64,000 nt of DNA from contig NEEC01000031.1 of the NCBI GenBank assembly GCA_002189035.1, positions 234,691 through 298,690 on the forward strand, read 5' to 3'. Positions within the stretch are counted from its first letter, which is position 1. Every line of letters begins with the position of its first letter. The position numbers and the translations under genes were made by a program. This DNA comes from Utricularia gibba (Eukaryota; Plantae; Magnoliophyta). Shown here one piece after another: positions 1-64,000 of the stretch. The notes under the pieces are model-generated. The model ran no database searches. It was given only the letters and a program-made list of their open reading frames with translations, and had not been told where the DNA came from.

Positions 1-838
1 CCAGGCCTGTCTCAGGGTCTTCACGTGGAATTTGAACGGCAGGTATCGGCAATAAGCTTTCTCGGTGTGAGCCATTTTTGTTATGGCTTCGGCAGCAGCG
101 TTCTCGCCACTCAGCAACTCCATCAATGGATTCTTCATTTCATTCCCAGTAATGACTCCCGTAACTCCTATAAGTTTTCCAATCAACGCCGAAGGGGCAG
201 GTTTCGCTTTAGCTCTCGCATTTGGCCAATATTTCGAGCCTGGGGAGAAACTCTTTCAAGCTACTGGCGTCGGGGTTTCTAGATCCCTCGATTATCGAAG
301 CTACGCACAAGGCGGCGCCGGTCTGATGTTGGGACCCTGCTCGATAAAGAGGGATTCCAGGAATGGGCTTGCTGAAAGTTGGAGATGTAGGCTGCGGATC
401 AAGTTACCGTGGTGCTCCGAGACAACAGGAATCAACCGGACGCACTGGCGCAGTACTGGGGATCTGTGGCGGAAATGGAGGAGAGAAATGGGAGATGAGC
501 GGGGATTCAAGCTCCGTCCCAGCAGCTCCCGGGCCTCCGCCTGCTTGTTGACGTCGTGCAAAGAAAACCAAATGCACCTCTGCCGGGAGGGCGGAGCATG
601 GAAGCAGATTTCTGGTGGCGCGTGGCGAACTTGGCGACATTCTGAACCATTATGACACATCGACCAAGTTGAGTAAAAAAAATAAATTACAGACTTGGAA
701 ATTTGGTGATGCTGTAATTCAACCAAAATGGCTACAGACTCCACAATTTCTGTTCCATAATCTCACCGCTTCTGCCATGCTCATTCATTATTCTTTCTGA
801 AGGGACATGTGTCATGCTGCAACACTTGATTGGCAGTA

Positions 839-2549
839 TTACAGTAGCCGCTTGTGCTTGTAAAATGCAACTAGAATTACGAACAGGGCGATGCTCGCGA
901 CGGTCGATCCGACGACCAGTCCGAGGAAGTTGGGCATTCCGGACTTCTCGGAATCGTAGAGGCCTATCTTGATGTTCATGGCGAACAGTCCGGACAAGGC
1001 CACGTTGGCACCGGCCAGCATCGTCCCGGTGCTCACCAGTATTCCAACTCGCAGCAGACTGTTCTGTCTGTCATCCAGAATAATGTTTATGTAGTCCTCT
1101 GTGTCGTCCACGTACTCCCTCAACTATAAAAAAGCATCAAGAGTGAAGAACACACGGACAACATGAATGGCTGCTCGACAAACTCTAAAGGGGCATTAGG
1201 AGCTCACGCTTGTCAGAGTTTGCAACGTGCCTTGAATCTGCACAAAATATGCTTCCAAGATCATCTCCAGCCCCTGAACATCATGATGCTTTGAGGAAGC
1301 AACATCCCTCGCGCTTCCTTCATCCACCACATTCTTTTCCTTGTCTCCCCTGAAAATGGTGTCCTCCCAAGTCAAGGAAACGACAAAGAGTTGTGTTAGC
1401 AAAGTAGAGGTAGTTTTAAAATGCCTGGCTTCCTCTTCTTCTTCTTCAACTTCATCATCATCATCTCCGTCGGTGATATAATTAAGAATGTTTGAATGTG
1501 ATTGCTCCAGCTTGTCTGTTAGATACATAGCTGCCATGTCATCGTCGTCATCCAGAAGATGCTCCAGTTCATCCCTGACCTGGTGTTCGATGATGATAAG
1601 CGTAAGGACATTTTCACATTCCATCCCGATGTGGGACAATCGAGTACTTACCTTCTGTACACGGCCTGTCAAGGAGGCCAAACGAGCCTTTATATTGCGC
1701 ACAAGGTCTATATTGGGAGAGCTTATCTTGGAGACCAGCTTATCTAACGCTGGATGAGCTTCTTGCTCCAACGCCTTCGCCTTCATTGAGGATTGGTGGA
1801 GCGTATCAGAGGAGAAGGAAGACGTGCTCAAATGAAAAGATGCGCGGTTGGTTACCTCACGGTCCAAGGAGACACAAACACATTGAAGACAGGCTTCGAG
1901 CGCGACAAATTCAAAGGGGAGAAGCTTTTGGGGGTTGTTCGAATGTTCACTCATGTTATTCCGGTGCTCTTTTTCGTCATCGGAGCATCCATCGCAGCTT
2001 TCTCCAGGACTGGAATGCGGCTCATTCAGACTACACAAATCTCCACCAGCTTCCTGAAAAATAAAATAATCAACACCCAGAAAAAAAGAGAATCAAAAGA
2101 TGGCTCGTCGTGAGTGCTTGTTGGCTAACCCAAGAAGAGGAAATGGCATGGCGGTGACTAAAAATCTGGCGAAGGTTGTCGATAAAAGGTGCGACCAGGG
2201 GGTGTTTGAAATTCAAAAACATGACTTGTTGGGCGGTGATGATCGCCTTTATGTGTTCGAGGTTGACGACGATGGCTGTCTCCCTCCCCAAGATCCTGGA
2301 TGGATGCGACAGGGAGGGCTCCAAGATCCTAAGATCTCGAGTCGGGATCCCCGTTCGCTTCTTGATTGCATGCTTCCCAACTTGCTCGATCACTCGGACT
2401 TGGCCCGTAGGATCCACCAAGACCCAGGCCTGAACACGCCACCCCTTCTTGTTCATGGGAGCAGCAGGAGGAGGAGGAAGAGGAGGAGGAGCCGTCCACT
2501 GTTCATCGTCGCCCTCCATCGTCGCACAGGCTCTATTTCTTCGATCCAA
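839..2549 (-). CDS. MRS2: MRS2/CorA-family magnesium transporter (MRS2-3-like), 6 exons, AMN instead of GMN
   Basis: Motifs RDLRILEP..S.P..ILGRE.AIVVNLEHIKAIITA, LPFEFVALEACL, VRDELEHLLDDDDDMA.MYLT, LEM.LEAYFVQI and REYVDDTEDYINI.LDD, plus two C-terminal TM helices. Start could be 2549 or 2519. Confidence 0.93.
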
Positions 2550-2965
2550 CCCCGTAGGCAGGCGCCATTAATAAAGGGGAGGCCGGAGGGAGCCTGCCTA
2601 CACATAGCATTGGAAGAAGATGTGCTGCCCTGTAGCACTAGAACTTGTGGTGGCCACTGGTGGAGGCACATTGCGATTGGCGAGAATGAAGAAACTGGAG
2701 TTAAACTAATCAAGATTTGATCATCAATAACCCTTTGACTAATGAACCGTTTCATTGATCACCCTACGACTTTGGACTCCATAGAAGCAAACCATTTGCT
2801 GAAGAAAATTGAATTCAAAAAACATGTGGAGACCGGATGGGTGGACACATCATTCATTGCCTTTTGCTGGGGTTATATCCGTTGGTTAATCAGGGCGGGC
2901 GAATTTGGCAAGACACAACAATATAATGATGATGATGACAGTAATAATAATAATGGTAATATCAT

Positions 2966-5652
2966 CTATCTGTTCATCGGTTCCAGCTGAACCTCCGACG
3001 AAACGCCGTCCTTCTCTACGCTAACTCCGTTCGGACTCAACAGGTCAATGCCCTCTTCCTCACTGTTGCCCAATACCCAACTGCTTTGTCCGAGGCACTA
3101 ATGCCTCGGCGTCGACTCATCGCACGGAACTCTAAATAAACTACGAACAAGGCCGTGACGAGGAACCAGAGTATCAGAGCCCAGCTGAGTCCGTGGACGT
3201 TTTCGTCGCCGTACCGGTCCCCTAAATGCTTCATTCCACTGAAGAGAGCTGCAATGCCCAACCCAAAACCGCATCTCCCGGTTATGACATGGATATACTC
3301 CCATATCACCCTCTTTGTGGAAGCTGCTTCCCCGTTTGCAGGCTTTTTGGGTCTTAGGTACGCGTTGATCGGCTGGGCTACCGCCAGAAATATTGCCACC
3401 AACCCCAAAATAACATGTAAAGAATCGAGAATTAGACCACGCAGTTCAGCAACGGCAAAAAGAAATCCCAGGAAAACGATCGCCAATCCTGAGCGTTGCA
3501 TGTACACGTGAATCCGGAACCAACTATCATCCTTCATGTGTTTTAGGTACCTAGCAGCCAGAATCCCTCCGGGCAGCAAAATCCCCCATGCCAGAAACAT
3601 CATGAAACCATGTACAGCCAAAACTGGCCACAAGCCCTCCTCGGCTTCTGCAGAGCCATGCATCAGCAGCACGCTCATCGGCCTCTTGCTGGTCATGAAA
3701 TGCATGTTCCTCTCGCTCAGGTTGCTAGCAGTGGCGGACCACTGAGCGCCCATGGCCCATATAACTTTCAAAGGAGATGAAGGATCAATTATATTGCTGC
3801 ACTCTGGCCTTCCCTTTCGATCACAACATGGATTCAGCGGACGTGTAAACTCCAGTGTGATAATGCTATTTTCAGATTTGCATCGTACATATGTCAAGTT
3901 CTCCTGTGTTGGATGCACATTTGAAGCATCCCTTCCATCAATCCAGTAAGTGCTCACATTTCCACCACCACTTTCGCCAATGTACCCCACGTAAACGTAG
4001 CTATTCACCATCCCACGGCCAAATCCGATTGCAAGATAGCCACTTTTCTTCTCAGCTCTCGCAGCAATGGAGATTGAATTCTCTGACAAAGTCCAGAAGA
4101 ACATAACTTGCTGATCATCCAACGCAACACTGTTATTATACATGTCTGGCAAACCTCCATCCACCACCTGGACTTTCCATCCCATTTTCGGCGTGAAAAG
4201 AGAATGGTAGTAAACAAGATCCGGCGTGTTTCTATCAGGTGCCCATGTCAACTCTGTTGGACTTGCTGGAACACCTTCTGCTTCTGGACCCCAAAATATA
4301 TAGTTTCTGACATGTTTCTCAAAGTTGCGTTCCCACCAATAGGATCCGATGTGATATAAAATGCCACATCATGTCCAGCTTGTATCGAAAACTTCACTGG
4401 AACACCCCTCTCTACCCTCAAAAGAGGAGCTTCTTTCTTGTTAATATAAAGAACTTTCGTAGGATTCGGGGGTTCGGATAGTGCAATGCCGGGCCACTCG
4501 ATATAATGATCGGATCCTTTTTATCAGCAATAACAAGATCCTGGTCCTCTTTATCCACAGCATCAAGTGGTCCTATACAATCATTTCTATGCTCAGATAT
4601 GTTAAGCCTCAAATGACCAAAACTTCCACCATGATTCTGAGGAAGGTAGAAAGGACGAATACTATCTGGTGGCTTCATCGAGCCAGTAGCCCATATCACA
4701 ACCATATTTTCCTTGGGATCAACTTTGATGTCATAGTTGGTATCATTAGATTGCAATTGCCTCCTGTACCTGATAAATGATACTCCATCGCTTCTATGCC
4801 ATAGACTAAGCTCGTGTCATTTTCCAGGCCACTGGAAACAGAAGTATTATAGATTGTATCCGGACAAACACCCTGAACAGTTCCATCCTGATTTTTCGTG
4901 CATTCAGTCATTTTTGTAATATAATAATCATGGGCAAATGGCAAGCCATCATTATCAAAGCCTGCAACAACAACATCACTCCCTATCATCAAAGAACCTG
5001 AAGCATTGGGCTTTGCCCAACCAAAAGCCATGTAACCATCAATTTCAACAGTAGCCTCCAAAGCAATTTCCATGGAATCATTTCCAGTTTCAAAATTCCA
5101 CCACATCCGATATGTATCCAACAAAACTATACAATTTCTTAGAGCAGTAAGTGGTTGGACTATTGATGGATTCACCCCACCATCTGGAGAGTAATTACTC
5201 AACAAAACATGGCCAAAATCAGAAGATGTTGGAACATCCCAAACTGCAACAACTTCGATTTGATCCCAAGTCAAATTATCCCGCAAATGAACAATAAAGC
5301 TCTCATTTTTGAATGTCTGATTAAGAGGAAAATCTGAAATGATGAAGCCATTAGTGAGATTTTGAAAGTCATCCCCAGCTGCACCCCACCAGTGGACATC
5401 AGACCCCGGGAGCATATCAAACTGAGAAACCCGAAACGAACAGCCATCGAGGATGGAAAACTGACCACGAAGCTGATGCTGAACCATTGTAAATTGTGAG
5501 GTAAAGTTGAGAAGAGACGAATTGGTCAAATGGCATCCCATACCCGGATCAGAATAGGAGAGATGAATAAAACCCAGGAGAACACATGAAATGAAGAGAG
5601 CGGTTGGGGCCATAATGAGAGACTGGCTACGAGGGATCGTACTCCGTCCCAT
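2966..5652 (-). CDS. Cytochrome b561, DM13 and DOMON domain protein (At5g54830-like); four apparent 1-bp frameshifts
   Basis: Signal peptide, DM13 (QHQLRGQFSILDGCSFRVSQFDML), two DOMON domains (GYMAFGW, GYLAIGFG) and cyt b561 (AVHGFMMFLAWGILLPGGILAARYLKH). ORFs 4696-5652, 4418-4756 and 3037-4251 join by 1-bp shifts at about 4800, 4470, 4290 and 3092. The corrected frame ends ..EVQLEPMNR* at 2966. Confidence 0.9.
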
Positions 5653-7761
5653 GAGAATCCAGTATACTCAAATACACATAATTCACCAGTTTGCAGTCGT
5701 CTGCAACTGACTGACTAGTTTAGAAAAAAGGAGTTTTTAGAAAGAGAAACCGAAACAAAGAGTTCCCCTGGGTAAGTTGCCCCTTTCAAGTCTGAAGATG
5801 CAATTTTGAACAGAGAAGTTCTACCTTCCTTCCAAATGCATTCAACCTAGAGCGGAATTTCTCTAAACCTGGTTGGTCCCTGTAAGTACAAAGTTAAGAC
5901 GAGTAGCATGATGGGGGATAAATGGGTCTGGGTGGACTAGAACAAACACAGAAATTAGAGAGCGTGATGTTTTTGAGAAGGTCATAACCAGTCGTCAAGG
6001 CATGGAATAGTCAATGACAATCTGGATTACCAGACAGAACCTTGAAATCGATCCAATTCAAATTCAGAAAGGCGGGTGGCTTACCTTGACAGGAATAAAG
6101 GTGATGAAAACGCTCAATGATCAACGAAACTATCATCAAGATGAGGAACACGGAACTAAAACGGCTGTCCCTCAGCAGAAACTTCCTCGGCGCCGATCTC
6201 CGATCTGCCGTCGTCGTTAGGCGTCTTCGTCCCCGCGAGACATCTAAATTGCGGCCGCCAGGAAATCCTGAAACATTCGATTTCAATTTCAATCCAAAGA
6301 AACTCACCAAGAAAAGGAAGAAATAAACGCGCACACACATGAATCCCTTACACCGCGTATGTAGTAAGATGAATCCGGGATCATCAAACAAACCCATGTA
6401 TTCATTCAATTCAATTGAGAGGGATATTCACCTTCACAGCGCAAAAGCTGATGCTGTAATCAACAGCAAGAGCATGGAACTTGAGAAAAATTGGATTGGG
6501 GGTTTTGTTGATATGATCCCCCCGAGCCTTTCCCCTTTAACTCGGCCGGCGTATCTTCGGGGAAGGGTGTTATCGTCAGATCACTTTGGTCTGACTTTTT
6601 TTAATTAAGAGCAGTCTTGTAGGCATTTAGGATCTGTCTTTGCTACTTCAACATTAATTTGGAATAAATAAAATAACAATAGCCATCCACATAAAGTTTA
6701 AATTTTTAACATCATCGAATGGTCGGTACAGTTGACACTTGACATTGCAACAGTAATTGTGTACAAAAGTCAAAGGGCTGCTCATAAGAAGTATGTACAG
6801 CTTCTACTCTACTGCATTCCGTTGCGAGGAGGTAGCTCCAAGGGAATGAATGCTCAACAGGGTATTCTATTAATATTTGTGTTACACAATGCACCCGGGT
6901 TTGTACTGAATGGAAATGAACCAACTCACATCTCATGAAGGGAGGAGGAAACTCACTCTGAAATCCGGAGCCAGCAGCTTCGAGCTTCATAGACAGACTT
7001 CCCATTCTGGAACCCGGTTAGCCGCCTTCATCGGGAATGGAGAGCGACCATTTAAAGTGTAAGAAGATGGCTGGCAGCCGCTGTAAATGATTGCTAATTA
7101 ATCACATCCGTTCCTGGAAATATATCTATCCATTTCCAGTCAACACCCAGAGCGAGAAGTTTGCGTGGAGAAGGATCCACGTAAAGAAGATAGTGAAGGT
7201 GGAACCACAAAAGTCGCTAATGAATGAGATTGACGGCTTGCGATTCTCTAGTAGAACCACTGTTCAGCTTTTTTACAAAAGAAAAAAATGGGTTGCACGC
7301 TCTTAAATTCGAACATGTTCACCTCCCTCTCCCATGCAAGACGCCAAAAAGAGTTGTATGGGAAGAATTTAAAAAATGTTTCATTATTCCAACATCCCAA
7401 GTGGAAAGAATGGTGGGAGCCTCTTTAAGTTTTTCCTCTAGGTAGAGCATGTGATCTGAGCAGAGGACGCTCATGAGGGTGACTTGCAACTTCCCCTTTG
7501 TTTGGTTTTCGGCAATTCTTTAAGATAATGGATTTGGACACTTTGGTGTGTATCGCATTCTATTCGGTACTCTATATTTTTATAAAAATCAGTGACTATA
7601 CTAATATAGATACGAAAATCCGATGTTTCAAACGAATGTACACATACTTGGGAGTGGGGTAAAAGGGCACTAAAGTGGAGAAAGAACCAAACTTGGCATA
7701 AAAATTTATTTCAGGAGCGAAACTGTCAGCAACCAAAATGCTTAGCAGACTGTAATCATCA

Positions 7762-8737
7762 TCAATCAGCTCTTTCTACAGTAGTTTTGAAGAGAAGTAT
7801 GTACAGTTTGTGATCCAAGCACAAGTAAATGAAGGCACCCACTGAATGAGTCACAAATGAACCGAAGCTGGTCCCCACGATGCAGTGCCAAGCCGGACCA
7901 TATACCCCGTCAAACTCCTGCACAAACCCATGTTCATCAATCCACCAAGAAAGGGAAAAACAGAGTTACCATTTACCAGTTTACCACCGGATCCCCTGCA
8001 TTGAAGGTAGCACCAACTACCGACTAGTCTGTCTCAATTCAGCATTGACAAGGAGCTTAAACAGTAAGGTGATGCTCTGGTCGATTCCTTACCTTTTTTA
8101 TGGTTAAAGCCATTGTCTTTGAGGTGAGCTTCTCCAAACTGTCGTGAGCTCTTCTTGCAGAGTCGACGGCGTGAATCTGCATGAAGGGAGGCATATCTAC
8201 TGCCAGTATCTTGCAACCAGATGAAGAGAAGAAATAGGCGAGCTCAAACGGTGAGCTGCCGAACGACAATCTCCCTCTGCATCCGGCTAGCATCGAGGGC
8301 GATGGAAATGAGGAAACAGAGACTCTTCTCACCTCCTTCACCTCATCTTCCTCCGGAATCGGTTGGGGGAATTGGGACCCACTTTTGGAACCCTGTCTAC
8401 AAAATTTGGGCTTCTCTAGGGCGTGTTTCATGAAAAATTGAGGCTCTGGGGCGGGGATCGAGCTTCTCCCCTCATGCTGGCTTCTTGATTTCCTCAAAAT
8501 TGTGGAAGAAGAAGAGATTGAGGACGGTTTGGATGTGGTATCATCTAACTCGGGCTCAGGGTGGGGGTGGGGAGGTGGGTTGGGGTGCCTCAAGTTGAAC
8601 CCAAGTTTCCTGTGATTAGCGTAGAGCTTCGAAAATCTCTGGGAAATGCTGTGGATCATAAACGACGGAGAAGGATGGGGATCTGGGAGTGGATGCAGCG
8701 GCTCCGGCGATGGGCGACGGTTGTTCTTGGGTTCCAT
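7762..8737 (-). CDS. Dynein light chain type 1 (LC8) family protein with long plant-type N-terminal extension, 2 exons (8737-8093; 7917-7762)
   Basis: [34 protein letters not shown] | [30 protein letters not shown]; GT-AG intron read directly. Confidence 0.9.
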
Positions 8738-9340
8738 GTGCCGGCGATGGAGAAGATGGGGCTGAGGGTGCGCTGCGAGATGGATAGGGCAGTAGCAGGG
8801 GAGGGGGGGGGGGGGGGTGTTGCTATTGCTATTCTGCTGATGAATATGTACGGTGTGGGAAGAGAGGAGCACTAAAATGCGCCGAGTCCCCCATGATCTG
8901 CTGCTTGGTCGTAGGCAGACAGACACGTGGGACACTGGCTAGCTCGATTCCATTCAATGGCGCTACACTACACTGCTGCTCCTACTCCTACTCCTACTCC
9001 GCCCCCCTGCGCGCAGTTCCGTGACGTAGTGGGAAAGTAAAACAAGCTTCCCACTCCACGGCCCACGCCAAAGAAACATTTTTGTTGCAGAAAAAAGGAA
9101 GCTGTTACGGGGGAACTGGCGATGGGATGTAACAATTGTATGCAGCTGTTGGTGTGTTGGTGATGGTGATGCTTTGCATTACTTATTGTTGTGGACTGGG
9201 AGTTGCCACTTGGTGGTGTAGGTGATTAGTCTGGTTATGCAGTCACGTGGTGTGCCTGGAGTCGTGTTTAGGCCGGAGGGAGGGCGTTACCAAGAGAGAG
9301 CTCCTCCTGCCCCGGGCCCGGTCGTCGGGATCTACCACCC

Positions 9341-9369
9341 CAGGCTCAGGCTCAGGCTCAGGCTCAGGC
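9341..9369. repeat. (CAGGCT)4+ hexanucleotide microsatellite
   Basis: caggctcaggctcaggctcaggctcaggc read directly. Confidence 0.9.
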
Positions 9370-10277
9370 CCAGCGGCTCCGTTTTGAATTTCTGTGGAGC
9401 CTACTGCTACAGTGGACCTATTCCACCTCAGACCATCCGCCCCCTTTGTTTGACCTTTTTTGATTTGTAGATGCTGCTAATTTGTAAGTAAAAGCAGCAG
9501 CAAGATTTGAACAATCTGTATTTGCACCAGGCGTGTGCAGGTGCTGGGGGATTGGGAAAGGGAAAGGAGGGCAGGGCATCCCCACTCACTCACTCAATCT
9601 ACCTGGTAACAAAATTGAGTAACGGGATCGGTTGTGCCTGCCTGCCTGCCTGCCTGGTTCTAGTTAGTATCTTTCTCTCATCAACATAACACCATTTGCA
9701 CTTGTTTGAGCCTTCCCCTTAAACTCCATACCCCATACTTGGTATTTTTGTCTGCCTTCGTATTTCCATGTTTGAATTAGGTAATATATTTATTATTTTC
9801 TATCCGGTTCCCGATTTTAAAAAGGGAAAAAGTTGAATTTGAAAAGGGGGCCGGGGCCGGGGGAGAACTTGGATGCATCGTCATCTTTCACTCGACTACT
9901 CAACTTTGGGGAGGGAATAGGCGCGTGTAACCCTACGATCCCCTTCAACGCACACCACGTCTCCCCCCCTCCTCCCTCTCTCCGCCAATAGATACACTCA
10001 ACTTGTGTATCTACCCCTGTGCCGCTCGAAGACGCGGTCGCGGTGGTGGTACCCCCTTAGGCTCAACCCTGTACTGAACTAATATCCGCCTATTGGAGGA
10101 GGCGTTGTTTCCAGGTCCCGGACAAAAGCGTGCCTCTTGGATTCTATGAACCCCTCCCTATTCTATTTCTTTCTGTTGATCTTCGCTTCATTCGCATGAT
10201 CGCCGCCCTATTTCGCACCATTTCCCCTACACCCTTCTTCCTTTTTATTCTTTTCTGAAAATTCTACCAGTTGGAAG

Positions 10278-13109
10278 ATGAAGTCGGCCAATTCGGAAGT
10301 CTTGTTTGGCGTTGCCCGGAAGAGGTCAGCTCGACTCCTGCTTCTGGTGTTTGTCTTATACGTTATTTTGGTGGGTTTCGAGGTTCCTATACTATTTAGA
10401 AACGGACTGAGTATGGTATCTGAAGAGGGGTTGGTTAGCAGCAGTAACGGGATCATGAATTCAAAGCCTTTTGCACTTGAAAGCGAGGAGAATCTGGAGG
10501 AGAAAGAGGCCCCTATTCGCCCCTTTGATGTTTCATATCAGAGAAACAGCAGAGAGCTGACCAAGCCGTCGCTTTCTACCTTGAATTTCTCTGCAGCCAT
10601 CGCTGATTCGAGTATGGAAGGCGGGATGTTTAATTCCGCAAGAGATGCCCTTGAACTCGGTAGAAGGCTTTGGAAAGATGTTGAATTGATCCATAAAAAC
10701 AATATCAGGTCTTCTTTCAGCGCACCCACGGGCAGCAGGGATTCTGAGACGTGCCCACATTCAGTATCGGTCACAGACGATGAATTTTCAAGGAATGGGA
10801 AACTTCTGGTGTTGCCTTGTGGGCTCACGTTGGGGTCCCATATCACGGTGATCGGAAAACCGAGGGGGCACACGCTGAAACTGATACAAAGATTTCGCTT
10901 TTGAGGGAGGGGCAGTATATAATGGTCTCACAGTTTATGATGGAGTTGCAAGGGCTGAAGGCTGTGGAAGGGGAGGATCCTCCGAGAATACTGCATTTTA
11001 ATCCTAGGCTGAAGGGGGACTGGAGCGGGAAGCCAGTCATTGAGATGAATACCTGTTACCGCATGCAGTGGGGAACCTCGCACCGATGTGAAGGTTGGAG
11101 GTCTCGGGCGGATGAGGAGACGGGTGAGTGCAATATTTATGGGGCAAATGTTACTCCTAATCTGTGTTTTGCTTGCTTTTTGTATGTACTAAGTGTTAAG
11201 CCATCTATCTCATCACGGATGGTTAACTACTGATCTTGATCAAGAAATGGTGACTGCCACCAATGACATCTGTGCAACTTGAAATTGTACTGTCGAAATT
11301 GGGTTAACTGTTGAGGTTGCTAGAAAGTTGAAAATTTATGCTCTTTGTTTTCCCACTTTAGATATGTATTTTCTTAGGATTTTTGTAGTGGAAAAAACGT
11401 TGAATGTGAATTTTCGTTGCTTCGCAGTGTGCACTGTATGGTATCATCACTCGTATTATATTTGAAGTGCAATATGCAGTCAAGATCCTTGATGGGTACT
11501 GCAGCTTATTTGATGAATTTTGTGCAGTTGATGAAATGGTCAAATGTGAACGTTGGATTCGGGATGATGATATCAAATCAGAGGAATCAAAGTCTGCATG
11601 GTGGTTGGCCCGTTTAATTGGAAGAACCAAAAAGGTTTCTGTTGATTGGCCTTACCCTTTTGTGGAAGACAAATTATTTGTACTCACTCTCACAGCTGGT
11701 TTGGAAGGTTACCATGTCAACGTTGATGGAAGGCATGTCACCTCATTTCCTTACCGAACGGTGAGAATTCTACTGGATTTCAATGTTCCTTAGTTTTTTA
11801 ATGTGTTCTTTTATGAATATTTATGTTTTGAAGTATAAAACTAGGGATTTGCCCTTGAGGATGCTACTGGATTATCAATCAATGGAGATGTCGACATCCA
11901 ATCTGTTTTTGCTGCTTCATTGCCATCTTCGCATCCCAGTTTTGCACCTCAGAGACATCTTGATTTGTCTGAAAGATGGAAGGCTCCTCCGATCCCAGAC
12001 AAACCTGCTGAACTATTCATAGGTATTCTTTCGGCTGGAAACCACTTTGCAGAACGTATGGCTGTGAGGAAGTCCTGGATGCAGCATAATCTTATCAAAT
12101 CTTCAAAAGCTGTTGCACGGTTTTTTGTTGCATTGGTGGGTACATACAAATTGTTTCTTGAATTATGAAAAGATATTCTTGAGCTAAGATTGGAGCCAAT
12201 GTTTTTAACAGCACGGACGGAAAGAGGTAAACATAGAATTAAGGAAGGAAGCAGAGTTTTTTGGTGACATTGTTATAGTTCCATATATGGACAACTATGA
12301 TCTGGTTGTTCTCAAAACGATAGCCATCTGCGATTATGGGGTTAGTTGTGAATTGCCAACCAAATCTTTACCACTCTGCCACTCTCAGTTTCCTATCTTC
12401 AACTCAATTTGTCTACTGGTGTTGTTGCAGGTGAGGATTGTGGCTGCCAAATATGTTATGAAGGGAGACGATGACACATTCGTAAGGATAGATGCTATTA
12501 TCGATGAAGCGAGAAAACTTCAAGACAGGAGCTTTTACATCGGAAATATGAACTACTATCATAAGCCACAGCGTAGTGGTAAATGGGCTGTTACATATGA
12601 GGTATATTGCCTTGCTGTAAGATTGCCCTTATTTTGATGAACTACTATCATGTTTTCATGTTTTTGTTTTGACCTTGTTGCGCTCATTTATGTTTTGTGC
12701 TTTTTAGGAATGGCCAGAGGAAAGTTACCCACCATATGCAAACGGACCGGGTTATATACTCTCATCCGATATTGCAAAATCCATTCTTTCCGAATTCCAT
12801 GGAGGCAAGCTACGGGTAAGCATAGCCAAACCTCTTTATTCTTGTACAATGCAGGTTTTCATTTCCCATTTTTCTTGAGCTGGAACTTGTTATTGGCAGT
12901 TGTTCAAAATGGAAGATGTTAGTGTGGGAATGTGGGTTGAGAAATTTAATGGCACAACCCCAGTGGAGTATGTCCACAGCCTGAAATTCTGCCAATTTGG
13001 GTGTGTCGAAGACTACATAACTGCACATTACCAGTCCCCAAGGCAAATGCTCTGCCTTTGGGAGAAGCTAATACTTTTTGGTAGGCCTTCTTGTTGCAAC
13101 ATGAGATGA
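10278..13109 (+). CDS. GALT: Hydroxyproline O-galactosyltransferase (GT31, galectin + Galactosyl_T; GALT4/5/6-like); one apparent 1-bp frameshift at about 10866
   Basis: N-terminal [96 protein letters not shown] and C-terminal CCNMR*. Confidence 0.93.
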
Positions 13110-13391
13110 TCGAAGCATGGTATCTATACGTAAAGAAACATTAACTGAATTATCCATCGGAATTCAGAATCAGTGATCAAATTTTGCGGAGGGGGCATCA
13201 CGGTGTGTTGTAATTCTCTATGTGCAGGTGCTGTGCTCTGTAAAATAGCTTTGGCAGCAGAGGTTGGATAGTTCACTGTTCATAAAAGTTAACACAACAG
13301 TTTAACTGGATCGTAATCTGAATGAGTTATATATTATCTTTTGAATGACTGCAACTATACATCAAAACAATGAAACGTGTTTTCCATCATC

Positions 13392-16068
13392 TTAGACCAA
13401 AATCGTGAGAAGCAAACCCATGGCTGAAACCAGGAGGAGAGGCCTCCTGCACATATATCCAGCCGGGTTTGCAGGGGGAGGGGGTTGTGCAGCATTGTGG
13501 CCCGGTGATGCCGGCTCAGTGGACTGGCCTTCCCTTGAGCATGTGAAGTTGCAACGGCTTGAGTGAACAACCCTGTAAACTCCACTGTTTGCGAGAAGAT
13601 AAACATCCTTGTTGTTATCTTGGCCGAAGGAAAAGATGTAGCTGAGAGAGGGGAACGACTGATTGGGAGCAAACGAGCAATTCAAAGGAGAATCTTGTGC
13701 GCAGTTGAACGGAATCCTGATGCTGGTGAAGTTTCCGCTGTTGCTAGGACTTTCTGTGCCTGCCCACATAGCGCTACCATAAAGATCCGCATACAAGTAC
13801 CTGCACATGCAAGAATTATAGAACCAGCCCTTCAAAAGAATTTCTGTGCCTGTCCAAGATGGTTGCTAGCTTTGGGACGGAGTTGTACCTTCCATACATA
13901 CAGGGATCAGTCATAGATCGATACACGTAGCCGCCAGTAATCGATGCGGAGCGTTCGTACGAGCTCACTTCTGAGTGATCATACCCCATGACAGGGAAGA
14001 TCAGCCTGATTGCATCTACATTGATATTGGGGCCAAGAGACTGAGTAGGAGTGTTGGGGTAATGGCCCTCGTATGCACGCCACCCATAATTTCCTTTTTT
14101 GGTGATCAAATCAACCTCCTCGTATACATCCTGTTGCAGTCAACTAGAATCAAAGTAAAAGCCGTGGCCATGACAACAAAAACTTATCACATGCTGCTGG
14201 GAATAACATAAGAGGAATTCAGTACCTGCCCCACGTCCCCGCACATGAAATATGAATTTCGCTCTGAATCAAAGCTACATCTCCATGGATTTCGGAAACC
14301 CAAAGACCATATCTCTTTCTGCGTATCTGGATATTCTCTGTAAGGGTTGTCCTTTGGAATAGAGTAGTTTCCCCATAGGTTAAGTTGAGCAGCCTCGGTT
14401 TCACCTAAAATAACATTGAACAAGTTGCATGCACAGCAGAATCAAGTCTCTGCTAGGAATATGAATATGCAGGATATATCACACAGAAGCATCTCACTTG
14501 GTAAATTGTCAACGTCAAACCTCATGATCTTCCCAAGCAGAGATTTCTTGTTCAAGGCGAAGTTATATGCGTCTCCTGTAGCCCCACCATCTCCCATCAT
14601 GAAGTACAAGTATCCATCGTCTGGTCCAAAAATTATTTGCCCTCCGTGGTGAGTTGTGAATGGGAGCCCCATAGTGAATATTCTGCGAACTTCCATAGGA
14701 TTACCTCTAGTTGCCTGAAAAAATAGCCCCTTGTATTATATTTTCATTCAGGCTAAGATAACTTGGGCGGTTTAGCACATACCATTGAAGGGTGTGAAGC
14801 TGTTCCATTTACGGTAAACTCGGAAATGACGCTATGGTACCGGCAGGGAGATGCACCGTTGACAGGAGTCAGGGTAGAGGGATCACACCCAACATCTGTA
14901 TTACATGCACATCTACCTACGCAGTCTGGCGACTTTTCCTTATCACAGTTGTAGGAAACAAAGAACCGGCCATTCTCAATAAATCTTGGATGAAAAGCAA
15001 TTCCAAGCAGACCAAATTCATTATCAAAATGAACTTCATCTGTTAAATCTAGAAAAGGTCTGGCCTCATCAAGCTCCAGCACCCCACCTGAACCTATTTC
15101 AGGAATGGTTGCCAACCAAATCCTTCCTGCCTGGTTTGCAAACAATGCCCTGTTAGAGCCATCAGGGTGAGCAGCCATGTCTAAGAATGACCCATTTCCA
15201 ATTTTCTCTAGGCACAAACCACTTGGGGGGCTAGCAACATCAGTCACATTTAACACCACCGGTGATCCGCTAAAGCAAGGTAATCCATCAGCCGAAGCTC
15301 CACCAAGTGCTCCACAAAAATCTGTTTCTGAATCCCAGATATCACTCAGCTTGGTGGAATTCGAATTTGTCAGTGCTCCTGCTTGGCCTTGTAATGACGC
15401 AGCAAATGGCGAGTTCCAGATAGACAAGTTTCGGCAAGCATTCCATACAACAGAGCAAAAGTTGACAGTTGCTTGGTTTGACTGCGTAGAATTCGGAGAA
15501 ACTGTGGAGTTACACAGAACTGGAAGATCTCGAGGCGCGGAGGACACTCTGTAAAGTTCAGCTGAAAATGGGTCGCATCTCTGTAAATCACATGATACAG
15601 GATAAATGTTATAAGCAAAGAATATATCAAAGATGCACTAGATATTATTGCAAACATACATAACAGAAGGAAGAGCTCAAAACCAACTTCACAATTCGCC
15701 ATTTTTATTACCGCGCAAATGATCGCTTTAACAATAGAAGCACAGCTCTGATCGGTAACGTTCATTGAGTCGAACTGCAACTGCAACTGCTGCTCCTTCC
15801 CGTAGTTGCAACATGTTTTTCCCTCATAGCCGGAGCAAAAATTCAGTCTAGACCTTGGAATAAATGGCGCTTCTGCAACAAAAAACGGTAAAGAAAATTC
15901 AACAAGGAACTCTCGCCCAACGAGTGAAGAGAAACGCCATAAACAATTCATTCGTGTAAGAAGCACACCTGAATTAGCACATAGGGGCAAAGCAGAACGA
16001 GAACCGAGGAATTGCAGCAGCACCAAACTCACGTATGATACAAAAAAAACGTAGCGGCTGCATATCAT
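13392..16068 (-). CDS. HIPL1: HIPL1-like protein (glucose/sorbosone dehydrogenase fold, probable GPI anchor)
   Basis: Signal peptide + LPLC, LCLEKIGNGSFLDMAAHPDGSNR, HHGGQIIFGPDDGYLYFMMGDGG, WSLGFRNPWRCSFDS and a hydrophobic C-terminus. Confidence 0.9.
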
Positions 16069-17069
16069 GATTCGGATACCGAAGGTGCAAGAGGACAGCA
16101 CAATCAAGAAACTCCCTTTCTAACATCAACAAGTCAGGAAAAAAAGATATATCTTTTTTTCAAACTCGCGAAAAAGTGTCCTCTTTTCAGATTGGATCAT
16201 TCAACCCCTCTTCATTTCTCACCTACTTCCAAGAAAACTACCAACACGAGAACCACATACCAAATCTTTAGTCTTTTTATCTTCGCAGCTGTCACTTTTG
16301 ACTTGACCCATGACAGCCAGATGAGCAAGCATATGGCATGGAGGCCATGGCTAGCCGAAGATATACAGGCACAATCATCAAACACAGGATCATCAAACGT
16401 AGTTTGTTTTAAAAATGACAGGACAGTCAACGAATATCAAGCTCCCTCGGAGGTCCGTCGTTTCGAGGGATCTGCGATTTGACGATGCTATTTTTTGTAA
16501 GAATTCTGAAGAGTAAAGTAAATGTAACTAGTGTGTGGCGCGTAGAGCTCGCGAGGAGCTATAATTGTGGGAGAATTTATCCCCGTAGTATCGCGATGGG
16601 CTCTTACCTTGTTAAATCTTCACGCCTCATTCAGTGTTCTTCTCAGCTTGATATCCACCCCCAGTTTCCGTAACTATTCCGGGCGATGGACTTTTTGTCC
16701 GGCAAATAATGACTCTTTGATTCATGGTCGACTCCCTGGTCTTAATGGAGGAGATTATTGTAATAATTTGGTCGTGATTGATAGTTAATGGGTTAGTATG
16801 TCTGCTCCGCAAACGCCAGCTGTATTTATCGATCTCAGAACTTGTGCTCTTTAAGCCTATTAAACAAGAAGGGCGGGTAAATGTTGTTTACATCAATGAA
16901 TATCGCAGGATCCATGGATCTGGAGTTGCCGACGCAGAGATACAAATCTCCAGTGACTTTGTGGCAGAGAAACTTCAACAATAGGGTAGAGCAATGGGGA
17001 TGGATTAACCAAGGACTTGTGTCCCAATCTTGAGAAAAAAATTTTCACCCTTCATTGCTCGACATATGG

Positions 17070-17119
17070 GGCAACCAAGAAATGCGATCATGTTGGCAAT
17101 CAAGAAATGCGATCATGTC
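17070..17119. repeat. 25-bp tandem duplication
   Basis: ggcaaccaagaaatgcgatcatgtt / ggcaatcaagaaatgcgatcatgtc. Confidence 0.85.
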
Positions 17120-17274
17120 GTCACGGGTGTGGGATCAAGAACTGCAAGTATCCATCTTCGTCTTTGCCTTCCACTTTATGTGTTCTCATCAATGTGATAC
17201 TCTACTTTTTTTTTTCAGAAATCCTTTTGTAATGAATGTGGTTTGTGTGTGTGCGTGTGCTTTTTCTTTGGCAG

Positions 17275-18168
17275 CACAGGCCACCAGATTGGCAAGACTT
17301 TGTTGGAATTAGCATGTTGCTTGTGATAAACTCTACAATAAGTTTGATTGAGGAGAATAATGCTGGCAATGCAGCTGCTGCTCTCATGGCCCGTCTTGCT
17401 CCCAAAGCCAAAGTCTGTTGTTGTCTTACTTGAGAGTTGTGATGAAAATTTATTCTATTTGAAGGCTGATGAATCATGATTGCGTCTAGGCTCTAAGAGA
17501 TGGGAAGTGGAGTGGGGAAGACGCTTCCAGATTAGTGCCTGGCGACATTATCAACATTAAATTAGGAGACATAATTCCTGCTGATTGTCGATTGCTCGAG
17601 GGTGATCCTCTTAAAATTGATCAGGTTTTCCAGTTCTCATCCTAGTTCAGCATAGTTGATTTGAGAGATTTTTAGCACATTCCTCGTATCCATGTAGTCT
17701 GCTTTAACAGGTGAATCCCTAACTGTGACAAGGATTCCAGGAGGTGGTGTATACTCCGGTTCTACTTGCAAACAGGGCGAAATTGAGGCAGTCGTGATTG
17801 CCACTGGGGAAAGCTGCGCACCCTGTCGATTCTACTGATCAAGTGGGACACTTCCAAAAGGCAAGTGTCTAAGCATTTCCTAACTTTTGTCTTCCCTGCT
17901 GGCCTCGGTGCATGCTTCTGAAACATTCGTTCATTTCTAAAAATTTTCCCTGGTTGATAATCAGGTTATGACGGCTATTGGGAATTTTCGCATTTGCTCT
18001 ATTGCTTTGGGGATGGTGATAGAGATTATTGTAATGTACCCTACTCAACATAGGGACTATCGTCCTGTATCGACAATCTTCTAGTACTTGGCATTGGTGG
18101 AATTCCAATTGCAATGCCTACTGTTCTTAGTCACAATGGCCATTGGTTCTCATCGTTTGGCTCAACAT
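17275..18168 (+). pseudogene. AHA: Plasma-membrane H+-ATPase (P3A, AHA4/AHA11-like) internal fragment with introns retained
   Basis: [40 protein letters not shown] | [40 protein letters not shown] | [25 protein letters not shown] | IGGIPIAMPTVL..TMAIGSHRLAQ. The VHTFF segment is deleted, there are frameshifts, and there is no N-terminus or DKTGT domain. Confidence 0.9.
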
Positions 18169-18260
18169 GTTCGGTTGTCTTGGGATTGTGCTATATCATT
18201 TTTTTCAGCTACAGAAGGAGTTTGTAAGTGATTAGGTATCCATCCTTAGTGCGCTATTAC

Positions 18261-18592
18261 AAGAAAAATGATCATGGCGACGCTATGAAGCCCATCTACA
18301 TTACTGAAAACGGTGTGGAGGGATACTTGGCGTGGTCGTGGTGCGACAACTTGAGTTTGGTGCTGGTTTCACCCACAGGTTCGGGAGAATGTACGTGGAC
18401 TTTGCCAACCAACAACAACGGTTCCCTAAGAAATCTGCCCTTTGGTTTGGGAGCTTCCTTCTCAACCCAAAGCTCCCCGCGTGGCCACCTCAGAAGGCTG
18501 CTGGAGCTGCTACGAGGAAGAGAGCCATTGATGATGGAAACAATGGTGATGGTGATGCTGCTGCTGAAAAAAGGTCAAGAGCTTTGATGTGA
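18261..18592 (+). pseudogene. GH1 beta-glucosidase 3' fragment (paralogue of 20435-23108)
   Basis: KNDHGDAMKPIYITENG joined directly to GYLAWSWCDN(frameshift)EFGAGFTHRFGRMYVDFAN..FPKKSALW..RKRAIDDG..EKRSR. One exon and its flanking introns are missing relative to the neighbour. Confidence 0.88.
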
Positions 18593-19314
18593 GCTCCCCC
18601 TCTGTCACCGGCTTCTGTTAAGAGTTGGAGTTGGTTGTGTTGCTGCACTGTTTGCTTTTGCTATTCCCCACCGGTCACCTTCCGTTGTTGCTCTGCTGAA
18701 CAAGTCTCTGGCCGGCTCTATGCACGGTCCCTGGAGAAATCACCCAAAAATGGAGACAGTCCCTCTTTTACTGGGGCTTGCCTGTTCACTATCTCCTGGC
18801 GTGCAAAAACAAGGTTGCAATGTTACACTACACCATACTAGTGAAACGTAACCCAAGTAAAGCAAACCAGTACCTTTGCTGAATTCACTGCGAAACAACC
18901 CCACCAAGCAAGCCTATGATGATGTTATAGATGGAATACCTAATACTTTCAACACGTGCTTAAATCATTAGTTTATTTGATTCTAGCATATCTGTGTATC
19001 AACGAGGTCAAGAGTTCGAACCCCCCACTATAAAGTATTTTGTTACAGATTACCTGGAAAATATTATTAAACAGTTAAAATTAATTAATTAAGTTATTAT
19101 AATTTATAAAATATTTTATTAATTAAATTATTACCGGTAGAGTGATTGCATCAATCCGATCCATCATATTTACGAATTATGATGACAGAGGAAACGTGTT
19201 TTTTGTTTAATTAAAAAAAAAAAAAGGAAAAGGGCGGCCACTAGGAGTCTACTTCTCAGTCGTGAGCTCCACCGACGCGGCTAACCGGTACGGACAAATA
19301 TCATTTTTCGTATA

Positions 19315-19380
19315 AACGTGCCGAATTTCCAGCCTTGGAATTTGGATGCCAATGAACTGGCATTTTCTTTGTATCACGTG
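19315..19380 (+). promoter_or_regulatory. T/G-box (AACGTG, 19315) and G-box (CACGTG, 19375) about 1.1 kb upstream of the beta-glucosidase
   Basis: Motifs read directly; a bHLH/MYC2-type role is inference. Confidence 0.3.
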
Positions 19381-19732
19381 GGCGTTCATCGAGGAGTCAG
19401 TCGGTGCAAATCATACATTATTTTGTTATCAACTCTATTATTGCTTAGGGGCTAGGGCTAGATGTAGTCGCTTTGGAGTATGTCAATCAATTGAGGGCAG
19501 GGCAGGGCAATGGAAATGGGATTTGCGTGGCGTTACCAAGTAGACTGTGGGTGCCCCTAAACCAAGTCAAGCCATCACTATTAACTTACTAATGGCAGCA
19601 GTTGCCATCATCTTGTGTTGGCCTTGCTGGAGGTTGCAGACAGAATTTAATAATGTTTCTGGACGGAATCCATCATCCATGTCAGCCAGCCTCCTTCAAT
19701 CTTATCCTCTTTCTCAGCACAGGACTCACCTT

Positions 19733-19766
19733 CACCTACCCGTCTCCTCCACCTACCCGTCTCCTC
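19733..19766. repeat. 17-bp perfect tandem duplication
   Basis: (cacctacccgtctcctc)x2. Confidence 0.9.
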
Positions 19767-20333
19767 GGGTACACAAATAATGGGAATGCCGTCATGTGAG
19801 ACTCCCCCCCCCCCCCATCAAGTCATCTTAAGAAGCGTGTCACTTACAGCATGTCTATGGCCTGGCCTTGTATTAACTTAACTAACAGGGATGGGGTTGG
19901 GGGTAACCATAAATCATCATCCCTAATGGCAATTTAGCAATGAGTTTATGTTTTAGTAACCCGAGTGGTCGAGCTTGCTTCTCATTGGATGGATGGATGG
20001 CACCAGCGCACTGAGGAGAACCAGAACCCGAGGCTGGCTGCCTTTTCTTTTTGCTACGTCATCACCATACTCTCTATTTCATTTAGATGCCACAGGATAT
20101 CGGGACTAGAACCCATTGAGTATCTATCTATCTGGTTCATTAAAAACGGGGAGGGAGGGAATACATTTGATTTGATTCAAGAGTTTGTTTGTATTTTGAA
20201 GTTGATTATGAAAATCCATCCTCCTCTCGTGCTCCGGTGGTAGGTGAGAGTTGAATCAATCACTCCAGTAAATAGTCCTCCAGCCGATGATACAATACTT
20301 GTTACCGGTACCCAAGTGCATGCATGGAGCCGT

Positions 20334-20415
20334 CTATAAAAGGAGGCCTTCGGCTGTCCAGTGAAGTATCTTGTCTATGAAAGGAGGCCTTCGGCTGTCC
20401 AGTGAAGTATCTTGT
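20334..20415 (+). promoter_or_regulatory. TATA box (TATAAAA at 20335) inside a 41-bp tandem duplication of the beta-glucosidase core promoter
   Basis: ctataaaaggaggccttcggctgtccagtgaagtatcttgt then ctatgaaaggaggccttcggctgtccagtgaagtatcttgt, ending 19 nt before the ATG. Confidence 0.75.
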
Positions 20416-20434
20416 CATCCATTCATCAGTGACA

Positions 20435-23108
20435 ATGGCAGCGAGTAGTATAGTGCTGGTGAATCAGCAGCCTCTGGCTCTGGCTACCAACAACCATGTT
20501 GCAGGAGATGCCTCCTCGCAACCTTATCCCAAGGATCAGGATAATGCGACCCTGAATCGCACTCTTTTCGATGACCTCACCAAGCAGCTCAACAGGCCTC
20601 CTCTCCTCTTCGGCAGCGGCACGTCTGCCATGCAGGTTGAGGGATCTTATGCCTCTGGTGGGAAGGGCCTCAGCATTTGGGACGACATGTCAATGAGGAA
20701 CCCAGGTCCGTCCCTTGGAGTAATATAATAAGATAATCAACACTACTACTACTACTACTACTACGACCATCTCAAGGGGAGACGGCGGCGGCGGTGGCGC
20801 CATGTTTTGATTTGATTGGATCTGGTTAACAGGAATCGTCGCCGATGGAAGCAACACATCGGTTACTTGCAGAATGTACGAGCTGTACAAGGAAGACATC
20901 AAGTCCATGGCACGGATGGGGTTCACTTCCTACAGATTCTCTTTCGCATGGCCCAGAATTGTTCCCGGTACGAATCCTCCTTTAGATCTGCAGAAGACGA
21001 AGAAGAAAAAGAGTAACCATCACTTTTGTTTCGTTTCCGATTACTAAACAGGGGGAGGGTCGCCAACGGAGTCAACAAAGAAGGGATCGCCTACTACAAT
21101 GAACTCATTGACACTATCATTGAGAACAGTAGGCCAAAATTGAAACATCGTTATACCTTTCTGTTTAAACTTGTAACTGGTTGTTGATGGCATCGCAGAG
21201 TTGAAGCCCTTCGCCACGATTTTTCATTTCGATATACCACTTCGCCTGGAAGCGGAGTACAAGGGATTTCTGGACAAACAGATAAGGTTTCACTCGAGAC
21301 TGGTTTAAACTTGGACGCCGGACGACGCATTCAATCCAAATTTATTTGTGTTGTATATGCAGGTTGGATTTTAGGGAGTACAGCAGAATCCTGTTCTGGG
21401 AGTTCGGTGACCGTGTGAAATACTGGACTACGATTAACGAGCCCTGGACGTACTCCGTTCGCAATTATGTGACTGGTGAGTACCGGAAAGGGTTGCTTTG
21501 ATTTACTGTTGAAACCATGTACTACATAGAAAACTGGAAAAAGGCAAGATTTTTTGCGATTCTTGGTGGGTCAGTAGTGACCGGTTTTGTTTGTTTGTCT
21601 GAAAACACAAAATAGCTATTTCTCCGAGTGACGACGAGAAAAGGATTCCGGCGGGCAGAAGCTTCGAGCAAGGGAAAACGGATGCAGAGAAAAACAAAAC
21701 TCGGAATGCTATTGCTAAAGAACGAGACCACAGCAATGATCCCTTCATCTGCTCAAGGAACATGCTTCTTGCTCACGCAGAAGCTGTGGATCTTTACAGA
21801 ACAGAGTTTCAGCAGTACCAGCTTGGGGAGATAGGAATAGTGCTCAACTCCAACTGGTATGAGCCTTACAACCCGGACAACCCCAACGACGTCAAAACCG
21901 CTAAGCGGGCCATGGACTTCATGATCGGATGGTGAGGCATAATAAACTCCCTCCCCTTGATTCACGCATACATCAAGTTACTAACTTGGGGATGCATTTA
22001 CGTCATCAGGTTCTTGGAGCCCATACTGTACGGGCGTTACCCCAAGGGGATGACTGACGCCATCCCTGCTGAACGCCTTGTGCCTTTCTCGGAAGAAGAG
22101 CAAGTCAAGCTCAAGGGCTCCATTGATTTCCTCGGATTGAATTACTACACCTCTTACTTCGCGGAGTATGATCCTAGTCCTCCAGCCGACGAGGATGCTT
22201 ACTACGCATATCAGAATATGAAGTATCACTGTAAGCAGCCTCGTGCCAAAGAAAAAAAAAAAAAATCTCTTTTGAGCTCCTCAATGATGCATGCTATTTA
22301 ATTGGTTCATTATTTTTAATTATTCACAAAAATGCAGACCATGATGTATATGGGAATCCTGCGGGAGAAGCTGTAAGCCTTCTCTCTTCTTTCTTTTGCT
22401 TGGCACAATCACATTGTGTTGATTGACTAATTCGTTGTAGCCATGATCTTATTCTCTAGACTGGTGCTGATTGGTTATTAGTAGCGCCAGGGGGTCTGTA
22501 TAAGCACCTGAAGCAACTTAAAAACGATCATGGCAATGCGTTGAAGGCCATCTACATTACTGAAAACGGTGGGTGTCTAATGCTCTTGCCGAATTTTCAA
22601 CTTCCCACTTTTGCCGAGTGAAGCAATTGATATGGTCCTTTTTTTTTTTCCTGATTCCGCGAACTTCTAGGGACGGCTGACGCCGATGCCAAACAACCGC
22701 CTCAGGTGGCGTGCATTGACACACAAAGAGTCAAGTATCACCAAGACCACCTTGCCAATCTATACAAAGTGATCAAGTAAGATGCTGCGCTTTCTCTGAA
22801 CTCTTCCTTTCCCACTTGGCTGATGCCAAATGAATTTTGATTGCAGAGACACCCATGTGGATGTAAAGGGATACTTCGTATGGTCATGGTGTGACAACTT
22901 CGAGTTCGCTGCAGGCTTCACTCAAAGGTTCGGAATAATGTACGTGGATTACGTGAACAATCAGAATCGTTATCCCAAGGCGTCGGCCCTCTGGTTGGGG
23001 AGATTTCTTCTGACCCCGGTGGCTCCTGAGTGGCCGCCCAAGAGTGCAAAAAAGAGGGCCATTGAAGATGGAACCGGTGGTGCTGATAAAAGGCCTAAAA
23101 CCTCCTAG
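20435..23108 (+). CDS. GH1 beta-glucosidase with no signal peptide and a C-terminal bipartite NLS (strictosidine/raucaffricine/oleuropein glucosidase-like); one apparent 1-bp frameshift at about 21053
   Basis: [31 protein letters not shown], catalytic TINEP (21430-21444) and ITENG (from 22556), [34 protein letters not shown] and [19 protein letters not shown]. Confidence 0.92.
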
Positions 23109-23523
23109 TGCTGCTTTGTTCTGCGCGGCCTTCTTCCCCGCGTGCAATAAACTCTCTTGTGTTGCAGTCTTTTTGATTCATGAATAATGTGACAACTTCT
23201 ACTGGCCAATAAAATACTTGTGGAGCAATGCGCTCGCTCTCTAAACTTCCGACTCTGATTGGAAGAAAAGTCATTAAGGAATTTAATAATGTAGAGCGTT
23301 TTATAAAATAAATAACATACCCACTTTATGGAGTATGCCATCTGACAAACTATTTTACACCTGCCGAAAAGTGGATAATACTTTCCTTGGAACCAGCGGC
23401 AGCTTTCCCTTACCCTTTGCTAAGACGCTTCTTTTTATTCATTTTTTAGTAATGGTCCGAGGACACGCGAAGAATACAGACAGACCCAATCACACGATCA
23501 AATGCGGCTGAAACTTTTTCAGC

Positions 23524-26943
<3,420 letters not shown>

Positions 26944-27737
26944 CTAAACTTTCTGCTTTCAAAAGCCATGGCTCCCAAGCTGCTTTCATTTATATAGGCA
27001 GTCGGAGAGAGTAGAGAAGACAAATTGGGCCTTGCCTTGGAGTGAAATGGAATTCCGTTCCAGGTTTCGTTGTGTCGCACTCACACTAAGAGAAGAATCC
27101 ACTTGCAGGATAGAGAATTGCAGCATCCATTCAAAAGGAACGAAAATCTATCATCATAGTTTTACATTTTGTTCATGGGATTCCCGTCCATCCATAAACA
27201 ACAAACACGACAATTTTTGCATGGCTCGGCATTTCCTATCAGCCTCACACTCCTCAAAAGCGGTTTCTCAATGGGAACAGTATTCCACAAATATAAGAGT
27301 GCCGTGAGAGATGAACCAGTCGAAGAATTGCTTTGTTCTGAAACCTGCCAGTATACTTGAGACGTGTTCATGCAAACATCGCACATAGCACTGCACATCT
27401 GCTTGATATCGATATGGTGTTCAAGCAGAAATAAAGAATGCACTTGAAAATAATGTAATTTGACTGAGAGTAAAAAGCCATAAAAAACTGAGTATCTGAG
27501 GCAACACAAGTGTAGGGAGTTTCGTTCTAACTTCAATCATGAACCGTGTCAAATTTATTGACGAAAAGAAGTTGAAATCTTCTCACAACAATATTCTGGA
27601 ATCTTGTCTGCCGACAACTAGGGAAGGAAGATGAGATTCTAGGAGATTCTTTTTTTTTTTTTTATGAGAGCTTTAAGAAGACAAGCTAGTGCAAAGGCGT
27701 GAGATACATGCATCCAACGCAGGATCAACAAGTTCAA

Positions 27738-30700
27738 TCATCGAAAATCTGACTCGTTGATTTGCGAGGGATCAATTACAACGCCATGAATCTTCTTTTT
27801 CCTACCGGGAAATCTCATAGAAGATGGCTCTGAAGAAATCTCTAGCTGTACATGTGGTGGTATTGGGACTTCAACTGAGTTTCCAGAGATGCACAGTGAT
27901 CCGGACTCATCTTGTTGCCAGTATACTTCCACCATTGTGCCTCTTGAATTTTCTTGGGTTTCTGTTCCCGGGATGCCAATAAATCTAGCCCCCACGGGTA
28001 TCTACATATTTAGCAATAAGAGGATGAGGTTACTTCTTCGGAGAGGAAAAGTGCAAATGGAAGGATTAGCATGACACTAAAGGCATTACTTGAACTGATA
28101 GTCCAGAGTTGAGAGTAAGAGTTGCAAAAGTTCTCGTTGTAGCAGCACTTTCAAGCTCTGCCTGCTTCGCTATATTTAAGAATACTTCTTCGAGAGTTGT
28201 CAGACCAAGTTGGATATCCGTTATGCCAAACTCTTGTTCTCTCCCTTGAAGTTCGGTAAAGAAGTCCTGAGAAACAACAAAAAATGGATGGTTATGCCAT
28301 ATTCCATTGCACTGTTTAGGACCGAATGAAATGGATAGTTTGAATTGCCTCTTCTAATTCAACAACCTATTACCAAATTCTCTTCAATGTGTACTTTGTT
28401 TAACAGAAGACAATGACACGTGTAGGAATATCAGAAGTTTTTTGAGAATTACAATAGGACCCAAGATGACTGATTGTACTCAGTCACTACCTTAAGCCGC
28501 TTCTCTTTTTCATGGGGGATGATGAAGGTGAGAAAGAACTTGCTCTCCTCCTTGGGCGAGATATCCAGACGCTGCAACCAGGGAAAATAACGTGGTAGAT
28601 ATGCTCGGACAAAGGTAGGAAAACGTTCACTTACAGATCTAAAGAAGTCTATGACAGCATTGCGATGATCAGCACCAGAAGTATATTTGCTGTTTGGAGT
28701 TTTGTTAGCATCGTCAGAAAAGCTTATATTAGCAATAAAACCAGTTCCAAACCGAGATTTCAAGCGTATTGAAGTTCCAATACAACGGAGCCGACCCTTG
28801 GCCATGATGCCTATCCTGTCACTTAAAATGTCAGCCTCTTCCATGGAATGTGTAGTTAGTACTATGGCCCGCCCTTTTTTTGCTGCCTCAATGACATCCC
28901 AGACATGTCTTCGAGTTACTGGATCCATACCTGTGGTCTGAACGAATATAACATACGTTAGGCATGATGTATTGGAGGATTCAAGGGACAAAACGTAGAC
29001 ACCAAACCAACCGGCTCATCTAAAAATATCAGCTTTGGTTCACCAATTAAAGCAATAGCAACGCTAAGCCGGCGCCTCATCCCCCCACTGTAGCTACCTG
29101 ACCTCATTTTGGCAGCCTCAGTAAGTTTGACATCAGCCAATAATTTCTCAACGACCTGTTATGATATATAAAGTCACTAGAATAGCATAACAATTCTAAA
29201 TATATGCTGCAAAAAAATTATCTCACTAAAAAGACAGAAGTGGCAGTAGATTAAGTAACAGTATGGTACGTACTGATCTAATTGAAGGAGGCAGTAGACC
29301 CTTAATGTTGGCAAACAGATAAAGGTGCTCTTCACCAGATAAAGCATCCCAGAGGATATCAAACTGCAATATTACAATGAAAAAATTTGCTCATGTTAAT
29401 TTCTTATTAAGATGTAAATATTCAGGAGCTTGAAACATTCACCAATCGAACATCCTAGGTTAACGGCAGGTATAAAATCAAAATGGTGCATTCGACAAAA
29501 CAATGCTCACAGAACCTGAGGACAAACTCCAATCATCCTATGAATGTTTGACATCCCAGTAGAGCTTCGGATAGAATTTCCATAAATTATTGCTGTAAAA
29601 TAAATAATAATACATCAACAAAGATACTTGAGGAGAACCTCGCACTTTGGAAAAAAGATTTACCATCTCCACCCGTTATTGGGGTAATCCCAGTCAAACA
29701 GTTAATTGTAGTAGTTTTTCCTGCTCCATTTGGTCCAAGAAGGCAAAATAGCTGATCCTTGGGAAAATTAAGCCAAATGCCCTGCAGTTTCAATATCCTG
29801 ATGGACTTGAGAAGCGATCTTAACTAATATATCCTAAAGTAAAAAAATTGGGTCTTTACAAAAAGCAAGGTAAAAATAAAAAATCATAGCACCATGATTG
29901 CTAGTATTTAAGCTTCAATTAGCAGCATATGAATCAAGTACCACCTTGATAGCGTGGTAAGGAGAGGTCCTTTTGCATTTAAAGCAACCAAAAGTTGTTG
30001 TCCCGGCATAGGTTTTCACTAGACCACGTATTTGAACTGCAATTCTTGAATCCAAGATATCTTCAGAAGCTTGCATTTTAACTATGCTCTCCTCTTCAAA
30101 TACATCCTCATCATCAGGAACTGTATCATCCAATCCTGGTATTGAACTACAACAACTACAGAAGCGCCCCTCTGACATGGAAAACAATATTTAGTCATAA
30201 AGAAGGTAATAAAAGCCATTATAAATGAGGCATAAACTTATACTGTATACCTCTACCCCTGTCTCCACCTTTCCCAGTCCAGTACCCAGGAAACAAAAAA
30301 TAATGTAGTGGTTTTCTCACGCCATATGTGTTAGGAACAATATTATCAAAGTAGATTGCCAAAATTATCCACAAGAAGAATGTTGAGACAAGCCAAAGGT
30401 AGATTGCATTCTGGGTAAACAACAAAAACAAATATAAAAAATACAATAAAGAAGTAATCGGATTCTTGATGCTCTAAATGAAAGTTAACAAAGTTTTTTA
30501 ACAGTTCTTCTGGAAAAATGAAAAGCGTCTTTGAGTTCTGGACTTACAAGTGTGAGCACACATTGTGTATCATTAGGCGCACATCTACTCCTCCCTTTCC
30601 AGCTGACACCTGGATCTTGAGAAGATTCAGTGGCCCCAGAAAGCAAGTTCAAGCCCTCAGCAAGAAGATTGGGGGAAATAATGACCAAATGAAGCGAGAT

Positions 30701-32456
30701 ATCTTCGAAAAGCTAGTACTATATGGAAATCCAAAAATTGTAACAAGCTGGAAGAGAAGGTTATGCACGAATGATATCAGGATCAAGGTGTGAAAATCAA
30801 ATCATTTATTTATCAACAGACAAACCTGAGACATAAATCCAATTATGAAAATGAAGTAACCAACAGTGGTGGATGAAGAAGACTTCCCAACAAAAGCGGA
30901 CAACATGAAGGCAAATCCTGTCTGTCAAAAGGGAACAATCTTGAGCAGACCAAATCTCCACAGCATCATGAAGTATTGGAAATCATAACGGTTAGGCATA
31001 CCATATTTAGTTGGAATAGAAAGAACAAGAGGAATACAACTGCAAAACTGTTGCGAAGGAAGAAAGCAAATTGGAACATCATCCCGAACAGAACTAGTAG
31101 AAGTGATGTAATAAGGGTCAGGAGTCCCTCCCATGAAATCCATGACAACCAGTAAGCAGTATCGTAAAGCCCCATCATTGTCATAGCCTATTCATCACAA
31201 AACAAAGAACAGGAGATCATCAACTTTTTCAAAGCCCTTAGTTCATAACTAATTACCAGCCTTCAAATTATAACAATAAGAGGTTATTGCCTGGCGAAGT
31301 TTAAGTTCTTTTTCTGTCACCAAAGAAGTCATTTGGAAGACAAATGAAAACATGGCAGCAGCCAAGAAGAAGGTTGGCCCAGCAGTCTGCACGGCAGAGA
31401 ATACAACTATTGCAGGATGGGCAAATTCCTTAATGTTGACTGTCCAAGTGAAGCTTGAATCTACGAAATATGCATCAAGACAACACGGGTATCCATTTTT
31501 CAGCTCAATCATTTAACGGAAAACTTCCAAGAAAAATTATAATCCCAACTGTACTCTACCCCCAATCAAGTATCTGGCTATTTCTCGTTCTGCTGCGAGT
31601 TGAAGAGGAATTTGAAACTTAAAAGTTGGATCCTCAAAATTCCCTCGCTTCGCAACTGGAGTTGAATTGGTCTGCAACCCATAGCCAATCACTGTGGCAT
31701 TTATATCAAAAAAATGGAGAGCACCGGGGCAGTACATAGGATTCCTAGCAAGCCAGTCATCTGCCTCATTGGTTGTTCGAAATGCAATAACCTGCTCATC
31801 ACCGAGTATACACTATAAAGAAAAATTTTATCATGATGAAGTACTCATCCAATCAAAATGAGAAAAAGGTAATATCCGATCCAGGGCTAGTTGAGTGTCA
31901 AGAAATGGTAGCTCTTGTATCCCATTTATTTGTTTATTTTAAGTGTAATAACTGTGATCAATCTATAATATATGATGCCCAAGGGTTTCCTTCGAACCAT
32001 TGTTGTCAAATTTATAAGGGAAACAAAAAGATAATTAGCCAGCACAAGTGATCCACAGAACGCCACGTAAATCAAGATTCATACCTTGTTTTCCGGAATA
32101 GGGCGCCCAGGATTATTGTCTCTGATCCTCTTGACAATCTCTGTAACTCTGGGACTGTCACTCCCACTCCAGACAAAGTCAAAGCAAGGCAATTTGATGA
32201 AGTACTTGTCCTCGCAGGCGGGGATCGGCGGGGCCACCAAGGGCGCAGGATCACGGACGTCTTTGAAAGAGGTAGAGGAGCTGTAGGCCGCCTGTATTGC
32301 CTTTTGGATACAGAAAATGAGGAAAATGAAGAAAAAGGAGGAAAAGATCTGGAGGAAGGTAGCACGCTTGTTCCGCCATGACAGCAGCAAATTCTTGTAG
32401 AGCAATGATTTGAACTGCTGCACCAGGAGACGCCATCCTCTTTGCAACTCCGCCAT
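27738..32456 (-). CDS. ABCA2: ABC transporter A family half transporter, ABCA2/ATH1-like
   Basis: N-terminal [27 protein letters not shown], Walker [10 protein letters not shown], signature [32 protein letters not shown] and the family C-terminus [26 protein letters not shown]. Confidence 0.93.
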
Positions 32457-33630
32457 TTCCCCGGTGAAGTGAAGTTTCAAGCCTTCCCATGTTACCCGCA
32501 GCCCAATTTTATACGTACATCCGAGTCCTTGCCGTTACAGAAACGCGCGGGGGTGCTGTGAGTCATTCTCCGTTTTGCCCCTCTATTTTTGGTTTCTTTT
32601 TCTTCCGAGAGAAAGGCTACTACTAGACTCTACTGGCCGATTTATTTATTCTAGAGTTTGGTCGGGTCATTAAGACGTTCCTTCACCTTCTTTGTTGTGA
32701 ATGCTTGCTTAGAAGACAAGCTATTTGGTGGCGCCACCGTGAACTATCATGGTTGATGCTTGATTCATTCCCTGATCCTGATCCTGATCCTGGGCTGCAA
32801 CAACTGCCGCAGCCAGTTTGGTGCTCGTACGGCAACGCGTGGGCGGGGAGCAGAGTCAACGGGATCGATGTGTTGAAATCTGGGCCGCGCGGGAGACTGC
32901 AAACCTGGACCGCATGTAAGGTCAACACATGCAATAAACACAGGGGGCGATGTTCATCCGCTATACAGCATGCGCAGACGCGGTTGCGATATTCGATTCA
33001 TTAAGGCCATTAATCTCATGATCTTGTTCACACTCAAACTCATAGTTGCCGAAGCTTACAAACCTGATGCCTATAGGCTATACTATACCTGATCTTGAAT
33101 GTGAGATTTGATTGCCATCGGAACCCCTTACTACGCACTCTGTCTCTAGTTGCAGCTTATTTTTCAAGAGGTTAACACAAAAACCGTGGTTCATAATAGC
33201 GGTTGATTTCAACCCAACAGGACAGATCTGAACCAGCACTGTTGGTGCCATCCACGCCATGAAAAAAATATATAATATTCATAATGACCTGCTACTGGTG
33301 GATTGGATATAATTAGTTGTTAACAAGAGTTGAATTTGACTTTCTTTTTTTATTTAGCTTGACCAACCTTCTCATAACATCTGAAAAAAGTTTACTTGGG
33401 CATGAAGTCGAAACTCTGGCGGTGCATTTTTATCATGTTTAATATTGTCTTTTATTTATTTCTGTTCAATAATATTAAAAATTCCAGCATGGGAAGGGTA
33501 GATGCGTCAAATTTTTCTTGGCTACCGTTGAACCCAGAATCGGTATAAATTCAACGGTTCCCATCGATGCCACACTGAGCTGAAATCCGCGCAGTTAACT
33601 AGAGGAGATTCTGGTTTGAAGGGGCTCAAG

Positions 33631-36600
33631 ATGGAGTCTTTTTCAAATGGGCGCTCGAGTTTCGGAACTCAGGCAAACGCGTTGCTGAGAAAAAATTTGA
33701 TATATCAGGCGAGTTTTATGTCCATGTTTTTCTGATGAGATTGAAGTTTTAGCGACCAGAATGTCTACTTCGCTGGGGTGGGATGGGATTGAGTATTCGG
33801 TTCAATTTAACAGAAACTCTGTGTATTGATTTTTTTCATAAGGCGTCGTACTATGTTCTTCGTTTTCTTGGATCATGGTGCATTTTTGAACAGATGGATA
33901 TGCCTTGTTCCTTCAAGTTATAAAAGAATGGTTTTGGAATTGTTAAAAAATAGTATCCCTACCATCTCTTGGATCTGGTAAATGAATTTTATATGCCCGA
34001 TGGATGGAATCTTCAGATGCCTTCATATCCATTCAGTTTTACTTTCTTTAAGCTATGTTAAATTTCCAATATGAAACTTGATTCACCGTTTCTTCTAGTA
34101 AGTAGCATACCGTGTGTGGAGATGAATTCTAAGTTACCCTCATTTATCATGCAGAAACGAAACCTTGCTTCCAACATTAGACTCGTTGCCATCCCAGTCA
34201 TTCTCTGTGTCTTGCTTGTTCTTATCCAAAAGTTGGTGAACAGTCAATTAGATAAACCCAAGTACCGGTGTGGCTGTGCTTGTGTTGATGCTGCGAATGG
34301 TCCTTGTGTAAAACAATGTGGAATTCAGTATTCAACGTTGGATCAAGCCGCTTTCTGTGCCATTTCTCATCCTCCAGAGTGGCCAGCCATTCTACAAGTC
34401 CCAGCCCCACAGTACCGAGCAGTTAAATCTGATTTTATGAACTATGGTGACATGCCTGATGATTCATGCAGAAATACAGGGACTTGTCCGGCATCGGTAC
34501 TTATTACTGGGGATAACCTGACATTTGCCCAAAGTATTATCTTGATCCCTTTCTTTTTCTCATATTGATGATGGCTCTGGAATCTGGGTGCTTATAATCT
34601 TTCCTTTGCTTTTATAGGCTTGGGTGGAAGCATGTTTTCGGGGCTATTTAGTCTAAACCTGTCTGATCCACTTTACAGCTTAGCAGATGATTCCTTGGTT
34701 GGTCGCATTTCTGCTTCCTAATTACCTATTGAGTTTAGTGATTATTCCATTAGTTTTGCGGTATGAAGTTATTGTGGCTTAATGATTCTTTACAAATCTT
34801 GTTTTTAAGGGGACGAGTACATGGACTCAGATTTCCAATTTTCTTGAACCAGCTTTCTTTTCTGGTTTTCCACTTGATTATGTTCGATCTCGCTGCTTCT
34901 CAAACTCCAAATTTTCTGTCACCATCCCATTGGGTTTTAATAACATCTCCCAAGGTACCTTCTGAGAAATGAGAGCGTTGATTCATTTCATTATGCGTTT
35001 GCTAGTTGGAACGGTTACCAAAATGTGAGGTCCCCTTATACTTCTCACAACTGTCATATAAAATGCAGATATAGTCTGCGTACAAGGGCTAAATCTGTGG
35101 CGTAATAGTTCAGCGGCAATTAATGATGAGCTATACATGGGTTATCGTAAAGGGAATCCTGAAGGAAAGATCAATGAGATTTTAGCAGGTCTGTTCGAAG
35201 AGTGCCATGCCTTTCGCTAGTAAGTTCTCGTTCTCAGATTTGGACTGCTTAAGTTTTCCTAAGCCATTATTTTGTTGGGCAGCTTATGATTTTTTGGCAT
35301 CAAATGAGAGTAGCTTCACCGTTACAATTTGGTACAATTCTACATTCAAGAATAACACAAATAGTCAGCCGATGGCATTGACAAGGGTGCCTCGCTCAAT
35401 AAATCTGGTATATGTTTCATCGAGCATGCGCTGATTTCCATTTTATTAACTGCAGTTTTTTCAGTGACATCCTTTTGTAGAGCTCACATTATTTACGTTT
35501 GATAAAAAGTTGTTATAAACTGCTACTTGTTCTCCTCACATGAAGGCATCGAATGCGTATCTTCAATTTCACAATGGATCAGCTACAAAAATGCCAATTC
35601 AGTTCGTGAAAGAAATGCCAAAGCCTGAAACAACACTTAGATTAGATTTTTCATCTCTCCTTGGACCGCTCTTTTTCACGTGGGTTACAGTGCAGCTCTT
35701 CCCTGTAAGTAGTTGTAAAATTTGTCTTGTCGAACATGTTCCTGATCTATTTCCTTCAAGTTATTTCAAAGTGTTAATTGCTAAGCTTTACATAATGTTA
35801 TTTACAATCTTCTGACATTCTTCCATTAACATTTTCTCCTCCAGGTTATATTAGTAAATTTGGTCTATGAGAAAGAACACAGGCTAAGAATTATGATGAA
35901 AATGCATGGTCTTGGGGATGGAGCATATTGGTTGATATCTTATGGGTATTTTGTTGCTCTATCCATCTTGTACATGCTGTGCTTCGTAATCTTTGGGTCC
36001 CTTATAGGTAATGACTGCTAAATCATATATCACTAGGAATTTAATATAAAGTTTCAAGTGCATGATCTGTTCCTTGTTGCAAAAAAAGTCTATGATCTAT
36101 TTCACATGGAATCGACAGGGCTAAAATTCTTCACGTTGAACGATTACAGTATCCAGTTTGTGTTCTATTTCATCTACATGAACGTGCAGATTGCATTGGC
36201 TTTTCTAGTTTCTGTTATGTTTTCAAGAGTGAAGACGGCTACAGGTCTGTAAAACTTCTTAATTGAAGAATGGAGTGTCATGGTTTTTTTCTTGTTATTC
36301 AGTTATGAGCTTATAGTTCACAACAAATTTCAGTTGTTGGCTACTTGATCGTATTTGGAAATGGGTTGTTGGGTGGTTTCCTCTTCTCATTCTTTCTTCA
36401 AGATCTTTCATTTCCAAGTAAGTTAAATTTGAAAAGAAACTTCACTTGAAAATGCACCGAATCATGATGATCCTTAATATTTTGCAGAAAGTGGAATAAT
36501 CGCGATGGAACTATACCCTGGATTTTCACTTTACAGAGGGTTGTTTGAGTTTTCGCAGTATTCCTTCAATGGAAATTATATGGGAACGAAAGGAATGCGA

Positions 36601-38428
36601 TGGAGCGATTTAAACGACAAACAGAATGGGATGAAAGATGTCTTGATTATCCTTGCTTTAGAATGGCTAGTTTTTCTCTCTGCTGCATTTTATGTAGATC
36701 AAATCGTGTCATCTGGAAAAAGTCCTTTGGCAATACTGAAAAGGAAAAAGAAGGCTTTCTCATCATCCTTCCGCCAAAAAAGCATGAAAGGGGACAGTTC
36801 TAAAGTTTTTGTTCAGGTGGAAAAGCGTGATGTTGAGCAGGAGGTTAGCTAGTGATTTAACTACAAGGGTTTCACCGCAGCCTCTCCTTCAACTTTCCTT
36901 GCTTGGTTGTGTTTTCTTAGAGGGAAAAAGTTGAACAGCTACTTCTTGAATCACCTGCAAACCAAGCCATCATCTGCAATGATCTCAAAAAAGTTTATCC
37001 AGGAAGAGATGGAAACCCGGACAAGTTTGCAGTCAGAGGTTTGTCACTTGCCTTGCCACGGGGTGAATGCTTTGGAATGCTTGGTCCAAACGGTGCAGGA
37101 AAAACATCATTCATTAATATGGCGAGTAATCTGTCTTGTTTCTTTTTGCTGACAGCAGCTAAGAGGGGATCTGTTTTAGATTTTTTGGTTCTTCATTCCA
37201 TCTTTTACAGATGATTGGACTCGTAAAGCCTAGCTCAGGAACTGCATATGTAAATGGACTGGATATACGAACAGACATGGATCAAATCCACTCCAGCATG
37301 GGCGTGTGTCCCCAACACGAGTAAGCGTGGCAATGACAAGTTCTGTTATGTTATTGACCTGAAATAACTTTGCATGTGACTTCATGAACACTTTGCAGCC
37401 TACTGTGGGGAACTCTGACAGGAAGAGAGCATCTTCTATTCTATGGACGACTTAAAAATCTCAAAGGGGCTGCACTACATCAAGTAACTCTGTTGAGAAA
37501 TACAAACATCAGTTGCGGGCTCACATAAGTCGAGTCATCTTTTAATTCTTTATGTTGATGATACAGGCAGTTGAAGAGTCTCTTAAAAGTGTGAACCTAT
37601 TTCATGGAGGAGTTGCAGACAAGCAAGCAAGAAAATACAGCGGAGGCATGAAAAGGAGGCTTAGTGTTGCGATTTCGCTCATTGGAGATCCCAAAGTATT
37701 TTATGTTGCTGATTGACTTCTGGCCTTGATGATTTCCAGTTTAGTGAGGTCTATAACTGTTCTTTTTGGTCTCGTAAGGTCGTTTACATGGATGAACCGA
37801 GTACTGGACTGGATCCCGCCTCAAGAAATCTGCTGTGGAATGTAGTGAAGCAAGCGAAGCAAAACAGGGCTATAATTCTCACAAGTAGGTTGAGTCTCCT
37901 ACTCGTCCATCCATGCGCCTACTATTTTGCATGTTGCTGATTCATGGAGTTCGCTGGTTTCAGCACATTCTATGGAAGAGGCTGAGTACTTATGCGATCG
38001 GCTTGGAATTTTCGTGGATGGCAGTTTGCAGTGCCTTGGAAATCCAAAAGAAGTAGCCTCCCCTCTCTTTATCACAAAAGTTTCAATGCTTGATACCAAC
38101 TTTTTCATACTTGTGTATCTCATGATAGCTGAAAGCAAGATACGGAGGATCGTATGTGTTCACGATGACAACGTCCCCAGATAATGAAGATGATGTGGAA
38201 AAACTGGTCCGAGGGCTAACACCGAATGCTGTGAGAGTGTACCAGATATCAGGGACGCAGAAATTTGAGCTGCCAAAGCAAGAAATACGTATAGCCAATG
38301 TTTTCGGGGCTGTGGAGAGGGCAAAGAGGATGTTCACTGTGCAGGCATGGGGATTGGCAGATACAACTTTGGAGGATGTCTTCATCAAGGTTGCAAGAGA
38401 TGCTCAGGCCTTCAATACTCTCTCTTGA
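33631..38428 (+). CDS. ABCA7: ABC transporter A family half transporter, ABCA7/ATH6-like
   Basis: [93 protein letters not shown] and [18 protein letters not shown]. Confidence 0.93.
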
Positions 38429-39447
38429 GCTACTTACCGCGGCATGCAGATCTACGATGCATCTTGTACAGCATCTCATACTTTACAATTAAACATCACA
38501 CCTAAACCTTTTTTTTTTTTTATCGTACAACATAGAAGGAAAAATGAAGAGCAGATTGCAGATATATTGTTGAATCTGCCGGCAATGGAAGTATTAGTCG
38601 GCGGCTTGCTCTGAAGAAAGAAGAAGTATACGCATATAATGTATTTGCGGCAGCAGCCGGCAGGCGATGCGATTTGTGGGGGCAGGAGGTTGCCATCCTT
38701 GTTTGGTTGTGACGGCGTCTACGTCTTCGGTCACATGGAATGCATTATCTATCCGTGGGCCTTGGGATTCAGGACTGGGGCTCCCTGGTAGGCGACTCGT
38801 CTATTTCCTTCAACTTCGGCGTGTCATGAGAAATGAGAAGAGACGAGAGTCGAGGAGAGAGATCACGAGTATCGAAGAAGAAGAACAAGAACAACAACTC
38901 ACACAGTAGGCCCACCCTTGTGTGGGATCTGTCTCATGCCTTATTTATCGTTGCAGCCAACAAATGCTAACACGAATCATGATCTCAAATAATACATCGG
39001 ATGGATCCAAGAAGCTTTATTATGTAGAATTATTTTCCCTTCTTTTATTAGTGGAAATTATACGTGTACACAATGTTAATGGGATCGATGTCAACATGAG
39101 CCAACAAACCATTTGTCGGATGGGCCCGATTTTTTTTTTCAAGAAAAAAAAAACTCAATCCCTTCTGGTATGACTTTTAGCGCAAAGAAACAATCATAAC
39201 AATGAACCACTAAAGAAAGTTGATGCGCTTTGTTTTTTTATTAGTGGGGGTATTGTTCCCCTCATGTGCCATCTAGAGATGACTTGCACTGGAAGTTGTG
39301 CTTGATATTATAAATAGAGCCTTTTGCTAGAGTTAGGCTATTGTCTACCACCACGTCGAACAGCACCCTTTTATGATTATCTTCTTCTTCTTCTTCCTTT
39401 CATCTTCATTCAACTTTTCCTTTGTTTTAGGGTTTTATTCCTGAGAT

Positions 39448-39714
39448 ATGAATAAAAAGCAAATAGTGATCAGACGAGAGGGGTATATGAGAAGTTCCAG
39501 TGCAGGGGTTTCCCGGTCAGTCAGGTATGCGGAATGCCAGAAGAACCATGCCGCGAGCATCGGGGGATACGCCGTTGACGGCTGTCGTGAATTCATGCCA
39601 GGCGGCGCTGATGGGACTGCTGAGGCGCTAAGCTGCGCGGCCTGCACTTGTCACCGTAATTTCCACCGGAGAGAGGTTGAGCTGGATGTTGTCTGCGACA
39701 ACTCTTACTCCTGA
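39448..39714 (+). CDS. MIF: Mini zinc finger protein (ZF-HD dimerisation domain only)
   Basis: [47 protein letters not shown], no homeodomain, TATA at about 39309. Confidence 0.93.
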
Positions 39715-41052
39715 CCCCTTTGGCTGCAAGAATCATAAAGATCAAGATCAGCTGTGTTTTGCAAATTGTAATTCCGAGTGCCATAAACTATGTCTTGCGA
39801 CCCCTCCACAAGTGCTTTTTATTTTCTTATACCAACCATCGGAAAGAAAGAAAGAGAGAGAAAATGTATGCCGCGTATTCTATATGAAGGGGACGAAATA
39901 TTACCATACATTCTTCACCTTCTTGTGTTACCATTTCATCTCAACGAAATATTACCATACATACCCCTGAGATATGTCGGTAAAACCGTAGTAGACACCC
40001 TGTAAAAAACGTGGCAGTCATTTTCTTTAATGTTCCTCATGCATCTGCGAACCCCGGCCTTCAGGTCATTTTAATCTTTCTCCAGCTTTATGGTTGGTTT
40101 CATCTAGAAGTTGCACTTCAAATTAAAACCAACTTTTACGAAACGAGGACAGGATTGATTTAAACTACGGATGTGTACTGCAGCTGAGATTTTAAATGAA
40201 ATCCCGGGCCCAGGAAAGGAAATTGAACAAAAGTTAATCGGACACAAGTCTTTCAAGTTGCTGACAGATTGACACCCACGAAAATGATCCGCTTCCAAAT
40301 TACCGTGACCACGTGCAATAACCAGACCAATGTGTTGATGCCAAAAATCATTTCTGAGTAGATGTCGTTTTTGTCTTTTTGTAACTTTCCTTATTTATGG
40401 GACTCGTTCTGTGATTACTGATTCGAGAGTGTAACTCGTCTATTGTCTTAGTTAGCCCCATATCACGCATCATTCTCAAATGGATGTTAACCGGGTGACA
40501 TGTCATCTTGTTTAATACTAGTAAATTCCATGTGTCACAGTTAGGGACCGTGAACCAAGCCATAGTTGCAGCAAAAGTTCCTAGGGACTTTGAAAAAAAC
40601 GACCGTCTTGTTATTCTGTGTCTTCAAGTTCATTATTTGTTTGTTTTTTTTTTTTTTTTACATGTAGAAAATACAAATAGAGAAACCTGAACGAAACAGG
40701 TAAAATTAGTTCATTTTCTTAAAAACTTATTTAAATCTATTTGGAAATACCTTCTTTACTTTAAGCTTGCAGTGTTAAGGGCTAGCTTTTGAAGGAGAAA
40801 GGTCATAAGTTAACACACAGCTCTTTTTGTTTGCTTAATTTTAAGGACGGGTAAACCTGATATTATTTCTATCTGTATTGGATTTTAAATGCGTTTCTAT
40901 TGAGGATGGATAATAATATCAATCGACACTAAAAAATCCCAAAACCAGAAAAAACTAAACCCAACGAAAGACGATGAGCATTCATTAAAAAGACCCTAGT
41001 CGGGGCTCCTTCCAGCGGGCGCGATGTCTAATTAAAACAAGATCGTAGTTTA

Positions 41053-41084
<32 letters not shown>

Positions 41085-43399
41085 TCCGAATATAAATCCT
41101 TACATCACTCAGATGCATGACATTTCTGAAAATATAGCCCACAGATATGCAAACACAATGATCATTAGCCACACAAAAGTTGGCTGCATGTGCAGCGTTT
41201 AACTTCATTCGAGAAGATGGTGGTGCCATGCCATGCTCCATCACATGTACCAGTCATTTCAAAGAGCACATCCGCATGGAACTTCAACGCCAGAATAATT
41301 TTGTAACTACATTCATTCTTCACGTGGGTCATCCTTAGAATAGGTGATGTGTGTTTCTAATTATTGATTTGTGTGACGTGTTGTGGGAAACGCTGCAAAT
41401 GAAGTGGCACCCTCTTTCCCATCCAACTAACATGACTTATTACGTTCTTTGTATACTTCTGTCCCAGACCCAATTAATATTGGCCCCCATGCTGTTCCCT
41501 TGCGCAGCCCTCTCATGCTTGCACATGAACAGTTCCATTTTATCATTGTTATTTTTGTAAAATAATGATAGAACATATCACAACATCGCATAGCAGTGAG
41601 CGCGTCATACCTTGCTTGGCATAAATCAATTACGTGCAAATGCAAGTCTGCGATGAAGTGAAGAACTGCTGAGTCATCTGGTGGAATAGATCAGTTCAAA
41701 TAGCTGCAATTGGACGGGCCATTTCATGATGGTTAGGTAGTTAAGTTAAGAGCCATGGGCCCATGTCCTTCCTTCCACTTCCAGTTAGTGGGCGTCTTTC
41801 CTTATTCAGTTGTAGGGCTATCTATATAAAAAGCCCACCTCGTTTCTCTCAGTCTCCTCTAACAAGAATTTAATCGTGCGTCTGCTGGAGCTTGGCGTTG
41901 TAGCAGGAGAAGAGACCCACCCACTCCAATTGAGCCGAAACCCCGTTATCTGACTTCTGAACCGCAACAACCTGGTACACACGGCCATAAGAGAGCAAAC
42001 AAGAGTCTAATATCCCTTTGAGCGTTGAATTGTGAGTTTCCACTCAAGCAACAAATAGAGGACGACTGTATGATGCGTCATGCAACAATATGTTACGTTC
42101 CTTCAATGTATACTGAACTTTTTTTATGGAACACATCTATATTTGGGTGGTAATGAACACTTGTATGAGGCTACCGAGAGTCTTCCGTGCCCCCTCCTCC
42201 TCATTTTTTATTTAGGCGTGCAGTCATCTTTTCCTTGGAGTCCCAATAGGAAAAAAGTTATGTGAAAGCTAACAACACTTTGTTAAGCATGTATGTCAGC
42301 AGCGTTGAGAAATATTTAGCGAATGCTGTGTGATTTGTGTAGTTGCATACACGGGAGTTGGTCACTCCATAGACGCCATATTTTTCTGTTCCATCCATTT
42401 AAAAACAGTAGATTGATTCATGGCAATGAAACTTATCACAGCCATATTTGTGGAAGATAAGACGCCAAGGGCATCAATGGGAGAGTTTTCCAAAAGATAA
42501 CGAATGCCTTTATAGGGTCTAGAAAGCTCCACCTTTACCAAAAAAACAAACAAAAAAGAACCTCCACCTTGGACTAAACAAATGCTGAGATTATGGTTCG
42601 CACGTGGCCAGCACTACGGTAGTGTGAATATATTCCTTTGAAATCATTCAGTATCGCTTTTGATCGCTGGATATGTATAACGTATCGATGGTACCTCTGT
42701 ATTATCATTTACAGTTACCACGGGATTAAATAAACGTGATAAAATCACGCACCAACGACGCTCTTTTTACTTTAAAAAAAAGTAATATAGTGTTTAGACT
42801 TCAAAGTTACAAAAGTGAAAAAAAAAAAGTAAGGAAAAGATCTTCATGATAATAAATGTTCATTCTTTTATTTTTTTAATAGGCATGATGAATACGGTGA
42901 CGTGCATCTATTCATCTTTATGCAGATATTTTAAAAGTTTGGTGAAATGGGAATATAAAACCTAAGCCACACACTTCCAAAATTGATCAGAGCCGTTGAA
43001 TTTGCGTTATGTTCATAAGCGGTCAGGATTCCCTCTGACAGGCCTACCGAGTGGAAACAGAAAGTACGACGAGCAGCAATATCCATATCCCACCAATGAA
43101 ACCTTTACACCTCATCTGACATGTAGTCTAAGTGAGTTTGTTTGTGTGGGCCAACTCTACAAAAAGGTTTGCTGCAGCACACCCAAAGTCCCTGTGAATT
43201 TTCTCACAAAAAAAAAGAATAAATTTGTGGCCTAGAAATTTCCCCCACCTTTATTTGGTTCAATCCTATCCATTTTGGTGTTTTAGACCTTAGAAAATGA
43301 TCAGAGGATCAAAATCTTCCGTTTTAGCCTTGCCAACGAAGCTTCCGTTTTGGCTCACTTTTTCATATATTCATTCTAAGCTGGGAGCTCAGGAAGAGG

Positions 43400-44946
43400 A
43401 TGAACAAGAATCTAAAGCTTTTTGGAATGGAAATTTTCCTGCCGCCAGAGCAAGATGACTCCTCGCCTGAAAGTAGCGGTGGAGAACAGCTCCGGCGGAT
43501 TGATGAGGAGGTAATTCAACTCTCTTATAGGCTGCACACAAGCGATGCTCTCTCCCTAAGAAAGGACTTGGTTTATTTGCAGTATACGGAATAATTAATT
43601 GTCTTCGTTAGTTTTCTTTCATTGATTCTGTTCAATTTTCTTTCTGTCTAGAAAAAAAAAAAACTAATGATCTCCGTGAAATTCGTGCCCCTTGAATTGC
43701 CCATTTTTCTCTTCTGTGATAATTCGTCTCCCACTGTTGATTCATCTTAGATTGGGCCTTACTCGTCCAGCATTCAAAAAAAAAAAAAAAGAGGTTTCAT
43801 GTTTGATTTGACTGATTTCTTAGCGTTTGCTGTTCAAGAAAAACCTTTGGTTCCCCCAGAAGTCCCCTCTGCATCTTCAGACTGAAAGTTACGATACTGC
43901 AGGAACACGACGCAATCGACGACTACCTGCTTGACCTAGATAAGTCCCACGATGGAAATCCTTCAAGCGAGCTCGATGGTGATACCAAACCTCCTCTTGT
44001 TCCAGATTCAGCGAATGATCACAATACTGAAAATGGTGATAAGATCCCCAGAGCGAAGCTGAAAAAGCCCGAAAAAATCTTGCCGTGCCCACGTTGCAAC
44101 AGCTCTGACACAAAATTCTGCTACTACAACAACTATAACATCAACCAGCCTCGCCATTACTGCAGGAGCTGTCAAAGATACTGGACCGCAGGAGGCACCA
44201 TGAGGAACGTCCCTGTTGGGGCGGGGAGGCGGAAGAGCAAGAATCCTTCATCTTCTCAATGTCACCATATTACCGTCTCCGAAGCTCTTCTGGCCGCAAA
44301 GCTCGATGCATGCGAAGGATTTCATTGCCTCAAATTAGAGCATAATGGCACCCTTCTCTCCTTCGGATCTGAATCTGTTGGTGGATCCGCAGGTCTTACA
44401 GGGAAACAGGCTGTCAAAAACGTGGAGGGTAAAAAAGGATCTTGTTCTAATCGAGGGGCGGGAAATGGTTTCCAAACCCCGCTGGTACTAAATATGAATG
44501 GACTCCCCGTTCCAGGGGCACGGATGCCTTGGAATTCCTCCCTGATTCCTACTCCGGTCATTTTACCACAGTGCCACAACCTTGATGAGAATTCTGCCAT
44601 TCCATGGCAGGCAATACCAGCTCCAGCAGCAAGTCAAGGTATCATCAATAGAGTTGTTAGTAAACATTCGAGAAGTGGACAACTTAAGACCAGCAATATG
44701 GACAACTCTGGGGATTCCGTTTTGGTTCCTAAAGCACTGAGGCTTGATGATCCAGCAGAAGCTGCAAAAAGCACGATATGGACAACTCTGGGGATCAGTC
44801 ATCATGATTCATTAAATCATAAAAGTATATTTCAGGCGTTTCAGCCCAAGACTGGCCAGGAGAAGCCGTTCCCTGCCATTTCACCCGCACTGTTGGCCAA
44901 CCCCTCGGCCTTATCCCGAGCCACTTTCTTTCACGAAAGTGCCTGA
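43400..44946 (+). CDS. CDF: Cyclic Dof factor (CDF clade), 2 exons (43400-43511; 43903-44946)
   Basis: N-terminal LKLFG, Dof domain [45 protein letters not shown], and C-terminal [24 protein letters not shown] and LANPSALSR boxes. Confidence 0.93.
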
Positions 44947-45647
44947 AAAAACCAAATCGTTCATTCGGCTTGATGTAGGTAGGATATACGTAGTCTTTTT
45001 ACGCTTCTACCACCTCTCTTTCAGCAGGGCCCGGCCCCGGCTTATGCTAGTAATGCCCTCTGATGAGTGGTGTTTTCATGTATGAATGAAGCTTAAGAAA
45101 TGTTGTTAATGTGAAGATTGATCGATGAATAATTTGAATGTATAAAAGGGGCTGGAAGAATGGTAATGGAATATGGAACCTTGACAAATGCTGCAATAAC
45201 AAGTTATTGTAACACTAGACATGTAAAATTTGGTGGCTACAAAGAAGAATAGCTGCTTAAGAAGTTGATTCGTGTTTCTTTTACAGACGCGGGGAAGACC
45301 CGGTCCCATAGGAAATCAAATGCGGGTTTCGTCCCCCGCAGCCATGGTAGTATGTATGGTTGTTCTCGGATCAAAGGTAGGTGAGGTTGGTTCCAACAAA
45401 ACTTCTGACACATTATGATTTGGATCCCTTTTCTTAAAATTTGAAATAGGATTTAAACAAACAATAAATTAAAAGTTCAGGTTCCATTTCTCGGTTTCAG
45501 TTCAGTTTCATATTTTGTAGCTGATTTCGGAAACAGGAGCCGCCGGATTTGCTGCAAAACAGTTTTAGTCCTGCGGCAACTGAAATAGAGTTGCAAAATA
45601 TGTTGATATGTATCTAGGACTAGGATTGTTGAAATTTGATAAAATGA

Positions 45648-45966
45648 GGCCCAAATCTAGGAGGCCGGCGGTTCTCTGATTTCTTCAGTTTGGCTCGGCC
45701 CACTTCTGTATTGATATCAACTATCAAGGTCGGAATTTGCTGCAACATTTTAACCGTTCTGTTCTGTTCTCCTACCCGCCGCCTCTTCCCGTGGTTTCCT
45801 TCTCCCAGTTTTCGGTGGTTGTTCACGCGAGCAACCGATTGCCCTCTCCACCAACTTTCTACGTGTAGGTCGAATTTCCCCTTGACTCTTCCTCAAGTCT
45901 TCAGGGTTTTCCTCCAAACTTTATTGCCCCTGCTAAAGCCTTTTTTGGAAATTTTGATTAGGGTTT
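45648..45966 (+). promoter_or_regulatory. Two site-II elements (GGCCCA at 45648 and 45697) plus a telo-box (TTAGGGTTT, 45958-45966) upstream of cyclin L1
   Basis: Motifs read directly; site II plus telo-box is a known module of plant proliferation/housekeeping promoters. Confidence 0.5.
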
Positions 45967-45991
45967 CTATTTGGTGAAATACGAATCAGGA

Positions 45992-48134
45992 ATGATCTAC
46001 ACTGCTATCGACACCTTTTATCTGACCAAACAACAGTTGGAAGATTCCCCATCAAAGAAGGATGGCATCGATGTGGCTACTGAAACTACACTTCGAATAT
46101 ATGGTTGCGACCTGATACAGGAGAGTGGCATATTGCTGAAGTTGTATCCTATCTTTTCTTCTAAGTAGATATATTCATTTGGCGTCATAAAGACGTACTT
46201 TTTTTTTTTTCTCACAGGGCTATGCCTCTCTTTTATCTCATCTGTGAATCCTTAATTCGATCTTTTCAGGCCTCAAGCTGTTATGGCAACTGGACAGGTC
46301 TTGTTTCACCGTTTCTACTGCAAGAAATCGTTCAAGAAGTTTAATGTCAAGGTTTTTTAGTAAATGATTCTATTAATTTTTCAATCATATTATGCTAATT
46401 TTCCTTAGTTTTTGGACGACTTTGTTGAATATGTTGTAGATGGTAGCGGCAAGCTGTGTTTGGCTTGCTTCTAAACTTGAAGAATGCCCTAGGAAAGCAA
46501 GGCAGATTCTCGTTGTCTTTCACAGGATGGAGTGCAGGAGGGAAAACTTACCCCTGGAGCATTTGGACACTTCTTCCAAGGTTGTAAGTGGGTTTTGGTT
46601 TTATGGTTTAACAATTGACCGTGTATTTACCTTTTTTTTTTTTGGAGAGTTTATGTTTAGTTTTTCGTGTTTCGTTTTGGCTCTAGTTTGGACTAGCTGA
46701 AGTTTGGTTCTGTGTTTTTTTTTTTCTTCGGTTTCTCTTTCACTTGCATTGCCTTATGTGAATTGTTGAGGCGTAAATTCATTGTTTTTATTTGAACAGA
46801 AATATGGAGATCTTAGAGCAAATCTGATCAGAACTGAAAGGCATCTTTTGAAAGAAATGGGCTTTATTTGCCATGTTGAGCATCCACATAAGTTCATATC
46901 TAATTACCTTGCAACACTTGAAACACCTCCTAAGCTGAGCCAAGAAGCATGGAACCTTGCGAATGACAGGTATACAACTTATAATTTTCATGTCTTAATT
47001 AGAAATGTTCATATAATTATCAATTTTTCTCATGAACAGCTTGCGCACAACATTGTGCGTGAGATTCAAGAGCGAGGTTGTTGCTTGTGGTGTTGTATAT
47101 GCTGCAGCTCGCAGATTTCAAGTACCACTTCCGGAAAACCCTCCTTGGTGGAAGGCGTTTGATGCAGACAAATCTGGAATAGATGAAGTTTGTAAAGTAT
47201 TAGCACATTTGTACAGCCTTCCAAAGGCTCAGTTTATCCCCATCTGCAAGGAAGACAGCTCCTTTGCAACACCTGTTCGGTCGTGGGATTCCCCTCATAC
47301 GTCAATTTCACAGGTCGCATTAACTTTACAAAGTTTTGCATGATTTCACCGGCTCTGGGAGCTGTTGTTCTCCAAGTTCTCCTTCACCCCTTCTAAATTC
47401 TGACCACGCTCTTTTTTTTTTTGAAGTTCAGAATGAAATTGATTTGCATCTAACCATGTGCCTTCTGGCAGGATAACTTGTTGACAGGAAATTGTATAAA
47501 CGATAAGGGTGCTTCCTATTCTGGAAACCAAGATTCTGGAAAACAAGTTACAGAAGCTGCCCTTGGAAAGATGAAGGTGCCAAAGAAGGAGGATGATAGT
47601 TCCAGGACGGCAGACAATGCTGGAGACTCTTTAGCTGAACCTGAATCATTGCTGACGTCGGATAAGAAATCGGAATCTGGTGGACAAAGGATGAAGGACA
47701 AAGAGAAAGACAGAGAAAGAGACAGAGAGAGAGAGAGGACCAGGAAACGAGAAAGGGAAGACTCTGAACGCGAGAGAGACAAGGTTAAGGAAAGAGGCCG
47801 TCGATCAAAGGATCGTGACAAGGACTACGGTGAACTGATATTTTTTATCCAAACCAGCAAATTTGTTGCCTGCTTTGTGCTTTTGGTTTTTTTTTTTTTT
47901 TCTGAAGGAACTACTGGAAGGTTTGTTTTGTTGAAGTTCCTTGTGTTACCTTGGCAGGGCGCATCGAGAAGCCTAAACATCACTCATCGAGAGGTATTAT
48001 TTGGTGATATGTTGTGGGGTGCCGATGCTTATTATTCTTAGCTTTGAGGAATGTTTGTATGACCAGATCGGGACTACAGCGGTTCTTATTCATCGAGAGA
48101 GAAAGATCGGCGCAGACATCACTCGTATGCTTGA
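45992..48134 (+). CDS. CYCL1: Cyclin L1 (RS-domain cyclin); first intron is U12-type
   Basis: [81 protein letters not shown], an RE/RD-rich tail and ..RRHHSYA*. Confidence 0.94.
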
Positions 48135-49348
48135 ACAAAGTTGATGGAACAGTGAAGGCACGTGCTTAGAGGTTTGCTCCCTGAATGCGACTCCAGGCGT
48201 GTTTCCATGTAAAATTGATGATTTCACAGTGTAGACGCGAGTTGAGACATTACTGTGTAATTTTTCTTGCGAAGCAACTGCGATGTGCAGCACGGAGCCA
48301 CCAATGGCTTGTTCCTTTTGTGTTTTTTTATAATTTCTGTCTTTCTAATTGTGTTTCATGGCTACAGCGTACCCATGAAAATAAAATCTTTTTTAAATGT
48401 AATATAATTTCTTTCTCTGTTGGTTTGGATACATGAAATTCTGAACACTCCCTACCCACAGTGCGCTTTTACATGTATGGGGTGCCGATGGCCTAGGGTG
48501 GGAAGATAAGAGGAATGAACCCGCGCGAGGTGAGAGAATGAGGCAACGAGGCCAACCAATTTTCTCGCTACAGTTAGTAATGTAACGTAAGATTATCCCG
48601 ATAGCTCGTGACTGTTATCCTTTCTACTCCCAATTCGCCCGGGACTCGAAAAAGAATCATAAATATATGTGAGGAATAACAGATCACAAAATTGAACATC
48701 AAACAAGTTCCTCCAATAAATTAACGACGTTGGTAGATTGCATGATGATTACAAGTTGAACTATCCATGTTTTTTTTTTCTTTTTGGAAGAAGGAATTCC
48801 GACAGAATTTATGGTTTTAAATTCGGAAAGAAAATTCGCTAATTCCTTGTGCGGGCGGTAAAATAATGCTAATATATTATTATTATTATTATTTTATTTT
48901 ATTGTTCGATTCGCCCGCGAGTTTTAATCGCCGAAATGATTGTGCAACCTCTTGTCTAACATGAAGACCTTCTCCTCTGCCTTGTTTCCCTCCATCTTGA
49001 ATCAATGCCCCTCTTCATTTATTTTTCCTTTCCTTCATCTGGATTTCACCATTTTCAGATCCTTCCCCATCTGCATATTGTCCTAGAACATCACCGGCAT
49101 GCGAAGATCGGATGTGCATCCCCATAGCGCAGCATTCTATGATGCCTGTGTATATTTTGTCTCTCTTCTGATTGATGTCTTTGAAGCCTAGTTTTGTAAA
49201 AACACAGGAATTTCCCAAGAGGGCTCTCCCGTTTGGACTTCATTTCTAAGGAAAATTTCCAGAAGGTGAATGGATCTTTTAACCGTAAAATACATTTTCT
49301 CTGTCTGCATTGGATGCTAAAAGCCATTCCGAATTGAATTGTGTGTAG

Positions 49349-51457
49349 ATGGGACGTGTAAAGCTCAAGATACAAAGATTAGAAAGCCTGAGCAGCCGGC
49401 AGGTTACTTACGGAAAACGCAGGGCTGGAATCTTGAAAAAGGCTCAAGAAATTTCTGTTTTGTGCGATATTGATATCATTCTCCTCATGTTCTCTCCCAC
49501 TGGGAAGCCTTCGATATTTCGGGGTCAACGCAGGTACTTCTATACGTATTTTTCAGGAAATCATGCTTTTACCTCTAGGAAGGAAGCCTTCTGAGACTAA
49601 GCAATTTTGCTGTGACATTTATCCACTGTACCATCCACAGGCCTGCTATATTTTAGAATCTTTGTTGCCAGCTGAACATCAACTCAATGTTCTTTTTTGT
49701 TGTTAGCTCATGATACAAATTTTTGGTTTCAGTAACATTGATGAGATGATTACCAAGTATGCCCAACTTACTCCTAAAGAAAGGGCGAAAAGGTAGGCAT
49801 TTAAAAGTTTCAGAGTCAGATGAGGCTGTCTAGTTACCGATGCTTCTTTCTTCTGTTGTAATCCACACGTTTTTCTTCTTGTTCTCACAGGAGACTAGAA
49901 AGTCTTGAGGTAAGTTGAGCCCAACAAAACATTTGGATGAACAGCTCTTGCATGAACAATGAATTAAAGTTAACCTGTTCCTGTTCTTTCACTTCATCTA
50001 GACATTGAAGAGAAACTTCAAGAAGCTTGATCAGGATGTGGACATAGAGGAGTTTCTTGATGCGAGGTAAATCAACATGGCAATATGCATATCATATTTA
50101 AGGTGTTTTTGTGACTGATTTGGTTTCTTTTCTGCAGCACACCATCAATCGAGGTACATTTCTATCTTCCTGTGAGTGAAAATTCCGTACTACCATATTT
50201 TGATCAAATAGCTGAACTCGTAATCAACAGGAAATGCAGAGTAGGCTCAGGATGCTGCAAAACGAGCTTGCTGAAGTTCATCAAAGACTAAGGTAGAATA
50301 ATGAATATCTCATTCGAAAAGTCCCAATAATGAAAGGATATATAATGACAGAAGTCACGCAACTTGAATGTTGGGCTTGGATTGATTTTTGCCAAGTACT
50401 GTAACTTGAATTCGAGGTTTAGTGACAGAAGATATAATTTTCCGCAAAATTTCCCAGTTGGTGGACGAACCCGGACAAAATCGTGGACATGGAACACCTT
50501 AATCAGATGGAGAACTCACTCAAGGAATCACTTGATAGAACTCGCTTGCATAAGGTATGAACACCTTAAAACATCGTAGCGTCAGACGTCATGCAATATC
50601 TAGTAACTGGTTTTTGCATCTTTCAGCAGGAGAAGTTCTTCAACGACCCCATTGCTCCATTTGATTGCACCAACCATGTATGGAAAAAAGGAACAGTTTG
50701 GTAATCTTCCTGTTTCGTTATTTTCTCAATTTAACCCCATGTTCTCTATACTCAGTTCCAAAACGCGATGAATTTTGCCACAACAAGTGACCAGGATTTC
50801 CAAAATCAATCATGGATACCGTGTGATGAAAGCCAGCAGCAGCTTTTGCTGCCAAACGAGTCCCAGATCTTTACAAATCGGTAAAAACACACATTATAGA
50901 TTCATCTTTCGTATCATATCACCATGTTGCTCAGTTTTTATGATTTTTCATAAATTCAGGGATATGGAATGCTCTGGAGGAACGCCGTTTCCGCCCTACA
51001 CTAGCTATTTCAGCGATATGGACTTGGGAGGACACGAACTTGACTCTACTAGGCCCCTGAAAAACGGGGAACAAGATGGCATATCCATAGAGGACTATGC
51101 ATGCTCATCTCACTTGAAACTGCCGCCCATTTATGATCAATTTACATTTCATTCGTTTGGAAATTTGAGCTTCCACGATTTGCTCGAACCAGGACGAGAG
51201 ATGAACCTTCAGCCAGGTTTGATGGATTATCAAATAACCACCAGCTTTGAGCTTCCCAGACCAGTTTACGACTCGCTGCCCCATAGTCTGATTCCCACCA
51301 CTGGTCCTTGCGCTGTTTCTATGTTTAACGACACATCTTTTACTCAGGTGAGCTTTGATGTCATCACTGACAATAAATACTCAGTTAGTCCATCGACGAA
51401 ATAAGTGATCTCACTACCTTTCATGTTTATGTCTGTCTACAGCAACCACCAAATTAG
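49349..51457 (+). CDS. MIKC*-type MADS-box factor, P-clade (AGL65/AGL30-like)
   Basis: MGRVKLKIQRLE....RQVTY.KRRAGILKKA.E.SVLCDIDIILLMFSPTGKP and YAQLTPKERAKRRLESLE.LK..FKKLD.DV; many short exons. Confidence 0.88.
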
Positions 51458-51923
51458 TTCCTTGATTCAGCGTAAAGCAGGCAGGCAGCCACCTAGCCAG
51501 CCACTTGAGTCTTATCCATCCCTTGTTTTCAGGTTTCTACGTCAGGCCTTGGACAAACTGGTAACTGTCTATTTAACACTTGGGAGATTGTCGGTACTTG
51601 GTTCGGGGAATCCTATGCTGCATTCGCTGTAGATTGAACATATTTTTTTCTCGTTTCCCTTTGTATATTTTAACTTATTGATGACAAGCAAAAAAATTTC
51701 ATTATGTACACTATCATATAATGCCTGTCTTTCGTCCAAAAAAGCAACTTGCTTTCCCGAATGACAGACAGACATCAAATAGAATATGCCATCTCCATAT
51801 CAAATATTTTTTTGAATAATCACCTGGTTCAGTTGTATAAACAATAACATTCAAATTGATACTGGACAAAAAAAACCTCTTCCTGCACCAGAAATAGGAG
51901 AACAACCTGCTTCGGCAGATTGG

Positions 51924-53556
51924 TTACAGGGCAACAGCGACAGGCTTCGTGCTAGTTTTGATTCCTTTTATAGCTGCAAATTCATACACATCACAAAGTG
52001 AGCAGCAGAATATGACACTAAGAGGAGATGATTATATTCAGTAGCTTGAGACTTGCCTGCTGCATAATCAGGTGCCCCAAAGACTGCCGATCCAGCAACT
52101 AATGCATTTGCTCCAGCATCGATTACCTGCTAATGCATCATATTACGCTCACGCCCCACTGAAAAAAAAGGTGAGCTCCAAGCTTTTAGCTACAAAGAAT
52201 GACCTTATAAGCATTATTTGGCCCCACACCACCATCAACTTCGATCCACGGGTTAACTCCCTGGCAAATCAAACATGGTATAAAAATGGCAGCTCATCAA
52301 AGATTTGCACTTCATAACAAAATAAGGACGGATCAATACTTTCTCCACACATATTTTTCTCAAGTCCAAGATTTTCTTGACTTGGCTCTCTATGAAACTT
52401 TGCCCACCAAATCCAGGATTCACGGACATGATCAGTACAAGGTCAACCACTACCAAGATCAAATGAGTAGACAATCTTAACATGATAACCAGACATCAAT
52501 CTATAGTACGAAGAAACAGGTTAACAACCCAAGAAATTAAAGCTACTCGCTTAGAGTTTGAACAGGAAGATAATGATCGAATAAGCAATTAATTTTACCA
52601 TCAAGGACATATTCTATGGCACTTAGTGGTGTCGCAGGGTTCAAAACAACTCCAGCTTTAGCACCCAAACTCTTAACCTATGTAAAGATATCGGTCATAA
52701 CCCCTAGGCACATCATAAATTAAGATGAAATTAACGATCATCTTGCATTATTACTTGATTCACCGTTCGGTGCAAATGGATGGTTGAAGACTGTTCACAA
52801 TGAACACTAACTATATCAGCTCCGGCCTTTATGAAGTCTGCAACTCGCTGCTCCGGTTCCACGATCATCTGCCAAACACTCCAGCAGCTTTATGAAAAGT
52901 TGAATTCCAACTGGGATAGTTGGAAGTTAACAATAACCCCTAAAGTACCAAATGGACATCCAATGGTAGATCTGTCACAGGGCGAAGAGCATCGACTACT
53001 AAAGGCCCAATGGTAATATTTGGAACAAACCGCCCATCCATCACATCGACATGAATCCAATCACAACCAGCCGACTCCACAGCTTTGACCTTGCATCATA
53101 TCAGAAAATTGAGTCAGGTATCTCTAAATGTCTGTCTCACAAGAAAACGAGGTCGATACAGAAAGCATACCATACCTGCTCTCCTAGTTTGGCGAAGTTA
53201 GCAGAAAGAATAGATGGTGCCACAATAATATCAGCTTTTGAGAATCTATCCACCCGTGAAGATGCTCTCACCACAAGAGCTTGTCTCCTGCATGGGCACA
53301 TTGAAAGGACCTTGAGAAAATTGACAAGACCCGAGTTTACAGTTCAAGAAAAAGTTCATTACAACCAGAAGCCATTCGAGTAAAGTATAATTGTATCCAG
53401 AATCAAGAACCGCAATTCAAAAATCATACTCACCCAAAACCCAAACTAACCATACCTGGAAGACATGAGAGGTTTAAAATCGGAAAGCGAAGGTCTTTGG
53501 CCTTGGATGGACGGCAGAAAAGTTGAGGAACCCAAAGTAGCAGCAACCGAAGCCAT
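51924..53556 (-). CDS. RPE: Ribulose-phosphate 3-epimerase, chloroplastic; last intron is GC-AG
   Basis: Transit peptide, [64 protein letters not shown] and [18 protein letters not shown]. Confidence 0.95.
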
Positions 53557-53672
53557 TTCTTTCCAGCCCCTTACCTGCTTCTATAACCCTGAATGGGAGC
53601 TACAGTCTGTTTTCGCAGCAACTAGAATCAATAGAAGACGATAAGAGCAGAGAGAGTAATTTTGGGAAACGA

Positions 53673-53678
53673 CACGTG
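53673..53678. promoter_or_regulatory. G-box about 120 bp upstream of the RPE start
   Basis: GACACGTGTG read directly; light regulation is inference. Confidence 0.35.
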
Positions 53679-53968
53679 TGGTTCGGGGGTTTGGATCCAG
53701 CGTTTATCAGCAATGGATGGTCATCCTCGCTCATCCTTTCGAAGACACTTATTCGCTCATTATCCTTCTGTTACCGATTAAGAAAATTGAACTACAACTA
53801 TAAACGGCATATTTTCAGCATCTTGGAGCTCCATTCATTGAATGGCTCAGAGTTCCATGTTTTTTAATAAAACCTAAATCCAGGAAAGGCACAGAGCCCA
53901 AGCAAAATGGTTCCATGGACCATTTTTCATCTGGCGCTTCATCATAAAATAGAGAAAAGGCTTCACCA

Positions 53969-55372
53969 TCACGAATTATCATCGTATGGCAACCTGCAAG
54001 CATCCATTTGATCCCTGGATTTGTGTTTTCCCACAATTTCAGCAAAAGTCCTGCACTTGCATTCTTTTCCTGGTCGTATAACATCTCCATACACAGCCAT
54101 TTCGATGATGTCAAGCTCCTTGTCTGCAGAAACAGAACATTGTCAACCTACTTATCAACTGCCAGAGAACCAAGTTTGATTCGACAGAAGAATGTGATAC
54201 ATAAGTTCTCATATATGCTTTTTATAACAGGCAGTTGGCTGAATAGTAGTGCTCGCAGGTAAGCACTATGGGTCATCTGGATAGAAGGGCAGTCATAGCG
54301 TATACTATTCAGTAATAAAGCAATCTCTCACTAATGCGATTACAATGAGAATGAATCAGGAATTTGAAGCCCACCTGCGTTAACCAGACTACAGGAAGTG
54401 AAACATGACGAAGATAAAGCTCGGCTGGTGTTTGCCAAGGAAACAAATGACACATGCGAACAACCATGTCCACTCCATTCTCCAGTTACATGGCACATGT
54501 TTTTACTAAAAAGTGATTATAACATCTATAACCCCTGCTGAACAAAAAAAAGTCTACGGAGAAACCATGCAGAATTCTTTAATGTTTTATCACTATCTTC
54601 ATTCACAAAAGCAGGTCACCTCGACATCAAATGGGTAGGTAAAACATGAAAAGATTACTTCCATACCTGTGAACTTCAGTTCACAAGAATAGTCTTTCAA
54701 GCGAGAAGTATCAATCTCCTGTTTATCCGATTTTAGCCTGTTCACCCTGGTCTGCAGAATTTGACAATTCTCCGCCGTTGATTCCCCGCCTGCATAGTGA
54801 ACAGCTTAGGTCATTGTGATTGAGCATGGTGTTCGTCCTCCCGACAATCCTTCACAGCACCTCCTTCCACCCTCGTAGAAAAAACCCAAAAGTTGGGGAA
54901 AAAAAACTTTCGTGGTAAAACAAGAAGGAAAATTCAAGATCAATGGCAACGAGCCTTGAACCTCACTTCATAAGCATAACGAAAACCACAACCTCTTACC
55001 ACCAGCATGCAGAAATTTAGGAATACGGAAAAGTAAGAAATCTGATGTAATTCTTAATTGAATCCCGCAAACAAAAAATCTTTAAGGATGTCTTTAGGGA
55101 CTTTAGCAAATTATGAACACAGCATTTGGGAAATTGGAACCTTTTGAAAAAGGAAGGATGTGGTCGTACTCGAAGCAGAGGCAACCCTGGCAATTACAGA
55201 ATCGTTTGCAGACAATGTTTCCGGCGGCGTCTTTTCTCCACCTCTCGGGGTGGCGCCCAGGCACCGTTTCCGCATGTGACCAGCACCTGCTTTTCACCAG
55301 TTTGTCGAAAAACCTCGGCCTCTCCTCTAGACGAGCACCCCTAGGTGACGAAGAACCAGAAGGAAAGCTCAT
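53969..55372 (-). CDS. Plant HNH-endonuclease-domain protein, 3 exons
   Basis: RPRFFD..VK..CW..AE.VPGRHPERWRKDAAGN.VCKRFCNCQGCLCFEYDHILPFSKGGESTAENCQILQTRVNR.K and DKELDIIEMAVYGDVIRPG. Confidence 0.88.
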
Positions 55373-55758
55373 TCTGTAAAGAAAAAGTTTTCCGACTTCG
55401 AAAGTCGGTAGAAACACCGTGTAAATAAAATATTGCCTGGTGCAAGGTCGATACTTCGATATATTTCAATCTCACATTTGGTACGAATGGTTAACGATGC
55501 TTGAGCGCTGGCGTCTGGCGCCTGGCGGCGATGCTATGGCACATAGTACCTGAAGTCACGGACGACTTCATCTCCATCAGAAGGAAACCAGCAAGCCCTA
55601 AATCGATCTTTCCGATTTTCTTCAGGTTCAGGGTTTTTTCAATATGCCCCTAATATTAGCGGGACTTCCATATGTCACCCCAAAAGATATCATATAAAAA
55701 CCTCTTCTGCATTAGGGTGTAATAAGGAAATAGTCCAAAGGCACGGATAGACTGAGAG

Positions 55759-56525
55759 ATGGCTTCCCAGTCTAACGATCCCCGCATGCCATCGGCGTCC
55801 CGGCCATACAAACCTCAGCCGATATCTCCACAGGACCTCCCGGTGGACTATTCTGGCTTCATAGCAGTGATATTTGGGGTTTTTGGTGCCATGTTCCGGG
55901 TACGAGATCGTTTCCCCTTTTTGACTACGACCTTCGTTTTTCAAGATTAGCGCTTCATAGTGAGGATGTTTTTCACCTTTTTCTTTTGTGTTCGGGATCT
56001 AGTTTTATTTTTGCAGTATCATATGACGCTGAAGTTATTTATCTATTAATGTCGCAGTACAAGATTTGCTCGTGGCTGGCGATAATATTCAGTGCTCAAT
56101 CGCTAGCGAATATGAAGAATATGGAGAGCGATCTAAAGCAGATCTCCATGGCCATGATGTAGGTTCTGAGTTTAATTGCACACTAACATTTTAAAAGAAT
56201 AAATTTGAGCATGCTCCTGGCACTATCTTCAAGAGACAATCTAGCTATCTCCAAAGAAATTTTCTGCGTTTCTTCAGAATTTCTGCGGTTTGTCACAAGA
56301 ATAATTCACAACTTACGCAACTTGTTTCAGAGGATAAAGATTACAATTTCCTTTAACGATCCTGAAACTAGTTTGTTTTGTTGATCTGGTTGATTATTCT
56401 ACGTATGTTGATCGGTTTGGAAATATAAACTTCTTTCCGTCTGTATTCTTCACACCAGGTTTGGGATTATGGGATTGGTGACTAATTACCTGGGGTTGGG
56501 GCCTCGACCAGGCGTTAAGAAGTAA
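55759..56525 (+). CDS. PAT complex subunit Asterix (UPF0139/WDR83OS homologue), 3 exons
   Basis: NDPR.PS..RPY....ISPQDLPVDYSGFIAVIFGVFGAMFR | YK.CSWLAIIFSAQSLANM.N.E.DLKQISMAMM | FGIMGLVTNYL. Confidence 0.9.
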
Positions 56526-57483
56526 TAACTGTCATTTCCATTGCTATTCTGTTGAAGCCTGCCAAGCAAACCATGGCGTGTCCTTTGAAGTTTGAAGGCG
56601 GTCGCTTATTTAGCCTGTGTAGAGGCTGCAAGATTCATCATCGATGCTATGCTTTATTTCTTCTTGTACTGTTGACAATCTGGTTTGTAGTTTCTGGACT
56701 AAGATGCAGCATTTTGTGTGTTTTGTGGTAACCAGGGTTATATATTTAGCACCTGGATGTTGCCCGTTTGATTGTAACCAACACACATTGAACGAAGTAG
56801 CATTTGCAAACGTTCCTTTAACAGATATGTAGTGCTGCACCGGATCATAGAGGCAAATTTTATGAAATATTCCAAAATTTTATGAACCTCCTCTTTGTTT
56901 CCAAGTGGACTTGATCTTCATATGCTGACACAAATCAGTTTCATTCGGCAAGATAAAGGCGCAGTTGGGTAGGATATGCAGTTTTTTTGGCTGGTCATAT
57001 CACAGAGTTGGGCAGCCTCATCTAACAGATGGCAAGCAAGCCATCGCCATGTGAGTCCTCTAGAGTAACAGGAGGAACTGGACCTTCCTCCGAATTGAAT
57101 CGACAAAGGAGAGGACTGCCCAACAGCATTGGGTTCATGTTCACTACTGTTCAAAACCAGGGTCCTGTCCATGGAACGCTGGAAGTTCAACTCTCATGCC
57201 CTATCAACCCGGGGACTTTCAAATTTAGTGTCACTAATGAAGACTTTTTTTTAAGGAAAAAGAATACAAACAAAACAAAACAAAACCTCCAGACGTATAG
57301 CAAGTGTAATGAATGCATCGGCAACAATGTCGGCTTCATGTTATCATCTATCCTAAGTACATGGCGGATTATCACATGCTTGCAGACGGCAAAGACTCAC
57401 ACTTCCTAGAGAAACAACAAAAATTCCACAACGCATCAGCAACAGTACCGGCTTCGTTCATCATTTATGCACTAAACGGCGGA

Positions 57484-58008
57484 TTAGCACATTCCAGGAG
57501 GCGGCAATCGCTGTGGCTGGGGACGGTTCTTGAAAGCGCGAGCCAGGAGTGCTCCTAATCCAACCCCCATTCCAATTCCAATTATGAAAGAAGGCAGATA
57601 TATAGAAGACCGTTTCCTGCTCTGTAAATGCCACAACAATTTCACATCATCAGGATGCCACAGACTCAAATGAACGGCAAGCATCAATATCAAATCTGCA
57701 TTGTTTGTGGCCCGAAGTAAGTTGAAGCACACAGGACAAGAAACTTTTGCGCTCTCTCCATCCTTCACCGAATTGACTTTTTCAGCAATGAATAGAGCTT
57801 GCTCCTTCAACGACACACGGATTGGCAGGAAAGGCTGCAGGAGCAATACAAAAGATTGTATCAAGTTAACACAATTGCTTACTCTGTAGTATATCTACGT
57901 GGTCAATTTTGGTATTTATCTCAAATAATAATTGAAACAGACGAGTATAGGGAAAACCTTAGTCAAATTTGAGATCCACGTCCATGCTGCTCTTACAAAA
58001 CTTCGCAT
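57484..58008 (-). CDS. Uncharacterised ~133-aa protein with a CxxC..HxxxxH motif and a C-terminal TM (58008-57958; 57834-57484)
   Basis: ATG 58008 MRSFVRAAWTWISNLTK, GT-AG intron in frame, then PFLPIRVSLKEQ..SCPVCFNLL..LAVHLSLWHP..IIGIGMGVGLGALLARAF. The first exon is my inference. Confidence 0.55.
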
Positions 58009-59163
58009 TTGCTCCTGAAGCAATAGGAAGGCTCGTCCTAATAGCGGAGATCAAAACGATTCAAACTGCATCGACCCAGAAACTTTCATGAGTGCACTGC
58101 AATGACAAGATAAAAGTTCGCTCTTCAAGATACACGTATCCTATATTTTCCTTTTTTCCAACGCATAAACTATATTCTGCGAATGAGTTAACCATAACTT
58201 CTCCTTTCCTATTCAATTCTTTACTCTAGGGGAGAAAGTTATATCTAGCAATCGAAGCAAAAAATCAATGGTTCAAATCAAGACAGCACCGTCAACATCT
58301 AAAGAAGCACTGAAAAGCCTAACTTATTCTCCAGCTTATACAGTCAGAGAGAAGGATATCACCTGTGGCGGCGAGTTACAGTTTAGCGGTAATGTTGAAG
58401 CTCGCGGTGAATAATGAAGCATTGTGCGGTCGATGTTATGTGACAAATGCCCTAGTCCCAATAATTTCACGAACGTTCGGCCCATTCGCACTGCCTGTTC
58501 TTAGACATGTCTGCCCTTTTCCGATGCTTTCGCATTTTAAAGAAAACTTCCTCTGCACGATAGGTCACGGCATCTCACATTTCCAAATGCTTGTTCTCTG
58601 ATGGGCAATACCTAAGCTTCTTTATTTCCAATTTCTCGAAGGGCGGAAAACTGGAGTTTGTTTAGAAAAGGCTTGGCGGGTAAGTAGGCAAACTGGAGTT
58701 AGTAATTGGTCATTGTACTTCCATTTTGCACTTGTGTTTTGGGGTTTGAGTTGGATGCTGTGATTGCCTTATTTATTTGTTTGGGACGTCCCTTTATTTT
58801 TGAGCAAAACTCATGCCTATTCCTCATATTTAACAACACTATTCGTAAAAACTTTAGTTAGGGTAGTGCAGTCGCGCGGGGGAGAAACATCTGAAATCTC
58901 GCTACGGTTTGTGAAACATAAATCAGAATCAGATTGAAATATTCTATTGGATTGCTCATATTTAACGCGAAGATAGAATTGATGGTTTGAGGCAATTCCT
59001 AAAACCCAAACCGCAACCCCAAGGTGGGCCATTAAAGGGCTTGAAGGGGCGAAAGACACCTCCTAACGTCCGAGTTTTCTCTCCTTTGCGTGACACAGCT
59101 GTGGTGGGTAGGTCAACTCAATCTCTCTCGGGAACTCGCTCACGATCTGCGATCTTAGGGGGA

Positions 59164-62100
59164 ATGTTGCGGCGGGGAACGCATCGTATCATTTGCGCTC
59201 TTCTTCTCCTTGCTCTTCTGCCGCTCAATGCAATCGCTCGCCCATTCTTTTTTGTACTCTCTGAGGATGACCTTTCTGATCCCAATCAACCCTCGCCTGC
59301 TGAAGACGTCTCTGAGTTTGACGACTTTCCTGAGACCGATTCACAGCCTGATTATGTTTTCGATCCCGGCTCATGGTCCCCAATCTTTGAACCAGATACC
59401 AATTTCGGGAACCCAAACGCTAGCGATGACGGTGATATAATTTATTACAGCGGAGTGAAAAAGATTGTCGAGGCTTCCAGGGGGGAATTTAGGCTCATGG
59501 AAGAGGCGGCAGCAGAGATTCAGGCGGCAGCGGATATGGGGAACCCACAGGGCCAATCTGCGATCGGCTTTTTGTACAGCATGGGAATTTCCAGAGAGAG
59601 GAGTGAAAGCAAGGCCTTTCTGCATCACTACTTTGCCTCGCAAGGGGGCAATATGCAGTCAAAATTGGCTCTGGCTTACACTTATTATCGGCGTGAAGTA
59701 CGCTCCTTTCCTGCATATTCATTTAGTCGGATGCCATCAGCTGTGATTTTATATTTCTGTTTCATCATCATGACATCCGAACTATGGTTTTCGTTTGACG
59801 AAGTTATCACTCGTACTACGTAATCTATCGTTTAGGTGGTGAAACCCGATATATACTTCTGAAAGGCATTTGATGACTATGATATGCCCCATTGAGGAAA
59901 TGGGAAAATAGAGGAAAACTAGCGTGTTGAATATTGATCAAATTACTTGTTAGGATTTTTAGTTAATGAGATTTATGGTCTGGTTTTTTTCGGTGCAGAT
60001 GTATGAGAAGGCAGTTGGGCTTTACTCAGAATTGGCGGAAGTAGCCATGAATAGTTTTCTCATTTCAAAGGACTCGCCTGTTATTGAGCCTGTGAGAATA
60101 CATATTGGTGCAGAGGAGAATAAAGAAGCTCTTCGGAAGTCTAGGGGAGAGGAGGATGAAGATTTTCAGATTTTAGAATATCAAGCACAAAAAGGAAATG
60201 CAGGGGCCATGCATAAAATTGGAATGTTTTATTACTTCGGTCTGAGAGGTGTTAGGCGTGATCATGCCAAAGCATTGCGTTGGTTCTCCAAAGCAGTGGA
60301 GAGAGGTGAGCCTAGGTCAATGGAACTTCTTGGAGAGATATACGCAAGAGGAGCAGGAGTTGAACGAAATTATACTAAGGCGTTAGAATGGCTGACGCTT
60401 GCATCAAGGCACCAACTTATCTCCGCTTACAATGGAATGGGATATTTATATGCAAAAGGCTATGGAGTTGACAAAAAAAATTATACCACGGTTTGTCCTA
60501 ATTGTTGTTAAGGATTTTCTTGTTCTTCACCAAGCTATTTTCTCAAATATTCTTTCTTTTTCACCACCTGCACTTGCCCATTGCTTCTTTCAACTAATGT
60601 TTGTTCCATTTCACCTCACACTGCAGTTATGTTATGCTCTTGAAAAATTGAAAATATGGAAATATGCTTTGTTTACAGGCAAAAGAGTACTTTGACAAAG
60701 CGGCTGAGAATGATGAACCTGGAGGGTTCTACAACCTTGGGGTTATGTATCTTAAGGGCCTTGGGGTGAAGCGTGACTTGAAAATAGCAACAAAATATTT
60801 TGGTCTTGCTGCTAATTCAGGTCAACCAAAAGCGTATTACCAATTGGCAAAGATGTTTCATACTGGAGTGGGGCACAAAAAAAATCTTCCTCTGGCAAGT
60901 GTTTAGCTCTTCATTCCAGCAGTTTTATCCTAATATGCCTTTTTCAGACAAAGTAAATTTGGAAATTAGTGTTGGTCTCCTATTCTTTTTTTTTTTGGAA
61001 ATTATGATTGTTGGAATTTCTTCCATCCCTTTGAGTTCCTTATTCAGACAAAGTAATGTCCTGGGATTTTTTGTTTGCAGTTTAATTAACAAGTGTACTG
61101 CTAACCCAACTTACATGAGTAGGCTTTACCATTACCTTTTAGAACATGCAATTTATGAATTGTTATATATTTCTTATAAATTAAAAATCATTGCTTTTGC
61201 TTTTTTCATTGTGGGATTTCCCACATTATCATCACTCTCTCAAAAGGTTGACTGTTAAAATACATGATGGTCAAATTGGATACTATTAAGGTAATCATGT
61301 CAAGCCATCAGTCATTTGCTCTAGAATCGTGTTATATATTTATGGTATCAGAATTATGAGGAATGAGCACAAACCAAGACATGGGGATAGTATAGCTCAT
61401 GATTTGTACTTTGTACTCTTGCATTTCTTTCTGGTAGGACTATTTTGGGTTTAATGTTTTTGAGTGCACAATCAAGAACTAGTTTACTGGTGGAGTACTT
61501 ATATCCTCCATTCCTTTTTTGATCAGTCTAGGATATAGTTCCATCCATTCTCCTGATTTGTTATGCGTTTGTGTTTCTTTCTTGACTGAAGTGTGCATTT
61601 TTTTGTGCAATTGGTGTTCTTATTCCTGGTACTTAATCTGTAGGCTACCGCATTATATAAATTGGTTGCTGAGCGTGGACCATGGAGTTCCTTGTCTAGA
61701 TGGGCTCTTCAGTCATATCTGAAAGGTGATATTGGCAAGTCATTGCTTTTATATTCAAGAATGGCAGAGCTAGGGTATGAGGTGGCTCAAAGTAACGCTG
61801 CTTGGATTCTTGACAAGTATGCGGACCTTAGCATTTGCTTGGGTGAGTTTGGGTTGTGCACTGATGCAGAAAGGCATCAACGTGCACATGGGTTGTGGTG
61901 GAGGGCCTCAGAACAGGGCAATGAACATGCCGCTCTTTTGATTGGGGATGCTTATTACTACGGTCGGGTATGTTAACTGTGGCATTTCTTGGTTCATTTG
62001 CAAGGAATTTCCATGGCTTTATTCGTCACATGGGCTTACTTTCTTATTACAGAAGTCTTTGCTGGCTCCAATTTTAATGGGTTTTGTTGTTTTTCTTTTT

Positions 62101-62854
62101 CGTTCGCTTATAAAGGGTGCAGAACGGGACTATGATCGTGCCGCTGAGGCTTATATGCATGCTAAATCTCAATCCAATGCCCAGGCTATGTTCAACTTGG
62201 GTTACATGCATGAGCATGGCCAAGGTCTGCCACTGGATCTTCACCTTGCCAAGCGTTATTATGATCAGGCTTTAGAAGCGGATTCCACTGCAAAATTGCC
62301 TGTATCATTGGCCCTTGCCAGCTTGTGGATAAGAAGGAACTATGCCGATACATTTATTGTGAGTTATGCTTTCTGGCATCTCGGTTGGGGATATAGGATG
62401 GTTTTTTGCGTGTGCATGAAGGTTGTTTGTCCCTTTTTGAAGCATCCTGATGCGTCAACTGTTTTATTTCTACTGAATGCAGCTTTTTGTTCTCTTTAAA
62501 TCTTGATGTTCCATGTGGATGAATCACATTGTTACTGCATATAGGCTTTATAAGACACTTTGATGAAGGAAATAAGCAAGAGGCATGCTTGATTAATATT
62601 TGTAGTAGGATGCTTCCTGAACCTGTTCTGTGTTGCAGGTTGGCATGATCGATTCACTTCCGGAACTGTATCCTAGGGTGGAAGCGTGGGTAGAGAATGT
62701 GATATTGGAAGAGGGTAATGCAACTATTCTTACACTCTTCCTCTGCCTTGTAACTGTTCTGTACTTGCGGGAGCGTCAAAGAAGACATGCTGTTCCTGTA
62801 CCTGGTGTTTTAGACCCCCTACAGCAACCTCCTGAGGCTCTACCTGTTAGATAG
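59164..62854 (+). CDS. HRD3A: ERAD component HRD3A / SEL1L (Sel1 repeats)
   Basis: Signal peptide, [91 protein letters not shown] and C-terminal [22 protein letters not shown]. Confidence 0.95.
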
Positions 62855-63912
62855 AGAAATTTTAGAATCTCCTCAAACTTGCTACTTCTTTCATGCTGCC
62901 TTTTACACTAGCTGTTTAAAAACTGGGAAGAAGAGTATGATGCCATCCTGGATGAAACATATATTAGAAGTAAAGCTGACGAGAATCGTTGTTACATCAA
63001 GTTGATGTAAATAAAAAGTATTTAATTTATTTGAGTTTAAATAAAGTTGATGTACATAAATTAATTTTTTAAATAGTATTTAATTAGTAAAATTAGAATT
63101 AAGGTGATATTAAGTAAAGTAAAGGAGGTGATATTAAGTATAAGCATCCTCATCCTCATCCTCTTGTGAGTATAAGCATAGAGATGAATGCTACAGAGAC
63201 TCTGTTGTGCTAATCACTATATAAAAGGCGATTGGGATTGAGGTTGAAACCTCAACAGACCAACAGCTAAAATAGCAGCAGCGTTTGTCGTTTTATAGGT
63301 TTTGGTTAAGAGCCCTAAGTTTTCTAGATGCTTTAGCGAAGCTTACATGCCAGACTTTTCCATCGGATCTGTATCTTGAAGAATTTAGAGATTGATTGGA
63401 TCAGCAAGTTGGGTAAGATGGCGCACACAAGAGTCAAAGCTATGAACAAGGTTGACGCCCCGAGAGCTGGCGCGACCGAAGGGGCCAGGGCATTCTTCAG
63501 AAGCAAACAAAGCGAGGTGCCGTAGACCCGAGAAATCCGTTTAATTCAAGAGCGATCCCAACACCCTACATGAATATAGTAGGCTTGCTGAATTACACCC
63601 TTGCCCTCATTGCTGCAACACCTGAGAAAAAAGCTCACATCCCCTATGGCCTATTTCTATGCGTTGTCTTATGTTGATGTGAGCGACGTAGCTGTTCCTT
63701 TTGGTTTCAAATTGCGCGTTCTCCTACACGCCCATTGCCAGGCGATTTTCGGAGTGTTTAGCGTTTGGGATTTAATGTTCATAATTTAGGAATAAGCGTC
63801 TAGCGCTTAGATTCCTAAAAGGTACTTTCTCACAAAATGTCTCACGGTTTATACAGCTCATTTGGATGTAGGAATTAGTTTCCGAAGTTCTCGATTCAGG
63901 TTGAATATTTTC

Positions 63913-64000
63913 GGGGTTTATGGTTTAGGGTTTCGGATTTAGGGTTCCAGGGTTCCAGGGTTCCAGGGTTCCAGGGTTTCAGGGTTCCAGGGTTCCAGGG
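63913..64000 (+). repeat. Telomere-type array: degenerate units and 2x TTTAGGG, then 6x TTCCAGGG with one TTTCAGGG, running to the window end
   Basis: TTTAGGG at 63924 and 63938; TTCCAGGG at 63945, 63953, 63961, 63969, 63985 and 63993; TTTCAGGG at 63977. The G-rich strand points toward the end. Confidence 0.85.

Follow-up and report, generated by a model that had tools for sequence, protein, structure and literature searches.

The last 88 bases of the contig are a chromosome end, and the block of 8-mers with which they close, built almost entirely from TTCCAGGG, is probably the degenerate/variant zone, specific to this end, that forms the base of an ordinary plant telomere of TTTAGGG type. 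We infer a mutational origin for the TTCCAGGG block, and canonical or TT[T/C]AGGG repeats beyond the end of the contig. The anatomy of the array favours this reading, with degenerate units, a homogeneous variant block and the G-strand pointing outward. By analogy, the telomere architecture seen in Arabidopsis HiFi reads argues for it as well, and two metagenome contigs, in which TTCCAGGG appears to occur independently in nature, point in the same direction. The kind of structure is already known, and only the unit TTCCAGGG is new.

The array occupies positions 63913-64000 of the 64,000-nucleotide stretch analysed here (the window) and was read directly from the sequence, with the contig end at 64000 assumed. 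It opens on the plus strand with GGGG (63913-63916), followed by the degenerate unit TTTATGG (63917-63923), an exact canonical plant unit, TTTAGGG (63924-63930), a further degenerate unit, TTTCGGA (63931-63937), and a second exact TTTAGGG (63938-63944), so that two of the four 7-mers before the switch are canonical and two are degenerate. At 63945 the 7-mers change abruptly to 8-mers: four copies of TTCCAGGG (63945-63976), one copy of TTTCAGGG (63977-63984) and two more copies of TTCCAGGG (63985-64000), all on the plus strand, where the end of the window cuts the block. The visible variant block (63945-64000) therefore comprises 56 bases in seven 8-mers, of which six are identical. A first-pass annotation of this DNA had described an 8-mer that replaces TTTAGGG distally at the window end, which is what the seven 8-mers, including the single TTTCAGGG, display. 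It had also described an array grading from degenerate and canonical units into a near-uniform 8-mer; both components are present in that order, but the gradient is not, since the switch at 63945 is sharp.

The periodicity of the block was confirmed by Tandem Repeats Finder, which reports a period of 8 at 63941-64000, with 7.5 copies, 96% matches and a score of 113. A 16-mer made of two units has six matches in the block and forms no other array in the window, where shuffled sequences lead one to expect 0.01 matches; dimers resembling TTTAGGG are confined to 63917-63944 in a search of the window. The G-rich strand points 5' to 3' toward the window end, the orientation of a true right-hand chromosome end. 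The 8-mers keep the phase and orientation of the TTTAGGG units, and the GGG and TT of the unit are common to both. TTCCAGGG lies at an edit distance of two from TTTAGGG; it is obtained from TTCAGGG by one inserted base and from TTTCAGGG by one T-to-C change, and its C-strand form is CCCTGGAA. Thus, a few substitutions or small indels separate the variant units from the canonical one, and the units form a locally homogenised run, as in a proximal variant zone. The terminal position and the outward G-strand are likewise those of a proximal telomere zone, with the contig end at 64000 assumed. Seen from the centromere side, the degenerate and canonical units (63917-63944) come before the variant units (63945-64000), and the visible sequence stops there. 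We also note that TTTCGGA at 63931-63937 resembles the TTTCGG(G) telomere units of some Mimulus species, which belong to Lamiales too; as a single unit, this is probably a coincidence.

The array is preceded by a non-coding subtelomeric spacer of ~1.06 kb (62855-63912), which holds short ORFs only and matches no Rfam family. The last gene before the chromosome end is an HRD3/SEL1-like (Sel1-repeat) gene on the plus strand (58987-62854). Its exons are intact, and tblastn finds no frame breaks in those at 60745-60900, 61644-61967, 62113-62367 and 62624-62842. The Rfam search of the whole window returned no family, and hence no telomerase RNA lies in the window. Protein matches of the window genes place the genome in Lamiales: the best matches of a cyclic Dof factor (CDF) gene are in Phlomoides, Paulownia and Buddleja, at no more than 48% identity, and an exon of a DOMON/cytochrome b561 gene is 80-85% identical to sequences of Erythranthe, Orobanche and Sesamum. 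Exact-protein look-ups with five ORFs of the window retrieved no independent assembly of the same end. When the exon ORF at 61942-62496, 1.5 kb from the end, was used in a word search, no match exceeded 87% identity, and for this reason the source species seems to be missing from the gene-called public assemblies.

The quality of the assembly can be judged from the DOMON/DM13/cytochrome b561 gene (At5g54830-like), which lies on the minus strand at 2969-5652 and is ~80% identical to the Erythranthe protein. With the Erythranthe, Anisodus and Hibiscus homologues as queries, tblastn resolves this 2.7-kb gene into five abutting pieces in frames -2, -1, -3, -2 and -1, that is, with four +1 frame changes, all in the same direction. 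The alignment is best restored by one placeholder base at each of 4798 (GG), 4469 (C5), 4290 (G4) and 3091 (GG). The error mode is therefore the loss of a single G or C in runs, even in runs of two bases. The broken frame appears to be the mark of assembly errors, and not of a pseudogene; both the HRD3 exons and the long second exon of the CDF gene are unbroken. The assembly appears to be of long-read type with residual deletions, and nanopore or PacBio CLR would both fit the indel signature. The first-pass annotation was right to see long-read-type errors here, and the four single-base losses in G/C runs of the DOMON/cytochrome b561 gene are of that type. Elsewhere in the window, the minus strand at 14753-16107 holds two ORFs (264 and 245 aa) that overlap by 178 bases in different frames; the gene in question matches GSDH (glucose/sorbosone dehydrogenase, HIPL1-like) weakly, and a further single-base loss like those above could account for the overlap.

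On the proximal-zone reading, the inner, centromere-side zone of the telomere would be copied by normal replication and would not be rebuilt by telomerase, so that its units would be free to mutate. TTCCAGGG may have been born from TTCAGGG through duplication of the C, or from TTTCAGGG through a change of T to C; the one TTTCAGGG unit within the block is itself a single change from TTCCAGGG. Slippage or unequal sister-chromatid exchange could then have multiplied a single mutated unit until it filled a small homogeneous block, and the contig would stop short of the distal array made by telomerase. As to the mode of slippage, a hairpin-driven process was considered and rejected, as folding of the block is no better than that of shuffled sequences on either strand (z = +2.15 and +0.72). 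Against the proximal-zone reading, the block comes from a single assembly of long-read type, in which indel errors are proven. In addition, TTCCAGGG is missing from the TeloBase supplement, which holds TTCAGGG and TTTCAGGG, and from the part of the Arabidopsis unit table covered here (PMC11406999). In the searched literature, neither TTCCAGGG nor CCCTGGAA is found as a telomere unit, the matches being primers or incidental. The first-pass annotation had likewise not recognised the 8-mer as a plant telomere.

Metagenome contigs were scanned for exact occurrences of three tandem TTCCAGGG units, and at least 120 contigs matched. Among the matches listed, most are plain minisatellites; at least 32 contigs carry ~85 conserved bases beside the array, after which the sequences diverge. 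To judge from these contigs, the family made up of (TTCCAGGG)n and the ~85-base stretch is a dispersed repeat and no telomere. Its loci include L001, L006, L009, L017, L027, L031 and L042 and about 25 more, mostly in contigs Ga0126342_*. The ~85 conserved bases hold a short hairpin (CCCAACAG..CTGTTGGG), with unrelated sequence beyond, and many contigs break inside the (TTCCAGGG)n array; the 14-kb L031 has no ORF of 250 aa or longer. The family may represent the end, made of simple repeats, of a non-autonomous mobile element belonging to the host organism.

Two other matches are of a different nature. Both L030 and L043, among the matches listed, end in long canonical CCCTAAA arrays, and are therefore true ends of eukaryotes with TTTAGGG-type telomeres. 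In both, blocks of three to four TTCCAGGG units lie within decayed TTTAGGG/TTCAGGG-type arrays, and in L030 the TTCCAGGG block directly adjoins runs of TTCAGGG/TGTAGGG. The presence of these blocks in the two contigs suggests that the unit is a natural product of TTTAGGG/TTCAGGG arrays and has arisen from them repeatedly. L030 (1-1951) and L043 (1-1000) are GC-rich environmental eukaryote contigs of 1.6-2 kb. Their subtelomeres mix decayed telomere-like repeats of either orientation into mosaics, which include higher-order runs of TTCAGGG/TGTAGGG.

Three other explanations of the block were weighed, of which a long-read artefact is the one that calls for the closest attention, although we regard it as unlikely. 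The true sequence would then be (TTTAGGG)n or a TT[T/C]AGGG mix, and miscalls in C-strand nanopore reads would have produced the block, or correct G-strand reads and miscalled C-strand reads would have been merged into a hybrid 8-mer consensus; a merger of TTTAGGG and CCCAGG could, in principle, yield TTCCAGGG. Nanopore reads of human telomeres call CCCTAA as CCCTGG or CTTCTT in a strand-specific manner, and CCCTAAA of Arabidopsis is called CCTGGG (Tan et al. 2022, PMC9414165). The strand specificity of telomere miscalls in the literature thus includes the Arabidopsis 7-mers (PMC9414165), and probably extends to Chenopodium, whose nanopore reads contain CCCTGGG, CCTGGG and TTTAAAA. The variant begins just where the array turns regular, and the assembly has lost four single bases from G/C runs within one 2.7-kb gene. 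The first-pass annotation had raised a base-calling artefact on similar grounds, and it was correct in that the assembly is error-prone and that the C-strand form resembles the CCCTAA-to-CCCTGG miscall. The likeness does not extend to identity: the observed C-strand unit, CCCTGGAA, matches no documented nanopore miscall, and the error motifs documented for CCCTAAA, namely CCTGGG or CCCTGGG, are of 6-7 nt and contain no A, as against the 8-mer. The 8-mer also requires the gain of a base, whereas the proven error mode is loss of G or C, and since this mode removes G/C it cannot make the extra C of TTCCAGGG six times. A systematic miscall should, moreover, repeat one motif at every end, while five other ends of the genome carry, on unverified readings, TTCAGGG, TTTCAGGG, TTCAGG or TTTATTAGGG. 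The occurrence of TTCCAGGG blocks in telomere-derived arrays of short, unrelated metagenome contigs likewise speaks against an artefact.

That the plant's telomerase adds TTCCAGGG here, and perhaps at further ends, is in our view very unlikely. The source would be a second RNA paralog whose template is of the CCCUGGAA type, or slippage on an unusual template. Plant motifs that contain C and are made by telomerase do exist: Genlisea hispidula has TTCAGG/TTTCAGG telomeres with matching RNA templates (PMC6765143), and Capsicum chinense makes TT[T/C]AGGG from two telomerase RNA paralogs. In Mimulus, also of Lamiales, the telomere motif was switched through duplication of the telomerase RNA gene. 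The variant does lie distal to canonical units in the array; its visible extent is, however, 56 bases at one end, within the usual size of a proximal variant zone (PMC11406999). The annotation had taken a proximal-old, distal-new order as the trace of a change in the telomerase RNA template. This argument needs the distal array, which lies outside the 88 visible bases, and a template change is not supported. Further still from the evidence is an origin outside the telomere, which we consider extremely improbable: the block would be an ordinary minisatellite, or a simple-repeat tail belonging to a mobile element, and would adjoin a few telomere-like units by chance. (TTCCAGGG)n is common as a plain minisatellite in metagenome contigs, and it adjoins the conserved ~85-nt stretch in at least 32 of them, mostly from one sample. 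The block in the window, in contrast, is in phase with TTTAGGG units, at the end of the sequence and in telomere orientation. A retroelement tail was also considered as the source of the block and rejected: the ~85-base flank conserved in the metagenomic family is missing from the window, with no similarity between it and the spacer at 62855-63912, and at contig ends the arrays of the family are oriented opposite to a telomere.

If the block is real, it adds one more unit type to the variant repeats that are well described from the base of plant telomeres, and it would provide an end-specific marker and a small case of local homogenisation; no new mechanism is called for. If it were made by telomerase, it would be a plant motif absent from the TeloBase supplement and the searched literature. 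In an assembly with proven errors, a contig end of fewer than 100 bases is no basis for inferring a telomere motif. On the interpretation as a whole, the caution of the first-pass annotation about an artefact was sound, and its two readings, a new motif or a base-calling artefact, left out the commonest explanation, that of an inner zone with degenerate units followed by variant units (PMC11406999).

Among known systems, the nanopore miscalls (Tan et al. 2022, PMC9414165) share with the block a G that follows CCCT on the C-rich strand in place of A. They differ from it in that none of the documented error repeats is an 8-mer that keeps AA. Capsicum chinense and Genlisea hispidula resemble the present case in having a cytosine within the T-tract of the telomere unit, and Genlisea belongs to Lamiales as well. 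In these plants, telomerase makes the motif at all ends from matching templates; this is in contrast to the 8-mer described here, which has two cytosines and is seen at one end over 56 bases.

The closest parallel is offered by the proximal telomere zones of Arabidopsis. HiFi reads reveal the telomere order there as degenerate, then variant, then canonical, with 462 unit types of 2-17 bp, 8-mers among them (PMC11406999). The unit table (Table S2), in the part covered here, lists TTCAGGG 359 times, and includes TTTCAGGG and many 8-mers (PMC11406999). Units are locally homogenised in patterns that are end-specific, and the telomerase RNA template is identical in 74 of 74 accessions; at those few rDNA ends where they occur, proximal variant zones measure 6-658 bp (PMC11406999). 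The two cases differ in that the distal canonical array is seen in Arabidopsis, whereas the visible sequence here ends in the variant block, and the Arabidopsis data are HiFi reads, whereas the present sequence is from a Lamiales plant in an error-prone long-read assembly. In both cases, the variant units are situated at the base of a TTTAGGG telomere in the order degenerate, then variant, lie one or two changes away from the canonical unit, and occur in runs of identical units.
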